From Bacillota bacterium (GTDB lineage: Bacteria > Bacillota > Clostridia > Christensenellales > Aristaeellaceae): a stretch of 64,000 nucleotides of DNA. Each line of letters opens with the position of its first letter. Positions within the stretch are counted from its first letter, which is position 1. The notes beneath the pieces were generated by a model. It was given only the letters and a program-made list of their open reading frames with translations. It was not told the DNA's origin and ran no database searches. A program made the position numbers and the translations under genes. The stretch lies in NCBI GenBank assembly GCA_023411375.1, contig JAEYOW010000050.1:27464-91463 (forward strand), in the 5' to 3' direction. Shown here in pieces: positions 1 through 64,000 of this stretch.

Positions 1-67
1 CATGGGAGATGATGCGCTCTATAAGGCGAAGCATGCCGGGAAAAATCGCTGCTCGATCAGCGCCTGA
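1..67 (+). CDS. GGDEF-domain diguanylate cyclase, C-terminal fragment (5' partial)
   Basis: Frame from position 2 reads ...GDDALYKAKHAGKNRCSISA* with TGA at 65-67. This is the typical tail of a GGDEF domain (DxALYxAKxxGRNR). The gene starts upstream of the window. Confidence 0.55.
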   Translation, partial: MGDDALYKAKHAGKNRCSISA

Positions 68-82
68 CGAAATACCGCCGCT

Positions 83-1330
83 TTATGGCTGGTGTGCGTA
101 AATTGTTTGCCGAAGCACGCTGCTTTCGGGATCTCGAAGCTCGCTTTGCAGATAGTCATAATACGCGCCGGGCGTAACAAAGCCGTTGGGCGGCAACAGA
201 TTAAGCCCGCCGCTGGCGGCAAGAATTTCCGCCATGGCGGCACAGTTGGTGCGCAGGGCGTTATATACGGCAAACTTGCCTTTTTTCACCTTATAGAACG
301 TTGCTCCGATCGCGTATTCGGGCCGTTGCTCGGGTTTCCACGGCTCGCAGGCCTCATGAAGCATCCGCGCCATTCCAGCTTCCATAGCCCCGGCATGCTC
401 GCGGGAAATTCCCAGCGTGAAGCCAATCAACAGTTTGTTTTCGATTTGCTGGCAATAGCGCAGATAGGGCGGCGTGCCGCACACCAGGAACGTGCCGTCC
501 GACAACAGGCCAAAAATGCGGTTGCTTTGCTCGTCGTAGCAGCCGTATGAATAGGTGTGCCCGCGAAGGCTTACGTCCACATGCCCAAAGCCGAAGGCCA
601 CGTCCTCGCCAAGGTGAAAAATTACGTCCAGTGTTTCCTCAAATGCGTGACGGGGAGGCGTGGGCTTTTCCTGAACGATGTTTTTGTCAAGCGTCTGATA
701 TTGCTCGCGCAGCCTGCGAAGCAGGATGGAAGGCAGCATCGCCGTTAGCAATACGGGCGGCTTGATGCGCAGGCGGCTTAATAGAGCGCTGCTTTCAACG
801 TTTCGGTTAATCAGCACGCCCAACATATCCATCAACTGCCATAACCCGTAGAGAATCAGAAACACGCCCGCCGTCCAACGAAGCGCCCTGCCGCTTGAAA
901 GGCTGGACAGCATTGCGATAGCCATCAGCAGAGAGATTACGCCCAGCAGAAAAAACTTGAGCTTTCCCTTTTCGTGCGTAAAAGAAAGCTGCGCCACGTA
1001 GCCAAACTGCACCGCGCTAACCAACAGCGACCACAGCCCGACCGCCAGCGTGACGCTGCCGCGCAGAAAATCGGGGAACAGCATAAGCAGCACCGCAACC
1101 GCGACCGATACCAGGCCGGAGATGAACGCGTGCGGATGCGGCTCTTTTTTTTGAAAAACGGACACGGCGATGGCGGGTAGGCCGTTAAGCAACAGCGCCG
1201 CGATACACAGCGCGTTTAACGAGCGTCCCACGCTCATCGGCTTTGCCAGTATAAGCAGGCCCAACCCGCTCATGGCCAGGAAACGGATGAGCAGGCTTAA
1301 AGGCGTCAGTGCTTTCAACGTCTTTTGCAT
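83..1330 (-). CDS. Polytopic membrane protein (HdeD/DUF308-like N-terminal helices) with a ~230-aa His/Cys-containing C-terminal soluble domain
   Basis: Track ORF 83..1384. Start trimmed to the ATG at 1330 (MQKTLKALTPLSLL...), which has a GGGGGA SD 9 nt upstream and avoids overlap with the upstream DtxR gene ending at 1347. The N-terminal half is repeated hydrophobic helices; the C-terminal half contains HVDVSLRGHTYSYGCYDE. Function unknown. Confidence 0.55.
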   Translation of the reverse strand: MQKTLKALTPLSLLIRFLAMSGLGLLILAKPMSVGRSLNALCIAALLLNGLPAIAVSVFQKKEPHPHAFISGLVSVAVAVLLMLFPDFLRGSVTLAVGLWSLLVSAVQFGYVAQLSFTHEKGKLKFFLLGVISLLMAIAMLSSLSSGRALRWTAGVFLILYGLWQLMDMLGVLINRNVESSALLSRLRIKPPVLLTAMLPSILLRRLREQYQTLDKNIVQEKPTPPRHAFEETLDVIFHLGEDVAFGFGHVDVSLRGHTYSYGCYDEQSNRIFGLLSDGTFLVCGTPPYLRYCQQIENKLLIGFTLGISREHAGAMEAGMARMLHEACEPWKPEQRPEYAIGATFYKVKKGKFAVYNALRTNCAAMAEILAASGGLNLLPPNGFVTPGAYYDYLQSELRDPESSVLRQTIYAHQP

Positions 1331-1346
1331 GGGAAGGTGTCCCCCG

Positions 1347-1715
1347 CTATTTTTTTTCGTTTGCATGGCGGCGAATAGCGTCAAAGCTTTCGTCGCTCAG
1401 GTCATGCTCGATTTTGCATGCGTCGGCGCGCGCGGTCTGCTCGCTTACGCCAAGCCGGATTAAAAACCCGGTCAGCATCTTATGGCGCTCCAAAATGCGC
1501 CCGGCGATAACGGCGCCGCTCTCGGTCAGGGTAATCCGGTTATCGTCCCCCATAACAATATAGCCGTTTTCACGAAGCTTTTTCATGGCGAAGCTGACGG
1601 AGGGTTTTGTGACGTTCAGATGCGCGGCGATATCCACCGATCTCGCGAAACCGTGCTCTTCGCACAGCATCAGAATTGTTTCCAAATAGTCTTCGGCGGA
1701 TTCATAAATGTTCAT
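1347..1715 (-). CDS. DtxR/MntR-family metal-dependent transcriptional repressor
   Basis: MNIYESAEDYLETILML...VDIAAHLNVTKPSVSFAMKKLRENGYI is a DtxR-type HTH followed by a dimerization region. Start moved to the ATG at 1715, which has AGGAGGT 7 nt upstream; the GTG at 1724 has no usable SD spacing. Confidence 0.85.
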   Translation of the reverse strand: MNIYESAEDYLETILMLCEEHGFARSVDIAAHLNVTKPSVSFAMKKLRENGYIVMGDDNRITLTESGAVIAGRILERHKMLTGFLIRLGVSEQTARADACKIEHDLSDESFDAIRRHANEKK

Positions 1716-1784
1716 TCGCTGCACCTCCTTTCGCTTATCCTAACACATTTTCATAGGAAAAACAATGGCGTTCCGGATGTGACG

Positions 1785-1856
1785 GATACATGCGGATCGA
1801 ATGTATTCTTGACAGAAACCGTTTTTTGATGATAGAATACATACGAAACGAATGTA
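1785..1856. promoter_or_regulatory. Divergent control region: two ATACAT-N9-ATGTAT inverted-repeat operators (1785-1805, 1836-1856) flanking a sigmaA-like promoter TTGACA(1808-1813)-18-TAGAAT(1832-1837) for the TetR gene
   Basis: Direct reading: ATACATgcggatcgaATGTAT and ATACATacgaaacgaATGTAT. The second overlaps the -10 and the likely transcription start site of the TetR gene. This layout is typical of an autoregulated TetR operator. Confidence 0.45.
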
Positions 1857-1867
1857 TGAGAGGTTTG

Positions 1868-2521
1868 ATGAACGAAATGGCCCGCAACAAATACCCTGAA
1901 ATGACCGTTGAAAAGATACTGGATGTTTCCAAGCGCCTGTTTCTGGAAAAGGGGTTTGATAACACCACCATTCAGGATATTGTTGACGGTTTGGATGGGT
2001 TAACAAAGGGCGCGGTTTACCATCACTTCAAATCTAAGGAGGAAATTCTGGACGCGCTGGGCAACAGTATGTTTTTTGAAGATAATCCGTTTACGCTGAT
2101 TGAAAGCCGGACGGATTTAAGCGGGCTCGAAAAAATGCGAGAGGTCATACGGCTGTACCATTCCAGCCGGGAGCGGGAGGAATTGAGCAGACAAAGCGTT
2201 CCGCTGCTCAAAAATCCACGTATTTTGGCCGGAATGCTCGAGTCGGACCGGACCGTTCTTGCTCCGCTATGGCTTAGGCTGATGGAGGAGGGAAACCGGG
2301 ACGGTTCGATTCATACGCAATTCGCCAGGGAACTTTCGCAGGTGATTCCGATGCTGACTGGCCTTTGGTTGGCGCCCTCCGTTTATCCCGCGTCCAAGGA
2401 TGAAATCAGGCAAAAGCTCCGTTTTATCGCAAGATTGCTGGAAAGTATGGGCGTGCCGCTTGTGGACGACGGTATGATGGCTTTGATGAACCAAATTCTT
2501 GACAGGTTCGAGGGGATATGA
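1868..2521 (+). CDS. TetR/AcrR-family transcriptional regulator
   Basis: N-terminal HTH KGFDNTTIQDIVDGLDGLTKGAVYHHFKSKEEIL. Start trimmed to the ATG at 1868 (MNEMARNKYPEMTVEKILD...), which has GAGAGG just upstream. Confidence 0.85.
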   Translation: MNEMARNKYPEMTVEKILDVSKRLFLEKGFDNTTIQDIVDGLDGLTKGAVYHHFKSKEEILDALGNSMFFEDNPFTLIESRTDLSGLEKMREVIRLYHSSREREELSRQSVPLLKNPRILAGMLESDRTVLAPLWLRLMEEGNRDGSIHTQFARELSQVIPMLTGLWLAPSVYPASKDEIRQKLRFIARLLESMGVPLVDDGMMALMNQILDRFEGI

Positions 2522-2562
2522 TCACGGGAGCCGCCCAATATGGGCGGCCTCCCCTTGCCAAT

Positions 2563-2583
2563 ATACATTCATATAAAATGTAT
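2563..2583. promoter_or_regulatory. Third copy of the ATACAT-N9-ATGTAT operator, immediately upstream of the 2598 gene
   Basis: ATACATtcatataaaATGTAT lies 15 nt before the RBS/ATG of the repeat-containing small protein. It is preceded by a GGAGCCGCCCA-ata-TGGGCGGCCTCC hairpin (2527-2550) downstream of the TetR gene. Confidence 0.4.
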
Positions 2584-2597
2584 GAAAGAAAGGACGA

Positions 2598-2921
2598 ATG
2601 ATGACACAGGAAGAATTCGAACAGAAGGTAGAGCATGCTGCGGGCCGGTTTGATCAGAGGGTTGAGGATGCGGCGGCGCGCTTTGAACAAAGGGTGGAGG
2701 ATGCTGCCGACCGCTTTGACAGAGGGATAACGAGCAGATGGAAAAACCGGTCTTTTCGCGTCGCGGTCAAGTCCGTGTCCGTGGCGGCGGAAATCGGGCT
2801 GCTTATTGCGGCAACTTATCTATCCGCACGGGGCTTTGGAGCCGCCGCCTGTTGTTTTTGGCTGGGGCTGCTCGGACTTGCCTGCGAAGTGGTGCTGGCG
2901 ATTGTTTTCAGGCAAAAGTAA
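2598..2921 (+). CDS. Small membrane-anchored protein with three tandem RF(D/E)QRVEDAA repeats
   Basis: AGRFDQRVEDAAARFEQRVEDAADRFDRG is encoded by ~30-bp tandem DNA repeats at 2639-2728, followed by two hydrophobic helices. No recognized family. Confidence 0.5.
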   Translation: MMTQEEFEQKVEHAAGRFDQRVEDAAARFEQRVEDAADRFDRGITSRWKNRSFRVAVKSVSVAAEIGLLIAATYLSARGFGAAACCFWLGLLGLACEVVLAIVFRQK

Positions 2922-2962
2922 AAGGGATATCCTTGGCCGCGGATACAGGGGACTAATGGGTC

Positions 2963-2991
2963 TTTTCCATCTGCCCGGCCTGTGGTATAAT
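2963..2991 (+). promoter_or_regulatory. Putative extended -10 promoter (tgTGgTATAAT) for the MFS transporter leader
   Basis: TATAAT at 2986-2991 with TG at 2983-2984. The -35 (TTTTCC) is weak. Confidence 0.35.
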
Positions 2992-3158
2992 GGCCGTAAT
3001 CCATCAACGAAAGGCGGCGGGCAAATGTTACTTTGCATCGTAAAGGCTCCATGCAAGGTCTGATGTAGGACGAACCCGCATGGAGCCGGCCTCTTTCGTC
3101 CATCGGGCTTTGCATTTTGAAGGTTTATTATTAACCTGACGAAGGAGCAAAGTCTATC

Positions 3159-4493
3159 ATGAAAATTCAAAAACAAAACATAAAACAGCTTCGGCCGTTT
3201 CTCCTTTTGTGGAGCACGCAGTCGTTTTCAGCGCTTGGCAGCGCGATGACCAGCTTTGCGTTGGTAATCTGGTCCTATCAGCAGGAAGGTTCCGCGCTCA
3301 CCACGGCGCTTATGACCATCTGTTCCTACGCCCCGTATGTGCTTATGAGCATTTTTGCGGGCGCGCTGAGCGACCGGTGGGACCAACGGCGAACCATGCT
3401 GATCAGCGACGGCTTTGCCGCGCTTTGCACACTTGTGGTGCTTGCGTTGTTGAAAACCGGAGCGCTTGCCATCTGGCATCTGTATGTGCTTAACGCGCTG
3501 ACGGGATTGATGAACACGGTGCAGCAGCCCGCGTCCGCCGTTGCGGTCAGCCTGCTTGTGCCAAAGGAGCAGTATCAGCGCGTGGGCGGAATGCAGGCGT
3601 TTGGCAACGCGCTGGTGACGGTGCTGACCCCTGTGCTGGCCTCTGCCGCGCTTGCTTTCTTCGGCCTGGACGCGGTGATTTTGTTCGACCTTTTCACCTG
3701 CGCCGCCGCGATGGTCACGCTTTCATGCTTTATTCACCTGCCCGAGAAAACAGCCCGGCGGATGAAAAAGGAACCCGTGCTGGCCGCCGCGAAAAGCGGG
3801 CTCGTCTATCTCCGGCAAAACCGGGGTGTGCTGGATTTGATCCTGTTTCTGGCAGCCATCAACCTGACCGCCTCGCTGTACAACGCGGCGCTGCCGGCCA
3901 TGCTGCTCTCCCGACCAAACGGGGGAGAAACGGTTCTGGGCCTGGTAAACGCCTGTACCGGGTTGGCGACGCTTGTGGGCAGCGTGATCGTATCCATCAG
4001 GCCTGCGCCCAAAAGCCGCGTGAGAGTCATCTTAAACGCGCTGCTTTTTTCCATGAGCACTGAAAACCTGATGCTCGCACTCGGCCGCAGCGTGCCCGTG
4101 TGGTGCGCCGCCGCGGTGCTGGGCTGGCTGTTCATCCCCGTGATGAACGCCAATATGGACGCGCTGCTGCGCACTTATATCCCCATTGACATGCAGGGGC
4201 GCGTGTACTCGGCGCGCAATACGCTCCAGTTTTTTACCATCCCGCTGGGATATTTGCTGGGCGGCTATCTGGTGGACCGGGTGCTTGAGCCGCTGATGGC
4301 GGTGGACACAGGCGGGCCTCTTTTCAGCCTGCTGGGCAGCGGAAAGGGCGCGGGTGCGGCGCTGCTGTTTTTAATTGCGGCGGCGCTGGGGGTTATCACC
4401 TGCCTGGCGTTTCGTTGCGACAGGCGCCTATGGGCGCTGGAAAAGGGAGGGACACCACCTCTGAGTGAATCGACGGCAGAATTGGGCGAATGA
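3159..4493 (+). CDS. MFS transporter (DHA3/EntS-like efflux permease)
   Basis: About 12 predicted TM helices with the MFS motif region ...SDRWDQRRTMLISDGFAAL. RBS GAAGGAG lies before the ATG at 3159. Confidence 0.85.
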   Translation: MKIQKQNIKQLRPFLLLWSTQSFSALGSAMTSFALVIWSYQQEGSALTTALMTICSYAPYVLMSIFAGALSDRWDQRRTMLISDGFAALCTLVVLALLKTGALAIWHLYVLNALTGLMNTVQQPASAVAVSLLVPKEQYQRVGGMQAFGNALVTVLTPVLASAALAFFGLDAVILFDLFTCAAAMVTLSCFIHLPEKTARRMKKEPVLAAAKSGLVYLRQNRGVLDLILFLAAINLTASLYNAALPAMLLSRPNGGETVLGLVNACTGLATLVGSVIVSIRPAPKSRVRVILNALLFSMSTENLMLALGRSVPVWCAAAVLGWLFIPVMNANMDALLRTYIPIDMQGRVYSARNTLQFFTIPLGYLLGGYLVDRVLEPLMAVDTGGPLFSLLGSGKGAGAALLFLIAAALGVITCLAFRCDRRLWALEKGGTPPLSESTAELGE

Positions 4494-4509
4494 CTGCTCA
4501 AAAAAACAT

Positions 4510-4552
4510 AAGGAAGCGTCTGGGAATGGCATCCGGGCGCTTCCTTCAAAAA
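4510..4552 (-). terminator. Intrinsic terminator hairpin, mainly for the - strand operon
   Basis: AAGGAAGCGtCtGGG-aatggca-TCCGGGCGCTTCCTT followed on the - strand by a U-run (plus-strand caaaaag). Sits between the convergent MFS and the zinc-ribbon membrane gene. Confidence 0.5.
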
Positions 4553-4607
4553 GCAAGGATAATCGAATTTATGCTTTGTGCAAGCGGTTCATTCCCCTGC
4601 GCGTTTG

Positions 4608-5279
4608 CTAGATAAAAAGACGCTTCTCCAGCTTTTCACGCAAGGTCGGGCTAAAGGCGAGCGTCAGCAGGAATGTGCCGACGGTCAGAAAGCACACCAT
4701 CACATAGGGGGACCATTGCAAGCCTTCTCCGCCAAAAGTGAAATGAAGAAGCGCCTCCAAAAGCAGCAGGAAAACGCCGACCATCATCCATGATCCACCG
4801 GAAATGGCAAGCGCATGCCGTGGATACCGCTTTACCAGAAACGTCAGCGCCTGCGAAAATAAATACAGCGTGAGAACAATTGGCAGTGCCAGAGTGAGAA
4901 ACCAGCGCCCGCCGGCGATCTGTTCGATCGCCCAGAGATATACGGCCAGCAGACCAAAGTTAAGGGCTCCTGACAGGCATTCCCTCGCCTTTGATACCAG
5001 CAGGGGAAAAATCACCCAGAAGTAAACAAGCACAACCGCGCCCATGACATATACCGACCAGCTCAAGCCGTTGTTTAGTGCCAGATCAGTCGCCAGCACC
5101 ACGGCAATTACATGCAGGCAAAGCGCTAAAAACAGCAGGTTTAAACGAGTTTTGCGGCGCAGCCGCCCGCGGCAGGGAGCGGGGGTTTCCGGCGCGGGCA
5201 TGGGATGAACCGGGGTTTCGCACAGCGGGCACCTGTCTGTTGATTTCATTAACTCCACGCCGCAATGGGCACAATACAT
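4608..5279 (-). CDS. Zinc-ribbon (CxxC...CxxC) N-terminal domain fused to a ~6-TM membrane domain
   Basis: MYCAHCGVELMKSTDRCPLCETPV followed by hydrophobic helices. The ATG at 5279 has GAGGTGA 6 nt upstream and lies 5 nt after the stop of the upstream gene; the GTG at 5288 overlaps that stop. Confidence 0.6.
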   Translation of the reverse strand: MYCAHCGVELMKSTDRCPLCETPVHPMPAPETPAPCRGRLRRKTRLNLLFLALCLHVIAVVLATDLALNNGLSWSVYVMGAVVLVYFWVIFPLLVSKARECLSGALNFGLLAVYLWAIEQIAGGRWFLTLALPIVLTLYLFSQALTFLVKRYPRHALAISGGSWMMVGVFLLLLEALLHFTFGGEGLQWSPYVMVCFLTVGTFLLTLAFSPTLREKLEKRLFI

Positions 5280-5284
5280 CAGCG

Positions 5285-6598
5285 TCACCTCATGTTGCTT
5301 TCCACGCCCGCCTCAAGCCCAAGCCCGCGCAAGACGTTATAAAACGCATATTCCAGCGTTGGTTCCTGGTAACACCGGCAAAACTGCATCCGCACCGTGG
5401 AGGCATAGGAAATCATCGCGCAGCTATTGGCTGATTGGGGATGAGCGTCCATCAGGCACCGAATGTCCCTTATGTATTCGCACATGACATCTGGAAGATC
5501 AATTTCGCCAAGATTTGAAAGGGACAGGCAGCAGTTTCCATTGCCAAAAAGCTGATATGCAGCTTTCATGGCCAGGTTTTTCAGAGGCAGAGGCAGCAGG
5601 CGAACGAGAAGCGAACGTTCGGTTCTGACATTGGTTGCGGCGCATGCGGCCATTTCCTTACGGGTAATGAGCGTGCCCATCTGACATCGAACGGATTGGC
5701 AGATTTCATCAAAATCCCATTCTCCCAGATTGGGATTGATGTTGGCTGTGGGGCACAGCGAGAAGTTCCGTAATGTTTGACTCGGATACAACCTGCGTAG
5801 ATTAACGGGAATGCCAATGGCAATCTCACGCTGCTTGGAACCGGACGCGCGATTTCGCTGGATTTGATAAAGCGCCTGCATCATGGCGGCGCACATAAGC
5901 CCAGTAAGCGTTACGCCGTGCGCCTTTGCGCATGAAAGTGCCTCTTTAAGGGAATATGATAAAATTGTATAAGTCAGGTATTTTTCTTTTGGAAGCGTGT
6001 CTTTTAACTGATAGGCTTTTACCTCGGATCGCTTTTGCGGCCATGGCCCGGCAAATTTGGGAAAACAATCCTCCAGCTCTTCCGCCTTTACCGGCTCGCG
6101 TCTGTCCAGAACGCCTTGCTCGCAGGGAATCGCGATGCCATATTTCTGTGTTAGATATTCTGCGAGAAGGGATTTAAAGAAGGTGATTGAACCGCTTCCG
6201 TCCGACACGGCGTGAAAAAACTCGAGCGACAGGGAAGGCCCGTCAACCAGCACGCGAAAGCCACATCTGCGGATTTCGCGAAAGGAGCGGTGCGTCAGAG
6301 GATAGGCCTTTTCAGCTTCAATGGGCGGTACGGCTACCGTAGGCTCAAAGTAATACCAGAACAGGCCCCGGTGCAATGTGACGGCAATGGACGGAAAGCG
6401 CGGCATGGTGATAGCCAGGGCAGATCTCAAAATGTCCGAATCGACGTTTTCACTCAACGTTGCCGTCCAACGGTATTGATGGTTCTGCGTCCGAGAATAG
6501 GTTGCCGGGTAAATCTTTGCGGCGTTATCAAGCTTAAACCAGGTTCTCTGAGGCGAGGGGGCTAACGGCGCCCGCCCGTTTTCTGCTTCCTCTTTCAT
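5285..6598 (-). CDS. HxxxD-motif acyltransferase of the condensation / alcohol-acetyltransferase (WS-DGAT/PapA5-like) superfamily
   Basis: FFHAVSDGSG (HxxxDG catalytic motif) about 150 aa from the N-terminus, and N-terminal WFKLDNAAKIYPA. Start trimmed to the ATG at 6598 (MKEEAENGR...), which has GGAG in CGAAGGAGAAGAGAG upstream. Confidence 0.65.
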   Translation of the reverse strand: MKEEAENGRAPLAPSPQRTWFKLDNAAKIYPATYSRTQNHQYRWTATLSENVDSDILRSALAITMPRFPSIAVTLHRGLFWYYFEPTVAVPPIEAEKAYPLTHRSFREIRRCGFRVLVDGPSLSLEFFHAVSDGSGSITFFKSLLAEYLTQKYGIAIPCEQGVLDRREPVKAEELEDCFPKFAGPWPQKRSEVKAYQLKDTLPKEKYLTYTILSYSLKEALSCAKAHGVTLTGLMCAAMMQALYQIQRNRASGSKQREIAIGIPVNLRRLYPSQTLRNFSLCPTANINPNLGEWDFDEICQSVRCQMGTLITRKEMAACAATNVRTERSLLVRLLPLPLKNLAMKAAYQLFGNGNCCLSLSNLGEIDLPDVMCEYIRDIRCLMDAHPQSANSCAMISYASTVRMQFCRCYQEPTLEYAFYNVLRGLGLEAGVESNMR

Positions 6599-6845
6599 CT
6601 CTCTTCTCCTTCGCATAAGCCCATATTCATCTGACTCAATCAAAATTGAGAACTGGCAGGATGGCGTGTCCGGCAACCGCTGGGGCATGACGGTCCAACC
6701 CTTATACTGTCAATGGCTGATGCGCATGATCAAATCAACGATTTCCTTTATGCCCTTCTCAGTCATCAGGTCGCTGGCTACGGACAGAATATGCAGCCGC
6801 GTATCCGCCCGCGACTTGACGCCGCTCTCCTCTTTTCCATCCTGT

Positions 6846-6905
6846 CCGCTCATCTGTCTGCCTCCAATCGGTCAACCGACCGAATGGAGGCAGACAGATG
6901 AGCGG
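6846..6905. repeat. Perfect 21-bp inverted repeat (CCGCTCATCTGTCTGCCTCCA / TGGAGGCAGACAGATGAGCGG) with an 18-nt loop that itself holds a TCGGTC/GACCGA palindrome
   Basis: Read directly: arms 6846-6866 and 6885-6905. Each arm carries GGAGG followed 8 nt later by ATG when read outward. Not followed by a U-run on either strand. Confidence 0.9.
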
Positions 6906-7053
6906 ACAATCGTCGCGCGATTCTCAACACAAATTTGCCGGCAAAATAGCATGAGCATCAAGAATGTCAAAAAACCGCAACCCACCAAAAATCATGGGTT
7001 TACGGCTTTTCTACTGCGCCTATCATACCATAAAAAGGATGAAAAGTCAAGTC

Positions 7054-7082
7054 TTGCATCCACCACGCAGGGCGCGTATACT
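7054..7082 (+). promoter_or_regulatory. sigmaA-like promoter TTGCAT-17-TATACT for the 7104 operon
   Basis: TTGCAT 7054-7059 and TATACT 7077-7082, placing the start site about 15 nt before the ATG. The GGAGGTG SD is at 7091-7097. Confidence 0.4.
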
Positions 7083-7103
7083 GCGAAACCGGAGGTGGTT
7101 TTA

Positions 7104-7574
7104 ATGGAAAACCGCATGGAAATACGGCCTGCTGCGCTTCAACTGGCGGCGGCCGGGAATGAGCTAGCCGCAAGTAACTCGCTTTCTCAACGCTATGGCC
7201 TGTCGCTTACGGACGCTGAAATTCAGACGCTGGCGGAGTGCCGCGCTTCCGCTTTGCGCGACACTGGGCGCGTAGAGTTTGGCGGCGGTGTGCTGCCCGT
7301 ATTGATCTACGCGTTTTGCGATTCGCCCTACCTGACGCGTGAAAACTACCTGGATACGTTGATAGAATTGCAGGACTCTTTTTATTATTTCAAGAATGAA
7401 TCAGCAGGTTGGTTGTCGGACGACGAGCTGATCGAAGCGATGAGGGATGTGTTTAACGGCGTGGCGCAGGGCTCGCTTGATTATCTGGCAGGAACCTCTC
7501 TGGAGGAGCTGTGCCGCGATGCGCGGGCAGGCCGGGGCCTGATACGCGCAGACGCGCCCGAGGGCTGGAAGTGA
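7104..7574 (+). CDS. Uncharacterized conserved protein, 156 aa, first gene of a coupled triplet
   Basis: ATG at 7104 with SD GGAGGTG; the 5' part of track ORF 6666..7574 has no RBS and overlaps the intergenic IR. The stop TGA at 7572-7574 overlaps a GTG at 7571. Confidence 0.65.
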   Translation: MENRMEIRPAALQLAAAGNELAASNSLSQRYGLSLTDAEIQTLAECRASALRDTGRVEFGGGVLPVLIYAFCDSPYLTRENYLDTLIELQDSFYYFKNESAGWLSDDELIEAMRDVFNGVAQGSLDYLAGTSLEELCRDARAGRGLIRADAPEGWK

Positions 7575-7597
7575 CGCGCGCCGTGAACGGAACGGAT

Positions 7598-8524
7598 ATG
7601 ACCGTTCCGGCGCAGGACACCCTTGCTTGGGAGGCGCTGGACGCGCAGGAGGCACAAAAGGTACAGGCCAGACTGGGGCGGCTGCTTGCCCGGCACGTTG
7701 CGCGCTATACCATGGGGGATAGCTCGTCCATTCCGATGGAGACCGCTCAGGAACTGCTCGCTTCCATCTGCTACACGCTGAATGCCGCATTGGCGGAAAA
7801 TGATGATGGGCCGCGCGGGCTGCTTGCGGGAGAGGGTCTGGAAGAACTTTTTGCAAAGGGATATGAAGTGCTGGAGCGGCATGTGCGGGAAGGACAAAAG
7901 CTTTGGATTGCCTCGCTGGAAGGGATGCCGGCCATCGAAAGCCGTTCCCTTCATGATACGCTCAGGGGGATAGGTTCCTTCTTTGACCGGTATGACCTTC
8001 GGTTTTTCGCGCACGAAATCCCCTGTGACCATATCGACTACCAGCTTTGCCGGCCAGTGCCGGATACGCTTTTGGGCATTGCGTACGTGAACGAATACCT
8101 GCGCCGGGTCATTGTGGAAAACAGCGTGCTGGGCGCGTTTCGCCCCGAACTTGCCGCCGGGCTGCTCAAAGGCTATTGCCCGGACTACGAAGATCTGCTG
8201 GTCAATCTTTGCGAGCCTGTGGCGGCCTGTGCGATCGGGCTGGTGCTGGCCGGCGGCGAGCCGTTTTCACTCAATCTGACGGACATGCAAAGGCGGTTGC
8301 TCATGGAACGGCTTGCGGATATGGACGGGGATAGGGCGCGGACCGTTCTGGCATGCGCTGCCCGGCGTTTCTGCGGGCTGGCGGGTATTGCGGACGCGTT
8401 TGCCCAAAGTTATCTAGAACGCGTCGCGCGCGACCTGTATCCGCGTATCCGGGCGGCGCTGTCCACCGGCAGCCTGGAGGGAATTTTTCAAACGTTACCA
8501 ATGGAAGGAGCGGAACGATCATGA
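7598..8524 (+). CDS. Uncharacterized conserved protein, ~309 aa (318 aa if it starts at the GTG at 7571 overlapping the upstream stop)
   Basis: Long ORF with no recognized domain. Cys motifs HEIPCDHIDYQLC and GYCPDYEDLLVNLCEPVAAC. Its stop overlaps the next gene's ATG (ATGA at 8521-8524). Confidence 0.6.
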   Translation: MTVPAQDTLAWEALDAQEAQKVQARLGRLLARHVARYTMGDSSSIPMETAQELLASICYTLNAALAENDDGPRGLLAGEGLEELFAKGYEVLERHVREGQKLWIASLEGMPAIESRSLHDTLRGIGSFFDRYDLRFFAHEIPCDHIDYQLCRPVPDTLLGIAYVNEYLRRVIVENSVLGAFRPELAAGLLKGYCPDYEDLLVNLCEPVAACAIGLVLAGGEPFSLNLTDMQRRLLMERLADMDGDRARTVLACAARRFCGLAGIADAFAQSYLERVARDLYPRIRAALSTGSLEGIFQTLPMEGAERS

Positions 8525-8949
8525 ATATTTTGATCAGCGCATGCCTGCTGGGCGTGCGTTGCCGGTACGATGGCGGGGGAAAGGCAATTGGGCGCCTGAA
8601 TGAACTGATGCAAAAGCATACGCTGATCCCCGTATGCCCCGAGGTGTTCGGAGGCCTGCCCACGCCCAGGGAGCCTTCAGAAATCAGGGGCGGACGCGTC
8701 CTGTCAAGGAGCGGTCGGGACGTTACGGAGAACTTCAGGCGCGGTGCGGACGAAGCGCTTGGCCTGGCACGGCTTTATCACTGTGAATGCGCCTTGCTCA
8801 AGGAAAGAAGCCCGTCGTGCGGCTATGGCCGGATCTATGACGGAAGCTTTACAGGCGGGCTTTGCAAGGGCGAGGGCGTATGCGCGGCGCTGCTTGCCCA
8901 AAACGGCGTGGTGGTTTTGGGCGAGTCGCGCGTGGCGGAGCTTCTATAA
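8521..8949 (+). CDS. DUF523 / TudS-like [4Fe-4S] protein (thiouracil desulfidase family)
   Basis: MNILISACLLGVRCRYDGGGK...LIPVCPEVFGGLPTPREP...LLKERSPSCGYGRIYDGSF shows the Cys pattern typical of DUF523. SD GGAAGGAG lies 9 nt upstream of the ATG at 8521. Confidence 0.7.
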   Translation: MNILISACLLGVRCRYDGGGKAIGRLNELMQKHTLIPVCPEVFGGLPTPREPSEIRGGRVLSRSGRDVTENFRRGADEALGLARLYHCECALLKERSPSCGYGRIYDGSFTGGLCKGEGVCAALLAQNGVVVLGESRVAELL

Positions 8950-9102
8950 GCTGACGACCGGTCATTGCAACAATACGCTACCGGGTTTTATTCTTGGGTT
9001 CGGCTATTTGGGTGACCTAATGTTTTTTACCGACTCTGGCAACGCCTGCCGCTCAAAAGCTTCCACGGACCCTTGCGTCATGGCGTTTATATGCCGGCAT
9101 AC

Positions 9103-9135
9103 AAAAAGACCGCGCCATTTAGCGCGGCCTTTTTG
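9103..9135. terminator. Bidirectional intrinsic terminator
   Basis: aaaaaGACCGCGCC-attta-GCGCGGCC-ttttt between the convergent DUF523 gene (+) and the SH3b gene (-). Confidence 0.7.
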
Positions 9136-9148
9136 TGGAAAACCCAAA

Positions 9149-10105
9149 TTACTTTACAACGGTGAAGAAGTAACGGCTCACGTAGCCTTCCACGCCGTCG
9201 ATCTCAGCCTTGCACCAGACGTCGCCCACGGAGGTCACCTTGATTTCGGTGCCGACGGGGTACGCCTTGATGATGGAACTGTTCAGACCAGGGGCGGTGC
9301 GGAAGTTCACAATGCGGTTGCCGTTGGGGTTCACGAGCTTGGCCGTGAAGGGAGCCTCAGGCAACGTGCTGGAACCGTTGTCACCGGAGCCGGCGGTTAC
9401 CTTGATGAACTTCTTCATCATGTAGCCGTTCTTGCCGCCGACCGTCACCTTGTAGAAGCTGCCGCTCTCGCCGCGCAGCGTCACATCGGTGCCGTTCTTG
9501 AAATAGCCGATTACGCGGGCATCGGTGCTGGGGGTCTCACGGAGGAGAAGCACCTGGTTCGCGCCGGGGTTGTTGACAACGCCCTGCTTGGGATAGCCCG
9601 TGGTGGAGTCGCCGCCATTGCCGCCGCCCTGCGAGGAGGAGCTCAGGTAACGGCTGTTCATGTAGCCGAGCTGCTCGCCGATCTGCACCTTGTACCAGCC
9701 GTTGCCGCGCAGCAGGACGGTTACCGCCGTGCCGGTCTTATAGCTGGTAATGATGTTACCTTCCAGGGAAGGCTGATCGCGCAGGTTGAGGCCGGCGCCG
9801 GTGTTGGTGCGCACATAAAGCGTGCTGTCGGAAGACGAGGAGGAGAGGTACTTGTTCATCACATAACCTTCCTTGCCGTCAACCTTCACCTTGTGCCATT
9901 CGGCGCCTTCCTCAGTGACGGTCATCCAGGTGCCGGTGGGATACTGCCCGAGCACTTCGCTGGTCAGCGAAGGCTCCTTGCGCAGGTTGAGCGATCCGCC
10001 CTTGACCACCATCATGGTCTCGGCCAGGGATACCAGGGGCAGCGCCAACACCAGCAGCAGGGCGAACACCCGGAGGCATCTTTTGTATAGATGGGTCTTT
10101 TGCAT
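9149..10105 (-). CDS. Secreted protein with four tandem bacterial SH3 (SH3b/SH3_3) domains
   Basis: Signal peptide MQKTHLYKRCLRVFALLLVLALPLVSLA, then four ~70-aa repeats each ending ...G(W/F)YKV...GY(V/M). ATG at 10105 with AGGAGG immediately upstream. The opposing 448-aa + ORF is a low-complexity antisense artifact. Confidence 0.8.
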   Translation of the reverse strand: MQKTHLYKRCLRVFALLLVLALPLVSLAETMMVVKGGSLNLRKEPSLTSEVLGQYPTGTWMTVTEEGAEWHKVKVDGKEGYVMNKYLSSSSSDSTLYVRTNTGAGLNLRDQPSLEGNIITSYKTGTAVTVLLRGNGWYKVQIGEQLGYMNSRYLSSSSQGGGNGGDSTTGYPKQGVVNNPGANQVLLLRETPSTDARVIGYFKNGTDVTLRGESGSFYKVTVGGKNGYMMKKFIKVTAGSGDNGSSTLPEAPFTAKLVNPNGNRIVNFRTAPGLNSSIIKAYPVGTEIKVTSVGDVWCKAEIDGVEGYVSRYFFTVVK

Positions 10106-10313
10106 AAGGGGATACCTCCTTTTTGATATTGGCAAGGGGTTTCCCCTCGCCGTTCTCCCATCAGACGAATGGGGAAGGGCTTCCCTTGCGGAACTCCAAT
10201 CAATATTCTGGCTAATTGATGGTCATAATGGAACAACATGGTAGATAAATGGAAAATATAGTGGGCTTTCACACTGGAAAACATCGAAAAATCATACAAT
10301 TCAAAATCTGAGG

Positions 10314-10943
10314 ATGGATGAATTTGGCAGGCTTTTTCCGCGAAAATTGGGGGATAAAATCGGCCGCTTGCCGGTTTTGGTAAGCATTGTTTGCGGCTTG
10401 GCACGGTTGACGGGGCAAGCTAGCGGTACGCCGATGGACAGGGAGGGTGCGACGGTGCTGACGAGTCTGCAAAGAATGGTTGGGTTGCCCGTGGTATGGC
10501 AGGACCGGCAAATCGGCTGTGTGGAACGCGCCGTGCCGAACGCGGGCGCAAGAAAACTCAGCGGCGTGGTGATCCGCCGCGGGCTTGGCAGCGCAAAGTG
10601 GGTCGCGCCGGACGCCATCGTCATGGTGGGCGAGCGGTGCGTGCTGATCAACCGCAAGCCGGGCCACATGCCGGATGGAAAGGAATGCTCGCTGTCGCGG
10701 GCGTTTCTGACAACGGGCGAGTGCGTTGGCGAGGTGACGGACGCGGTGATTGCCGGCGCGACGCTCAGGCTTGTTGCGCTGGAGGTAAGCGGAGGACCGA
10801 TCTACCGTCTGCTCGGGCGGCGCGGCTACGCGGCGGACTACCGTGTTCGCGGCGCGGAAGGTAAGGCGGGTGAGGTGGTTGTGCCCAAGCTGTTGACATG
10901 GGCGGAGCTGGAGAGGTTGCTTGGAGAGGAGGACGACGGATGA
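10314..10943 (+). CDS. PRC-barrel domain protein (YlmC/YmxH-like fold, duplicated)
   Basis: LQRMVGLPVVWQDRQIGCVERAV...VIRRG...WVAPDAIVMVGERCVLI is PRC-barrel like, and a second partial repeat follows. The start is uncertain; the ATG at 10434 is the alternative. Confidence 0.5.
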   Translation: MDEFGRLFPRKLGDKIGRLPVLVSIVCGLARLTGQASGTPMDREGATVLTSLQRMVGLPVVWQDRQIGCVERAVPNAGARKLSGVVIRRGLGSAKWVAPDAIVMVGERCVLINRKPGHMPDGKECSLSRAFLTTGECVGEVTDAVIAGATLRLVALEVSGGPIYRLLGRRGYAADYRVRGAEGKAGEVVVPKLLTWAELERLLGEEDDG

Positions 10944-11083
10944 GCATGCTGAAAACCGCTATGGCGGGGGCGATTGGCTTTGCGGTTGGCGCGAGCGCCA
11001 TGCTGCTGCCTGGCAATCAGAAGATGAAGCGTCAGGCGCAAAAGCAGGTGGATAAGCTGATAAAAATGTCGAAAATGTGGTAA
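10940..11083 (+). CDS. Small (47 aa) single-helix membrane peptide
   Basis: MSMLKTAMAGAIGFAVGASAMLLPGNQKMKRQAQKQVDKLIKMSKMW. The ATG overlaps the upstream stop (ATGA) and has SD GGAGAGGAGG 8 nt upstream. Confidence 0.4.
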   Translation: MSMLKTAMAGAIGFAVGASAMLLPGNQKMKRQAQKQVDKLIKMSKMW

Positions 11084-11100
11084 TGCCGGTGGCGAGCAAG

Positions 11101-11134
11101 GCGCGGGGAAAATTCCCCGCCCTTTCCCGCTTTC
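11101..11134 (+). terminator. Hairpin GCGGGGAA-aatt-CCCCGC followed by a CCTTTCCCGCTTTC U-rich tract
   Basis: Directly downstream of the small peptide gene. Confidence 0.4.
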
Positions 11135-11261
11135 TAGTATAGCCGGGAGGATGGGGCATTAGCCCCGACAGGCGACCGAAATTTAACGTTTGCGCCGAAA
11201 AATTCGTATAGCCTTGACGCGGTGGCAAGCCGAGCCAGGGCCGACAAGGAGGAAGCAAACC

Positions 11262-12311
11262 ATGCAGGCCAAGGAGAGAAGTCAACCGCGCCTGCGCTGG
11301 CAGATCGTTGCGGCAGTGGCGGCGGCGGCTGTGCTGATATGGGCGCGGGAACTGCTGTGGCAGGCCATATTACAGCTCTTTTTTGGGTTGCTCGTCGCCA
11401 TGGCAGCCCTGCCGGTGATGAGGCTTCTGGAAAAAAAGCTATCGCCCGGCCTGGCGGCTTCGCTTGCAATGATGAGCCTAAGTCTTTCCTTAATTCTATC
11501 GCTTCTGCTGCTAATCCCTCCGATTATGGCGCAGGGCAAGCAGCTGGTGGGTATGCTGCCGGCACTGTACGCGCGCATAGACGAATGGGTTGGATTGGGC
11601 CAGGCATGGCTGGTGGAAAATGGCGTTCCTGTGGATGAAGGGATGAAATCCTCACTGTTTGAAAAAGGGCAGGAGCTTCTTTCAGGCGCGGCGCCGTCGG
11701 TGATGGCATGGGTGAGGGGCGCGGCCGGCAGCGTTGGCAAATGGATGCTGGCGCCCGTCTTTGCCTACTATTTTCTGCGAGACCGAAAAAGGATTGGGGA
11801 GTGGCTTTTGATGCTGGTCCCCATCAGCAAGCGGGGTCTTACCATTAAGCTGCTACGGGAAATGCGAAGGGAAACAGCCGGCTATCTGCGCGGCCAGCTG
11901 ATGGTATCCGCCGTGGTGGGCGGCCTTACGGCGGTCGGCCTGCTGTTTTGCGGCGTACCGGCTTGGCTGCTGCTGGGTCTGCTCATGGGAGTCTTGGAGC
12001 TTATTCCATATGTGGGTCCATTTCTTGGCGGCGTCATCGTCGTTCTTTTTTCACTGCAAGGCGGCTTGTCGCGCACCCTGTGGGCCCTGGGTGTGGTGAT
12101 TCTGGTTCAGCAGCTGGAGGGCGGTATGCTGTCTCCTCAGCTGATGAGCGACGCGACGCGCCTGCATCCGGTGGCTGTTTTGCTGTGTGTGATGATTGGC
12201 GGCGCGGCGGGCGGGATGGGCGGCATTTTGCTGTCGGTACCGCTTCTGCTGTGCATGCGCGCGGCGCTCAGGGTAATCGGCCTTTACCACGCGCAGGAAG
12301 GGAAAACATAA
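11262..12311 (+). CDS. AI-2E family transporter (PerM/YhhT/TqsA-like)
   Basis: Eight TM helices and the conserved ...[21 protein letters not shown]... region. ATG at 11262 with AAGGAGGAAG upstream. Confidence 0.85.
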
Positions 12312-12361
12312 GCGGTTTTTGCATGAATGCGGTTTCCCTGCCGGCTAATCCCAATAAACGC

Positions 12362-12390
12362 TTTGCAAAGTATAATATTTGGTGTATAAT
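12362..12390 (+). promoter_or_regulatory. sigmaA promoter TTTGCA-17-TGTATAAT for ireB-ruvX-DUF1292-GNAT
   Basis: Read directly at 12362-12390. Confidence 0.5.
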
Positions 12391-12424
12391 ATTATCTGTA
12401 TCACCTCAAGGGAGGGACGCACCC

Positions 12425-12685
12425 ATGACGGAAATGAACGGAACGACGAAGTTTTCGCCCATTGTGGAAGGAGATCGCGACGCCAGCGCGATTCTTTCGC
12501 ATGTTTACCGCGCGCTGCAAGCCAAGGGATATGACCCCGTCACCCAACTGGTAGGGTATCTCATTTCGGGCGACCCAACGTATATTACCAGCTACGGCCA
12601 GGCGCGCAGCATGATTTGCCGTCTGGAGCGCGACGAGATCATGGAGGAGCTCGTGCGGGTCTACCTGCAGGGGCTTGACGGCTGA
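12425..12685 (+). CDS. ireB: IreB/UPF0297 (YrzL-like) regulatory phosphoprotein
   Basis: 86-aa protein [56 protein letters not shown]...; the UPF0297 family conventionally precedes ruvX. Its stop overlaps the ruvX ATG. Confidence 0.8.
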
Positions 12686-13110
12686 TGGCCGAAGAAGCGG
12701 GACGGATTATCGCGCTGGATGTGGGGGATGTGCGCATCGGCGTGGCAGTGAGCGACCCCGCGGGAATCATCGCGCAGCCGGTGGAGGTTTACAAGCGCGT
12801 GGGGTATACGCCTGACTGCAAATACGTACTGAGCCTTTGCCAGCGGTTTGACACCCGGCGCGTGCTTCTTGGCCTGCCGTTGAACATGGATGGAACCAGG
12901 GGCGCGCAGGCTCAAAAGGCATTGGATTTTGGCGGCGTGTTGGAAAACGCGGGCCTCCGGGTATACTATCAGGACGAGCGCATGACCACCATGACGGCCG
13001 AGGACGTGCTTATCAGCGGGAATGTGCGCCGTGAGGACCGCAGACGCTATGTCGACAAGGTGGCTGCGACTGTCATATTGGAACAATGGCTGGCCTCGGG
13101 CGGCAAATAA
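12685..13110 (+). CDS. ruvX: Holliday junction resolvase-like RNase RuvX (YqgF)
   Basis: IIALDVGDVRIGVAVSDPAGIIAQP...LPLNMDGT...MTTMTAE; RNase H-fold YqgF signature. Confidence 0.9.
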   Translation: MAEEAGRIIALDVGDVRIGVAVSDPAGIIAQPVEVYKRVGYTPDCKYVLSLCQRFDTRRVLLGLPLNMDGTRGAQAQKALDFGGVLENAGLRVYYQDERMTTMTAEDVLISGNVRREDRRRYVDKVAATVILEQWLASGGK

Positions 13111-13137
13111 TCCCCGGCCGGCGGAAAGAGGAACGAC

Positions 13138-13464
13138 ATGGAAGACGGCAATCTGGTGCAGCTTCAGGATGAAAACGGAAAAGACGTGAATTTTGAGCAT
13201 CTTATGACGGTTGAGCATGAGGGCTCCTATTATGTGGTGCTTGAAGCCACGGAGGATATGGACGACTGCAAGGAAGGCGAAGCCATCATCCTCAAAATTG
13301 TGCGCGACGAAAAGAGCGGCGAGGATGTTTACGCCACCATCGAGGACGAGGCGGAGTTTAACACCGTGTTTGACAAATGCATGGCCGCCATGGAAGAGGA
13401 AGAGGAAGACGAGGCGGCGGCGCTGGAGCTTGAGGCTATCGACCTGGATGGGGACGAGGAGTAG
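13138..13464 (+). CDS. DUF1292 family protein (YrzB-like) with acidic tail
   Basis: LVQLQDENGKDVNFEHLMTVEHEGSYYVVLEA...; the conserved position after ruvX. Confidence 0.8.
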   Translation: MEDGNLVQLQDENGKDVNFEHLMTVEHEGSYYVVLEATEDMDDCKEGEAIILKIVRDEKSGEDVYATIEDEAEFNTVFDKCMAAMEEEEEDEAAALELEAIDLDGDEE

Positions 13465-13467
13465 GCC

Positions 13468-14019
13468 ATGCCAAGAGTAACAGGCGAGCGAGTGATGCTG
13501 CGCGAATACAGGGCGGAGGACATCGGGGATATCCGCAAGTGGGTCAACGATCCTGTGACAACCCGATATCTGTCCACCCGCTTTTGGCCTGCCCAGACCA
13601 TGGTGGACTCGGAGGAGTTTCTGAGCCGTATGCTTCAAAGCAGCCATAACGCCTATAACTTTGTTATCGCTGATTTAAAGGACGAGCGCTATATCGGTCA
13701 GCTGGATATGTTCCGGGTGGACTGGCGGCTGCGCTGCGGCGAGCTGGGTATGGTAATCGGCGATGCGGGCGACCGCGGACGCGGCATCGGCAGGGAAGCC
13801 CTGCTTCTGATGCAGGATTTTGCGTTTCGAACGCTCGGGATGGAACGGCTGGAGCTTGAGGTTCATATGGAAAACCAGGCTGCCCGGCAGTGCTATCAGA
13901 ATGCGGGCTTCTTTCTGGAGGGCGTCAAGCGCCATGCGTTTTTCAGCGAGGGCAAGTTTTGCGACGTCGGCATTCTTAGCGTATTGCGCGAAGAATATGA
14001 ACAGCAGTGCAATGCGTGA
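13468..14019 (+). CDS. GNAT family N-acetyltransferase (RimJ/RimL-like)
   Basis: VMLREYRAEDIGDIRKWVNDPVTTRYL...GMVIGDAGDRGRGIGREALLLMQDFAF; acetyl-CoA-binding motif Q/RxxGxG/A. Confidence 0.8.
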   Translation: MPRVTGERVMLREYRAEDIGDIRKWVNDPVTTRYLSTRFWPAQTMVDSEEFLSRMLQSSHNAYNFVIADLKDERYIGQLDMFRVDWRLRCGELGMVIGDAGDRGRGIGREALLLMQDFAFRTLGMERLELEVHMENQAARQCYQNAGFFLEGVKRHAFFSEGKFCDVGILSVLREEYEQQCNA

Positions 14020-14050
14020 CACCTGTGCCGGGGGCGCGGCATAAAGTGAA

Positions 14051-14090
14051 CCATCCCCGATCCCGTCGGATCGCGGGATGGCTTTGTTTT
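14051..14090 (+). terminator. Intrinsic terminator after the GNAT gene
   Basis: CCATCCCCGATCC-cgtc-GGATCGCGGGATGG followed by CTTTGTTTT. Confidence 0.7.
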
Positions 14091-14119
14091 GCCGTCGCGC
14101 CTCCATATGGCGGCAGGGA

Positions 14120-14149
14120 TTGACTTTAACCACCGCTTTCGGATAAAAT
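14120..14149 (+). promoter_or_regulatory. sigmaA promoter TTGACT-18-TAAAAT for the aspartate kinase gene
   Basis: Read directly. The leader is only ~50 nt; no L-box lysine riboswitch was found. Confidence 0.4.
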
Positions 14150-14199
14150 ATTGCTTTGCGAGGACTTTGAGCCTCCGCACGGTCGGGAGGGGAAGAACG

Positions 14200-15519
14200 A
14201 TGGGAAAGATCGTGGCGAAGTTTGGTGGCAGCTCGCTTTCAGACGCGGGCCAGTTTCGAAAGGTTCGCAGGATACTCGAAATGGATGAGCGTCGTTGCTA
14301 TGTGGTGCCCAGTGCACCCGGGCGCAGGTTTCCGGACGATGAAAAGGTGACCGATTTATTATACCGCTCTTATCGCTTGAAAAGCGAAGGTCAGGACTTT
14401 ATGCAGGCTTTTTCGCTGATCCGTCAGCGCTTTTTGGAAATTGCCGGCGAATTGAACGTTCAGGTGGATATCGGAGCGCATCTGGATATGATCGAGCGGG
14501 AAATCGACCAGGGCGCAAGCGAGGATTTCTGCGCCAGCCGCGGCGAGTATTTGAACGGCCTGCTGCTGGCTGATTATCTGGGTTATTGCTTCCTTGACCC
14601 AAAGGATTTTATCTTTTTTGCCAGTGACGGAAGCTTCGATAGCGAGCGTACCAACAGCACGCTTGCGGAGCTGCTCGCACGGACCGAAAGGGCGGTCATT
14701 CCCGGATTTTACGGCCTGGGTGCGGATGGTGGCATCCGAACCTTTTCACGCGGGGGCAGCGATGTGACGGGCGCGATCGTCGCGCGCGCGGCCTATGCCG
14801 ATATGTATGAAAACTGGACGGACGTCAACGGTTTTTTGATGGCCGATCCCCGTGTGGTACCTGATGCCAAGGCCATCCGCAACATTACCTACCGTGAGCT
14901 GCGCGAGCTGTCCTATATGGGAGCGACCGTTTTGCATGAGGACAGTGTCTTTCCCGTGCACCGCGCGGGTATTCCCACCAATATCCGCAACACCAACGAG
15001 CCCGGCGAGCGGGGCACCATGATCTCTCACGGGGCGGCTGAGGAGAAGAATCCCTTCGTTATCACCGGTATCGCGGGCAAGCTCGGCTTTAGCGTGCTAT
15101 CGGTGGAAAAGGCGATGATGAACAGCGAGCGGGGCTTTGGCCGCCGCGTATTGCAGGCCATTGAAGAAAACGGCCTGTCCTTTGAGCATCTGCCCACCGG
15201 TATAGATACCATGTGCGTGGTGCTATCCACGGCGGAGCTTGAGCCTGTGAAGGAAAAGGTCGTCAAGCGCGTTATGGAGCTGACCTCGCCTGATACGCTT
15301 ACAATCCATGATAATATGGGCATTATCGCCACGGTCGGCCGGGGCATGATCCACAACCCCGGCACGGCGGCCCGCCTGTTTTCGGCGCTAAGCCGGGAGC
15401 ACGTTAACGTGCGCATGATCGATCAGGGCAGCAGCGAGCTCAGCATTCTGGTCGGCGTGGATCATGCGGATTTTCAGGCCGCCATACGCGCCATTTACCA
15501 TGAATTTGTAAAGGACTGA
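14200..15519 (+). CDS. Aspartate kinase
   Basis: MGKIVAKFGGSSLSD... with the amino-acid-kinase fold and a C-terminal ACT region. SD GGGAGGGGAAG before the ATG at 14200. Confidence 0.9.
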   Translation: MGKIVAKFGGSSLSDAGQFRKVRRILEMDERRCYVVPSAPGRRFPDDEKVTDLLYRSYRLKSEGQDFMQAFSLIRQRFLEIAGELNVQVDIGAHLDMIEREIDQGASEDFCASRGEYLNGLLLADYLGYCFLDPKDFIFFASDGSFDSERTNSTLAELLARTERAVIPGFYGLGADGGIRTFSRGGSDVTGAIVARAAYADMYENWTDVNGFLMADPRVVPDAKAIRNITYRELRELSYMGATVLHEDSVFPVHRAGIPTNIRNTNEPGERGTMISHGAAEEKNPFVITGIAGKLGFSVLSVEKAMMNSERGFGRRVLQAIEENGLSFEHLPTGIDTMCVVLSTAELEPVKEKVVKRVMELTSPDTLTIHDNMGIIATVGRGMIHNPGTAARLFSALSREHVNVRMIDQGSSELSILVGVDHADFQAAIRAIYHEFVKD

Positions 15520-15552
15520 CCGTTCTTTTAGCAAAATGGGGAGGGCATACCA

Positions 15553-17169
15553 ATGATGAACTCGCTTTTCGGCGCGCACAGGCGCTTTTGGCGGGAATCG
15601 CCCTGGCAGAGCAGGGCACACCGCCGCTGGTTTGGGTTTTGCGCCGTTTGCCTTTCCCTGTATATTGGCTATTGCACCTTTTTGGCACAAAGCCCCGTTT
15701 TGAAAGGCGGGATGGACACGGCCGCCTCGCTATGCTGGTTTGTGCTGTACAGCGCTGCGGTTTACGTCCTGTTGCTATGGGCCTGCAAAAGGTTAAGCGG
15801 CGTGCGGCTCAGAAAGAGCGCCGTGGGGGGACGCTATCCGTGGCGCGTATTTTTCATGAGCGCAGGAATTTCACTGGTTGTGCTAGGCTGCGCCTTTGCG
15901 GCCTGCTATCCCGGCGGGGTTAGCTACGATGCGGCCAATCAGTGGCAGCAGGTGCGCACGGGTGAGTTCAACAACTGGCATCCGTTGTTTCACACGCTGC
16001 TGGTCTGGCTCGTCACGCGTGTTTCCTACAGCTATCCCTTCGCGGTGTGCGCGCAGCTCGTTGCCTTTTCGGCGGCAATGGGTTATCTCACATCCACGCT
16101 GTGCCGCCATGGCGTGCCTGCCTGGCTGGCGCTTATTGTGCACGCGCTTGTGACGCTTTCAGCCCCTGTTCAAAATACTTTGATGTATCTGGGCAAGGAC
16201 AGCGCCATGTGTATTGGGGCGCTGGTGCTGTCGGCCCAGGGCGTGAATATGCTTTTTACGCGTGGACAATGGCTCCGCAGGCCGCGCAATGCCGTCGTGT
16301 TCGGGCTTGTGCTTGCCTTTGCGACGTTGGTGCGGCACAACGCCGTTCTGTTTACGCTGCCGCTGCTTTTGGCTGCGATGCTTTGCTACCGTCCCACACG
16401 GCGTTGGGCGGCGCTTTCAGCCGGTGTATTCGCCCTGTGCTCGGCCCTGATTCAGGGGCCGCTTTTTGGCGCTCTGGACGTGGTCTATCCCTCAAACCTG
16501 TTGGAAGAAAGCATCGGCATTCCCATGACCGTTATGGGTAACGCAAAGCAGAAAAACCCGGATGCGCTGGATGAAGAAACAAGCGCTTTTTTGGCAACGC
16601 TGGCGGACGATGAGGCATGGCGGAACACCTACGTGCTTAACGATTATAATTCCATCAAATTTACTTACGACAGGGAACGCATTGCGCATACGCCTCCCGC
16701 GCAGCTTTTGCGTATGACGTTGCATACCGTCGCAAGCGACCCGCGCGGCGCATTTGAGGCCTTTAACGCCGTGACGGACCTGGTCTGGGATGTAACGGGC
16801 CAAAACGAGGGCTATGAAAATGTACGCAACTCGGGTGATATCGAGGAGGCGCGCTACGGTAGCGCACGGCTCAACACCATTGGCAAGGCGGCATCCGCCG
16901 TGCTATCGGCACCGATGAACGCCGCTCCGCTCGCTTACCTGTTTCAAAATATCGGCGTTCAGCTATTGCTGCTGCTGCTTGGCGCGCTTTGGGCGCTGTA
17001 CCGCGTCGGGGTGCGCGCGTTGACGCTTGCCCTTCCGGTGCTGATTTATGACCTTGGCACCATGCTTCTCCTATGCGGCAACGACGCGCGCTTTTTCCAG
17101 TTTTCTATGGCGGTCTGTCTACCGGCCCTTGTCGCGCTTTTGTTTGCGTCCCCGGAGAAGGAGGCGTAA
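15553..17169 (+). CDS. Large polytopic membrane protein (about 11 TM helices plus a ~200-aa loop/domain), possibly a GT-C-like glycosyltransferase or DUF-type; function unknown
   Basis: Hydropathy by eye. A conserved-looking loop ...GGVSYDAANQWQQVRTGEFNNWHPLFHTLL... follows the early TM helices. SD GGGAGGG before the ATG. Confidence 0.6.
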   Translation: MMNSLFGAHRRFWRESPWQSRAHRRWFGFCAVCLSLYIGYCTFLAQSPVLKGGMDTAASLCWFVLYSAAVYVLLLWACKRLSGVRLRKSAVGGRYPWRVFFMSAGISLVVLGCAFAACYPGGVSYDAANQWQQVRTGEFNNWHPLFHTLLVWLVTRVSYSYPFAVCAQLVAFSAAMGYLTSTLCRHGVPAWLALIVHALVTLSAPVQNTLMYLGKDSAMCIGALVLSAQGVNMLFTRGQWLRRPRNAVVFGLVLAFATLVRHNAVLFTLPLLLAAMLCYRPTRRWAALSAGVFALCSALIQGPLFGALDVVYPSNLLEESIGIPMTVMGNAKQKNPDALDEETSAFLATLADDEAWRNTYVLNDYNSIKFTYDRERIAHTPPAQLLRMTLHTVASDPRGAFEAFNAVTDLVWDVTGQNEGYENVRNSGDIEEARYGSARLNTIGKAASAVLSAPMNAAPLAYLFQNIGVQLLLLLLGALWALYRVGVRALTLALPVLIYDLGTMLLLCGNDARFFQFSMAVCLPALVALLFASPEKEA

Positions 17170-17172
17170 GCG

Positions 17173-17934
17173 GTGGCTGTCACCGTGCAAATGCTGTGGA
17201 TCGTATGCCCTCTGGCGTTGCTGGGAGGCTTTGTGGACGCGATTGCGGGCGGGGGCGGGTTGATTTCGCTGCCCGCCTATTATCTGGCAGGTCTGCCCGC
17301 GAGCGTGGCTGCGGGCACAAATAAGCTTTCCGCAACGATGGGAACCGTGCTGGCGGCGTACAATTATAAACGTTCGGGTAAGATAAACCGCGGGGTTGGC
17401 ATTCCCGCCGCTATCGGCGCGCTTGTTTTAAGCGCCATGGGCGTGCTTGTGATGAAGCAACTGCCCGACCGGACGGTGAGGCTGCTGGTTGCTTGCTGCA
17501 TTCCCATCGCGGCTGTTTTTACCCTTCGCGGACGGCGGCAACATGGCTGTTGCAAACAGTTCTCCGCGCGGCGCACGTTGGCTGTCTCGCTCGGTATCGG
17601 TTGTCTGATTGGCTTCTATGACGGGCTGGTCGGGCCGGGAACAGGAACCTTTTTGATTTTACTTTTTGTTCATATTTTTGGCATGGACGATGTGGATGCC
17701 AGCGGCACAGCAAAACTGGTGAATCTGGCAAGCAATGTTGCCGCGCTGACAAGCCTGCTGACGACGGGAGATGTGCTTTTTCTTCTGGGACTGCCTGCCG
17801 GAGTTTGCTCCATGGTCGGAGGCTTTTTGGGCAGCAGGCTGACCATCCGCAGCGGCGGGAAGCTGGTGCGGATGATGATGATATGTGTTTTAATACTTCT
17901 TCTTGCCAAAATGATTACGGATATGTTACAATAA
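17173..17934 (+). CDS. TSUP-family (TauE/SafE) membrane permease
   Basis: Duplicated 4-TM halves with GGGGLISLPAYYLAGLPASVAAGTNKL and a second ...GLVGPGTGTFLILLFV... GTG start at 17173 with AAGGAGG 9 nt upstream. Confidence 0.8.
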   Translation: MAVTVQMLWIVCPLALLGGFVDAIAGGGGLISLPAYYLAGLPASVAAGTNKLSATMGTVLAAYNYKRSGKINRGVGIPAAIGALVLSAMGVLVMKQLPDRTVRLLVACCIPIAAVFTLRGRRQHGCCKQFSARRTLAVSLGIGCLIGFYDGLVGPGTGTFLILLFVHIFGMDDVDASGTAKLVNLASNVAALTSLLTTGDVLFLLGLPAGVCSMVGGFLGSRLTIRSGGKLVRMMMICVLILLLAKMITDMLQ

Positions 17935-17975
17935 AGATTACCGATGAATCCATTGATGCGCGGAGGTGCGATTCG

Positions 17976-18365
17976 ATGACCGAACCCATGCTTGCAAAGG
18001 CGATTAAGCTGACCATTCCCGCTGAGGGGGAGTATGCGCTTGTGGCGCGTATGGCGTTGAGCGGGCTGGCAATGCTCGCCGGCCTCGATGTGGACCTGAT
18101 CGGCGATTTGCGCACCGTAACGGATGAGTGCTGCGACTGTTTGATGCACCAGCCTCTCAGGCCCGCGTGCATTACGGTGGATGCGTGGATTGGCGGAGGA
18201 AGGCTCTTTTTCCGCTTTGGAGCGGAAAAACGTTGTGGGGCGGGCTGCGAGCAGACCTTGCAGATGGATATTACAAAAGGCGTACTGGAAACGCTCATGC
18301 CCGAGGTGCGCCTGGATACGGATGAGGACGGCGTGTTTGGCATTGAATGCTCCATGCCTGTTTAA
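17976..18365 (+). CDS. Cys-rich SpoIIAB/RsbW-like anti-sigma factor lacking a recognizable ATP-lid (G2) motif
   Basis: 129 aa. LTIPAEGEYALVARMALSGLAMLAGLDVDLIGDLRTVTDECCDCLMHQ aligns by eye with the SpoIIAB N-terminal/N-box region (ARVTVASFIAQLD...KTVVSEAVTNAIIHG) with Cys in place of Asn. There is no SGMGF-type G2 box and the protein has 7 Cys. SD GGAGG is 9 nt before the ATG at 17976. It lies immediately upstream of a group-3 sigma gene. Confidence 0.55.
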   Translation: MTEPMLAKAIKLTIPAEGEYALVARMALSGLAMLAGLDVDLIGDLRTVTDECCDCLMHQPLRPACITVDAWIGGGRLFFRFGAEKRCGAGCEQTLQMDITKGVLETLMPEVRLDTDEDGVFGIECSMPV

Positions 18366-18377
18366 GCGGAGGCGGCC

Positions 18378-19118
18378 ATGAATGACGAGCGTTTGATCCC
18401 TTTATTGGAGCAATACGCCATGACCCGCGATACCGCGCTTAGGGACGAGCTGTTTGAGGCCTACCTGCCGCTTGCAAAGGCGGTAGCGCGCAAGTTTATG
18501 GGGCGTGGCGTTGAGCTGGAGGATTTGGAACAGGTGGCGGGCATGGCGCTGTTAAAGGCGCTGGAGAGGTACGAACCGGCGCGCGGTTACCGCTTTGTGA
18601 CCTATGCCGTGCCGACCATCACGGGTGATGTGCGCAATTATTTGCGGGATAAGGGCAGCATTCTGCGTATGCCCCGCGATTCCCGGCAGAAGCTTTATCT
18701 GATGACAAGGGAGCAGGAAAGGTTTGAGGCGGAGCATCTGCGCGCGCCTACGGCTACCGAGCTTGCTCTGCGCATGCATATTTCTGCCGACGAGCTGCTG
18801 ATGCTGCTCAGCCTGCGGGCGCAGACAGATACGGTTTCCCTGGACGCCCCTGTGGGCGAGGATGGCGACGCGATGCTGGAAGGAATGCTGGGCGGCGCGG
18901 ATGCTGGCTATGAGCGCTTTGAGCAAAGCGAATGGATGCAGTGGGTGCTTTCCAAGGTGAACGATTCGGAGCGCCAGCTTTTGACGCTTAGGTACCGGGA
19001 CGGCCTTGGCCAGCGCGAGACGGCCCGGAAGATGGGTGTTTCACAGATGCAGATCTCCAGAATGGAGCGCCGCGTGCTGACCAGGCTGCGCGCGATTGAG
19101 GCGGGCGGACGGGCGTGA
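18378..19118 (+). CDS. Group-3 sigma-70 family factor (SigF/SigG/SigB-like)
   Basis: Region 2 ...YRFVTYAVPTITGDVRNYLRDKGSILRMPRDS... and region 4 ...QRETARKMGVSQMQISRMERRVLTRLR. Confidence 0.9.
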   Translation: MNDERLIPLLEQYAMTRDTALRDELFEAYLPLAKAVARKFMGRGVELEDLEQVAGMALLKALERYEPARGYRFVTYAVPTITGDVRNYLRDKGSILRMPRDSRQKLYLMTREQERFEAEHLRAPTATELALRMHISADELLMLLSLRAQTDTVSLDAPVGEDGDAMLEGMLGGADAGYERFEQSEWMQWVLSKVNDSERQLLTLRYRDGLGQRETARKMGVSQMQISRMERRVLTRLRAIEAGGRA

Positions 19119-19148
19119 GCGAAAAAACGGGCGAAGGGAGCGAAACGG

Positions 19149-20657
19149 ATGCAGTCGGATAACAGGCAGCAGCAGGGCGGCGGTTACATGCCCTATACGC
19201 CCGAACAGATGCAACAGTGGCAGCAATCCGGAATGCCGCCTCAAATGACGCCCGATATGATGCAGCAGATGTGGCAGGGGCAGCAGATGTGGCAGCAGAG
19301 CCAGCCGGCGGTACCTCTTCAGCAGATGACGCCGGAGCAGATACAGCAGATGCAGTACGAGGCCTATATGTGGCAGATGCAGCAGATGCCCCCCATGCCT
19401 ACCATGCAACAGCCGCCCGTTCAACCTCCGCGGGGCCGTTCAAAGCCGCATAAAAAGAATAAAGGCGGCGGCGGGGGTATCGGCTCGGTGCTTAAGGTGC
19501 TGGTCGCGCTGGCTGTGGCGGGCGGGGTCGCTTGGTTTTTTCTCAAGGACATGGGCGCCGGCAGTCAGGCCACCGCCCAGATTGAGATGGGCACGCTGGG
19601 TACCTCCTATACCGGGGATGCGCTGATTGTTCGAAACGAAACGGCGTATAACGACGAGGGCGTGCAAAGTATCGATTATGTGGCGCAGGAGGGCAGCGTG
19701 GTTTACCGCGGCGACGTGGTTTGCTACGTCTACTCCACGGGCTATAGCGCTAAGGAAATGACCGCGCTTCAGGATTACCGCGACCAAATCAAGGATTATC
19801 AGCGCACGCTGCTCAAAAGCGAAACGGCCTACGACCAGAAGATGACCAGGCTGGAAGGCGATGTTACCGAGCGCGGCCTGGAGGTTCGCAGTTTGGTACA
19901 AGGGGCGCGCGGTAACCTGACCAATCAGGAAAACATTTTGAAAACGGCGATCACGCAGCGGCAAAACTACTTCCGCAGCAAGTATTCAAGCGATATGCGC
20001 TTAAACCGGCTTTTTGACGACGAGACAACGCAGCAACAGCGCATCGACAGCTGGATTAAGCAGAAGGTCGCCACCCAGGAAAGCATCGTAAGTTTTTATA
20101 CCGACGGCTTCGAGCATGCGCTGACCCCCGCGGAATTTGAGAAGTACACCCCCACGCAGGTGCGCGCGATGATCAACGGTGAAAAACCCGAAGCCTCCAC
20201 CGCGGCGCGCGGGCGCACGGACCTGTACCGGCTGGTTAAGCAAAACAACTATGCGGTGCTCATGCTGGTGCGCGACAATACCTGGAACCCTGTGGAGGGA
20301 ACCACCTACAAGCTGGTGCTGGAGCAGTTTTCAAACACCGTTGTTAATGCGCAGGTTCTATCCTTCACCCGTTCCGGGGGCGAGCTGTTGCTTCGTCTGG
20401 CGGTGATCGGCGATGTTTCGGATGTGCTGTATATGCGTACCTGTCAGGCGCAGCTTGGCGAATATGTGGATTGTATGGTGGTGCCAAGCGGCGCGCTTTA
20501 TGAGCAGAACAACGCTACGGGCGTCGTTATTATTACCGGGGAAAAGCAGCTCTTCGTACCGGTCAACGTGCTCAGGCAGGAGGGCGGCAAGGCGTATATT
20601 TCGGCAATTCAGACCGGTGTTTTAACTGCCGGGCAAACGGTAAGGCTATTCAAATAA
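19149..20657 (+). CDS. Single-pass membrane protein with a Q/M/P-rich cytoplasmic N-terminus and a HlyD/membrane-fusion-like extracytoplasmic domain
   Basis: N-terminus (MQQ/MWQ)n, then TM IGSVLKVLVALAVAGGVAWFFL, then a ~370-aa domain ending ...TGVLTAGQTVRLFK (HlyD_D23-like). Confidence 0.55.
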   Translation: MQSDNRQQQGGGYMPYTPEQMQQWQQSGMPPQMTPDMMQQMWQGQQMWQQSQPAVPLQQMTPEQIQQMQYEAYMWQMQQMPPMPTMQQPPVQPPRGRSKPHKKNKGGGGGIGSVLKVLVALAVAGGVAWFFLKDMGAGSQATAQIEMGTLGTSYTGDALIVRNETAYNDEGVQSIDYVAQEGSVVYRGDVVCYVYSTGYSAKEMTALQDYRDQIKDYQRTLLKSETAYDQKMTRLEGDVTERGLEVRSLVQGARGNLTNQENILKTAITQRQNYFRSKYSSDMRLNRLFDDETTQQQRIDSWIKQKVATQESIVSFYTDGFEHALTPAEFEKYTPTQVRAMINGEKPEASTAARGRTDLYRLVKQNNYAVLMLVRDNTWNPVEGTTYKLVLEQFSNTVVNAQVLSFTRSGGELLLRLAVIGDVSDVLYMRTCQAQLGEYVDCMVVPSGALYEQNNATGVVIITGEKQLFVPVNVLRQEGGKAYISAIQTGVLTAGQTVRLFK

Positions 20658-20678
20658 GGACAAGAGGGGGGATTAAAA

Positions 20679-21419
20679 ATGGACGGCGTGGCGCAGAATT
20701 TGTCGGGAAATTCAGATAAAACCCAGCTTCTGGACGAGATAAGCCCTGAGACGCTTGCGCGAAATGTGTCGGACGTATTGGATACTTTAAACAAAAATAA
20801 ATATCAAAATTCTCCCCCGGCCCGCTTGATCGCCGTTACCAAGACGGTAGGTCCATCGGTGATCAACGCCCTCAAACCCTTAAATGTTTTGGATATTGGG
20901 GAAAACCGGGCGCAGGTTGCCATACCGAAGCTGCCAAAAATCGCGCCGGAATTCCGGCTGCATTGGATTGGAAGGTTGCAAACAAACAAAGTTAAATATA
21001 TAATAGAACATGTGTGTATGCTGCATACCTTGGACCGGCTTGCGCTTGCGCAGGAGGTGGACAGGCGGGCGAAGGAGCATGGCATAGTGATGCCGGCCCT
21101 TGTGCAGATTAATATCGCGCGCGAACCTCAGAAGGGCGGAATGGAGCCCGGCGAGGTACTGCCCTTTCTCAGGCGGATGCGCGACTTTTCCGGTATACGC
21201 GTAATGGGTCTGATGGGCATTATGCCGCTTCAGGCATCCGGGGAGGAGCTTACGGCGCTTTTCCGAGGCATGCGGGTCCTGTTTGAACAGCTTCGTGAAG
21301 AGGCTGTGGACGGCGTTGAAATGCGCGAGCTGTCCATGGGTATGTCAAATGATTATGCGATCGCGGCGCGTGAAGGCGCGACGATGGTTCGTATCGGTAC
21401 GGCTCTTTACCGCCGTTAG
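20679..21419 (+). CDS. YggS/YlmE-family PLP homeostasis protein (alanine-racemase-fold PLP-binding)
   Basis: ...LIAVTKTV...WHWIGRLQTNKVKYI...; canonical position upstream of sepF. Confidence 0.9.
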   Translation: MDGVAQNLSGNSDKTQLLDEISPETLARNVSDVLDTLNKNKYQNSPPARLIAVTKTVGPSVINALKPLNVLDIGENRAQVAIPKLPKIAPEFRLHWIGRLQTNKVKYIIEHVCMLHTLDRLALAQEVDRRAKEHGIVMPALVQINIAREPQKGGMEPGEVLPFLRRMRDFSGIRVMGLMGIMPLQASGEELTALFRGMRVLFEQLREEAVDGVEMRELSMGMSNDYAIAAREGATMVRIGTALYRR

Positions 21420-21454
21420 GCTGGGCCGCCGGTATAACATAGGAGGTTCGTCGA

Positions 21455-22513
21455 TTGGGAATCTTTCGCAAGGTCGGAGACTGGCTGACCGAAAAGAGCG
21501 ACCGCTTCATTCGCGGGGAATCTGAAATGTCCAATGGATACTATGGTTCCAGGGAAGCGGAGCAGGCGTACAGCAATATGGGCGCCGAACAGCCCGAGGC
21601 CGACCATGGCGATATGGAGGCCGGGGAAGATACGGGGCATAAGCCTTCCGGCGATCCCTTCGGGTATGGCGGCGGAGAATATGGCGGCAGGGTGCCGTAC
21701 CGCAGCCGGTATGACAGGGAGCGCGAAGCGCAGCAGCAACCCCAGCAGCCGCCGTATCAGCAGCAGCCGTCGGTTCAGCAGCCCATACAGGCGCAGGGCA
21801 TGCAGATGGGAATGCAGCCGCCGGTTCAGCGGCCCATGGCACAGCAGCAGATGAATATGGGGCAGCAGCCCGGCTATGCGCAGGGATACGCGCAGCAGCC
21901 CATGGGCAATGTGGTGCCTTTTCCCGGCATGCAGCGCGGGCAGGACGGTTCTGTTTACGCGCATGTGGAATATATTGTTTTACTGCGTAGCCGGAACGAA
22001 TGTAAGGACGTGATTGCCTATATCAAACTCAACGCGTCCGTGTTTCTCAACATGGAATTTATCGCCAGCGATAATGAACGCCAGCGTTGCGTGGATATGC
22101 TCAGCGGCGCCGCCTATACGCTTGGCTGCGCGCTGAACAAAATTTCGCCTCGGGGCATTTATCTGATCTCCTCACCCTCCGTACGCGTGGTGCTTGATCC
22201 CGCTATGCAGAAATTTGCTTCGGCGCCCGAAGCGCAGGGCTTTGTCAGGCAGCGGTATGAGAACGAGAACTATCAGGGATACAGCGGCTATCAGCAGGGT
22301 GAGGCGGCGCAGGAAACACAGCGCCAGCGGCCTGTTACGGGCTTTTCTTCAGGATCGCCAACCACGCGCTTCCAGGCGCAGGGTACGCAGCGGACGCCGC
22401 CCGCCAGCTTTGGCAGCGTGATGGCGGGCAACGTGACTTCATCCTATTCCCCCGCCGGCGGTATGGGATCGGGCAACGCGCCCACAGGCCGCTATTCTGT
22501 CGGGCCGCAGTAG
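21455..22513 (+). CDS. sepF: Cell division protein SepF with a long Q/P-rich low-complexity linker
   Basis: TTG start at 21455 with AGGAGG 8 nt upstream. The conserved SepF core is ...VEYIVLLRSRNECKDVIAYIKLNASVFLNMEF...; the linker is QQQPQQPPYQQQPSVQQPIQAQGMQMGMQPP... Confidence 0.85.
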   Translation: MGIFRKVGDWLTEKSDRFIRGESEMSNGYYGSREAEQAYSNMGAEQPEADHGDMEAGEDTGHKPSGDPFGYGGGEYGGRVPYRSRYDREREAQQQPQQPPYQQQPSVQQPIQAQGMQMGMQPPVQRPMAQQQMNMGQQPGYAQGYAQQPMGNVVPFPGMQRGQDGSVYAHVEYIVLLRSRNECKDVIAYIKLNASVFLNMEFIASDNERQRCVDMLSGAAYTLGCALNKISPRGIYLISSPSVRVVLDPAMQKFASAPEAQGFVRQRYENENYQGYSGYQQGEAAQETQRQRPVTGFSSGSPTTRFQAQGTQRTPPASFGSVMAGNVTSSYSPAGGMGSGNAPTGRYSVGPQ

Positions 22514-22537
22514 TTCCACTGCGGTGAAAGGAGACAA

Positions 22538-22819
22538 ATGTTAATTTCAGCTATCGTAGGCATTGCCACCTGGATTTTGCAAGCGCTTAGCCTCGTTATT
22601 CTGGTTTATTGCGTCATGACGCTAGTGGTTCCGCAAAATGAGCTTGTCCGCAAGGCCGGCGCTTATATTGAACCGATGCTCGCGCCCTTCAGAAGCCTTT
22701 TGCACCGCATTTTTCCAAAGCTTCGCGGCTTTGCGTTTGACCTTTCTCCCCTTGTTATGTGGCTTGTGATCGACATCGCGATCTGGCTGCTTCGTCTGCT
22801 GAGCCGGATTTTGCCCTGA
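22538..22819 (+). CDS. YggT/YlmG family membrane protein
   Basis: 93 aa with two TM helices; the typical gene after sepF. Confidence 0.85.
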   Translation: MLISAIVGIATWILQALSLVILVYCVMTLVVPQNELVRKAGAYIEPMLAPFRSLLHRIFPKLRGFAFDLSPLVMWLVIDIAIWLLRLLSRILP

Positions 22820-23580
22820 TGCGCGGCGAGGGGGATGCCGCGCAAACGGCAAGGCGGCTTGAGGAGCTCGCTGAACGCGCGGAGAAATCGGGAAGGCCGT
22901 GTTTCACGGGCTTTCTTTCTCCGCCGGAGGCGGAATGGGCCGTAGCCGCCGGCAAAAGGCTGCGGGTCAGGGTTTTGCTCAACGGCGGCTATGAGGATGC
23001 GGAACGCCGCATGGCCTGCTTTTTGCCGGATGAGGCGGAAGCCGGGCCGTTTCCCCTGATTGCGCTGGCGCTTGACTGGCCGCACCAAAGCGCGCCCGCG
23101 CACCGCGACGTGCTTGGCAGCGTAATGGGGCTGGGCGTGAAGCGGCAATGTATTGGGGATATTGTGTTGGAGGCCGGGCGCGGTTATCTATTTGCCGAGT
23201 GCGCGATGGGCGGGCATATTGCGGACGCGCTTATCAGCGCCGGGCGTGTAAAGCTGCGGGTTAGTCAGATGAACGGGCTGCCGCAGCTGACGCTGCCCGA
23301 GGGCGCCGAGGTTAGGGACACCGTTATGACGCTGCGTCTGGATGCGGTGCTCGCCGGTGGTTTTGGTTTGTCCCGCGCGAAGGCGGCCGCACTGATCGAG
23401 GCCGGCCATGTAAAGCTTCGGCACCTGCCCACAGAGCGGGCTGATGCCCGCGTTCAGCCGGGCGACACGATATCCGCACGCGGATTTGGCAGGCTGGTTC
23501 TGGAGGAAGCAGGAACACTCACCAAAAAAGGAAGGATTCCCATCAGGTTGATGCGCTACGGTGAAAAGCGCGGGCGCTAA
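22819..23580 (+). CDS. YlmH-like S4-domain RNA-binding protein
   Basis: ATG at 22819 overlaps the yggT stop (TGATG). C-terminal S4-like ...RLDAVLAGGFGLSRAKAAALIEAGHVKL. Confidence 0.8.
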   Translation: MRGEGDAAQTARRLEELAERAEKSGRPCFTGFLSPPEAEWAVAAGKRLRVRVLLNGGYEDAERRMACFLPDEAEAGPFPLIALALDWPHQSAPAHRDVLGSVMGLGVKRQCIGDIVLEAGRGYLFAECAMGGHIADALISAGRVKLRVSQMNGLPQLTLPEGAEVRDTVMTLRLDAVLAGGFGLSRAKAAALIEAGHVKLRHLPTERADARVQPGDTISARGFGRLVLEEAGTLTKKGRIPIRLMRYGEKRGR

Positions 23581-23617
23581 GGCCATACCAACGACGGAAA
23601 ACGAAAGGAGAATGACC

Positions 23618-24142
23618 ATGGGCTTGACGATCGATGATATCTACGACAAAGAGTTTGCACTCAAGGGCGGCGGATACGACCGCAACGACGTGGATCAATT
23701 TCTGGATGAAATCTGCGACGAAATGACCAACATGCAGGAGCGTATCCAGACGCTGGAGGCCGAACTCAAACAGGCGCAGGCCGCCGCCGAGGCTGCGGCG
23801 GAGGCTGTAAGACCCGTTCCGCAGCCGGTTGAAAAGGCGGAGCCGGCCGTCGCTAAGACAAGCGAAACGCTGGAGAGTATTTTGCTTAGCGCGCAGCGTC
23901 TCGCTGACGAGGCGGTTGAAAACGCGAACCGCCGCGCGGGGGATATCGTCAAAGAGGCGGAGGACAAGGCAAGCCGCATTGTGGACGACGCGCAGGAGGA
24001 GAAAAATACGCTGAGCAAGGAACTGGATTCGCTTAGAAGCGCCGCCGGCGAATACAGAAAGAATTTCCTTGAACTTGTGAATAAGCATAAGCGTATGTTG
24101 GAGGACGAGAACGGCCTGTTTGACGCCGACGGGCAGGAATAA
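23618..24142 (+). CDS. divIVA: DivIVA cell-division / pole-targeting protein
   Basis: MGLTIDDIYDKEFALKGGGYDRNDVDQFLDEI... followed by coiled coil. SD GAAAGGAGA is 6 nt before the ATG at 23618. Confidence 0.9.
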   Translation: MGLTIDDIYDKEFALKGGGYDRNDVDQFLDEICDEMTNMQERIQTLEAELKQAQAAAEAAAEAVRPVPQPVEKAEPAVAKTSETLESILLSAQRLADEAVENANRRAGDIVKEAEDKASRIVDDAQEEKNTLSKELDSLRSAAGEYRKNFLELVNKHKRMLEDENGLFDADGQE

Positions 24143-24226
24143 CCACCGGCGGAGCGGATATTTCAGGAGCTGTTGCACGTGTGAATTAGCGTGCGGCGGC
24201 TCCTTTCTGCGCATGGGTGGAAACCG

Positions 24227-25078
24227 TCAGCCCATACGGCACCTCAGCAGTTCCAGGTGAATGGTGATGCGATCCAGCGCGCGGGCTTCCAGCGCATTTT
24301 CCGGGACGGAAAAGGTCATGGGCGTCATGCGCAAGAAACGTTCCGCCTGCTCCTGCGAGAGGGGGAAGGTTTCATGAATAACGGCGTGTTCCAAAATCAC
24401 GGCATGCTGGGAAAGATGCGTAAGCACGCGGCCATTGTCATAGGCGTCTCCGCCGCGCAGATGGCCCGACACCGCGGCGCGCACCTCCCGCAGGTAATCC
24501 GCTCCGGGCACCACCTTGTATAGCTCGCCGCCAGGCGCGAGCACGCGCCGGAATTCGGCGTAATCGGCAGGGGTCAGCACATCCAGAACCGTGTCCAGCG
24601 CGCCGTCTGGCACGGGCAGCCGTTTGAGGTCGGCCACAAACCAGTGGACGGGATTTCCGCCGCGCGCAGCGGCCTGAATAGCTTCGCGGTTGAGATCGAC
24701 GCCCAGTATCCGCGCCCCGGGCAGGGCTTGAGCAAGGCCGCGCGCATAGTAGCCCTCACCGCAGCCCACATCCATGAGAGAAAAGTCACGGTTGCCGTGG
24801 GTACGCTCAAGCAGGGCTGTAATCGCATCCAGAACCGGGGCGTAAAACCCGTCGGCAAATACCTGCCGCCGGCAATCAAACAGCTCTCCTGTGTATTTAT
24901 CACCGCTTTGGTTATGCGTGGGAGCCAGGTTAACATAGCCCTTGGCGGAAAGATCGAAGCAGTGTCCAGCTCCACACAGCAGGCTTTGGCCGGTCAGGGA
25001 GAATGACGAGCCGCACAGCGGGCAGCGCAGCAGGGGCAAAATGGGACGAAGTTTTTCCGACAGCGCGCGTATCTTCAT
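24227..25078 (-). CDS. rlmA: 23S rRNA (guanine745-N1)-methyltransferase RlmA-like
   Basis: N-terminal Zn ribbon LLRCPLCGSSFSL...LLCGAGHCFD plus the SAM motif LMDVGCGEGYY. ATG at 25078 has AAAGG 9 nt upstream. Confidence 0.8.
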   Translation of the reverse strand: MKIRALSEKLRPILPLLRCPLCGSSFSLTGQSLLCGAGHCFDLSAKGYVNLAPTHNQSGDKYTGELFDCRRQVFADGFYAPVLDAITALLERTHGNRDFSLMDVGCGEGYYARGLAQALPGARILGVDLNREAIQAAARGGNPVHWFVADLKRLPVPDGALDTVLDVLTPADYAEFRRVLAPGGELYKVVPGADYLREVRAAVSGHLRGGDAYDNGRVLTHLSQHAVILEHAVIHETFPLSQEQAERFLRMTPMTFSVPENALEARALDRITIHLELLRCRMG

Positions 25079-25163
25079 GGGACACATCCTTTGATGAAAT
25101 GATTAGGATTTCGACGGGCGGGCGGCGACTCCCTGCCCGTCGGCGAAAGGAGTACGGAAGAAG

Positions 25164-26027
25164 ATGTGGGTGATTATGGCGCTTTTGTCCGCGCTGTTCG
25201 CGGGTATGACGGCTATTCTGAGCAAAATGGGAATCAAAAATACAAATTCTACCGTCGCGACGGCGGTACGCACAACGGTGGTACTCGTCTTTTCATGGCT
25301 CTTGGTTTTTTTGCGTGGGCTCCATGTGGAAATGGCGGGCATCTCCGCGCGAACTTACCTGTTTTTAGGCCTGTCCGGCCTGTGTACAGGCGCGTCCTGG
25401 CTGTGCTATTTTCACGCGCTCAAGCTGGGCACGGTCAACCAGGTAACGCCTGTTGATAAAAGCTCTACGGTGCTTACGATGCTGCTGGCCTTCCTGATCC
25501 TTGGGGAGCCCATCGGCTGGACGAAGGGCGCGGCGATCGTGCTGATTTCGGCCGGAACGCTTTTGATGATCGAGAGGAAGCCCGTGCAAAGCGCTACGCA
25601 TGCGGGTAAGCGCACCTGGTTGGTCTATGCGGTGTTCTCCGCCGTTTTCGCGGCTCTAACGGCGGTTTTGGGCAAGGTGGGCATCGAGGGCGTTCCCAGC
25701 GACCTGGGCACGGCCATCCGCACAATCGTTGTGCTGATCATGGCCTGGGCGATGGTTTTTGTGACAGGCAAGCAGGACGAGGTTCGCCGGATTGATAAGG
25801 GGGATATGAAATTTATTCTGCTTTCGGGCGTAGCGACTGGGCTGAGCTGGCTGTGCTATTACCGCGCCCTGCAGGATGGACAGGCAAGCGTTGTGGTGCC
25901 GCTGGACAAGCTGAGCATTGTGGTAACGATCGCCTTTAGCCGTATTTTCCTCAAGGAGAGGCTGACCAGACGCGCCATGACCGGCTTTGCGCTGCTGGTA
26001 GCGGGCACGGGAGTGCTGCTGCTGTAA
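25164..26027 (+). CDS. EamA/DMT-superfamily transporter
   Basis: Two EamA repeats, 10 TM helices. Confidence 0.85.
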   Translation: MWVIMALLSALFAGMTAILSKMGIKNTNSTVATAVRTTVVLVFSWLLVFLRGLHVEMAGISARTYLFLGLSGLCTGASWLCYFHALKLGTVNQVTPVDKSSTVLTMLLAFLILGEPIGWTKGAAIVLISAGTLLMIERKPVQSATHAGKRTWLVYAVFSAVFAALTAVLGKVGIEGVPSDLGTAIRTIVVLIMAWAMVFVTGKQDEVRRIDKGDMKFILLSGVATGLSWLCYYRALQDGQASVVVPLDKLSIVVTIAFSRIFLKERLTRRAMTGFALLVAGTGVLLL

Positions 26028-26065
26028 AGTTCTTCGCGGGATAAGACGAAAGAGGTTGATCACCT

Positions 26066-27427
26066 ATGATCCTTTCAAGGAACAGGGCCTTTTACCGTCA
26101 GGCCGTCAGGCTCACGGGCTTCATCGCCCTGCAAAATGTTATCGTGTGCTTTGTGGGGCTGGCGGATAACGTCATGATCGGCGCGTACTCTCAGGACGCG
26201 CTTTCCGGCGTGGCGTTGGCTAATCAGATTCAGTTTCTGTTGCAGATGCTGGTCAGCGGCGTCGGCGAGGGGATGGCGGTCATCGCGGCGCAGTATTGGG
26301 GCACTCGGCGCATCAAGCCAATCCGCCGGGTAGTCGCCATTGCGGCTGAATTCGCCGTCGCCATGGGTGCGGTTTTTTTGGCGTTGGCGCAGCTTTGCCC
26401 GGAGGGGATGCTTGGGCTTTTGACGGCGGATGCGGCAGCAATCGGGCAAGGCGCCAAATATATGCGTATCGTCAGCTACAGCTATCTGTTTTTCGGGCTT
26501 AGCATGGTTTTGATATCGGCGCAGCGCAGCATTGAAAACGTGCGTGTGGGCATGTACGCCTCCATTGCCGGACTGCTGGTAAATATCGCACTCAACTGGA
26601 TGCTGATCTTCGGCAACCTGGGCGCGCCGCGCATGGGCGTGGAGGGCGCGGCGATAGCCACTCTGATCGCGCGGGTGGTAGAATGCGGCGTGGCTGCGCT
26701 GTATACGTACCGCGCCGACCGCAAGTTGGCGGCGGCTCTCCGGGATTTTCTGCACCCGGATGGCGCCCTTCTGCGCGACTTTTTCCGCGTGGCGGTGCCC
26801 GTGATCCTCTCTGGTGGCAGCTGGGGTATCGCGCAGGCGGTGCAAACGGGCATTCTGGGCCATATGGGATCGGGGGCCATCGCGGCCAATTCCATTGCGA
26901 ACTCGCTGTTTCAGGTTGTGTCCGTGGTGGCGTACGGCATGGCCAGCGCCAGCGCCGTCCTGATTGGCAAGGCGGTCGGCAGCGACGACCGCGATAACCT
27001 CATGGGCTATGTCAACTCACTGCAATTGATGTATCTTGGTATCGGCATTGCGTCCGGACTGGTGCTGTTTGTCGGCACGGACTTGGTTCTCGGCCTTTAC
27101 GCCGTTACGCCCGAGGCGCTTCAAATGGCGCGTGATTTTTTGACGGTGCTAAGCGTAACGGTTGTCGGCACGGCGTATCAATGCAGCTGTCTGACGGGCA
27201 TTGTGCGCGGCGGCGGAAATACGAAATTTGTTTTCTACAATGATTTGATTTTCATGTGGGGGATAGTGCTGCCAACGAGCCTGCTGGCAGCCTTCGCATG
27301 GGGCTGGAGCCCGGTCTGGGTTTTTTTCTGCCTGAAATCAGATCAGATTATCAAGTGCTTTGTAGCGTTATGGCAGGTGAACAGCTATCGCTGGGTGCGT
27401 AAAGTAACCCGTGAAGACGGAATTTAA
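26066..27427 (+). CDS. MATE family efflux transporter (paralog 1)
   Basis: 12 TM helices; conserved N-terminal ...FIALQNVIVCFVGLADNVMIGAYSQDALSGVALANQI... Confidence 0.85.
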   Translation: MILSRNRAFYRQAVRLTGFIALQNVIVCFVGLADNVMIGAYSQDALSGVALANQIQFLLQMLVSGVGEGMAVIAAQYWGTRRIKPIRRVVAIAAEFAVAMGAVFLALAQLCPEGMLGLLTADAAAIGQGAKYMRIVSYSYLFFGLSMVLISAQRSIENVRVGMYASIAGLLVNIALNWMLIFGNLGAPRMGVEGAAIATLIARVVECGVAALYTYRADRKLAAALRDFLHPDGALLRDFFRVAVPVILSGGSWGIAQAVQTGILGHMGSGAIAANSIANSLFQVVSVVAYGMASASAVLIGKAVGSDDRDNLMGYVNSLQLMYLGIGIASGLVLFVGTDLVLGLYAVTPEALQMARDFLTVLSVTVVGTAYQCSCLTGIVRGGGNTKFVFYNDLIFMWGIVLPTSLLAAFAWGWSPVWVFFCLKSDQIIKCFVALWQVNSYRWVRKVTREDGI

Positions 27428-27467
27428 GAACTTTGCAATTTTTTTCACAAAGATTTTGTGTTTGCTA

Positions 27468-27497
27468 TTGCAAAATATGGCGTGTTTTTGGTAAAAT
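27468..27497 (+). promoter_or_regulatory. sigmaA promoter TTGCAA-18-TAAAAT for gap, with upstream palindromes
   Basis: Read directly. The upstream palindromes are CACAAA-gat-TTTGTG at 27446-27460 and TTTGCAAT/ATTGCAAA at 27432/27467. Confidence 0.45.
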
Positions 27498-27536
27498 AAC
27501 TTTTGGGATAAAACAATTTTAGGAGGTACCACGATA

Positions 27537-28589
27537 ATGGTTAAAGTTGCTATTAACGGTTTTGGTCGCATCGGCCGCCTGGCCTTCCGCCAGATGTTCG
27601 GCGCCGAGGGCTATGAGATCGTCGCCATCAACGATCTGACCAGCCCCAAGATGCTGGCCCACCTGCTCAAGTATGATACCGCGCAGGGCAACTATGAGTA
27701 CAAGGATACCGTTTCCTCCAAGGAGCCCGTTTTTGAAGAGGACGGCAAGACTGTCAAGGAGCCCGGCTCCATTACCGTAAACGGCAAGGAAATCACCATT
27801 TACGCGATGCCCAAGGCGCAGGACCTGCCCTGGGGCAAGCTGGATGTGGACGTCGTGCTTGAGTGCACCGGTTTCTATTGCAGCAAGGCCAAGGCTCAGG
27901 CGCACATTGACGCCGGCGCCAAGAAGGTCGTTATTTCCGCGCCCGCCGGCAATGATCTGCCCACCATCGTGTTCTCCGTCAACGAGAAGAACCTGACCAA
28001 GGAAGACAAGATCATCTCCGCCGCGTCGTGCACCACCAACTGCCTCGCTCCCATGGCCAAGGCGCTCAACGACGCGTATCCCATCCAGAGCGGCATCATG
28101 ACCACCGTGCACGCCTACACCGGCGACCAGATGATTCTGGACGGCCCGCACCGCAAGGGCGACCTTCGCCGTGCCCGCGCCGGCGCGCAGAACATCGTAC
28201 CTAACTCCACCGGCGCCGCCAAGGCGATCGGCCTGGTTATCCCCGAGCTTAACGGCAAGCTGATCGGCTCCGCGCAGCGCGTGCCCGTCTGCACCGGCTC
28301 CACCACCATTTTGGTGGCCGTTGTCAAGGGCAAGGATGTAACCAAGGATTCCATCAACGCGGCCATGAAGGCTCAGGCCTCCGAAAGCTTCGGCTACAAC
28401 ACGGACGAGATCGTTTCCTCCGACGTGATCGGCTCCCGCTTCGGCTCCATCTTCGATTCCACCCAGACCATGGTTGCCAAGCTGGACGACGATACCTATC
28501 AGGTGCAGGTTGTATCCTGGTACGACAACGAGAACAGCTACACCAGCCAGATGGTTCGCACCATCAAGTTCTTCGCCGAGCTGGGCTGA
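27537..28589 (+). CDS. gap: Glyceraldehyde-3-phosphate dehydrogenase (type I)
   Basis: [20 protein letters not shown]...SCTTNCLAP...; catalytic Cys motif. Confidence 0.95.
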
Positions 28590-28710
28590 GCATAGCATAA
28601 GGCTTTGCGCTGCTTTGGCCGATGGGGGGAATCCCGTCGGACAGATAAAATGTTGAGCTACCTCGGTAGGCTTGCACGAAAGTGCGCCTGCTGGGTACGA
28701 TAGGCGTTTA

Positions 28711-28753
28711 CCCCTCTTTCCAACTGTAAGAGCAGGAGGAAAGAGGGGTTTTT
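28711..28753 (+). terminator. Strong intrinsic terminator after gap
   Basis: CCCCTCTTTCC-(16 nt)-GGAAAGAGGGG followed by TTTTT. Confidence 0.8.
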
Positions 28754-28790
28754 GCCTATGAATGAGCTATACAAAAAATCTGCTGAGCTC

Positions 28791-28816
28791 TGTAACGAAT
28801 CGGTCTGTTTCGCGAC
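28791..28816 (+). promoter_or_regulatory. ECF-type promoter TGTAAC-N16-CGAC (sigmaX/sigmaW-like)
   Basis: Read directly, about 40 nt before the ECF sigma gene at 28858. Autoregulation is typical for this family. Confidence 0.45.
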
Positions 28817-28857
28817 TAATCAAATGAAATGAGCTTTCCGAACATAATGATGAGGAA

Positions 28858-29364
28858 GTGAAATGCGTGCACGAAATCGAGGAAATGTATGAGGATTACA
28901 GCGGCATGGTGCATTCCTTCCTTTTACGGTTGTGCGGCAACCAAGATTTGGCGGAGGAGCTGACGCAGGAAACCTTTTACCGGGCTGTCAAGGGATGGCT
29001 CCATTTTCACAATCAAAGCAGCGTGCCCACCTGGCTGTGCGCCATTGTCAAGCGCCTGTACTGGTCTTCCCTGCGCAAGAAAGCTGCCGCTTCTCTTGAA
29101 ACGGAAACGGAGCCAAGCGTGCCGGACTTTACCGAGCAGCTTGCACGGCGTGACCGGGCTATGGTGGCCCAGCGTTTGTTGCACCGGCTGCCGGAGCCCT
29201 ACCGGGAGGTTTTTACCCTGCGAACCTTTTGCGACCTGACCCACGCCGAAATCGGTGAGCTGTTTGCCAAGAGCGGTCAATGGGCGCGCGTCACCTACTA
29301 CCGTGCCAGGAAAATGTTGGCGGACACCCTGAAGGAGTCTGAGCATGATGAAGATGGACTGTAA
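28858..29364 (+). CDS. ECF (group 4) sigma-70 factor
   Basis: Region 2 ...SFLLRLCGNQDLAEELTQETFYRAVKG... and region 4 ...LPEPYREVFTLRTFCDLTHAEIGELF.... Confidence 0.85.
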   Translation: MKCVHEIEEMYEDYSGMVHSFLLRLCGNQDLAEELTQETFYRAVKGWLHFHNQSSVPTWLCAIVKRLYWSSLRKKAAASLETETEPSVPDFTEQLARRDRAMVAQRLLHRLPEPYREVFTLRTFCDLTHAEIGELFAKSGQWARVTYYRARKMLADTLKESEHDEDGL

Positions 29365-30157
29365 TGTGACCCGGGACTTAATCCCCCTGATGATTGACGG
29401 CGTGGCCAGCGCGGAAAGCATGCGGCTGGTTCAGCAACATCTGGACGAATGCGCCCCCTGCGCGGAGTACTACAATGGAATGAAGTCCACATTGGAGCTG
29501 AATACGCAACGGAATGATGAAGAACGGCAGGCTTTTGACAAAGCCGCACGGCATTTGCGGAGCAGGCGGCGGTGGCGGATCTGGCGCAATGTGCTGATCG
29601 GCATGCTAATCGGCGCGCTGCTTGTAACCGGCGCTTTTACGGGCTGGCGGTATCTGACACAGGACTGCAATACATTGGTCTACTATGGCGAATATGGCGT
29701 TTTTCTATCGCGGTTGTCCGACGGACGCGTTGCTGTTAATGTGGATTTTCGTGGAAGCGATTCATACATGCTGATTGATGTGGAAGAACGCTCGGAAGAG
29801 GGGAACGCGATCCTGTACGTGTGCGCGAAAAGGCCGTTTTTGAGGCGATCTATGAGCATTCCCATGTCCAATTACAGCTGCTTGACCCTCTCTTCGGATG
29901 ATGTGGAGCGTTATGCTGAAATTCGCGAAGGCACGGCAGAGGAATACTACGTGGTATGGCAGAAGGGAATAACCATTCCGGCGGCTTCTGAAGAAATGGA
30001 AACCTATTTTACGCTGGAAGAACAAATCCAATTCTTTCCCTTGCGGGAAACGGCGGATGGCAAGGCGTTAGCCATGAGCAGAGACGACGAAAGGCGGCTG
30101 GCGGAACTCCAATGGGCGCTTTCGGACGCAAGGGAAGCCGTACCTGAATGGCAATGA
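29345..30157 (+). CDS. Zinc-binding (ZAS, HxxxCxxC) anti-sigma factor with a single TM and a ~170-aa extracytoplasmic domain
   Basis: HLDECAPCAEYY; TM WRIWRNVLIGMLIGALLVTGAFTGW. Overlaps the sigma gene's 3' end and has SD AAGGAG. Confidence 0.75.
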   Translation: MMKMDCNVTRDLIPLMIDGVASAESMRLVQQHLDECAPCAEYYNGMKSTLELNTQRNDEERQAFDKAARHLRSRRRWRIWRNVLIGMLIGALLVTGAFTGWRYLTQDCNTLVYYGEYGVFLSRLSDGRVAVNVDFRGSDSYMLIDVEERSEEGNAILYVCAKRPFLRRSMSIPMSNYSCLTLSSDDVERYAEIREGTAEEYYVVWQKGITIPAASEEMETYFTLEEQIQFFPLRETADGKALAMSRDDERRLAELQWALSDAREAVPEWQ

Positions 30158-30274
30158 GCGAGGGAAGCATCACCGGCCCTGTGAAACCGTTTAAGCCGCA
30201 GCGGTCAGAATGCGGCGCTTTGAACGTGTTAAAACACCGTTTTGGGCCGGGTAGGATTCCCGCCTCATTTGTAT

Positions 30275-31105
30275 TCAACGGAACAGAATAATATCGGATA
30301 CGGAGCGCTGGCGGCCGCCGGACGGCCGGTTGATCACCTCTCCGTTGAAAAACAGGGTGGTGGAACCGCCGCCATCCAAATTAAAAGCGTTTTGCGCGCC
30401 ATAGCGTAGAAACAGTGCTTGCAGATCATGCAAGTTCATGCCTTTGCTATACCCCTCGCGCCGTCCATCAACCACTATGACTAGGTAATGGAGCGTTCCA
30501 AGCTGGCCGATGGCCGTTCGGGGTTCTAAAATAGAGTCCCGCGTAGCGATCAGCTTAAAGGATTTGCCCAATTCCGTAGGCTTCCCATCCTTCACCAGCA
30601 CCGGTCCGAACTCAAACGAGTTGAGGACGCCTTCCGAGACCAGAGCCTCCGCCAGGGTTTTCGTGGCGGAACGTTCATTATAGAGGTCGAGATTGCCGCT
30701 GGGATCAATCGCCATCAGGTGACGGGTTGTGTCCTTTTTGCGCAGCACCTCGCCGTTGCGGATAATAATCCCATAGGAATGGCTTTTGAAGTTGTCTGCA
30801 TTGATCGCGAGCACGGCGTTGTTGCGCTCGGCGATGACGGAGGTCGGCTCGCTCTTGCGGCCGTTCTTAATGCCCTCGTATTTGCCTGCCATTGCGCTTT
30901 TAATATGGTCGGGCTCGTGGATTCGAATGTCGGCAAGAAAATAAGTAACCCCATTTTCCTGAACCTTCTGGATGCCGATGGTCAACTCTTCCGACTGGTA
31001 TTCGTAGGCAGGCGCTCCGCTGAAAGCATAATCCAGAGCATATGCATGTGGCAGCAGGAAAACTGTTAAAAGTACGGATATGAGTCCGGAAATAAAACGC
31101 TTCAT
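30275..31105 (-). CDS. Secreted phosphodiester glycosidase family protein (NAGPA / DUF2233-like)
   Basis: Signal peptide MKRFISGLISVLLTVFLLPHAYA; ...NADNFKSHSYGIIIRNGEV... and ...NLDGGGSTTLFFNGEVI... AGGAGG is 6 nt before the ATG. Confidence 0.75.
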   Translation of the reverse strand: MKRFISGLISVLLTVFLLPHAYALDYAFSGAPAYEYQSEELTIGIQKVQENGVTYFLADIRIHEPDHIKSAMAGKYEGIKNGRKSEPTSVIAERNNAVLAINADNFKSHSYGIIIRNGEVLRKKDTTRHLMAIDPSGNLDLYNERSATKTLAEALVSEGVLNSFEFGPVLVKDGKPTELGKSFKLIATRDSILEPRTAIGQLGTLHYLVIVVDGRREGYSKGMNLHDLQALFLRYGAQNAFNLDGGGSTTLFFNGEVINRPSGGRQRSVSDIILFR

Positions 31106-31217
31106 CCCTGTTCCTCCTTGCTTGAGAAAATGGAATCTAACAAAAAAATACCCGCGCTGCCGCTGCGTGAAACGCGCAATATATCCCGCTTCCGTATATT
31201 ATGCTTCCATGGGTCTT

Positions 31218-31246
31218 TTGACAGCGCCGCGCGTCTTTGCTATACT
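31218..31246 (+). promoter_or_regulatory. Consensus sigmaA promoter TTGACA-17-TATACT for the flotillin gene
   Basis: Read directly. Confidence 0.55.
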
Positions 31247-31300
31247 ATTCGCATATCATGGGCGAAAGCATTCATTCATATCAAAAAGGAGGAATCATAT

Positions 31301-32701
31301 TTGGAAACCAATTTGCTGGTGCTTATCATTATTGCGGCGGCGGTTGTGCTCATCATGCTGGTAAACTATAGGAAGGTGCCGCCAAACATCGCGCTGGTCA
31401 TATCCGGTGGTATCAGGCGGCGCTACAAGGTAAAGGATGAGGATGGCAACGTGACCGTCAAGAAATTCGGCTATCGCATCGTGCGCGGCGGGGCCACGAT
31501 GGTTATTCCCTTTTTCGAGCGTGTCGATAAGCTGAACCTTGGCATCATGCAGGTGGATATCCGTACCACGCAGCCGGTTCCCTCACAGGAATACATTTCT
31601 GTAATGGTGGATGGTGTGGCGAATATCAAGGTTGGGTCGGACGATGTTTCCATTGCCACGGCAGCCGAGCAGTTTCTCAACTGGAAGCAGGAGGATATCG
31701 CCGCGATCGCGCAACAGGTGCTGGAGGGCAACATGCGCGAGATCATCGGCCGTATGACCATTGCCGATCTCGTTCAAAACCGGGATAAATTTGCCACCGA
31801 AACCAGCCGTGCCGCCGCTGCGGATATGGCAAACATGGGGCTGGAGATCATCAACATCACCATTCAGAACTTTGCCGATAACGAAGGCGTTGTGGAAACG
31901 ATGGCGACGAAGAACATCGTTGAAAAGGAGCGCGACGCGCAGATTGCCAAGGCCGACGCTTTGCAACAGGGGCACAAGTCCAAGGTGGAGGCGGACGCGC
32001 TGATGGCGGAGCAGGTCAAGGAGCTGGAGCTTAAGCAGGCGGAGTATAAGATTCAGGCGGACCGCGCCCGCGCGGACGCGGATATCGCCTACAAGATTCA
32101 GCAGGAAATCGCGCGCAAGAGCTTCGAGGAGGAGCGCGCCGAGGCGGAGATGATCCGCTTGCAGAAGCAGACCGAGTTGGAGCGCCAGCAGGTGGAAATT
32201 CAACGCCAGAAGCTGAATGTAGAAATTCGCGAAAAGGCGGAGGCGGAGCGCGACGCGCGTATCGCCCAGGCAGAAGCGGAGAAGGCGGAGCAGCAGGCAA
32301 GGGCGGACGCGGAGTTTTACGCAGCCCAAAAGCAGGCGGAAGCCATATTGATGAAGGGCAAGGCCGAGGCGGAATCGCTGGAGCTGAAGGCGAACGCCAT
32401 GCAGAAATACGGGGAGGCCGCAATGCTTGAGATGGTGGTCAACAAGCTTCCGGAGGTGGCGAAGGCGATTGGCGAACCGCTTGCGCAGACGGAGAAAATT
32501 CTGATGTTTGGAGAGGGCGCGGCCACGGGCCTGACGCGCGATGTGACCGGCTCCATGATGCAGACATTCGAGGCCATGAAGGGCGCTGTTGGGCTGGATA
32601 TCCCAAAGATGCTCAAGGATATCTCCACAGGCGGGCTGGTTGGCAGGAAGGTGGCGGACGAAACGGAACCTTCCATAACCTCCGGCTCTGCGGATAACTG
32701 A
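31301..32701 (+). CDS. Flotillin-family SPFH-domain protein (FloT/YuaG-like)
   Basis: TTG start at 31301 with AAAGGAGG 7 nt upstream. N-terminal TM helix, SPFH domain and a long EA-rich coiled coil. Confidence 0.85.
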   Translation: METNLLVLIIIAAAVVLIMLVNYRKVPPNIALVISGGIRRRYKVKDEDGNVTVKKFGYRIVRGGATMVIPFFERVDKLNLGIMQVDIRTTQPVPSQEYISVMVDGVANIKVGSDDVSIATAAEQFLNWKQEDIAAIAQQVLEGNMREIIGRMTIADLVQNRDKFATETSRAAAADMANMGLEIINITIQNFADNEGVVETMATKNIVEKERDAQIAKADALQQGHKSKVEADALMAEQVKELELKQAEYKIQADRARADADIAYKIQQEIARKSFEEERAEAEMIRLQKQTELERQQVEIQRQKLNVEIREKAEAERDARIAQAEAEKAEQQARADAEFYAAQKQAEAILMKGKAEAESLELKANAMQKYGEAAMLEMVVNKLPEVAKAIGEPLAQTEKILMFGEGAATGLTRDVTGSMMQTFEAMKGAVGLDIPKMLKDISTGGLVGRKVADETEPSITSGSADN

Positions 32702-32765
32702 ACGCCGGCTTAAAGGCGGTTCGTGTGAAAACCGGATGAAAGCCAACCATATTTGGGACGGCAAG

Positions 32766-32797
32766 GCCCGCGAAGAACTCGCGGGCTTTTTCGTTTG
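32766..32797 (+). terminator. Intrinsic terminator after the flotillin gene
   Basis: GCCCGCGA-agaac-TCGCGGGC followed by TTTTTCGTTT. Confidence 0.8.
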
Positions 32798-32919
32798 GGT
32801 TTATGTTATCTAAAAAAATATGTTGACATTTTTCTCGGATTTATCCATAATAGAAGCAGGAAAAAAAGCGATCGTTTCCAGGCAATGGGGAAAAGTAAAC
32901 ATTCTTAGGGGGTATACCA

Positions 32920-33354
32920 ATGAAAAGGTTCCTGTCGCTCGTTTTAGCTCTTGCCGTTGTGCTTTGCTGTCAAAGCGCATTTGCCGCCGTAGCCTTCGAA
33001 AAAAGCGTCATCTACGACTCCATCACCGCTCTTTTTGAAGAAAACTTTACAGACTATGAGCCGGAGTTTGAATACGACGCCGAGAGCTCCGTCTTTATTG
33101 TGAGCCTTGCATCGCCCGACGGTTCCGCGATGGCGTTAATGCTTGAAAATGAAGACAGCCTTACCAGTTGGGAAAGTATGACCGAAAACATGAATAGCAT
33201 AGGCAAATCCGTGATTGAGCTTTTTGAAACGTCGGGGTACGAATCCGTCCATTTTGGACTGATGCTTCGCAGCGACGCCAATGAAGAAAATATCCTGTTC
33301 AGCAGCCTTGATGGCTATACCCTTTATAATGTCACGGACGATTTATCCGACTGA
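32920..33354 (+). CDS. Small secreted protein of unknown function (signal peptide, acidic)
   Basis: MKRFLSLVLALAVVLCCQSAFA followed by an acidic ~120-aa domain. Lower GC than the surroundings. A possible TTGACA-18-ATAATA promoter sits at 32823. Confidence 0.55.
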   Translation: MKRFLSLVLALAVVLCCQSAFAAVAFEKSVIYDSITALFEENFTDYEPEFEYDAESSVFIVSLASPDGSAMALMLENEDSLTSWESMTENMNSIGKSVIELFETSGYESVHFGLMLRSDANEENILFSSLDGYTLYNVTDDLSD

Positions 33355-33422
33355 CCGTAAAAGCGGCGCGACGCATCCGCTGCGCGCGGCGTGCAATGGA
33401 TAGCCATTTGTGAATTGTAAAT

Positions 33423-33469
33423 AAGGGGACGCTTCCGGGCGGCATCTGTCCGCCCGGAAGCGTCCCCTT
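33423..33469. terminator. Bidirectional terminator with a perfect 20-bp stem
   Basis: AAGGGGACGCTTCCGGGCGG-catctgt-CCGCCCGGAAGCGTCCCCTT flanked by A-rich and T-rich tracts. The stop codon of the - strand RHH gene lies inside its 3' arm. Confidence 0.8.
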
Positions 33470-33671
33470 ATTCTTCGTCAATCCGCACCACGTCCAGAGC
33501 GGCCTCAATTAAAAGGTTTATCAGCTCGTTACGTGAGCGGTTGGTTTCCGTCGATAAAGCGTCCAAACGGGCGATTGTTTCATCCCGCATACGCACGGAG
33601 ACAACCTTGTGTCCGTCGTCGCCCCTGCGTGTGCTTTTTTTTGTTATTCTGATCTCCCGCGACAAATGCAT
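33468..33671 (-). CDS. Ribbon-helix-helix (CopG/Arc/MetJ-type) DNA-binding protein
   Basis: ...GHKVVSVRMRDETIARLDALSTETNRSRNELINLLIEAALD... (beta-strand, two helices). The start is uncertain: ATG at 33671 (67 aa) or ATG at 33713 (81 aa), neither with a strong SD. Divergent from the GGDEF gene across an AT-rich region. Confidence 0.6.
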   Translation of the reverse strand: MHLSREIRITKKSTRRGDDGHKVVSVRMRDETIARLDALSTETNRSRNELINLLIEAALDVVRIDEE

Positions 33672-33855
33672 CACCCCATTCTCACCAATCGATTGTAGCT
33701 TGACACGAAACATAAAAATATATTAGAATGATGTAGTCAAAATATACTATATATTGTAGTTATGAATAAATGCACAAATAGCGGTACGCCTCAGATACAG
33801 TTACATAAAGCGTAAAGTTTTGCAAGCGGCATTGAAAAAGGAGGAGAATTGGCCT

Positions 33856-35025
33856 ATGAGAGCAAAGACGTCGTATTTGCGGGCCATACGTCTTTTCCTG
33901 GTGCTATTGAGCCTTTGCGCCGCCGTTTTTGGAATTTACTTTTGCTTTGGACAATCGAAGGGGATCAATCGCAGCGGGCTAACGATGCTCAATGAGCTGG
34001 CGCGGCAGCGAAGTTGCGGACTGTGCGTTGCGTTGGAGAGCAAGCTTCAACAGACGCCAAGGGATATAACGGATGCGTTGAAAAATAAGGATGCCACCGC
34101 GCTGGCGGCTTTGAGGCGGGCGGCGGCGGACGCCCGTGTCGGCGGGCTTCTGACGGATGAATCAGGAATAGTGCTTGTAAACCTGCTTAGCGGCGGGGAC
34201 ACCGGTTTGGATCAAAGCGTTTATAATCGCCAGGGGGTGGAACATAGCGAACCGGGCGGCACAGAAACATGGCGGCTGGATGGTGGATTCGTTACCAAAA
34301 CGCCTTTTTTGGATGGGCGGATATCCTTGGTACTGTTCACAAAGGCGGAGTGGATAGCGGAAATTCTTCAGCCAGCCCGGCAGGAAAGGCGGGCGGCGGG
34401 CATTTGCCTCGGCTTTGCGGCGATTTGTCTTGCGGCAGCGTATGTCACCCTGCGAGGTTTTAGTATGGAGGCCGACAGCGCGGCCATGCTTGCAAAGCTT
34501 GAGGAGCAAGGCAGAGAAATTGAATGTCTGCAAGAACGGGTTCGGACGGATGGCCCTACCGGCCTGTACGCCAAGGACGCCACAGAACGGCTGATTGAGG
34601 ACGCTTTAATGGAGAAGAAAAACGGGCTATGCGCGCTGATGCTAATGGATATTGACGACTTAAAGGGAATCAACGACACGCTGGGGCATGCGGCAGGGGA
34701 CCGGGTGATTAAAAGCTTTGCATGCGCCCTGCGGGAGCTGTTTGGCGGAGCGCGTTATATTGTCGGTCGTGTGGGCGGGGATGAGTTCATGGTTTTGATC
34801 AGAAAAATTAAAACGCGGGATCAGGCTACAGTGATGCTCAGGGATGCCGCGTTACGCTTAAGTGATCGAAATACCGGGCGGGAGAACGGTCCCAGTGTAA
34901 GCATCGGAATGGCTGTTGCTTTCGCGGGGGAAACCTCCTTTCAAACGCTTTACCGACAAGCGGATTGCGCTATGTATGATGCGAAAAAACGCAAGGAAAC
35001 AGGATATGCCGTTTTTTGCCCCTGA
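33856..35025 (+). CDS. Membrane-anchored sensor diguanylate cyclase (GGDEF domain)
   Basis: Two TM helices flank a ~150-aa extracytoplasmic region, with a coiled coil and the GGDEF motif VGGDEFMVLI. AGGAGG lies before the ATG at 33856. Confidence 0.85.
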   Translation: MRAKTSYLRAIRLFLVLLSLCAAVFGIYFCFGQSKGINRSGLTMLNELARQRSCGLCVALESKLQQTPRDITDALKNKDATALAALRRAAADARVGGLLTDESGIVLVNLLSGGDTGLDQSVYNRQGVEHSEPGGTETWRLDGGFVTKTPFLDGRISLVLFTKAEWIAEILQPARQERRAAGICLGFAAICLAAAYVTLRGFSMEADSAAMLAKLEEQGREIECLQERVRTDGPTGLYAKDATERLIEDALMEKKNGLCALMLMDIDDLKGINDTLGHAAGDRVIKSFACALRELFGGARYIVGRVGGDEFMVLIRKIKTRDQATVMLRDAALRLSDRNTGRENGPSVSIGMAVAFAGETSFQTLYRQADCAMYDAKKRKETGYAVFCP

Positions 35026-35476
35026 ATGGGACTATGCGAATTTGCGAAAGGTTGATAAAGTCGGGCGATACATTCGGATGCGCCAAAGGATACCTTGACG
35101 GTCCAAGGGCAAGCGCTTCAACGGATTTTGCGTGCGTATAAAAAAAATGATAAAATGCCATTCAGGCCGCCGGCGCTTCAAGCAGGATGGCCTGCCTTGC
35201 TTTGATCCTCCTTTGCGGACGCCAGCTGAGGGGATGGAAAGCGATTTTTTTAAGAAATTAGTTAAAAAACAGAAGGAAATTTTGAAGGAAACACATCAAA
35301 CCCTTTATTATAAGGTTTTTATCTACATTGTGAAATTTCAAACAAATTTTTTTATAAGGCAGGAAAAATAGAGTGAAGCGCGAATTATTTGAATTAGGGC
35401 GAAATTGTGTCTTTGCCCGGTTAAAGTGCCTCGGCAGTCCGCTGCCATACCCATCATTATAGAGGAGGAACCTACC

Positions 35477-37051
35477 ATGAGTCTGGATCTCTCGTACCTC
35501 GGCATCATTGAATCCAAGGCTGTCTATCGCAACCTGCCCGTCAGCCGGCTGACCGAGTTCGCGCTTGCGCGCGGGGAAGGCAAGCTGAGCAACACCGGCG
35601 CGCTGGTCGTCACCACCGGCAAGTATACCGGCCGCTCTCCCGACGACCGTTTCATCGTCGACGAGCCTTCCATCCATGATGAGATCGCTTGGGGCAAGGT
35701 GAACGTGCCCATCAGCATCGAGAAGTTCAACAACATCTACAACCGCATGTGCGCTTATCTGCAAAACCGAGAGCTGTTTGTGTTCGACGGCTTTGCGGGC
35801 GCGGACCCCAAGTACCGCATCGGCGTGCGCGTGGTAAATGAGCTGGCCAGCCAGAACATGTTCATGCATCAGTTGTTGCTTCGCCCCACGGCGGAGGAGC
35901 TTGACAACTTCTCCAGCGACTTCACCATCGTCGCGGCGCCCGGTTTCAAGTGCATCCCCGAGCTGGACGGCGTTCACAGCGAAGCCGCCATCATTGTGTC
36001 CTTTGAGAAGAAGATGGTCATCGTTGCCGGCAGCCAGTATGCGGGCGAAATGAAGAAGAGCGTATTCTCCGTGATGAACTACATTCTGCCCAAAATTGGC
36101 GTGTTCAGCATGCACTGCTCCGCCAACGTGGGCCCCAATGGCGACAGCGCCATCTTCTTTGGCCTTTCCGGCACCGGCAAGACCACCCTGTCCGCCGACC
36201 CCAACCGCAACCTCATCGGCGACGACGAGCACGGCTGGAGTGACGACGGCATCTTCAACATCGAAGGCGGCTGCTATGCCAAGTGCATCAAGCTCAGCAA
36301 GGAGCACGAGCCCGAGATTTACGGCGCGATCAAGTTCGGCGCGCTGGTTGAAAACGTCGTGATGGACGATGCGACCCGTGAGTTTGATTTTGATGACGAC
36401 AGCCTGACCGAGAATACCCGCGTTGGCTATCCCGTCGATTACATTTCCAACGCTCAGATTCCTGGTGTTGCGGCTACCCCCAAGACCGTTATCTTCCTGA
36501 CCGCCGACGCTTTCGGCGTGCTGCCTCCCGTCAGCAAGCTCAGCCGCGAGGCCGCCATGTACCACTATGTCAGCGGCTACACCGCCAAGCTGGCCGGTAC
36601 CGAGCGTGGCGTGACCGAGCCCCAGGCGACCTTCTCCACCTGCTTCGGCGCTCCCTTCCTGCCCCTGCCCGCCGCCCGCTATGCCGAGCTGCTGGGCGAG
36701 CGCATCGACAAGAGCGGCGCGAATGTGTACCTGGTTAACACCGGCTGGTCCGGCGGCAGCTACGGCAAGGGCGGCAAGCGTATGAGCCTGCCCTACACCC
36801 GCGCCATGGTTACCGCGTGCCTCAACGGCGAGCTGGAGAAGAGCGAGTTTGAGCTTGACCCCATCTTCAATGTGATGGTGCCCAAGGCCTGCCCCGGCGT
36901 GCCCGACGAGGTGCTCGCGCCCAAGAAGACCTGGTCCGACCCCGCCGCTTATGACGAAACCGCCAAGAAGCTGGCCGGCCTGTTCCAGAAGAACTTTGGC
37001 AAGTATGACAACATGGATCAGAAGATCGTCGAGGCCGGCCCCAAGGCGTAA
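35477..37051 (+). CDS. pckA: Phosphoenolpyruvate carboxykinase (ATP)
   Basis: ...[16 protein letters not shown]...[13 protein letters not shown]...; kinase-1a/P-loop motif. AGAGGAGG lies before the ATG at 35477. Confidence 0.95.
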
Positions 37052-37085
37052 GACCTTTGGTGTTTGCAATATGATTGGATGAACC

Positions 37086-37124
37086 AACCCGCCCGCCGTG
37101 CGAAAGCACGGCGGGCGGGTTTTA
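37086..37124. terminator. Strong intrinsic terminator (bidirectional) after pckA
   Basis: AACCCGCCCGCCGTGC-gaaa-GCACGGCGGGCGGGTT followed by TTTT. Confidence 0.85.
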
Positions 37125-37343
37125 GCTATTAGAGTTTTCCAGCGGCTTTGGCCAGGGAATAGCCTAACTTCCACATTAGGGCAATGCCGGTCGCGATCGC
37201 CACCAGCAACGCGGCCCTGATAAGAACCCTTATTGCCAATTTCAATTTGTTTCCGTTCCTTCCATACGCAGTATAACAACTGGATACAGGACGGAAACGG
37301 ATTGGAAAGGGTTCATCTTATTCTGTTCAAGGATGGCTTCCAA

Positions 37344-38516
37344 TTACCTCCCCAGCCGGTAAATCTCCACGCAATCCTCCACCCCAAGCGGCACGAAAGC
37401 GCCGACCGTACCGCCCATCAGGGCTACACAATGCTCCGCCATGCGAACAAAGTTACGGTCGTCAATGCCCACCTCATGCAGTGTGGTCGCAAGCCCAAGC
37501 GAGCGGTAGAACTTTTCCAGCCTCGCGATGCCCTCCGATGCGATATCTTCCTCTGTGCCAAAATCCTCCGGGACGTCAAACACGCGCACGGCAAATTGGG
37601 CAAGCTTCTTTGCGCCGCCGCGGGGCAGCACGTATTTCATCCACGCTGGAAAAACGATCGCAAGCCCGGCGCCATGCGCGATATCGTAAAGCGCGCTAAG
37701 CTCGTGCTCCAGCTTGTGGCTGGCCCAGTCGCCCACGCGCCCGGTCTGGAACAGCGTGTTGTGGGCGAGGCAGCCCGCCCACATGATTTCGGCGCGCGCG
37801 TCATAATTGTCCGGCTCTTGCATTACGATGGCGGCGTTGCCCACGACGGTTCTGAGCGCGCCCTCCGTCATTCGGTCGATCAGCTCGACGTGTTCCGTCT
37901 GCGTAAAGTAGCGTTCCATCATGTGCGCCATGATATCCACGCAGCCGCAGGCAGTCTGGAAGGGGGGCAGGGTATAGGTGTATTCGGGATTCAAAATGGC
38001 GAATTTCGGAATATTCAGCGGCGTGTTGCGCCCGCACTTGCACAGATCCTCTTCGCGGGTGATGACGCTGGAATTACTCATCTCGCTGCCGGCGGCGGGA
38101 ATGGTAAGCACAACGCCAAGCGGTAGCACATCGGCGTTATTCCCCTTACCCGTAAAAAGGTCCCATACGTCGCCGTCGTAACAGGCGCCGTTGGCGATCG
38201 CCTTTGCGGTATCAATAGCGCTGCCGCCACCTACGGCCAGTACCAGATCGATACCCTGTTCGCGACAAATTTCAATGCCCTGATAAACCAGATCCAGGCG
38301 AGGATTTGGCTTTACGCCGCCAATCTCCCATACCTGCGCGCCCACACCTTGCAGTATGGCCATGACCTGGTCATACAGGCCAATGCGCTTGATGCTGCCG
38401 CCGCCGTAAATCATCAGCACCTTTTGTCCGTAGCCGGCAACCTCTTCGCCCAGGTGCGAAAGAGCGGTTTTACCAAAGATGATTTTCGCCGGGTTTTGAA
38501 AAATAAAATCAATCAT
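37344..38516 (-). CDS. Iron-containing (group III) alcohol dehydrogenase, butanol/1,3-propanediol dehydrogenase-like
   Basis: ...LMIYGGGSIKR...GGGSAIDTAKAIA... GGGS NAD(P)-binding motif and metal-binding His residues. Confidence 0.9.
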   Translation of the reverse strand: MIDFIFQNPAKIIFGKTALSHLGEEVAGYGQKVLMIYGGGSIKRIGLYDQVMAILQGVGAQVWEIGGVKPNPRLDLVYQGIEICREQGIDLVLAVGGGSAIDTAKAIANGACYDGDVWDLFTGKGNNADVLPLGVVLTIPAAGSEMSNSSVITREEDLCKCGRNTPLNIPKFAILNPEYTYTLPPFQTACGCVDIMAHMMERYFTQTEHVELIDRMTEGALRTVVGNAAIVMQEPDNYDARAEIMWAGCLAHNTLFQTGRVGDWASHKLEHELSALYDIAHGAGLAIVFPAWMKYVLPRGGAKKLAQFAVRVFDVPEDFGTEEDIASEGIARLEKFYRSLGLATTLHEVGIDDRNFVRMAEHCVALMGGTVGAFVPLGVEDCVEIYRLGR

Positions 38517-38638
38517 TTCATCTATCTTCCTTTCCGTCAGTGGTTCAAATTTATTGTAACACCGAACGGCTGATTTTTGAAGGGGGAGTCAGGACTTTCG
38601 CCAAGCGGGACGGGTGATTGGAAAAACAAAACAGCGGG

Positions 38639-38667
38639 TTGCCTTTTTGCGGGAAATACGGTATTAT
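38639..38667 (+). promoter_or_regulatory. Putative promoter TTGCCT-17-TATTAT for MATE paralog 2
   Basis: Read directly. It is followed by a ~75-nt GC-rich structured leader. Confidence 0.35.
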
Positions 38668-38744
38668 CCTGTAAGCGCGCCGCTGAGCGGTCGCGCGCTA
38701 TGGCCGCGACGCTCCCGGCGTCCGGCACTGATGGGAGGAAGGAT

Positions 38745-40127
38745 ATGCAGGCCATCCAACGAGCGTGCCGCCCGTATCTGGGCACGCGCTCCTTTTATGC
38801 GGACGCGCTCCGGGTGATGATCCCGGTAACGATTCAGCAGCTGATTAACAACCTGTTCAATGTAATCGATAACCTTATGGTTGGCAGCCTTGACATTGAG
38901 GGCCTGGCTATGAGCGCCGTCAGCGTCGCCAATAAGCCGTATGTAATCTTCTTTGGCGTGTTTTTCGGTATGACGGGCGCGGCGGGGCTGATGATCAGCC
39001 AGTATTACGGCGCCCGGGATATCAAGACCTGTCAGGGGCTATTCGCGCTACAGCTCGTCATCGGGCTTGTTGTTTCCGTGGGCTTTTGCGCTTTGCTCGG
39101 CTTTATGCCCGAAACCGTCATGCGCATTTTTGTCACCGACCCGCGCACCATTGAGCTTGGCGTGCGCTATCTGCGCATTATCTGCCTGAGCTATATCCCT
39201 GTCGCCATCAGCAATACATGCATCTTTTCCATGCGCGCGCTGGGGCAGAACCGCGTCAGCATGCTGGTGAGCCTCGCGACCATGGGCGTGAACGCGGTTT
39301 GCAATTATCTGCTTATTTTCGGCGCGCTGGGCTTTCCGGCTCTGGGGGTAGAGGGCGCGGCCTGGGGCACGCTGATCGCACGGCTTTTTGAGATGTGCTT
39401 CTACCTCCTGCTGCTGATGCGAAAGCGAATGGTTTTCACGCTGAATATCCTCGCGTTTCTGAAGCTTTCCAAGAGCACGGTTCGCGCGTTTATGCTAAAG
39501 GCCATTCCGCTGATCGTCAACGAGATTTTATGGACGTTTGGCATGAATATCTACTTCTGGTGCTACGCGCGCCTGAACGAAGCCGCGCTGCCCGCCGTTA
39601 CCATCGCGGAGCAGTGCAGCCAGATTGCCGCGGTAATGGCGATGGGAACGGCCTCCGCCGTATCGGTGCTGATCGGCACAGAGCTTGGGGCGAACCGGCT
39701 TCAGGAAGCGAAAGCCAACTGCAAGAAGCTTCTGACGCTTGTGATCGCAATCGGCTTCCTGTGCGTGGCGGTATGCTGCGTTCTGGGCCTTGCCCTGCCA
39801 TACGCCTTTCAGATATCGGACGAGCTCAGGCGTCTAGCGACGCAGATCACGCTGATCATGGGCGTGATGGCGCCGTTCAACTTTGTGTACGCGTTCTGCT
39901 TTTACTGCATGAGAGCCGGCGGCGACACACGAAACGCCATGCTTTTGGACAGCGGCTATATGTGGCTGCTGCCCGTGCCGGCCTCCATTGCAATGGCTGT
40001 ATTGTTGCCCGGGCGCATCTCGGTTGTGGCGGCGGCCTTTGTGGTGCAACTGTTAATGAATTCCAAGGTTGTGCTTGCGCTTTTGGTGCTGAGGCGAGGC
40101 AAGTGGGTGCGGAACATTACGGCCTAG
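38745..40127 (+). CDS. MATE family efflux transporter (paralog 2)
   Basis: 12 TM helices. GGGAGGAAGG lies before the ATG at 38745. Confidence 0.85.
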   Translation: MQAIQRACRPYLGTRSFYADALRVMIPVTIQQLINNLFNVIDNLMVGSLDIEGLAMSAVSVANKPYVIFFGVFFGMTGAAGLMISQYYGARDIKTCQGLFALQLVIGLVVSVGFCALLGFMPETVMRIFVTDPRTIELGVRYLRIICLSYIPVAISNTCIFSMRALGQNRVSMLVSLATMGVNAVCNYLLIFGALGFPALGVEGAAWGTLIARLFEMCFYLLLLMRKRMVFTLNILAFLKLSKSTVRAFMLKAIPLIVNEILWTFGMNIYFWCYARLNEAALPAVTIAEQCSQIAAVMAMGTASAVSVLIGTELGANRLQEAKANCKKLLTLVIAIGFLCVAVCCVLGLALPYAFQISDELRRLATQITLIMGVMAPFNFVYAFCFYCMRAGGDTRNAMLLDSGYMWLLPVPASIAMAVLLPGRISVVAAAFVVQLLMNSKVVLALLVLRRGKWVRNITA

Positions 40128-40151
40128 TACGGAAAAATTACTCTGAATCCG

Positions 40152-40190
40152 GCGGCGGGCAGCGCGTTTTGCCCGCCGCGTTCTTTGTTT
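40152..40190 (+). terminator. Probable intrinsic terminator after MATE paralog 2
   Basis: GCGGCGGGC-(10-nt loop)-GCCCGCCGC followed by GTTCTTTGTTT. Confidence 0.5.
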
Positions 40191-40212
40191 ACGTTGTAAA
40201 ACCCGCCCAGGC

Positions 40213-40242
40213 TTGTACAAAACACGCATTGGGTGGTATAAT
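40213..40242 (+). promoter_or_regulatory. sigmaA promoter TTGTAC-18-TGgTATAAT for the carboxypeptidase-priA-def-fmt cluster
   Basis: Read directly. Confidence 0.5.
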
Positions 40243-40305
40243 AAACTGTTAAGGTGTGGCCATCCAGGCCTGGCCCCTTGAAATTCAGCCATGGGAGGTA
40301 ACGCA

Positions 40306-41841
40306 ATGCATTTGAGCCGGAAGTGGTTGCGGTGTGCTGGCAGCTTGTTTTTGGCTGTGCTGCTTGCGTGCGCGCTGTGGCTGCCTGCCGTTTTCAGCCC
40401 CGCGCTTACCGTTTTTCTGCCATGCGCCGCCGCTGAGGATACCGGTAACGAAGTTGAGTTTGTCAGGCCGACGCTTTCGCCGGACGCCGACCCCTATGAC
40501 CCCGAGCACCCGGAGGATTTACAGGCCGAGCAGCTTTACGCCCGGTCCGCCATTTTGATTGAGGCGACGACGGGCGAGGTTATTTTTGAAAAAAACGCGG
40601 ATGAGGTGATGTATCCCGCCTCCACGACAAAAATATTGACGGTGCTTCTGGGCATTATGATGGGCGACTTAAACCAGGAAGTCACCATGACGGAGAGCGC
40701 GGCCAACGTGGAGGCGGGCAGCTCCGTAATTCCGTTGGACGTGGGAGAGACGGTCCGGTTCGAGGATCTTTTGTATGCCACCATGGTCCGCTCCGGCAAC
40801 GAGGGCGCAAACCTTATTGCGGAAACCATCAGCGGCGATATTTATACGTTTGCGGAGTTGATGAACCAGGCGGCGGCAATGTACGGCTGCACCTCATCAA
40901 ACTTTGTCAACCCCAACGGTCTGCATGACGATAATCACTATTCCACCGTCCGCGACATGGCTAAAATCGCTCAGGCCGCCATGCAGAATGAAACCTTCCG
41001 CAATATCGCCAAAACCTTCACCTATACTCTGCCGCGCACCAACCTTCACCGCTCGCGCGTGCTGACGGGCGTTTCGAGCAACTGGCTTAACATGAACCAG
41101 GATACCTCGGACGGCAAAACCTCTTATTATTACGAGTATGCCACCGGCATTAAGACGGGCTACCATGCCCGCGCGGGCTACTGCTACGTCGGCTCCGCTG
41201 AAAAGGACGGCGTGGAACTGATTTCCGTCGTGTTTTATACCCGAAGCGAAGGGCGCTGGACGGACAGCAAAAAGATGATGGAATACGGCTTTTCGCAGTT
41301 CGTCAGCATGACGCCGCAGGAGCTTTACGAGCAAAGCCCAATCACGATTGAAACGTCGGGCTTTTCCCTGGAGGATGAAAACCTGGGGCGGCTTGCGCTT
41401 GAGGTTCAGCCTACGGAGGGTATGCGCACGGTTCGCATCGTCGCCACAAAGGCGGAGATGGAGGCCATGGCCCGCAACCTCAAGCAAACGGTGCTGATTG
41501 AATATACGAGGGACTTTACTGCGCCCATTGAGCGGGGCGAGGTCATGGGTACGATGACCTATTATCCCACCGACGGCGGCAGCCCGGTGGTGTATAACCT
41601 TATTGCCGGGCGCACCGTGCTGCGCAGGGAAAACGCGCCCAAGAGCATCGAGGAGATCGAGGCGGAGGTTTACGCGGACCCTAATCCGTTCCCGCCTCTT
41701 TCCATAGAACTGGCGCTGATGGTGCTTTTGCCGCTTGCGGGCCTGTTCCTTGTTATCCGGCTGCTGATGCGCCTGCTGCGCAGGACGGGCAGGCACCGCA
41801 AGGGCCGCGTGCCCAAGCCAAGAAACCGCTATTTCCGCTAA
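40306..41841 (+). CDS. Serine-type D-Ala-D-Ala carboxypeptidase (PBP5/DacB-like) with a C-terminal membrane anchor
   Basis: Signal peptide; SxxK motif YPASTTKILT, SGN motif RSGNEG and KTG motif KTGYHARAGY; C-terminal TM helix. Confidence 0.85.
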   Translation: MHLSRKWLRCAGSLFLAVLLACALWLPAVFSPALTVFLPCAAAEDTGNEVEFVRPTLSPDADPYDPEHPEDLQAEQLYARSAILIEATTGEVIFEKNADEVMYPASTTKILTVLLGIMMGDLNQEVTMTESAANVEAGSSVIPLDVGETVRFEDLLYATMVRSGNEGANLIAETISGDIYTFAELMNQAAAMYGCTSSNFVNPNGLHDDNHYSTVRDMAKIAQAAMQNETFRNIAKTFTYTLPRTNLHRSRVLTGVSSNWLNMNQDTSDGKTSYYYEYATGIKTGYHARAGYCYVGSAEKDGVELISVVFYTRSEGRWTDSKKMMEYGFSQFVSMTPQELYEQSPITIETSGFSLEDENLGRLALEVQPTEGMRTVRIVATKAEMEAMARNLKQTVLIEYTRDFTAPIERGEVMGTMTYYPTDGGSPVVYNLIAGRTVLRRENAPKSIEEIEAEVYADPNPFPPLSIELALMVLLPLAGLFLVIRLLMRLLRRTGRHRKGRVPKPRNRYFR

Positions 41842-41860
41842 GTGAGAAAGGAGAGGGCGA

Positions 41861-44116
41861 ATGGTCGCGCAGGTGATTGTGGACGTGGTGCATACCAATG
41901 TCGCCAAGCCCTTCTCCTACCTTGTGCCGGACGGCATGGCGCTGGAGGTTGGCGCGCGTGTGAGCGTGCCCCTAGGCAGGCGGCAGGTGGACGGCTTCGT
42001 AGTGGAGCTGATCGGTGATGATCAGTTGCCCCGGGAGCTTCCAAGGGAAAAGCTGCGCCCTGTTTCAAAGCGGCTGGACGATTATCCGGCCTTGCTGCCC
42101 CCGCTGCTGGCTTTGGCGCGCGAGCTGGCGGAGGAGGCGCACTGTCCGCTTTCCGAAACGCTTCGCCTGATGCTGCCCGCCGCCATGCGTACAGGCCGCA
42201 TTCAGCAGAAGCATGAGACTTTCGCGCAGCTAGCGACAGGAGTCAACGCGGAGGCGGAGGCGGCCGGGCAGCGCCGCGCGCCCAAGCGCGCAACGCTGCT
42301 GCGCCTGCTGGCCGATGGAAAGCCGCATGGCATGAGCGAGCTATCGGAGCTGGTGGCAAATCCGCGCGACGCGCTGCGCGCCCTCGTGGAAAGCGGCCTG
42401 ATCAGCCTTAGCGAACGCGAGGTGTTTCGCGCCCCGGACGGGGCTGCGGACGAGCCCCGCACCGTCGCCCCTCCATTGACGGACGGGCAGCGTGAGGCGC
42501 TGCGCGGCATGCTGCCTTCGCTTAGCGAGGGGAAAGGCTGCTTTTTACTGCACGGCGTTACCGGAAGCGGCAAGACCGAGGTATACCTCGCCATGGTCCG
42601 GCAGGCGCTTGAGCTTGGGCGAGGGGCCATCGTCCTTGTGCCGGAAATTGCCCTGACTCCGCAAATGGTGCGCTGGTTCCGGGGCCGTTTCGGTCCGGAA
42701 ACCGCCGTGTTGCACAGCCGCCTGACGGAGGGCCAGCGCTATGACGAATGGCGCCGTATCCGCCTTGGACATGCCAGGGTGGTGGTGGGCGCCAGGTCCG
42801 CCATTTTTGCGCCGGTGGAAAAATTGGGGCTGATCGTTATCGACGAGGAGCACGAGCAAACCTATTTAAGCGATAAGCATCCGCGCTATGACGCGCGCCG
42901 CGTGGCCAAAAGCCGCTCCCGGCGCGAGGGCGCGACGCTGGTATTAAGCAGTGCGACGCCCAGCATCCTTTCTTTTGCCATGGCCAGGCGCGGTGATTAC
43001 ACGCTGGTGGAAATGCCAGAGCGGGTTAACAACCGTCCGCTGCCGGGCGTTACCCTCGTGGATATGCGGCGCGAGCTGGAGGCGGGCAACCGCTCTATCT
43101 TCAGCCTGCTGCTCACACAGAAACTGAACGAGTGCATGGCGCGGGGCGAGCAGGCGATGCTGTTTTTAAACCGGCGCGGTTTTAATACGTTTGTCAGTTG
43201 CCGCAGCTGCGGCTATGTGGTCAAGTGCGAGCAGTGCGATTTGAGCATGACCTTGCACCGCGAACCCGGCGGGGAGGACGCGGGCGAGCTGCGTTGCCAC
43301 ATGTGCGGCGCGGTCAAGCCTCCGCCCGGCGTATGTCCCGAATGCGGCAGCAAGTATATCCGCTATTTCGGCAGCGGCACCCAGCGCGTGGAGGAGGAGA
43401 TGCGAAAGCTTTTCCCGAATGTGAAAACCGTGCGCATGGATATTGATACCACGAAGGGCCGCGACGCTCATGCCAGGCTGTTGGCTGAGTTTGGGCAGGG
43501 CAGGGCGCAGGTGCTGATCGGCACGCAGATGATTGCCAAGGGACTTGATTTTCCGCGTGTGACGCTCGTGGGCGTGGTGGCGGCGGATATGACGCTGAAT
43601 CTGCCGGATTATCGCGCGCCGGAACGCACGTTTCAGCTGATTACGCAGGTGGCGGGCCGCGCGGGCCGCGCGGACAGCCCCGGCGAGGTAATTGTGCAGA
43701 CGTATAAGCCTGATCATCCTTGCCTGCTGGCGGCGGCCGATCAGGACTACCGCGCTTTCTTTGAGATGGAGTTCAGCCGGCGGCGCGCCGGTCTGTATCC
43801 TCCATTTACGTTGCTGGCGCGCCTTTTGGTGGAGAGCGGGCGGGAGGCGGATGCGAAGGAAATGGCCGACCGCCTGTACGAAACGGTGCAGACCTTTCTG
43901 CTGGCTCACCCGGCGCAGAAAAAGCGCGTGCTGATGGTGCGCGTGGACGAGGCGCCCGTCAAGCGCATACGCGGTCAGTTCCGCTATCATGTGCTTATGA
44001 AGCTGTTCGACCATGCGGACGCGGCGCCGGTGCTGAGGCTGCTTTCAGAGCTGAGCAACGTAAGCGACGAGCAGTGCCGGGTTTACTGCGAGGTTAACCC
44101 GGCGACGATGATGTAA
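41861..44116 (+). CDS. priA: Primosomal protein N' (replication restart helicase PriA)
   Basis: Walker A GVTGSGKTEVY, DEEH box, and the Cys4 zinc-binding region CRSCGY...CEQC...CHMCG...CPECG. Confidence 0.9.
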   Translation: MVAQVIVDVVHTNVAKPFSYLVPDGMALEVGARVSVPLGRRQVDGFVVELIGDDQLPRELPREKLRPVSKRLDDYPALLPPLLALARELAEEAHCPLSETLRLMLPAAMRTGRIQQKHETFAQLATGVNAEAEAAGQRRAPKRATLLRLLADGKPHGMSELSELVANPRDALRALVESGLISLSEREVFRAPDGAADEPRTVAPPLTDGQREALRGMLPSLSEGKGCFLLHGVTGSGKTEVYLAMVRQALELGRGAIVLVPEIALTPQMVRWFRGRFGPETAVLHSRLTEGQRYDEWRRIRLGHARVVVGARSAIFAPVEKLGLIVIDEEHEQTYLSDKHPRYDARRVAKSRSRREGATLVLSSATPSILSFAMARRGDYTLVEMPERVNNRPLPGVTLVDMRRELEAGNRSIFSLLLTQKLNECMARGEQAMLFLNRRGFNTFVSCRSCGYVVKCEQCDLSMTLHREPGGEDAGELRCHMCGAVKPPPGVCPECGSKYIRYFGSGTQRVEEEMRKLFPNVKTVRMDIDTTKGRDAHARLLAEFGQGRAQVLIGTQMIAKGLDFPRVTLVGVVAADMTLNLPDYRAPERTFQLITQVAGRAGRADSPGEVIVQTYKPDHPCLLAAADQDYRAFFEMEFSRRRAGLYPPFTLLARLLVESGREADAKEMADRLYETVQTFLLAHPAQKKRVLMVRVDEAPVKRIRGQFRYHVLMKLFDHADAAPVLRLLSELSNVSDEQCRVYCEVNPATMM

Positions 44117-44129
44117 AGGAGTTTTTCAT

Positions 44130-44636
44130 ATGGCGACGAGAAGAATTGTGGAAATTGGCGACGACAAGCTGCGCAAGCACGCAAAGCCCGTTGAGAAGTT
44201 TGACAGGCGTCTTCAGACGCTGCTGCGCGATATGGCTGAAACCATGTATAAGGCGGAGGGCGTCGGCCTTGCCGCGCCGCAGGTGGGCATCCTGCGCCGC
44301 GTGGTGGTTGTGGATGTGGGGGATGGGCTTATTGAGCTGGTTAACCCGGAGATCATCCGCGTGGAGGGCGAGCAGACGGGGCCGGAGGGCTGCCTGAGCG
44401 TACCCGGCCGCAGCGGAATTGTCATTCGGCCCAATTCCGTGACTGTTCGCGCGCAGGATGCGCAGGGGAATTTTTTCGAGGTGTCCGGAGAGGAATTTTT
44501 GGCTCGCGCTTTCTGCCACGAGATTGATCATCTGGACGGCATCCTGTATGTGGACAAAATGGAGCGCGAGATTTTCCCGGAGGAGGAACAGGAAGAAGAG
44601 CCTGAAAAGGTCGGCGGCGGGGAGAAAGAAGCCTGA
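44130..44636 (+). CDS. def: Peptide deformylase
   Basis: Motifs GVGLAAPQVG, EGCLS and HEIDHLDG. Confidence 0.95.
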   Translation: MATRRIVEIGDDKLRKHAKPVEKFDRRLQTLLRDMAETMYKAEGVGLAAPQVGILRRVVVVDVGDGLIELVNPEIIRVEGEQTGPEGCLSVPGRSGIVIRPNSVTVRAQDAQGNFFEVSGEEFLARAFCHEIDHLDGILYVDKMEREIFPEEEQEEEPEKVGGGEKEA

Positions 44637-44684
44637 GAATGCTTTTTTCGGCCTGTTTGTACATGGAGAGGGGATGGCTAACGA

Positions 44685-45626
44685 ATGAGCTTGCGCGTGG
44701 TTTTTATGGGTACGCCGGATTTTGCGGTGCCGTCGCTTCAGGCGTTGCTTGAGGCGGGTTATGAGGTCATCGGCGTGTTTACCCAGCCGGACAGGCCCAA
44801 AGGGCGCGGCGGAAAGGTACAGATGAGCCCGGTGAAGGAATGCGCGCTGAAACATGGCATTCCTGTATTTCAGCCGCTGAAGATCCGGGTGGACGGGTTG
44901 GAGCCCCTTCGTGAGCTCGCGCCGGATTTGTGTGTGACGGCGGCCTTTGGGCAGATTTTATCGCAGGAAGTGCTGGATGTGCCGGGATTGGGCACGGTAA
45001 ACGTGCATGCCTCTTTGTTGCCGCGCCACCGGGGAGCGGCGCCCGTGCAGTGGGCCGTTTTGCAAGGCGATAGCCTCACGGGCGTGACGACCATGCTGAC
45101 GGACCGCGGGATTGATACGGGGGATATGCTGCTCAAGGCGGAACTGCCCATCGGGGAAGAGGATACGGCGGGATCGTTGCTGGATAAGCTCTCCTATACC
45201 GGGGCAGGCCTTTTGATTGAAACGCTGCGCCGGCTGGAAGCCGGAACCTGTCCCCGTGAAAAGCAGGACGAGGCGCAAAGCACCTACGATCCCATGCTTA
45301 AAAAGGAAATGGGCCTGATTGACTTTACGGAGGCGCCTTCGCGGTGCGTAAACCGGGTTCGCGCCATGAACCCATGGCCATGCGCCTATGCGCCGCTTGC
45401 GGAGGGCGTGCTGAGAGTCTGGCGCGCCCGTGCCGCCGAGGGTTGTGGGAAGGCCGGAACCGTGCTGCGGGCAGATAAAAAGGATGGACTGGTGGTCGCC
45501 ACGGGCGATGGTGCAATGGAACTGTGCGAAATTCAGGCGCCCAATGCCAAGCGCATGGACGCAAGGGCGTTTCTGCTTGGGCACCCAATCACACCCGGCA
45601 AATTATTGAGTGAGGTACGTTTATGA
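44685..45626 (+). CDS. fmt: Methionyl-tRNA formyltransferase
   Basis: MSLRVVFMGTPDFAV...; the formyltransferase core ...NVHASLLPRHRGAAP.... Confidence 0.95.
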   Translation: MSLRVVFMGTPDFAVPSLQALLEAGYEVIGVFTQPDRPKGRGGKVQMSPVKECALKHGIPVFQPLKIRVDGLEPLRELAPDLCVTAAFGQILSQEVLDVPGLGTVNVHASLLPRHRGAAPVQWAVLQGDSLTGVTTMLTDRGIDTGDMLLKAELPIGEEDTAGSLLDKLSYTGAGLLIETLRRLEAGTCPREKQDEAQSTYDPMLKKEMGLIDFTEAPSRCVNRVRAMNPWPCAYAPLAEGVLRVWRARAAEGCGKAGTVLRADKKDGLVVATGDGAMELCEIQAPNAKRMDARAFLLGHPITPGKLLSEVRL

Positions 45627-47305
45627 CGGATGATCAGAGGCGCGGAGCCAGTGGAAACAGGCCTGAGAAGAAGAATGGCGCCAAACAACCCGCGCGCACT
45701 GGCTACGCGCGTCCCGCAGGCGGAGCAAAGCCGGGGGAGAAGCGCTACGGGCGGCCCGCGGGCGCAAGCGGAGAAAAGCCGGTTTACGGTGAGGGCGGCA
45801 AGCCCGCGCGCACTGGCTACGCGCGTCCTGCGGGTGGGGCAAAGCCGGGGGAGAAGCGCTACGGGCGGCCGTCGGGTACGGCTGGAATGCGCCCGGCGCA
45901 GGGTAAAGGCGGTTTCGCCCGCCCGGTGGTCAAAGCGGTGCAGAGAGAGCCGGAGGAAAGCACAGGCCTGAGCATGAATGCGCGCCGCGTAGCGCTCGAC
46001 GTGCTGTGCGACGTCCATCAGAAGGGCGCGTTTGCGGGCCTGAGCCTTGACGAACATCTTCGCGCCGCGCGCCTCAGCCCGGAGGACCGGCGTTTGGTGA
46101 CGAGCATCGTCTACGGTACGCTGGAAAACGAAATTCGAATTGACTTTGCCCTGGACAGGCTGATGGATCATCCCACGCACGAACCCGTTCAACGCGATAT
46201 CCTGCGTATGAGCGCGTATCAAATTTTGTTTTTGGACCGCGTGCCGGACAGCGCCGCCGTCAACGAGGGCGTCAAGCTGGTCAAGGCTATGGGCATGGAG
46301 GCGGCATCCGGTTTTATCAACGCTGTGCTGCGCAATCTCACCCGGGGCAAGGCGGAGATGGAATGGCCCCAACGGGAGGACGGCCTGCGGGAATACCTCA
46401 ACGTGATGGGCAGCATGCCCCTGTGGATTGTGGACAGGCTGACCGAAGCCTATGGCGGGGAAGAGGCCGAGCGCGTGGTGATGTACCGCGAAAATGAGCA
46501 TCCTGTCGTGATGCGGCCTAACCTTACCCGTCTGGATGACGCGGCGTTTGAGGCCATGTTGCAAAAGAAGGAATGGCGGTTTGAGCGCGGCCTTGCTCCG
46601 CATTCGTTTTTGGTTTACGGCGCTTCCGAAATCACGTTTGACAAGGACTATCAGAGCGGACTGTTCTCCATTCAGGGTCAGAGCAGCATGCTCGCGGCCG
46701 AGGCCGTACAGGCAAAGCCCGGCATGAAGGTACTGGACGCCTGCGCCGCCCCGGGCGGAAAATCCGCCTACCTGTGCGAGAGCATGCAGATGACGGGGCG
46801 CGTGTTCGCATGGGAGCTGCATGAAAAGCGCGCTTTGCTGCTGGAGGGGGTTAAGCGCCGCCTGAGGCTGGAAAACCTGCGCATTTCCGTCAGGGACGCC
46901 TCAGAGCACCGTCCGGATATGGACGGCACGCTGGACGCCGTCCTGCTGGACGCGCCATGCAGCGGGCTGGGCGTGATGGTACAAAAGCCGGATGTGAAAC
47001 TGCGCGTGAAGGAAGAGGATGTTCAGGCCATTGTTCAGGCGCAGAAGAAGCTGCTTTCCGTCCTCTGCCGCTACGTAAAGCCGGGCGGTACGCTGGTGTA
47101 CAGCACCTGCTCCATCCTGCCGGAGGAAAACGCGGAGCAGGTCGAGGCGTTTTTGGAAGGGCATCCGGAATTCAGCGTGGAGCCGCTGCCGCTTTCATTC
47201 CCAGAGGCGCTCAGGCGCGAGCAGTCGTCGTTTGGCTTGCAACTGCTGGGCTGCCGCGACGGGGTGGAGGGTTTCTTCATCGCCCGCATGCGGAGGAAAC
47301 GTTGA
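45623..47305 (+). CDS. rsmB: 16S rRNA (cytosine967-C5)-methyltransferase RsmB with a ~117-aa basic Gly/Pro/Arg/Lys-rich N-terminal extension (alternative start at ~45974, MNARRVALDVL...)
   Basis: NusB-like N-domain followed by the SAM-MTase motifs ...VLDACAAPGGKS... and ...DAPCSGLGV...STCS. The ATG at 45623 overlaps the fmt stop (ATGA). The extension ORF is open and in frame and carries two 22-aa repeats. Confidence 0.8.
   Translation: MTDDQRRGASGNRPEKKNGAKQPARTGYARPAGGAKPGEKRYGRPAGASGEKPVYGEGGKPARTGYARPAGGAKPGEKRYGRPSGTAGMRPAQGKGGFARPVVKAVQREPEESTGLSMNARRVALDVLCDVHQKGAFAGLSLDEHLRAARLSPEDRRLVTSIVYGTLENEIRIDFALDRLMDHPTHEPVQRDILRMSAYQILFLDRVPDSAAVNEGVKLVKAMGMEAASGFINAVLRNLTRGKAEMEWPQREDGLREYLNVMGSMPLWIVDRLTEAYGGEEAERVVMYRENEHPVVMRPNLTRLDDAAFEAMLQKKEWRFERGLAPHSFLVYGASEITFDKDYQSGLFSIQGQSSMLAAEAVQAKPGMKVLDACAAPGGKSAYLCESMQMTGRVFAWELHEKRALLLEGVKRRLRLENLRISVRDASEHRPDMDGTLDAVLLDAPCSGLGVMVQKPDVKLRVKEEDVQAIVQAQKKLLSVLCRYVKPGGTLVYSTCSILPEENAEQVEAFLEGHPEFSVEPLPLSFPEALRREQSSFGLQLLGCRDGVEGFFIARMRRKR
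45689..45870 (+). repeat. Two ~68-bp near-identical direct repeats (period 114 bp) within the rsmB 5' region
   Basis: CCCGCGCGCACTGGCTACGCGCGTCC(C/T)GC(A/G)GG(C/T)GG(A/G)GCAAAGCCGGGGGAGAAGCGCTACGGGCGGCC at 45689-45756 and 45803-45870, encoding ARTGYARPAGGAKPGEKRYGRP twice. Confidence 0.8.
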
Positions 47306-48348
47306 TGGCGGAAAAGCGCGTTTTGCTCGACCTGACGCTCGATGAGCTGAAGGCCTATCTGGCGGAGCTGGGCCAGCCCGCCTTCCGCGCGGGGCAGGTA
47401 TTTCAATGGCTTCACAAAGGCGCCGCCTTTGCGCAGATGCAAAACATTCCCAAGGAGCTTCGCTCAGCGCTTGAGGAAAAATGTTATGATCTGCCCATGT
47501 CGCTTCATCGGACGTTTCCGTCGCAGAAGGACGAGACGGTCAAGTTTCTATTCGCATGCCATGATCAAAACCTGATCGAGGGCGTTCTGATGCGCTACCA
47601 TTATGGTTATTCGCTTTGTATCTCCACCCAGGTGGGGTGCAAGATGGGTTGCGCCTTTTGCGCCAGCACGCTGAGCGGTTGCGTTCGCAACCTGAGCGCG
47701 GGCGAGATGCTTTCGCAGGTGCTGCTGGCCAACCGCTATCTGGACGGCAGCGGGAAGGTTGGGCATATTGTGCTGATGGGTAGCGGGGAGCCGATGGACA
47801 ACTACGAAAACACAGTCCGATTTCTTCGCCTCGTCAACGATCCGAATGGCCTGAATTTAAGTTTGCGTAACATATCCGTGAGCACCTGCGGACTCGTCCC
47901 GCAGATTCGCCGGCTTGCGGAGGAAGGGCTGGCGGTTACGCTGAGCATTTCATTGCATGCGCCAAACGATGAAATCAGGCGGCAGATCATGCCCGTTGCG
48001 CACACATGGCCCATATTGGAACTGATGGGCGCGGTTAGGGAATATGTGGAAAAAACGGGCCGCCGCGTGGTGTTTGAATATGCTCTTATCGATAAGTTCA
48101 ACAGCGCGCCCGCACAGGCGAAGGAGCTTGCGCGGCTGGTACGCGGGCTGCAATGCCACGTTAACCTGATTCCCCTGAACCATGTGGACGAGCGAAGCCT
48201 CGCGCCTGCCGCGCCGGAGGCGGTCAGGACGTTTCTTCGCACGCTGGAAGAGCAGCACGTATCGGCTACCGTGCGCCGGGAGATGGGGACGGACATCGGC
48301 GGCGCGTGCGGTCAACTGCGAAGAAGGCACTTGCAATCGGAGGCATAA
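47305..48348 (+). CDS. rlmN: Radical-SAM 23S rRNA (adenine2503-C2)-methyltransferase RlmN
   Basis: CxxxCxxC motif CKMGCAFCAS. ATG at 47305 overlaps the rsmB stop (TGATG). Confidence 0.95.
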   Translation: MAEKRVLLDLTLDELKAYLAELGQPAFRAGQVFQWLHKGAAFAQMQNIPKELRSALEEKCYDLPMSLHRTFPSQKDETVKFLFACHDQNLIEGVLMRYHYGYSLCISTQVGCKMGCAFCASTLSGCVRNLSAGEMLSQVLLANRYLDGSGKVGHIVLMGSGEPMDNYENTVRFLRLVNDPNGLNLSLRNISVSTCGLVPQIRRLAEEGLAVTLSISLHAPNDEIRRQIMPVAHTWPILELMGAVREYVEKTGRRVVFEYALIDKFNSAPAQAKELARLVRGLQCHVNLIPLNHVDERSLAPAAPEAVRTFLRTLEEQHVSATVRREMGTDIGGACGQLRRRHLQSEA

Positions 48349-48423
48349 CTTGCTACCATAGCAGGAACGGTGGAAATTGCGGACAGCCGCGCTTTTCAAG
48401 CGCGCTGTGAGAGGGAGGGTACC

Positions 48424-49134
48424 ATGCGGGTCTGGCAAAAGACACATCAGGGCTTGGTGCGGGCCAGTAATCAGGACAGCCTGCTTGTGGACGAGCACGT
48501 CTACGGCGTGGCGGACGGTATGGGCGGCCATAAGGGCGGCGAGACTGCCAGCCGCGTGGCTGTTCAGGTGCTGAAAAACGCTCTGCATGGCAAGAAGCCG
48601 GAGGAGCATGCGCTCCGCGTGGGTATCGAGGCGGCAAATCGCCGCGTTTTTGATATGGCCCGGCACGACGGCAACTTGAGCGGCATGGGCACCACCGTTA
48701 CGCTGCTTTGGGAGGACGCCGGACAAGTGCTGATTGGGCACGTGGGAGACAGCCGCGCCTACCGGCTGCGTCAACACCGGCTGGAGCAGATTACGGAGGA
48801 CCACAGCATTGTGGCCGAGCTGATGCGCAATAATGTCATCACCCCTGAAATGGCGAAAAACCATCCCTACAAAAACGTCATTACCCGGGCTGTGGGCATC
48901 GACCCGGCGGTGGTGCCCGATGTGTTTTGCTCGGACAAGCGCGCGGGCGATCTCTGGCTTGTGTGTTCCGACGGCCTTTACAACATGGTCGGCGACGAGG
49001 CGATAGCCGAAGCGTTGGACGTGCTTTCACAGGAGGCGGCCGCAGACCGGCTGCTTGAGCTTGCGCTGGACCATGGCGGAACGGATAATATAAGCTTCGT
49101 TATCTGCCGCGTCACGGAGGTGGCCGCGCAATGA
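48424..49134 (+). CDS. PP2C-family Ser/Thr phosphatase (Stp/PrpC)
   Basis: ...NQDSLLVDEHVYGVADGMGGHKGGETAS... metal-binding Asp motifs. GAGGGAGGG lies before the ATG at 48424. Confidence 0.9.
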   Translation: MRVWQKTHQGLVRASNQDSLLVDEHVYGVADGMGGHKGGETASRVAVQVLKNALHGKKPEEHALRVGIEAANRRVFDMARHDGNLSGMGTTVTLLWEDAGQVLIGHVGDSRAYRLRQHRLEQITEDHSIVAELMRNNVITPEMAKNHPYKNVITRAVGIDPAVVPDVFCSDKRAGDLWLVCSDGLYNMVGDEAIAEALDVLSQEAAADRLLELALDHGGTDNISFVICRVTEVAAQ

Positions 49135-51068
49135 TGAAGGGCATGGTTTTTGCCGAGCGTTATAAATTGGAGGATTTTATTGGACAGGGCGGCATGTCGC
49201 TTGTGTACCGCGCGGTGGATATCCGCACGGGCCACAGCGTGGCGGTCAAGATTTTAAAAAGCGAATACAACAGCGACAAGGAGTTTCTCGAGCGTTTTCA
49301 GCGCGAGGCGCAGGCTGCGAGCCTGATGTCGCACCACAATATCGTGAATCTGCTGGATGTGGGCGTTGAGGGCGACTACCGCTATCTGGTGCTGGAATAT
49401 GTAAGCGGCAACACGCTCAAGGATATTATCCGTCAGCGCGGAAGGCTCAACACGGGCACCGCCATACAGATTACCATCCGCATTTTAAGCGCGCTTCAGC
49501 ATGCGCACGACAATGGCATTATCCACCGCGACATCAAGCCGCAGAATGTGCTCGTGCATTCGGACGGACATGTGAAGGTGGCGGATTTCGGCATCGCGCG
49601 CATGACCAACGCCTTTACCATTAGCAAGGGGGACACGGTGGTCGGATCCGTGCACTATTCCAGTCCCGAGCAGGCCACCGGCAGCGTGGTGGAGGCAACG
49701 AGCGATATTTACTCCACGGGCGTCGTAATGTATGAGATGCTCACGGGACGGGTACCGTTTGTAGGCGACACGCCCGTTTCCGTCGCCATGCAGCATATTC
49801 AGGACGCGCCGCCGCCCATTACCGACTTCGCGCCGGAAGCCCCGCCCGCCGTGGTGGCGGTGGTGATGAAGGCGCTTGAGAAGAACCCGAAAAACCGCTT
49901 TCAGAACGCCCGGGAAATGGCGGACGCGCTGATGCGGGCAAAGGAAGGCAAGCTTGATCCCGCGCTGATTGCCCCGACGATGCCGCCGGTACAGAATTCC
50001 GGAAGGACGCAAAACGTACAGCAGTCCGTCAGGCGCGTGCGTGAGCTAAGCCCGCGCCCAGCCGCTCAGGGCTCGGGCAGGCGGCCCGCGCCGGGACAGA
50101 CGTCGCGCCACGCGCCCGTGCGCAGGAAAGGCAGCAGCAAGGCGGCGCAGATCGCGCTTTCTACCGTTGCGGTGGCCGGTGTGCTGACGCTTTTGGTGCT
50201 GGGCGTGATAAACGTTTACAACCAAATCGCAAACAGCGCCATCGCGCCGGACATCGTGGGCCTGAACGTGACGGACGCTATGGCGCTGGCCCGGCGGGAA
50301 GGACTTAACTGGCAGCAGACCGATATTAATCACGAGAGCCTGCCAGAGGGCACCGTGATCTCACAGATTCCCGAAGCGGATACGCAGATGGAAAAGGGCG
50401 ACAGCCTGCTGGTAACGGTCAGTTTGGGGCCGGTAAACGCAACCATGCCAAACGTGACGGGACGGAGCTATGAGGAGGCGGCCACGCGGCTTAAGGAGCG
50501 CAACCTTGGAGGCATTGTGGTGATCAAGACCACCTCTACGGAGGCGGTGGGAACGGTGCTGGCGCAAAGCCCGCAGGCGGGGCAAAGCTATACGGTTGGG
50601 CAGAATGTGGAGCTGACGATTTCCGGCGGCAGCACCATGGTGCCCGAGGTGACGGGCATGACGCAGGAGAAGGCGACCTCCGTCCTTCACGAAAACAGCC
50701 TGACCGTTGGGGAGCCCGTCTATGTCGAGGTAACGGACGAGTCGCAGGTGGGTCTGGTGATGGCGCAGAGCCCGGCGGGGGGGACGATGGCCGTGCTGGA
50801 CGCGCCGGTTACCCTGACCGTGGCGGTCGCGAGCGAGCGCTATCAGGGTGAGATAAGCATTAATCCACCCCAGAGCGATAAGGACAGGACGCTGCGTGTT
50901 ACGCTCATGGAAAACGGCCAGGAAGTTGTCAAGTACGAGGGAACCATCGCGGCGGGCACGAACACCGCGATGCTGATTCCGGTATCATCCGACGAGGGCG
51001 GCGAGCTAACGTGCCGGATTTATCTGGACGGCGAGCTGTTCGCGGAAGAAACGGCGACGTTGCAATAG
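49131..51068 (+). CDS. prkC: Ser/Thr protein kinase with extracellular PASTA repeats (PrkC/Stk1-like)
   Basis: Kinase subdomains ...VAVKIL..., HRDIKPQN and DFGIA, then a TM helix and three ~65-aa PASTA-like repeats. The start overlaps the phosphatase stop. Confidence 0.9.
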   Translation: MMKGMVFAERYKLEDFIGQGGMSLVYRAVDIRTGHSVAVKILKSEYNSDKEFLERFQREAQAASLMSHHNIVNLLDVGVEGDYRYLVLEYVSGNTLKDIIRQRGRLNTGTAIQITIRILSALQHAHDNGIIHRDIKPQNVLVHSDGHVKVADFGIARMTNAFTISKGDTVVGSVHYSSPEQATGSVVEATSDIYSTGVVMYEMLTGRVPFVGDTPVSVAMQHIQDAPPPITDFAPEAPPAVVAVVMKALEKNPKNRFQNAREMADALMRAKEGKLDPALIAPTMPPVQNSGRTQNVQQSVRRVRELSPRPAAQGSGRRPAPGQTSRHAPVRRKGSSKAAQIALSTVAVAGVLTLLVLGVINVYNQIANSAIAPDIVGLNVTDAMALARREGLNWQQTDINHESLPEGTVISQIPEADTQMEKGDSLLVTVSLGPVNATMPNVTGRSYEEAATRLKERNLGGIVVIKTTSTEAVGTVLAQSPQAGQSYTVGQNVELTISGGSTMVPEVTGMTQEKATSVLHENSLTVGEPVYVEVTDESQVGLVMAQSPAGGTMAVLDAPVTLTVAVASERYQGEISINPPQSDKDRTLRVTLMENGQEVVKYEGTIAAGTNTAMLIPVSSDEGGELTCRIYLDGELFAEETATLQ

Positions 51069-51089
51069 CGATTGGGAGGGAATGAGAGG

Positions 51090-51983
51090 TTGACGGAAAC
51101 AGCCGTTCGCGAGGGCGTGATTGTAAAGGGCGTCGGCGGCTTGTACTACGCGCGCGGCGGGGACGAGACCGTCCATGTGCTGCGTGCAAAGGGCAAGTTT
51201 CGAAAGCAGCGTGTGACGCCGATGGTGGGCGACCGTATCCTGTATACGCCCGACCATGGCGACGAGCATGGCTGGGTGGAGGAAATCCTGCCGAGAGAGA
51301 GCGAGCTTATCAGGCCGCCGGTGGCCAACATCCGGTATATCCTGTTGGTGCTGGCCCCGCAGCCCGCGCCGGATTACCTGCTTTTGGATACGCTGCTGGT
51401 GATGGTGGCCCGGCAGGGGATTGCGCCCGCGCTGGTGGTGAACAAATGCGACCTTGACGATGGGCTGATCGACGAGGTGCGGCGCGAGTATGCGCACCTG
51501 GGCGCGCCCATTTTGGCGGTGAGCGCACGGACAGGGCAGGGGATTGACGACCTGCGGGAGCTGATCCGGCAAGGAATCTGCTGCTTTGCGGGACAGTCGG
51601 GCGTGGGAAAAAGCACCCTTGTCGGCGCGGCGACCGGGCTGCGGCTTGAAACGGGTGAAATCAGCAGAAAGATCGGCCGCGGGCGGCATACCACGCGCCA
51701 CGCGGAGCTTTTGTACAGCGGAGATTACCGCGTGCTGGACACGCCGGGTTTCAGCCTGCTGGAGCTGTGGGAGGGCCTGGAACCCATAAAGCTAAAGGAG
51801 TACTATCCAGAGTTCGCGCGGTATGAGGGACAATGTAAGTTTTCACCCTGTTACCATCTGAGCGAGCCGGGCTGCGCGGTGCTTGCCGCCGCAAAGAAAG
51901 GCGAGCTTGGCGCTGAACGGCTGGAACGTTATCACCTGCTGCTTAAAAAGGCGCAGGAGGCTTGGAGGAACCGATATGATTAA
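51090..51983 (+). CDS. rsgA: Ribosome small-subunit-dependent GTPase A
   Basis: TTG start at 51090 with GGGAGGG 8 nt upstream. Circularly permuted GTPase motifs ...VNKCDL..., GQSGVGKSTL and a C-terminal Zn-binding CxxxH. Confidence 0.85.
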   Translation: MTETAVREGVIVKGVGGLYYARGGDETVHVLRAKGKFRKQRVTPMVGDRILYTPDHGDEHGWVEEILPRESELIRPPVANIRYILLVLAPQPAPDYLLLDTLLVMVARQGIAPALVVNKCDLDDGLIDEVRREYAHLGAPILAVSARTGQGIDDLRELIRQGICCFAGQSGVGKSTLVGAATGLRLETGEISRKIGRGRHTTRHAELLYSGDYRVLDTPGFSLLELWEGLEPIKLKEYYPEFARYEGQCKFSPCYHLSEPGCAVLAAAKKGELGAERLERYHLLLKKAQEAWRNRYD

Positions 51984-52608
51984 GCTTTCACCCTCGATAT
52001 TGGCAGCTGATCCGCTTTACCTGGGCGACGCGGCGCGCCTTGTGGAGGCCGCTGGCTGCGACGAGCTGCACTTTGATGTGATGGATGGGCATTTTGTGCC
52101 TAACCTGAGCTTTGGGCCGCACATTCTTAAGGCCATGAAGCGCGAGGTGGAGATCGTTTACGACGTACACCTGATGATTTCAAACCCCGCCGCGTTTGTG
52201 GACGGCTTTATTGACGCGGGCGCGGATATCCTGACTGTGCACGCTGAGGCGGACGGCCTTTTGGAGTGCTTGGAGAGAATTCGCGGGCGTGGCGTTCAGG
52301 CGGGCGTGTCGCTGAAACCCGCGACCGGCGTGGAAGCGCTGCGCCCATGCCTTCACCGCCTGGATCGGGTGCTGCTGATGACCGTGGAGCCTGGCTTTGG
52401 CGGGCAGAAGCTAATGCCGGAGGTGTTACATAAGGCGCGGGAGCTCCGCGCGCTCGGTTTTGCGGGCGATATCGAGGCGGACGGCGGTATCGGCGTTGAA
52501 AACGCGCCACTGCTGACAAAGGCGGGCGTCAATGTGCTTGTGATGGGAACGGCGTTTTTCCGCGCGGACGATCCCGCGCTGGTCGCGCGCCGCGTGCATG
52601 GGCTGTAA
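51976..52608 (+). CDS. rpe: Ribulose-phosphate 3-epimerase
   Basis: MIKLSPSILAADPLYLG...HFDVMDGHFVPN.... GGAGGAA lies before the ATG at 51976. Confidence 0.95.
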   Translation: MIKLSPSILAADPLYLGDAARLVEAAGCDELHFDVMDGHFVPNLSFGPHILKAMKREVEIVYDVHLMISNPAAFVDGFIDAGADILTVHAEADGLLECLERIRGRGVQAGVSLKPATGVEALRPCLHRLDRVLLMTVEPGFGGQKLMPEVLHKARELRALGFAGDIEADGGIGVENAPLLTKAGVNVLVMGTAFFRADDPALVARRVHGL

Positions 52609-52921
52609 GGCGCTTCGGGCATGCTAACAGGGATGGCGGGTTATACCCGCCAATCCCGAAAAAAGGAGGCCATGCCAGTGAGCAAACAAATAAAAGAGGA
52701 GAAGCGCGCGCTATTTACCCTGACCAAACAAAAAAAACGCATGGGGCGTGCGCCCGTCAAGCACTGACAGGCGTTGGCCTGCCGGAAGGGGACCGGAGGG
52801 CGGCGCCCTCCGGTCGCAAACCGAAAACGGCGGTATATGCGGCAATTTCGAAAGCGCTGTGCAACTCCTTATAGGGGCTTCCCGGCCGCGTTTCGTAGAA
52901 AATGAAGATTGGACTGAAGAT

Positions 52922-54517
52922 ATGCATTTTAACAATTTAAACCTGATTGAACCCTTGCTGAGCGCCGTGACCGAATGCGGCTATGATGAACCCACGCCCA
53001 TTCAGCGCGAAACCATTCCGCCCGTTTTGGCGGGACGCGACGTGTTGGGCTGCGCGCAGACGGGAACAGGCAAGACGGCGGCGTTCGCGTTGCCTATTTT
53101 GCAGCGCTTGCATACCGAGCGTAAGCAGCACACGGGCAAGCGCACCATCCGTACACTGATTTTGACCCCAACGCGCGAGCTTGCCTTGCAGATTTACGAG
53201 AACTTCGCCAGTTATGGAAAGCGCCTGCCGTTACGCGCCTGCGTCATTTTTGGCGGCGTGGGCCAGCAACCGCAGGTGGACCAGTTAAATCGTGGAGTGG
53301 ATATTCTGGTTGCTACGCCCGGCAGGCTTAACGACCTGATCGGACAGGGATTTATTTCTCTTTCGCATCTGGAGATCTTTGTGCTGGACGAGGCGGACCG
53401 CATGCTGGATATGGGCTTTATCCACGATGTGCGCAAGGTGATCGCCCTTCTGCCTGAAAAGCGGCAGACGCTTTTGTTTTCCGCGACCATGCCGGCGGAG
53501 GTGGAAAAGCTTGCGCTGGGCATCCTTACCAAGCCCGTCACAGTGAAGGTAGATCCTGTGTCCAGCACGGTGGACGCGATCGAACAAAGCCTTTACCTGG
53601 TGGATAAGGCGAACAAGAAGAACCTGCTGGCCGAGCTTTTGCGCGGGCCGGAGGTGGAAAGCGCGCTGGTGTTTACCCGCACTAAGCATGGCGCGGACCG
53701 GGTTGTGCGCGAGCTGTCGCGCGCGGGTATCCAGAGCAAGGCCATTCATGGCGACAAGAGCCAGAGCGCCCGCCAACAGGCGCTGATGGAGTTCAAGAGC
53801 GGCAAGATTCATGTAATGGTGGCGACGGATATCGCCGCCCGCGGCATTGATATCGCCGGGCTGTCCCATGTGTTCAACTACGACCTGCCAAACGAGCCGG
53901 AGGCCTATGTTCACCGCATCGGCAGAACGGGACGCGCCGGCATGGAGGGCAGTGCCGTCAGCTTTTGTTGCATAGACGAGATGAAGGAGCTTTCCGCGAT
54001 TGAAAAGCTGATTGGAAGGGCGCTGCCGCGCAGGGAAAGCGCCTGGCCCATGGAGGTTTTTACAGAAACGGTCAAGCAGCCACGCCAGCCAAGGCCTTCG
54101 CGGCGTGTGGAAACGGTCCAGCCGGAGCGCGGCGTTCGACAGTCCGCGCCAGGGCGCGACCTAAGGGGGAAGCCCGCCCCCGCCCAGCCCGAAAGGCAGC
54201 TTGCCAGGAAGCAGATTGACGAGCGGCGAAGAGCCGCAAAGCCAAGTGGGCGGTCGCAGGAAAAGCACGAGCCGCAGGAACGTGGCGCCGAGGCGCGGCA
54301 GGCGCAAATGACGAAGGCAACGCCGCTGGAGCGTCCGGTGCGTGCAACCCCACTTCGAGCTGCTTCAAACCACGCGGACGGCGGCAGATTTTCCAGAACG
54401 GAGGAACGTCCGCAGGCACGGGAAAGCGCCTATGTGCGCGAGCCGATGCCAGAACCGATGGTTCCACAGCGCCGCGCGCCTAAAAGGCCGTTGGCCACGG
54501 GGCAGGACAGGCGGTAA
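52922..54517 (+). CDS. DEAD-box ATP-dependent RNA helicase with a basic C-terminal tail
   Basis: Motifs Q, I (AQTGTGKT), II (DEAD), III (SAT) and VI ([10 protein letters not shown]); R/Q/P-rich C-terminal extension. Confidence 0.9.
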
Positions 54518-54769
54518 CGGCCGCCTGCTCCAGACTGCCAAAAACGGCTGAAATAGCCGCGTGCTTCCGACTGTTAGGCCGCAAAGTGTGCGATTGTCGG
54601 GAAGCGTTTAACCTTACGCTTTTATCAAATGATCCATTGGGTCGGCGCTTACCTCCGGCGTATATGCCGAAGGCGCGGAGGAAAAGCTGTTTCGGAGGAT
54701 GCTTTGAGCGGGTGGCGGATTGCCGCCCGCTCAAAATAAAACCGTATAAGAACAAAAGGAGTACGCAAA

Positions 54770-56164
54770 ATGCCCAGGCAGATGACGGCCGAGGAAAAGC
54801 TTGTTTACATGACCGAAACACCGCTGCCCAAGCTGGTGTTTACCCTTGCGGTACCCACCATTATCAGCATGCTGATCACCTCGTTTTACAACATGGCCGA
54901 CACCTATTTTGTCGGCCTGATCGGCTCGGCCAGCGCGACGGGCGCGGTTGGCGTGGTGTTTCCGCTGATGTCCATCATGCAAGCGGTTGGTTTTATGTTC
55001 GGGCACGGCTCTGGCAACCACATGTCGCGTGTGCTGGGCGCGGGCGATACCGGGGATGCTCAGCGCATGGCCGCGACCGGCTTTTTCAGCGCGTTTATCG
55101 CCGGGCTTATCATTATGCTTTTGGGCCTGCTGGCGGCCGAACCGCTGGTGTTCGCGCTCGGCTCTACCGAGACGATCGCTCCGTATGCCGGCGAATATAT
55201 CGCCTACCTGATGCCGGGCGCGCCGTTTTTGGTGGCGAGCCTCGTGCTTAACAATCAACTCCGTTTTCAAGGCAGCGCGTTTTACGCAATGATCGGCATC
55301 ACCTCCGGCGCCGTACTCAATGTCGCGCTGGACCCGCTGTTTATCTTCGTGTTTGAGATGGGCGTTGCGGGCGCTGCCCTGGCGACCAGCATCAGCCAGA
55401 TCGTAAGCTTTGTACTGCTCCTGATCGGCACGCGAAGGGGCGGCAATATCCCCATCCGCTTTAAGAGCTTTACGCCCACGACTGAAAACTTCCGCGAAAT
55501 TTTTCGCGGAGGCGTGCCATCTTTGGCGCGGCAGGGACTTGCCAGCCTGGCGACCGTGTGCCTGAACGTGGCCTCCGGCGGCTATGGCGACGCGGCGATT
55601 GCCGCCATGAGCATTGTTTCGCGCATCATGCAAATGGCGGGCTCGGCCATCATCGGATTTGGGCAGGGCTTTCAGCCCATCTGCGGCTTTAACTACGGCG
55701 CGAAGCTTTATGGACGCGTACGAAGCGCCTTTTGGTTTTGCGTGAAGGTCTGTTTTGGTATGCTGCTGGTGATCGCGGCGGTCGCCATGTTTTTTGCGCC
55801 GCAGATCGTCCGGTTGTTTTTGCAAAACGATATGCTGGTGCAGGAAATCGGCGCGCTGGCGCTGCGGCTGCAATGCCTGTTTCTTCCGCTTTTTTCCTTT
55901 GTTATTATCTCCAACATGATGCTACAGACCATGGGCATGGCGGGCAAGGCCACGCTGCTAGCTGCGTCCAGGCAGGGGCTTTTCTTCATACCGACGGTTT
56001 TTATTCTGGAAAGGTGCTTCGGGCTGCTGGGCGTGCAGATGAGCCAGACTGTTGCCGATCTGTTATCCTTTATCCTGGCGGTGCCGCTTACGTTGTCCGT
56101 GCTTAGGGAGCTTAAGCGCAGGGAAGGGGAGCCTGACGGAGCCCGAACGGAAAATTCCAAGTAA
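54770..56164 (+). CDS. MATE family efflux transporter (paralog 3)
   Basis: 12 TM helices. AAAGGAG lies before the ATG at 54770. Confidence 0.85.
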   Translation: MPRQMTAEEKLVYMTETPLPKLVFTLAVPTIISMLITSFYNMADTYFVGLIGSASATGAVGVVFPLMSIMQAVGFMFGHGSGNHMSRVLGAGDTGDAQRMAATGFFSAFIAGLIIMLLGLLAAEPLVFALGSTETIAPYAGEYIAYLMPGAPFLVASLVLNNQLRFQGSAFYAMIGITSGAVLNVALDPLFIFVFEMGVAGAALATSISQIVSFVLLLIGTRRGGNIPIRFKSFTPTTENFREIFRGGVPSLARQGLASLATVCLNVASGGYGDAAIAAMSIVSRIMQMAGSAIIGFGQGFQPICGFNYGAKLYGRVRSAFWFCVKVCFGMLLVIAAVAMFFAPQIVRLFLQNDMLVQEIGALALRLQCLFLPLFSFVIISNMMLQTMGMAGKATLLAASRQGLFFIPTVFILERCFGLLGVQMSQTVADLLSFILAVPLTLSVLRELKRREGEPDGARTENSK

Positions 56165-56193
56165 ATTTTGAGAAAATGTGATAATTCAGCAAT

Positions 56194-56219
56194 TGAAACC
56201 GCCTAACAATTGTCGCGAC
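56194..56219 (+). promoter_or_regulatory. ECF-type promoter TGAAAC-N16-CGAC (sigmaW/sigmaX-like)
   Basis: Read directly, 25 nt upstream of the second ECF sigma gene. Confidence 0.45.
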
Positions 56220-56243
56220 AAACAAGCGAAGGGGCGTAACCGA

Positions 56244-56729
56244 ATGACGAAGGAAGAAATGGGGCGGGGTGTATGGGAACACCGCGCGTCCATGATGCGG
56301 TTGGCGGTTTCGATTGTGCATAACAGTCAGGATGCGGAGGACGCCGTAAGCGAGGCCGCCGTACGCGCCATGAGTAGCGCGGATGGGCTGCGGGACGAGA
56401 GCCGGCTGAGGCAATGGCTTTTGAGCATTACGGCACACTGCTGCTACGACTGCCTGCGCAAAAAGAAGCGCGAACAGCCCACCGGTAATGTGGGCCTGTT
56501 TGATTTACCCGTTTTTGAGGCCGAGCCGGATAACCCGGTGTTTCAAAAGCTCCAAACGCTGCCCGCGTCCCTTTCTCAGGTGCTGACGCTGTACTACTAC
56601 GAGGGCTATCTGGCGCGCGAAATCGCAAAAATTCTCCGCATCCCGCTGAGCACGGTGCTCATGCGCATGAGTCGGGGCCGCCGGAAGCTAAAGGCCCTGT
56701 ACGAGGCGGAAGGGAGGGACGCGCAATGA
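56244..56729 (+). CDS. ECF (group 4) sigma-70 factor
   Basis: Region 2 ...MRLAVSIVHNSQDAEDAVSEAAVRA... and region 4 ...LPASLSQVLTLYYYEGYLAREIAKILRIPLSTVLMRMSRGRRKLK. Confidence 0.8.
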   Translation: MTKEEMGRGVWEHRASMMRLAVSIVHNSQDAEDAVSEAAVRAMSSADGLRDESRLRQWLLSITAHCCYDCLRKKKREQPTGNVGLFDLPVFEAEPDNPVFQKLQTLPASLSQVLTLYYYEGYLAREIAKILRIPLSTVLMRMSRGRRKLKALYEAEGRDAQ

Positions 56730-58624
56730 CGAACCGGGAATTTGACCGCTTTGTGCGCGTCTCCGCGCAGAAAGAGGTATTTATGTTGACCAAGCGAACG
56801 GACGACAGGCTGAAGCGTGCACTTGACGCGCTCGCGCTCAACGTGCGGATACGCAGGCTGACGGCGCGCACGGCGGCGCTGGCCCTGCTGATTGTGCTGC
56901 TGCTGACGGCGGTGGCGCTGGCTGCGGTGAATGCGCCGGGAATTTTGGATGTGCTTAGAAGTTGGAACGAGGACGACAGCGACGTGTTCAGGTCGCTAAA
57001 GGAACAGACGGCGCAGCCTCAGCACCAGGTTTATGAGCTGCCTGATGCGACGATCACCGTGACGGAGGCGATTTTTGAGGGAAACGAGCTGTATGTGACG
57101 GGGCTTGTGGAGCCAAAGCAGGGCGTTGTGATCATGAGCGAGAACTACCTGCCGACAGACCCGTTTGGCATCGATTACCATTATGGGGAGAAGGTGCCGG
57201 AGGGAACGCCAAGCTACGCCGAGGTGGCGGAGAAGGACGGCGCACGGCTGATTCAGGTCCATGCGCAGGCGCATGAGGAAAACTGCGGCGGGCTGGCCGA
57301 TTATAAGCAATACGCGGACGGCACGTTCTCCTTCATCAGCTCGTCGGAGGACGCTTCCGCGCATATCGGGGACGATGGCGCGATCACCGTTACGCTGACG
57401 GGAGCCCAGTGGGAGATGACCGCCGAAAACGCGGAAATAGACGATACCTGCGTGCGGAAAAAATGGACGTTTGGCGTACCGGCAATCGCGAAGGAGCTGC
57501 GCACGCCGGAGCCGACCGCCACGCCCCTGCCCGAGGCGCTTAGGGAAAACACGCTGGCCGTGATTGGCGATCACGAAAGCAGTGAGATCTATCGGGCGTT
57601 CCATGAGGCGGAGCCGGACGCGATCGTGGATTTGCGGCAGCGGGAATACGGGGACGACGGCGGGGAGTTGACCCTGAGCCGAATGCTGGATGGAACGCTT
57701 CAATGGGACGTTGCGTGTGTGGACGGCAACGACCCGCTGCTTGGGGAGCTTTTGAAGCGCGGAATGCTCGCGGATCTGTCCCAGAGCGGCGTTGTTTCCG
57801 AGGCCGCCTTGCGGATGTACCCGCGCGTGCGGGAACACATCCAAAGCGGCGGGGTGGTATACGCTGTGCCGGGATGGCCGGGCCAGAAATGGTATCTGTC
57901 GCCGCGAAAAGAGGCCGCGGAAAAGCTTGGCATCGAGGCCGGGGCCGACCCGGCGACGTTTGACGGGCTGCTGGATTTTATCGAGCGCTACCTGGCGCTG
58001 CCCAGGGAGGCGCGCACGGGCTATGTGATGTACGAACCCGTTTACCAGCGCATCCTGACAGAGCAGGCCGTGCGCATGCGGGTGGCGGAGTGCCAGTATC
58101 TGAATGAGCGGGTTACACTGAGCACACCTGAAATGCTCAGGCTGCTTGCGCGCATCGAACAGCTATCCGCAAGGCTGCTGGAAGCGGAGGGGACGCCGGC
58201 AGGGGCGGGCGGCACGGAGGTGTTGCTGATCGATTCGTTCATTCCCTACCGCCTGTTTGCGGATTCGCCGCTGATCGCGGAGGTTTGGAGCGATCTGTAC
58301 GTCGTCAACGCAAACAGCGTGCGCCTAGGGCAGGCGATGCGCTACGCGGAGTGCGCTATCACGGGCATGAAGGAATTGCGGATGTGGAAGATTTATCCCG
58401 TACAGGCGGAGGAGCTGAAGGAGAAAGATCGGGAGGAGCTTCAAGTTTATGCGGAGCGAATCGCGCCATACCTGTTTTATGCGCCGCCGGATCCGAGGTA
58501 CGAGCTGTGCGGGGAGGACGGGGAGACGCGCAAAAGTCTGGAAAACCGGTATTTTTCCGGCAAGATTGGGGCGGAGGAATATTTGCGGGGCCTTGACGGG
58601 CTGCTGAACCAAAAAGCGGAATAA
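56726..58624 (+). CDS. Putative cognate anti-sigma factor: short cytoplasmic N-terminus, one TM helix and a ~560-aa extracytoplasmic domain of unknown fold
   Basis: ATG overlaps the sigma stop (ATGA). TM LTARTAALALLIVLLLTAVALAAV. No ZAS motif. Gene order and topology suggest an anti-sigma factor, but there is no family-level match by eye. Confidence 0.5.
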   Translation: MTNREFDRFVRVSAQKEVFMLTKRTDDRLKRALDALALNVRIRRLTARTAALALLIVLLLTAVALAAVNAPGILDVLRSWNEDDSDVFRSLKEQTAQPQHQVYELPDATITVTEAIFEGNELYVTGLVEPKQGVVIMSENYLPTDPFGIDYHYGEKVPEGTPSYAEVAEKDGARLIQVHAQAHEENCGGLADYKQYADGTFSFISSSEDASAHIGDDGAITVTLTGAQWEMTAENAEIDDTCVRKKWTFGVPAIAKELRTPEPTATPLPEALRENTLAVIGDHESSEIYRAFHEAEPDAIVDLRQREYGDDGGELTLSRMLDGTLQWDVACVDGNDPLLGELLKRGMLADLSQSGVVSEAALRMYPRVREHIQSGGVVYAVPGWPGQKWYLSPRKEAAEKLGIEAGADPATFDGLLDFIERYLALPREARTGYVMYEPVYQRILTEQAVRMRVAECQYLNERVTLSTPEMLRLLARIEQLSARLLEAEGTPAGAGGTEVLLIDSFIPYRLFADSPLIAEVWSDLYVVNANSVRLGQAMRYAECAITGMKELRMWKIYPVQAEELKEKDREELQVYAERIAPYLFYAPPDPRYELCGEDGETRKSLENRYFSGKIGAEEYLRGLDGLLNQKAE

Positions 58625-58682
58625 TCCTCCGGTTCAAGTGCGGCGCAGCGGAATTTGAACGCGACGCGGTGGAATTCCTCGC

Positions 58683-58711
58683 TTGCGTGGAGGCGAGCAA
58701 AATGATATACT
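58683..58711 (+). promoter_or_regulatory. Putative promoter TTGCGT-17-TATACT for the GntR gene
   Basis: Read directly. Confidence 0.35.
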
Positions 58712-58809
58712 CTGGATTCAACTGGGAAATGGACGGCGCTTTCTTGGCGGCCAGCGAGGCGGCGCATGAGCGCCTTATCCCAGCAGTTGATACGAAGCGA
58801 GGAACCACC

Positions 58810-59514
58810 ATGCCACAGGAACACGGAAACGCCATGAGCAATCAGGTCTACGAGCACCTGAAAGATTTGATTTTATCGCAGCAGATCAAGCCCGGCGAGA
58901 AAATTCCCGAGGCGAAGATCGCCGCGCAGTTCGGCTTCAGCCGCACGCCCATTCGCGAAGCCATCAAGCAGCTTGCCAACGACGGCATCGTAACGCTCTA
59001 TCCCAACCGTTTTGCGGAGGTGGCCGTCTTTTCCGGAGAATGGCTCCAGGAGGTGGGCATCGTTCGCCTGGCGTTGGACACGGTTGCCGCGCGCCTTGCC
59101 ATTTTGCACGGAAGCAACTACGACTATTCCGTGATGGAAGCGTATAACGAAAGATGCCTGAGCGCCACGCGCGCCGGGGATGTGGCGCAACGCATCAAAA
59201 TGAACTGCGCTTTTCATCTGGAATTAAGCCGTATCGGCAAGAACGCGGAGCTTTACGATATGCAGAAGCGCCTGTATCTGAAGCTGGAGTTTGCGCAGGC
59301 ATGCCACTACAGCAATGTGCAGCCCGAGGAAGAGCAATACCGCCAGCACGCGGAAATGATCAGGGCGCTCTACGACCGTGATGAGGAACGGCTGATTACG
59401 CTGCTGGCAACGCATGAACATACTTTTCATAATATGGAGAAGGACCCGGCGGTTATCCGGGATATCAACCTGCTGTTTGCGCCCGTGCCGCGCGGCGGCG
59501 GTACGGACGCCTGA
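58810..59514 (+). CDS. GntR-family (FadR-like C-terminal domain) transcriptional regulator
   Basis: Winged HTH ...KIPEAKIAAQFGFSRTPIREAIKQLANDGIV... followed by an all-helical FCD-like domain. Confidence 0.85.
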   Translation: MPQEHGNAMSNQVYEHLKDLILSQQIKPGEKIPEAKIAAQFGFSRTPIREAIKQLANDGIVTLYPNRFAEVAVFSGEWLQEVGIVRLALDTVAARLAILHGSNYDYSVMEAYNERCLSATRAGDVAQRIKMNCAFHLELSRIGKNAELYDMQKRLYLKLEFAQACHYSNVQPEEEQYRQHAEMIRALYDRDEERLITLLATHEHTFHNMEKDPAVIRDINLLFAPVPRGGGTDA

Positions 59515-59530
59515 AACGACAGAGATACGA

Positions 59531-59583
59531 GCGCTTCCGGGATGGGAAGGTTTTCCTTCCATATGCCGGGAGCGTGTTTTTTT
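59531..59583 (+). terminator. Compound-hairpin intrinsic terminator after the GntR gene
   Basis: CGCTTCCGGG-[ATGGGAAGG-tttt-CCTTCCAT]-atg-CCGGGAGCG followed by TTTTTTT. Confidence 0.7.
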
Positions 59584-59647
59584 CGTTGGCTTCTTTGAAA
59601 GATGATGATATGAGTAGAAAGCCAATCATGGTTTGCTATAGAAATTT

Positions 59648-59701
59648 TGGTATACCATTTTATAAAATGGTATTGACGTAGGCTTGAATGTATGGTATGC
59701 T
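59648..59701 (+). promoter_or_regulatory. TAXI-TRAP promoter TTGACG-17-TATGCT overlapped by palindromic operators TGGTATACCA and TACCATTTTATAAAATGGTA
   Basis: Perfect 10-bp palindrome at 59648-59657 and perfect 20-bp palindrome at 59653-59672, abutting the -35 at 59673-59678. GT-N-AC cores of this kind are typical of GntR/FadR operators. Confidence 0.5.
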
Positions 59702-59746
59702 GTGCCCAAGTCCAAAACGTTTATATTACGAAGGAGTGGTTTTCAA

Positions 59747-60733
59747 ATGAAGAAATGGTTATGCCTGTCACTGTCCCTGATGCTGGCGCTGTGCGCCGCA
59801 GGTTCCGCTTTCTCTGAGGGAATTCTGAGCTTTGGCACCGGTTCGGTTGGCGGCACGGATAATGTGGTGCTGGAGGCGCTGTCCTCCGTAGTTAACAGCA
59901 AAACCGGTCTGCGCACCTCCACCGTGACCACCTCCGGCGGTGCGGAGATCATCTACCTGATTGAGTCCGGCGACGTTCAGGGGGGCTATTCCGGCACGAT
60001 TGACCTGGTAAACGCCATGAACGGCGCTGCGCCCTTCACCGAGGCAATCGGTGTGGAAAATATGCTGCAGGGTTTCGGGTTCGTGACCTGGGCGCTTCCC
60101 ATTGTGGTGCTGGACGGCTCCGACATTAAGTCATACGAGGATTTGGAGGGCAAGCATATCGGGTTCCCGCCCGCCGCTTCCAGCTCTACCGCCGTGCTCA
60201 ACCTTGTGATGGAGGCCTATGGCCTGACCGGCAAATGCACCATTGACTATTTCACCTGGTCAGAGGGTTATACCGCGCTCAAGGATGGCCGGGTGGACGC
60301 CTTTGTCGGCTCTTACGCCAACTTAAGCCCCATCTCCGGCATTGTGGAAATCGAGGCTACAAATCCCATCCGCGTGCTGAACATGTCCGAGGAGGTGGCG
60401 GCGAAGGTAAAGGAAATGAATGCCGGTGTGGGCACGGGAAAGCTCACCTCTGCTGAGTGTGCGACCATCCCAGAGGGCGAGAGCTATCTGGCCGCCGCAA
60501 ACTCCGGCGTGGTGATTCTCAGTGCGAACGTCAGCGAGGAAGACGCTTATGCTTATACCAAAGCGGCAATTGAGAATCTGGATGAGCTTAAAAACATCTC
60601 CACCTACTTTGACAAGTTCGAGGACGTCGCGGTTTCCGTGTGTGTCGAAACCATCCCCTTCCATCCCGGCGCGGCCCGTGCCCTTAAGGAAGCGGGCATG
60701 TGGGAGGACCGCTTTACCGTATACGGCGAGTAA
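59747..60733 (+). CDS. TRAP transporter solute receptor, TAXI family (lipoprotein-type signal peptide)
   Basis: MKKWLCLSLSLMLALCAAGSAF, then the TAXI-like ...GTGSVGGTDNVV... and ...KDGRVDAFVGSY.... Confidence 0.8.
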   Translation: MKKWLCLSLSLMLALCAAGSAFSEGILSFGTGSVGGTDNVVLEALSSVVNSKTGLRTSTVTTSGGAEIIYLIESGDVQGGYSGTIDLVNAMNGAAPFTEAIGVENMLQGFGFVTWALPIVVLDGSDIKSYEDLEGKHIGFPPAASSSTAVLNLVMEAYGLTGKCTIDYFTWSEGYTALKDGRVDAFVGSYANLSPISGIVEIEATNPIRVLNMSEEVAAKVKEMNAGVGTGKLTSAECATIPEGESYLAAANSGVVILSANVSEEDAYAYTKAAIENLDELKNISTYFDKFEDVAVSVCVETIPFHPGAARALKEAGMWEDRFTVYGE

Positions 60734-60843
60734 AACCGCTTGATTGCTTCAAGCATTCTTACGGCGTTCGCAAGCGTCTGAAACCACGGCGGGTGTTTCA
60801 CACAGAAACGCCCGCCGCTTTATGAAAGGTGGAACGTCTCTCC

Positions 60844-62784
60844 ATGTCCGAAACCATCGCTGTACAAGACAAGAGCAAGGTAGAACTCTGGGTGGACCGC
60901 GCGACGACCGTCATCGCTGTCGTTATGAGCGTCTATCACCTGCTTGCGGCTAATTTCACCATTTTTGCTTCGGAACAGCATATCAATCTGCATATCGCTT
61001 TTGCATTAGTCATCATCTTCCTTCAGGCCATTAAGCTGACGGATACCAAATCCAAGGTTCGCAGCGTTTTCATGATTGTTTTTTTGCTGGCGAGCATCGT
61101 AACCGCCGCCTACATTCATTTTAATTCCACGCGCTTTCAGATGGCGATTGGCCGCCAGCCGTTTGATAAGGTGTTTTCAGGCGCGGTATTTCTGGTTGTT
61201 ATTTTGATCGCCACAAAGCGCACGTGGGGCTGGGTGATTCCGATTATCGCGCTCGTGGCGCTGGCCTACGGTTACTTTGGTCCATACATGCCCGGCGTTT
61301 TCTTTCATTCCGGGCTTAGCCTGCCGCGCCTGATCACCTATGTGACCACCAACTTCACGGGCGTATACGGCATGCTTGCCTCCGTGTCAGCCAATACGAT
61401 CGTTCTGTTCACCATTTTCGGCGGGCTGATGGAGGCATTTGGGGCCATCAGCTCCATCATGAACGTCGCCATGGCGGCCAGCACCAAGATTCGCTCCGGC
61501 GGCGCTCAGGTTGCCGTGCTTTCCAGCGGATTGATCGGCTCCATTACGGGCAGCGTAGCCGCCAATATTACGCTTACGGGTGCGGTTTCCATCCCGCTGA
61601 TGAAGAAGCGCGGATACCCGCCGGAATTCGCGGCGGCCTGCGAGGCGACGGCCTCCACGGGCGGCGCGATCCTCCCGCCGGTGATGAACGCCGCGGCATT
61701 TATCATCGCATCTTGGACGGGCATTCCTTACATTTATATCGTGGCGGTGGGCGTCGCGCCCGCGCTGCTGTACTATCTGGGCATCGCCATCAGCGTGTAT
61801 ATCAAAGCGCTTAAGCTGGGCGACGAAAAGGTCAAGGGCGAGATGCTGCCGCAGTTTCACAAGGCGTTTGGCAAGCTGATGATGTTCATTGTGCCGGTAA
61901 TCGTGCTGGTGGTGCTGATGATTATGAGCTACTCGCCGCAGAAGGCTCTGTTCATCGCCATCCTGACGCTGATCGGCATGGGTCTGGCGCTCCAGCTTAT
62001 CGACCGGGAGAGCGGCGGGCCGGTGAACGCGCTCAGGGAATTTGTAAAAAAGGTGTTCGCGGGCTTTGCGTCCGGCGGCAAGACCGTGGCGGGTATCGCC
62101 GTTTGCATGGCGACCATGGGCTGCGTGGTGGAGATTTTGACGGCAACGGGCCTTCCATCGAAGATTTCGCAGTTCGCGCTTTCGTTGGCGGGGGATAATC
62201 TGTTTGTTCTGGCGCTTTTGGTGGCGGGCGTTTGCCTGATCTTCGGCATGGGTATGCCCAGCGGCTCTGCGTACATTCTGGCGGCGCTGCTTGGCGCACC
62301 GGCGCTGACCACCTTCGGCGTACCGCTGATTGTGGCGCATTTCTTCGTGTTCTACTATGCGGAGCTGAGCGCGATTACGCCGCCGGTCGCCATCGGGTGC
62401 CTGGTTGCGTCCGGGCTGGCAAAGGCCAAGTTTATGAAGACCTGCCTCATCTCCATGCGGCTTGCCATCGGCGGTTTTGTGCTGCCGTTCCTGTTCCTCT
62501 ACCGTCCGGCAATTCTATTGCAGGGGCCTTGGTACGAGACGGTTTGGGCGGTTTTGATGGTGGCGATCTTCATGTTTGCGTTCATCATCGCTGCGGAGGG
62601 TTTCTTCTTGCAGAAGATGAAGTGGCAGGAGCGCGCCTTGGCGGCGGTCAGCGCCGTATGCTTCCTGATTCCGGTTTATGTGCTTGACTTTGCGGGCATT
62701 GCGCTGTTTGCCGCGCTGCTGGCGTGGCACATCCGCAATTTCCACCGGAACAGGTCCGGCGCGTCTGTTCCACAGGAGGCCTGA
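60844..62784 (+). CDS. TRAP transporter fused 4TM/12TM permease (TAXI-associated DctQM-like)
   Basis: About 16-18 TM helices and the conserved DctM-type region ...GSITGSVAANITLTGAVSIPLMKKRGY.... Confidence 0.85.
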   Translation: MSETIAVQDKSKVELWVDRATTVIAVVMSVYHLLAANFTIFASEQHINLHIAFALVIIFLQAIKLTDTKSKVRSVFMIVFLLASIVTAAYIHFNSTRFQMAIGRQPFDKVFSGAVFLVVILIATKRTWGWVIPIIALVALAYGYFGPYMPGVFFHSGLSLPRLITYVTTNFTGVYGMLASVSANTIVLFTIFGGLMEAFGAISSIMNVAMAASTKIRSGGAQVAVLSSGLIGSITGSVAANITLTGAVSIPLMKKRGYPPEFAAACEATASTGGAILPPVMNAAAFIIASWTGIPYIYIVAVGVAPALLYYLGIAISVYIKALKLGDEKVKGEMLPQFHKAFGKLMMFIVPVIVLVVLMIMSYSPQKALFIAILTLIGMGLALQLIDRESGGPVNALREFVKKVFAGFASGGKTVAGIAVCMATMGCVVEILTATGLPSKISQFALSLAGDNLFVLALLVAGVCLIFGMGMPSGSAYILAALLGAPALTTFGVPLIVAHFFVFYYAELSAITPPVAIGCLVASGLAKAKFMKTCLISMRLAIGGFVLPFLFLYRPAILLQGPWYETVWAVLMVAIFMFAFIIAAEGFFLQKMKWQERALAAVSAVCFLIPVYVLDFAGIALFAALLAWHIRNFHRNRSGASVPQEA

Positions 62785-64000
62785 ATGAGAGCGAAACGGA
62801 TTTGCCTGATTGCAACCATGGATACCAAAGCCAAGGAAGCCCGCTTTCTGCGAAGCGAGCTGGAACGGCTCGGGCTTCTGGTTACGCTGGTGGACACCGG
62901 CATTTTGAAGGAAAGCCCGGAAGACGTTGATATTTCGCAAAGCGAGGTGTTGGGCGCGTCTTGTGGGGAAGTAAAGCGGGCCAAAACCCGCGCTGAGGCC
63001 TCCGACTATATGGGAAGGGGTCTGTGCCGGGTGGTGGACAGGCTGTACCGGCGTGGAGAGCTTGCGGCGGCCGTTTCGCTGGGCGGCTCGGGCGGCACGG
63101 CGCTGGCGAGCATGGCTATGCGAGCGCTTCCGCTGGGCGTGCCCAAGGTGATCGTTTCTACAATGGCCTCCGGTAACACGCTGCCCTATATACAGGGCGA
63201 GGATATTTTGCTGATCAACCCAGTGGTGGACATCCAGAACCTGAATTTTCTTACCCGCAACGCGCTTCGGCGCGCTGCGGGGACGGTGGCCGCGATGCTG
63301 AAAGCGCCGCTTGAGCGTGATGGGGCGAAGCGCGCCGTTGCGATCAGCGGCTTTGGCGTGACAACGCCCTGTGTGGACGCCTGCGTGGAGCGGCTGGAGC
63401 AAGAGGGATACGAGGTGCTGGTTTTTCACGCGCGGGGCATGTCCGGTGGGCGAATCATGGAAAAGATGATTGCGGAAGGCCACTTTGCGGGCGTGCTTGA
63501 TTTAACCACCAGCGAAATCGCGGACGAGGTGGCCGGAGGGATTTATGCCGTCGGCCCCGAACGGTTGAGCACGGCTGCGCGGCTGGGGATTCCATATGTG
63601 GTTACGCCGGGCGCGTTGGAGATGATCAACCTGGGCACCGAGGATACGCTGACAGAGAAGCAGCAGGGCCGCGTGCTTTACAGGCACAGCCCGTCCTCCG
63701 TTAAGATGCGCGCCAACACGGAGGAATTGCGCGCATGCGCCCGCGTCTTTGCGGACCGGCTGTCGCAGGGACAGGGCAACGTCGCCGTACTGGCCGCGAA
63801 GAAAGGCTTTTCAATGGTAAACCGTGAGGGCCAGGTGTTTTACGATCCGGAGGCGGACGCGGCGTTCCTGAGGGAGCTGACGGAGCGTATGCCCGCCCGG
63901 GTGCCCGTAACGGTTCTTGATACGCATCACAACGACGCCGCGTTTGCGGAGGCATGCGTGCAAACGCTGCTTGCGCTGATTGACGGCAAGGAAAAGGAAT
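62785..64000 (+). CDS. UPF0261 (Tm-1-like) family protein, 3' partial at the window edge
   Basis: Reading from the ATG at 62785: MRAKRICLIATMDTKAKEARFLRSELERLGLLVTLVDTGI.... SD GGAGG 5 nt upstream; the ATG overlaps the permease stop (TGAATG). Not in the ORF track because no stop is reached. Confidence 0.7.
   Translation, partial: MRAKRICLIATMDTKAKEARFLRSELERLGLLVTLVDTGILKESPEDVDISQSEVLGASCGEVKRAKTRAEASDYMGRGLCRVVDRLYRRGELAAAVSLGGSGGTALASMAMRALPLGVPKVIVSTMASGNTLPYIQGEDILLINPVVDIQNLNFLTRNALRRAAGTVAAMLKAPLERDGAKRAVAISGFGVTTPCVDACVERLEQEGYEVLVFHARGMSGGRIMEKMIAEGHFAGVLDLTTSEIADEVAGGIYAVGPERLSTAARLGIPYVVTPGALEMINLGTEDTLTEKQQGRVLYRHSPSSVKMRANTEELRACARVFADRLSQGQGNVAVLAAKKGFSMVNREGQVFYDPEADAAFLRELTERMPARVPVTVLDTHHNDAAFAEACVQTLLALIDGKEKE

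Follow-up and report, generated by a model that had tools for sequence, protein, structure and literature searches.

What does a TAXI-type TRAP transporter do beside a UPF0261 protein and a GntR regulator, and has it taken the place of the PF09370 TIM barrel with which UPF0261 proteins are usually paired? We addressed this at the end of a 64,000-nt stretch of DNA (hereafter, the window), where the GntR/FCD regulator, TAXI receptor, fused TRAP permease, UPF0261 gene, promoter and palindromes were all found at the positions given in the sequence-only reading, and where profile domain matches confirmed its gene identities. From sequence comparisons, we consider it fairly probable that the locus is a substrate-inducible five-gene operon (TAXI, permease, UPF0261, PF09370, DASS) that is repressed by a separately transcribed FadR-type GntR protein and combines uptake with processing by a UPF0261 kinase and the barrel. 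The features are as follows.

58683..58711, + strand: candidate gntR promoter, TTGCGT-17-TATACT
58703-58712: degenerate operator-like box TGATATACTC, overlapping the -10 of the candidate gntR promoter
58810..59514, + strand: gntR, FadR-subfamily (FCD) GntR transcription factor, 234 aa
59531..59583, + strand: intrinsic terminator of gntR (hairpin 59531-59575, then U7 run)
59648..59657, unstranded: predicted operator box O1, TGGTATACCA, full FadR-type palindrome TnGTATACnA
59652..59673, unstranded: 22-bp perfect palindrome (O1 right half, AT-rich 10-mer, O2 left half)
59668..59678, + strand: predicted operator half-site O2, TGGTAT, fused to the -35 TTGACG
59693..59701, + strand: predicted operator half-site O3, TGGTAT, overlapping the extended -10 (TG-n-TATGCT; promoter scan)
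59747..60733, + strand: TAXI-family TRAP solute receptor, 328 aa, N-terminal signal peptide
60787..60817, + strand: stable hairpin between receptor and permease genes, then CUUUAU
60844..62784, + strand: fused TRAP (QM) permease, 646 aa
62785..64000, + strand: UPF0261 / Tm-1-like ATP-binding protein, all 405 codons in the window
~64010-64834, past the window end (read in contig L002): PF09370 TIM-barrel gene (E = 1e-96)
~64831-66198, past the window end (L002): DASS-family anion carrier gene
~66228-66259, past the window end (L002): single strong operon terminator after the DASS gene

The window ends within the UPF0261 stop codon (64000-64002), and the sequence was continued in L002, a contig 100% identical to window positions 53001-64000 (the last 11 kb; window coordinate = L002 coordinate + 49746). 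A PF09370 gene follows there, and it lies 7 nt past the UPF0261 stop in all eight contigs with an identical TAXI protein. The proposal that the transporter stands in for the TIM barrel is therefore rejected: the barrel gene was just outside the window, and the locus thus unites transporters with UPF0261 and PF09370 in their usual pairing, a split Tm-1. It is a real, well-conserved gut-bacterial operon rather than a new kind of system, and offers a useful lead toward the function of the UPF0261/PF09370 enzyme family. The junctions (permease/UPF0261, 0 nt; UPF0261/PF09370, 7 nt; PF09370/DASS, -4 nt) agree with the single-unit organisation proposed earlier, and this spacing fits one predicted transcription unit running from the receptor to the DASS gene. 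The UPF0261 start had been described as overlapping the permease stop, but its ATG at 62785 abuts the TGA at 62782-62784.

The order TAXI-permease-UPF0261-PF09370 was kept in 25/25 genome loci that were fetched; their UPF0261 proteins are 48-77% identical to the window's, and they belong to Lachnospiraceae, Oscillospiraceae, Christensenellales-like, and Spirochaetales bacteria. Annotated contigs keep this order as well, and the carriers include the cultivable Enterocloster clostridioformis and Anaerotruncus colihominis DSM 17241. UPF0261 is thus co-conserved with TAXI-TRAP in every fetched locus at or above 48% identity, with equally tight junctions. The TAXI orthogroup is sharply bounded, its identity dropping directly from 45% to 29%, and the most distant members checked are still within the cassette. 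Most loci continue with a DASS gene, but about a third of the cassettes have none, and an adjacent GntR is absent from most, so neither would be essential to the core function. On either side of the cassette, each lineage has different genes. Comparing the neighbourhoods of annotated contigs showed no further enzyme conserved with the cassette, and its product therefore probably enters central metabolism directly.

The upstream regulator had been described as a FadR/FCD type with its own terminator, and both parts are borne out by its domains (wHTH PF00392, 3e-18; FCD PF07729, 7e-15) and by the hairpin with its U7 run, which folds at -39.2 kcal/mol (z = -5.3; 0/200 shuffles fold equally well). 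It has weak NCBIfam similarity to LldR, NanR, GlcC, PdhR, and CsiR, and no NCBIfam equivalog model reached its cut-off. The start of the gene is most probably ATG 58810, since every orthologue opens with M-x(5-8)-AMS[NE]QVYEHLK; the 36-aa N-terminal extension that is included in contig gene calls is not conserved among them. Orthologues (E = 1e-87 to 1e-132) adjoin the cassette in seven other loci. The candidate gntR promoter was unlisted by the consensus scan because its -35 is weak, and the same layout occurs 5' of the orthologues in L036 (TTGCCG-17-TATACT within AAATGGTATACTC) and L018 (TTGCCT-17-TATACT within AAATGGTATACTA), where a matching operator box lies on the -10. Since the window's box, TGATATACTC, has two mismatches to TnGTATACnA, autoregulation of gntR is only suggested here.

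In the TAXI promoter, 17 nt separate TTGACG (59673-59678) from TATGCT (59696-59701), and the -10 is of the TG extended type. The perfect 20-bp palindrome TACCATTTTATAAAATGGTA that had been noted at 59653-59672 is present, but its true extent is 22 bp (59652-59673); it abuts the -35 as claimed, whereas TGGTATACCA, also said to abut the promoter, ends 15 nt before it. The 10-mer box pattern TNGTATACNA matched once against 0.13 expected, and at least once in 13/100 shuffles; by itself, this box is weak evidence. The 20-mer palindrome had no match in 100 shuffles, even allowing three mismatches, and TGGTAT occurs four times in 59648-59698 compared with 32 times across the whole 64 kb. The main support for the predicted operators is conservation in other genomes. 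Specifically, a full box, TnG(T/A)ATACnA, was found in 8/8 loci with a GntR orthologue and in 0/15 loci without one. Among the eight promoters compared (window, L009, L015, L017, L018, L023, L036, and L042; UPF0261 of these loci 58-77% identical to the window's), the O1 columns T-n-G-n-A-T-A-C-n-A are invariant, and the O2 sequence AAT-n-GTATTGAC is invariant in 8/8, lying 20 nt after O1 (19 nt in L018). A third TnGTA(T)-like half-site follows O2 by 20 nt within the spacer in L009 (imperfect, TAGTGT) and L015, by 23 nt within the spacer in L023 and L042, and by 25 nt on the -10 in the window, L017, L018, and L036. The 22-bp palindrome is perfect in the window and L015 only, with just its 5-nt outer arms kept elsewhere; the conserved units are thus the TnGTAT half-sites and not the palindrome centre.

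Operators of the FadR subfamily typically have the form TnGT...ACnA, as in the B. subtilis GntR site around TTGTATACAA. The regulator studied here shares the wHTH and FCD domains of B. subtilis GntR, LldR, PdhR, GlcC, and NanR, and its predicted operator likewise is a TnGT-N-ACnA palindrome overlapping the controlled promoter; it differs in that, in place of a single palindrome, one full box is followed by two half-sites in steps of 20 and 25 nt. We infer that GntR dimers would bind the full box at about -45, as well as two TGGTAT half-sites, one joined to the -35 and one on the extended -10, and that this binding would block RNA polymerase until the FCD domain is occupied by its effector, a small organic acid. 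The palindromes could instead be AT-rich promoter-upstream elements or sites of another factor, given that a lone 10-mer is not improbable in shuffled sequence and that the palindrome centre is not conserved. We regard this as very improbable considering that the box is tied to an adjacent GntR orthologue, has the typical FadR-subfamily form, recurs on the gntR-promoter -10 of two relatives, and has an essentially invariant core and distance from the -35 amid diverged surroundings. The earlier reading of these palindromes as GntR operators is thereby strengthened as a prediction.

With regard to the transported compound, the receptor (TIGR02122, 141 bits, cut-off 84; PF16868, 5e-37) and permease (TIGR02123, 522 bits, cut-off 321; PF06808, 2e-65) resemble characterised TAXI-TRAP systems in pairing a receptor that carries a secretory signal peptide with a single fused permease, both above NCBIfam cut-offs. 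Those systems transport glutamate (TtGluBP, 1US4; VcGluPQM, 8S4J) or, in Proteus mirabilis, alpha-ketoglutarate (PMC11574862), and none is linked to UPF0261/PF09370. The best solved relative of our receptor matches at E = 1e-16 only, and the VcGluP affinity residues Y45 and Q93 are replaced by D38 and G83; glutamate was therefore rejected as the substrate. The signature GGT[D/A]N...G83 is specific to this orthogroup. The system would thus import an organic anion other than glutamate. The DASS protein is related to VcINDY, a carrier of succinate (1e-26), and may move a di- or tricarboxylate, either as a second uptake route or by exchanging product for substrate. In locus L045, a DctPQM TRAP system and a gene of the PrpD family accompany a related UPF0261/PF09370 pair and a DASS gene, and the DASS and PrpD links give a hint of aliphatic di- or tricarboxylates. 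Neighbouring genes conflict among loci, including PrpD/cupin (L045), ROK/SIS/PMI sugar genes (L047), and a DHDPS-family gene (L013). The earlier suggestion of a module that takes up and modifies an unknown organic acid appears a reasonable description.

The UPF0261 protein (PF06792, 2e-52; PF23189, 2e-74; NF002674, 439 bits) has tomato Tm-1 (3WRY, 2.5e-69) as its best solved match and also matches MarK of Novosphingobium aromaticivorans (Saro_1862; 9MPY, 3e-64 over the full length), which has the same two-domain architecture. MarK is an ATP-to-ADP kinase of phenolic ketones and aldehydes and the only UPF0261 member with demonstrated activity; it is stand-alone, being the first gene of the acvCDEF acetovanillone operon, with neither a PF09370 partner nor a transporter (PMC12624787). 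The ATP-site lysine is native here: K15, the counterpart of Tm-1 K20 and of E16K in MarK, belongs to an invariant D13-T14-K15 motif. In the MarK acceptor pocket, G191, H215, and H301 are kept (3/7), although H215 is Thr in 2/11 relatives, but the other four residues differ (T196 to V, F283 to M, I285 to N, H348 to V), and the FGVTTPCV motif matches Tm-1 and not MarK. UPF0261 and the TIM barrel (TBST/PF09370) co-evolve in bacteria and are fused in plant Tm-1L (PMC5028733). Compared with tomato Tm-1, known for viral replicase binding, the bacterial version is split into two adjacent genes within a transporter operon. In its model (pLDDT 90), the PF09370 barrel is no less similar to phosphate-binding barrels than to PEP-mutase or isocitrate-lyase enzymes. 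In locus L048, the same cassette adjoins a gene that joins a complete PF09370 barrel to an AraC HTH, and this fusion indicates that the barrel binds a small molecule relevant to the cassette.

We infer only that the cytoplasmic UPF0261 protein would use ATP to phosphorylate the imported compound or a close derivative, as MarK does, and that the barrel would bind and convert a phosphorylated or enolisable intermediate, the two together acting as a split version of plant Tm-1. Because MarK works without a barrel partner, the role given to PF09370 is a guess. In sialic-acid clusters, the TRAP importer SiaPQM occurs with the kinase NanK and the phosphate-binding TIM-barrel enzyme NanE. Our locus similarly appears to combine an uptake system, an ATP-dependent kinase and a small TIM barrel in one transcript, but it has no sequence-level membership in these clusters, its kinase family is unrelated, and lyase/deacetylase genes are absent here; the resemblance might serve as a model only for the division of work within the pair.

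It is conceivable, but unlikely in our judgement, that UPF0261/PF09370 is an ATP-dependent sensor or regulator, tuning both transporters or signalling substrate availability, and not a metabolic enzyme. TeaD, an ATP-binding accessory protein in a TRAP operon, would be comparable. The lack of a further conserved enzyme and the AraC-type regulator of L048, in which the barrel serves as sensor domain, are in line with such a role, as are the ATP-bridged protein binding through which plant Tm-1 works (PMC12624787) and the barrel's former name, 'TIM-barrel signal transduction protein' (PMC5028733). However, the one UPF0261 protein whose biochemistry has been studied is a true kinase, the pair also occurs without TRAP genes beside oxidoreductases, acyl-CoA enzymes, and ABC systems (L038, L041), and the barrel's some 45 invariant, mostly polar residues are what would be expected of a catalytic site. 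We also consider it quite unlikely that the substrate of the cassette is a phenolic or other aromatic acid released when plant or dietary material is degraded, with MarK-like phosphorylation of a phenolic hydroxyl and processing of the product by the barrel. MarK H219 and H304, which provide the phenolic-oxygen H-bond and ring stacking, do align with H215 and H301, but both histidines also occur in Tm-1 and thus mark the family and not the substrate. The phenolic substrates of MarK, the gut and rumen anaerobes that carry the cassette, and a TAXI system cited for anaerobic ortho-phthalate degradation (reference list of PMC11574862) would be consistent with an aromatic compound; four of seven pocket residues differ from MarK, acvCDEF carboxylase and phosphatase genes are absent nearby, and the DASS and PrpD links favour aliphatic di- or tricarboxylates.

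Within the operon favoured here, the receptor-permease intergenic region folds at -45.9 kcal/mol (z = -5.4). Since the spacer length is not conserved (30 nt in L009), we would say of its hairpin only that it is possibly a partial terminator or a stabiliser favouring receptor expression.

One contig fetched for comparison (L002) is 100% identical to window positions 53001-64000, so that window coordinates equal L002 coordinates plus 49746. The comparison places the end of the window within the stop codon of the UPF0261 gene. That stop is followed after 7 nt by a gene of the PF09370 family ('PEP-hydrolase-like'; 274 aa, E = 1e-96). The end of this gene overlaps by 4 nt the gene of a predicted 455-aa DASS-family carrier (Pfam Na_sulph_symp, CitMHS), downstream of which lie a GC-rich hairpin of 14 bp and its U tract. 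The most distinctive claim of the sequence-only reading, namely that the UPF0261 protein is linked to a transporter instead of to a PF09370 barrel partner, is refuted by this continuation beyond base 64000, which had been named as a check and came out opposite to what had been inferred. The apparent replacement of the barrel by the transporter is an artefact, because the window stops there. The UPF0261 start was also said to overlap the permease stop; its ATG at 62785 directly abuts the permease TGA, without overlap. The fused permease gene lies 110 nt downstream of the TAXI receptor gene, and the five genes are probably co-transcribed. The exact TAXI protein is encoded by many metagenomic contigs and by one NCBI assembly. 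Between the receptor and permease genes (60787-60817, + strand), we also observed a very stable 13-bp hairpin that may increase the receptor-to-permease expression ratio. In Enterocloster these two genes are just 30 nt apart, so that the hairpin is lineage-specific.

A UPF0261 alignment, used to scan a single genome for each species, returned 27 loci, whose ORFs we searched with all six locus proteins. The order TAXI-permease-UPF0261-PF09370, with tight junctions, was found in 25/25 loci having a UPF0261 protein 48-77% identical to ours, and co-conservation of UPF0261 with the transporter, as the first reading had it, therefore holds. These 25 loci belong to Lachnospiraceae, Oscillospiraceae, 'Limiplasma', Anaerotruncus, Angelakisella, Allofournierella, and three Spirochaetales. 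Most of these loci have a DASS gene after the cassette, encoded in locus L026 on the opposite strand; it is absent from the clade with 48-50% identity. Annotated contigs of Enterocloster clostridioformis, Anaerotruncus colihominis, and others have a like arrangement. The TAXI orthogroup is sharply bounded, with identity dropping from 45% (E = 1e-84) to 29% (E = 1e-17), and the two lowest-identity members that could be placed were both within the cassette.

Because the genes outside the cassette vary in each lineage, conservation is confined to the transporter and the UPF0261/PF09370 pair, a unit that appears self-contained. The flanks included DHDPS-family and MR_MLE genes (L013), glutamate dehydrogenase (L042), ROK/SIS/PMI genes (L047), and spore genes (L044). 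Reading the substrate from neighbouring genes was rejected, given that the flanks vary by lineage and yield no consistent pathway. Distant pairs were located beside an old-yellow-enzyme-like reductase and a sugar-type ABC system (L041), or beside acyl-CoA enzymes (L038).

A variant cassette (L045:958-10928) contains a SorC-type regulator, DctP-DctQ-DctM, a cupin, and an MmgE/PrpD-family protein, along with a 451-aa UPF0261 protein (29% identical), a PF09370 barrel (55% identical), and a DASS gene, while a further DASS gene is encoded opposite; here the barrel and DASS gene stay together despite the changed TRAP type and UPF0261 lineage. At L043:3244-6964, a TAXI gene truncated to 207 aa lies beside two serine recombinase genes, and the remaining cassette is intact; an insertion has likely inactivated the receptor.

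Family scans bore out the gene identities proposed from the sequence (FadR-type GntR, TAXI, fused permease, UPF0261). The receptor is of the TAXI type (TIGR02122, 141.2 bits, cut-off 84.35; PF16868, 5.5e-37), and the permease is a single fused Q-M TRAP subunit (TIGR02123, 521.7 bits, cut-off 320.65). The UPF0261 protein has two domains (PF06792, N-terminal, E = 1.9e-52; PF23189, C-terminal, 2.3e-74) and reaches 439 bits in NF002674 (cut-off 335). The DASS carrier scores above the Pfam cut-offs (PF00939, 6e-38; PF03600, 9e-36) and just below that of TIGR00785 (187.2 bits, cut-off 198.6), and resembles the succinate carrier VcINDY (1e-26).

The regulator encoded upstream by gntR combines an N-terminal winged-helix GntR domain (PF00392, E = 3.4e-18, residues 10-66) with a C-terminal all-helical FCD effector domain (PF07729, E = 7.3e-15, residues 85-202), which places it in the FadR subfamily. 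No NCBIfam equivalog for a named regulator (LldR, PdhR, NanR, GlcC, CsiR, PhnR) scored >77 bits, against cut-offs of 218-330 bits; by NCBIfam, the FCD regulator is weakly akin to sensors of lactate, glycolate, pyruvate, and sialic acid. Contig gene calls begin gntR at 58702, which gives 270 aa; we dropped this start because its N-terminal extension is not kept in orthologues. The start is most likely 58810, because every orthologue starts near the motif AMS[NE]QVYEHLK. The terminator predicted after the regulator gene is present as a strong hairpin with a U7 run (-39 kcal/mol, z = -5.3). Seven other loci have a GntR orthologue (E = 1e-87 to 1e-132) adjoining the cassette, either on its strand or divergent from it. 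The promoters and candidate operator elements are as follows.

59648-59657: box O1, TGGTATACCA, a FadR-type TnGT-N-ACnA palindrome near the TAXI promoter
59653-59672: palindrome TACCATTTTATAAAATGGTA; the perfect 22-mer in full spans 59652-59673
59673-59678 and 59696-59701: TAXI promoter, TTGACG and TATGCT with a 17-nt spacer and a TG extended -10
58683-58711: gntR promoter, TTGCGT-17-TATACT, a layout common to loci L036 and L018

Read directly in the window, box, palindrome, and promoter lie where the sequence-only reading had put them. The palindrome is perfect and abuts the -35 as claimed, at a length of 22 bp in place of 20 bp; the 10-mer box, also said to abut the promoter, ends 15 nt before the -35, and the element touching the -35 is the palindrome. 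The full box occurs in 8/8 GntR-linked TAXI promoters and in 0/15 promoters of regulator-less copies of the cassette. The eight promoters align across the operator-promoter region with only one 1-nt gap, with invariant columns T-n-G-n-A-T-A-C-n-A, about ten AT-rich bases, and AAT-n-GTATTGAC. A half-site fused to the -35 (O2, TGGTAT in the window) comes 20 nt after the full FadR-type box (19 nt in L018), and a third TnGTA(T)-like half-site follows either 20-23 nt further in the spacer or 25 nt further on the -10, the latter being the arrangement of the window (O3). TGGTAT has four copies in a 51-bp stretch of the window, compared with 32 in the entire 64 kb. The perfect 20-22-bp palindrome is found only in the window and in L015, and because the outer arms alone remain in other loci, conservation lies in the half-sites and does not include the AT-rich centre. 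When the variable 'n' positions of the boxes were compared for covariation, nothing indicated that the 22-bp palindrome itself is selected, its arms being complementary in 5/8 promoters and those of O1 in 4/8.

The gntR -10 of L036 and L018 lies within a good box (AAATGGTATACTn); since the window box on the gntR promoter is degenerate, comparison of these sequences only suggests autoregulation of gntR. Regulation by RNA was set aside, as the TAXI 5' UTR is only ~40 nt and Rfam gave no match at E <= 1 within 58400-64000. The Spirochaetales loci L019, L020, and L021 have, in place of the GntR boxes, several direct and inverted TGAAACAT(G)TTTCA copies ~150-260 nt upstream of the TAXI start, which are presumably candidate sites for another regulator of the same cassette. 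Loci L022 and L034 carry TnGTAT half-sites at -176 and -110 from the TAXI start, with neither a full box nor an adjacent GntR orthologue; these may serve a regulator whose gene lies at another place in the genome.

UPF0261 proteins and their TIM-barrel partners form a large family distributed across bacteria, archaea, fungi, and all land plants. Our UPF0261 protein matches the tomato UPF0261-barrel protein Tm-1 (3WRY; 2.5e-69) and MarK of Novosphingobium aromaticivorans (PDB 9MPY; 3e-64) about equally. The single catalytic activity reported for the family, and the only one demonstrated for a UPF0261 member, is that of MarK in 2025, an ATP-to-ADP kinase on phenolic hydroxyls; it was shown for MarK E16K only, and MarK acts alone and is encoded in an acetovanillone operon (PMC12624787). 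Having no partner, MarK is an atypical case. The lysine contacting the ATP phosphate (Tm-1 K20, MarK K16) is native here as K15 in the motif MDTK, and D13, T14, and K15 are invariant in 11 UPF0261 relatives. The MarK acetovanillone pocket (G195, T196, H219, F283, I285, H304, H348) is kept at 3/7 residues, and H215 of our protein is Thr in 2/11 relatives. MarK is linked to acvCDEF, whereas the window locus is without carboxylase or phosphatase genes. We therefore rejected orthology to MarK as an aromatic kinase (3/7 pocket residues, no acvCDEF-type neighbours); the native lysine, with three acceptor residues kept and four changed, makes a kinase acting on a different substrate plausible from sequence comparison.

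Few substrates are known for TAXI-TRAP transporters. Tyr45 and Gln93, which set glutamate affinity in the solved TAXI receptor VcGluP, are replaced by D38 and G83 in our receptor, and the same positions are D/A and G/S in 22 TAXI orthologues; the window receptor bears an orthogroup-specific signature. Glutamate was therefore excluded as the ligand. No other ligand could be transferred from solved TAXI receptors (VcGluP, TtGluBP), since the closest match is only 1e-16. Most TAXI orthologues (~335-360 aa) start with a lipoprotein-type signal such as LAAC or LAGC, after which comes a linker rich in Ser and Gly. The window protein (328 aa; start region 59747-59820) and those of L017 and L018 are shorter, with a signal-peptidase-I-like site (AFS/EG) that is unusual in a receptor of a Gram-positive-type cell.

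Taken together, hints from UPF0261, the receptor, the DASS carrier, and the FCD regulator point to an organic anion as the substrate, probably with a hydroxyl or enolisable group; the compound itself is not named. In the mechanism that we propose, GntR would occupy O1, O2, and O3 when inducer is absent, occluding the -35 and -10, and in its presence the five genes would be transcribed as one message. Gene content, order, spacing, and conservation are observed, as is the association of the box with the GntR orthologue across loci; repression by GntR and co-transcription are predicted. The TAXI-TRAP system would then bring the compound in, UPF0261 would phosphorylate it at the cost of ATP, the PF09370 barrel would convert the activated intermediate, and the DASS carrier would offer a second route or swap the product. 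That UPF0261 is a kinase, what the barrel does, and which way DASS transports are presumptive parts of this scheme. A further-reaching proposal, that the cassette is the native setting of a split Tm-1, in which a dedicated TAXI receptor delivers one organic acid for phosphorylation by UPF0261, conversion by the barrel in one self-contained step, and product exchange by DASS, is tentative and rather doubtful. If it is true, identifying the TAXI ligand would reveal for the first time what the UPF0261/PF09370 two-component enzyme acts on in the cell, and by which reaction.

The main rival explanation is that the UPF0261/PF09370 pair is an ATP-dependent sensor and not an enzyme. Adjoining the cassette at L048:1843-3042 (+ strand), a gene for a 399-aa protein joins a complete PF09370 barrel (E = 3e-101) to an AraC-type HTH. 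The next gene encodes another PF09370 barrel, of 253 aa and standing alone, and both genes lie upstream of TAXI-permease-UPF0261-PF09370. The fusion shows that a PF09370 barrel can act as a small-molecule sensor for the cassette, and it favours a sensor role for the pair, as does the cassette being accompanied by no other enzymes, but MarK as a kinase precedent speaks against such a role, and so does the occurrence of the pair in loci that are rich in enzymes and lack transporters. It is unusual for a transcription factor to sense through a TIM barrel, and this case may account for the earlier name 'TIM-barrel signal transduction protein'. The name 'PEP hydrolase', which would imply the PEP mutase/isocitrate lyase superfamily, probably says little about the barrel.

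Our search of the published literature on UPF0261, PF09370, COG5441/COG5564, and 2P10/Mll9387 retrieved only the MarK paper and a Tm-1 evolution paper, and we found no description of the cassette, whose fixed linkage of one TAXI orthogroup to a DASS carrier and a split Tm-1 pair spans Clostridia and Spirochaetes. All components come from known families, and the repressor-importer-cytoplasmic enzyme logic is ordinary, not a new kind of system. The cassette joins one TAXI orthogroup to one protein pair, and some genomes add a regulator whose operator can be read from the sequence; it hence gives three independent routes to the substrate (receptor ligand, repressor effector, and enzyme). The cassette is also present in cultivable gut species (E. 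clostridioformis and A. colihominis, in strain DSM 17241 of the latter on NZ_CP102255.1 within 979432-1000625). The locus is a good experimental entry into two poorly understood families.

Strains of the window species diverge directly after the operon terminator. L004 and L006 (16697-20987) continue with an HTH_31 gene, an N6/N4 DNA methylase, and a large helicase (YagJ-like), whereas L001-L003, L005, L007, and L008 continue with a 64-aa membrane ORF and spoVA genes, near rpmH-rnpA-yidC (origin region). Elsewhere in the window (56178-58624, + strand), an ECF-type sigma-70 gene overlaps the gene of a 632-aa protein whose one family match is a sub-threshold DUF4179 hit at the N-terminus; the two look like a sigma/anti-sigma pair with a large extracellular part. 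The ECF sigma gene is cut to 104 aa in strain L008.
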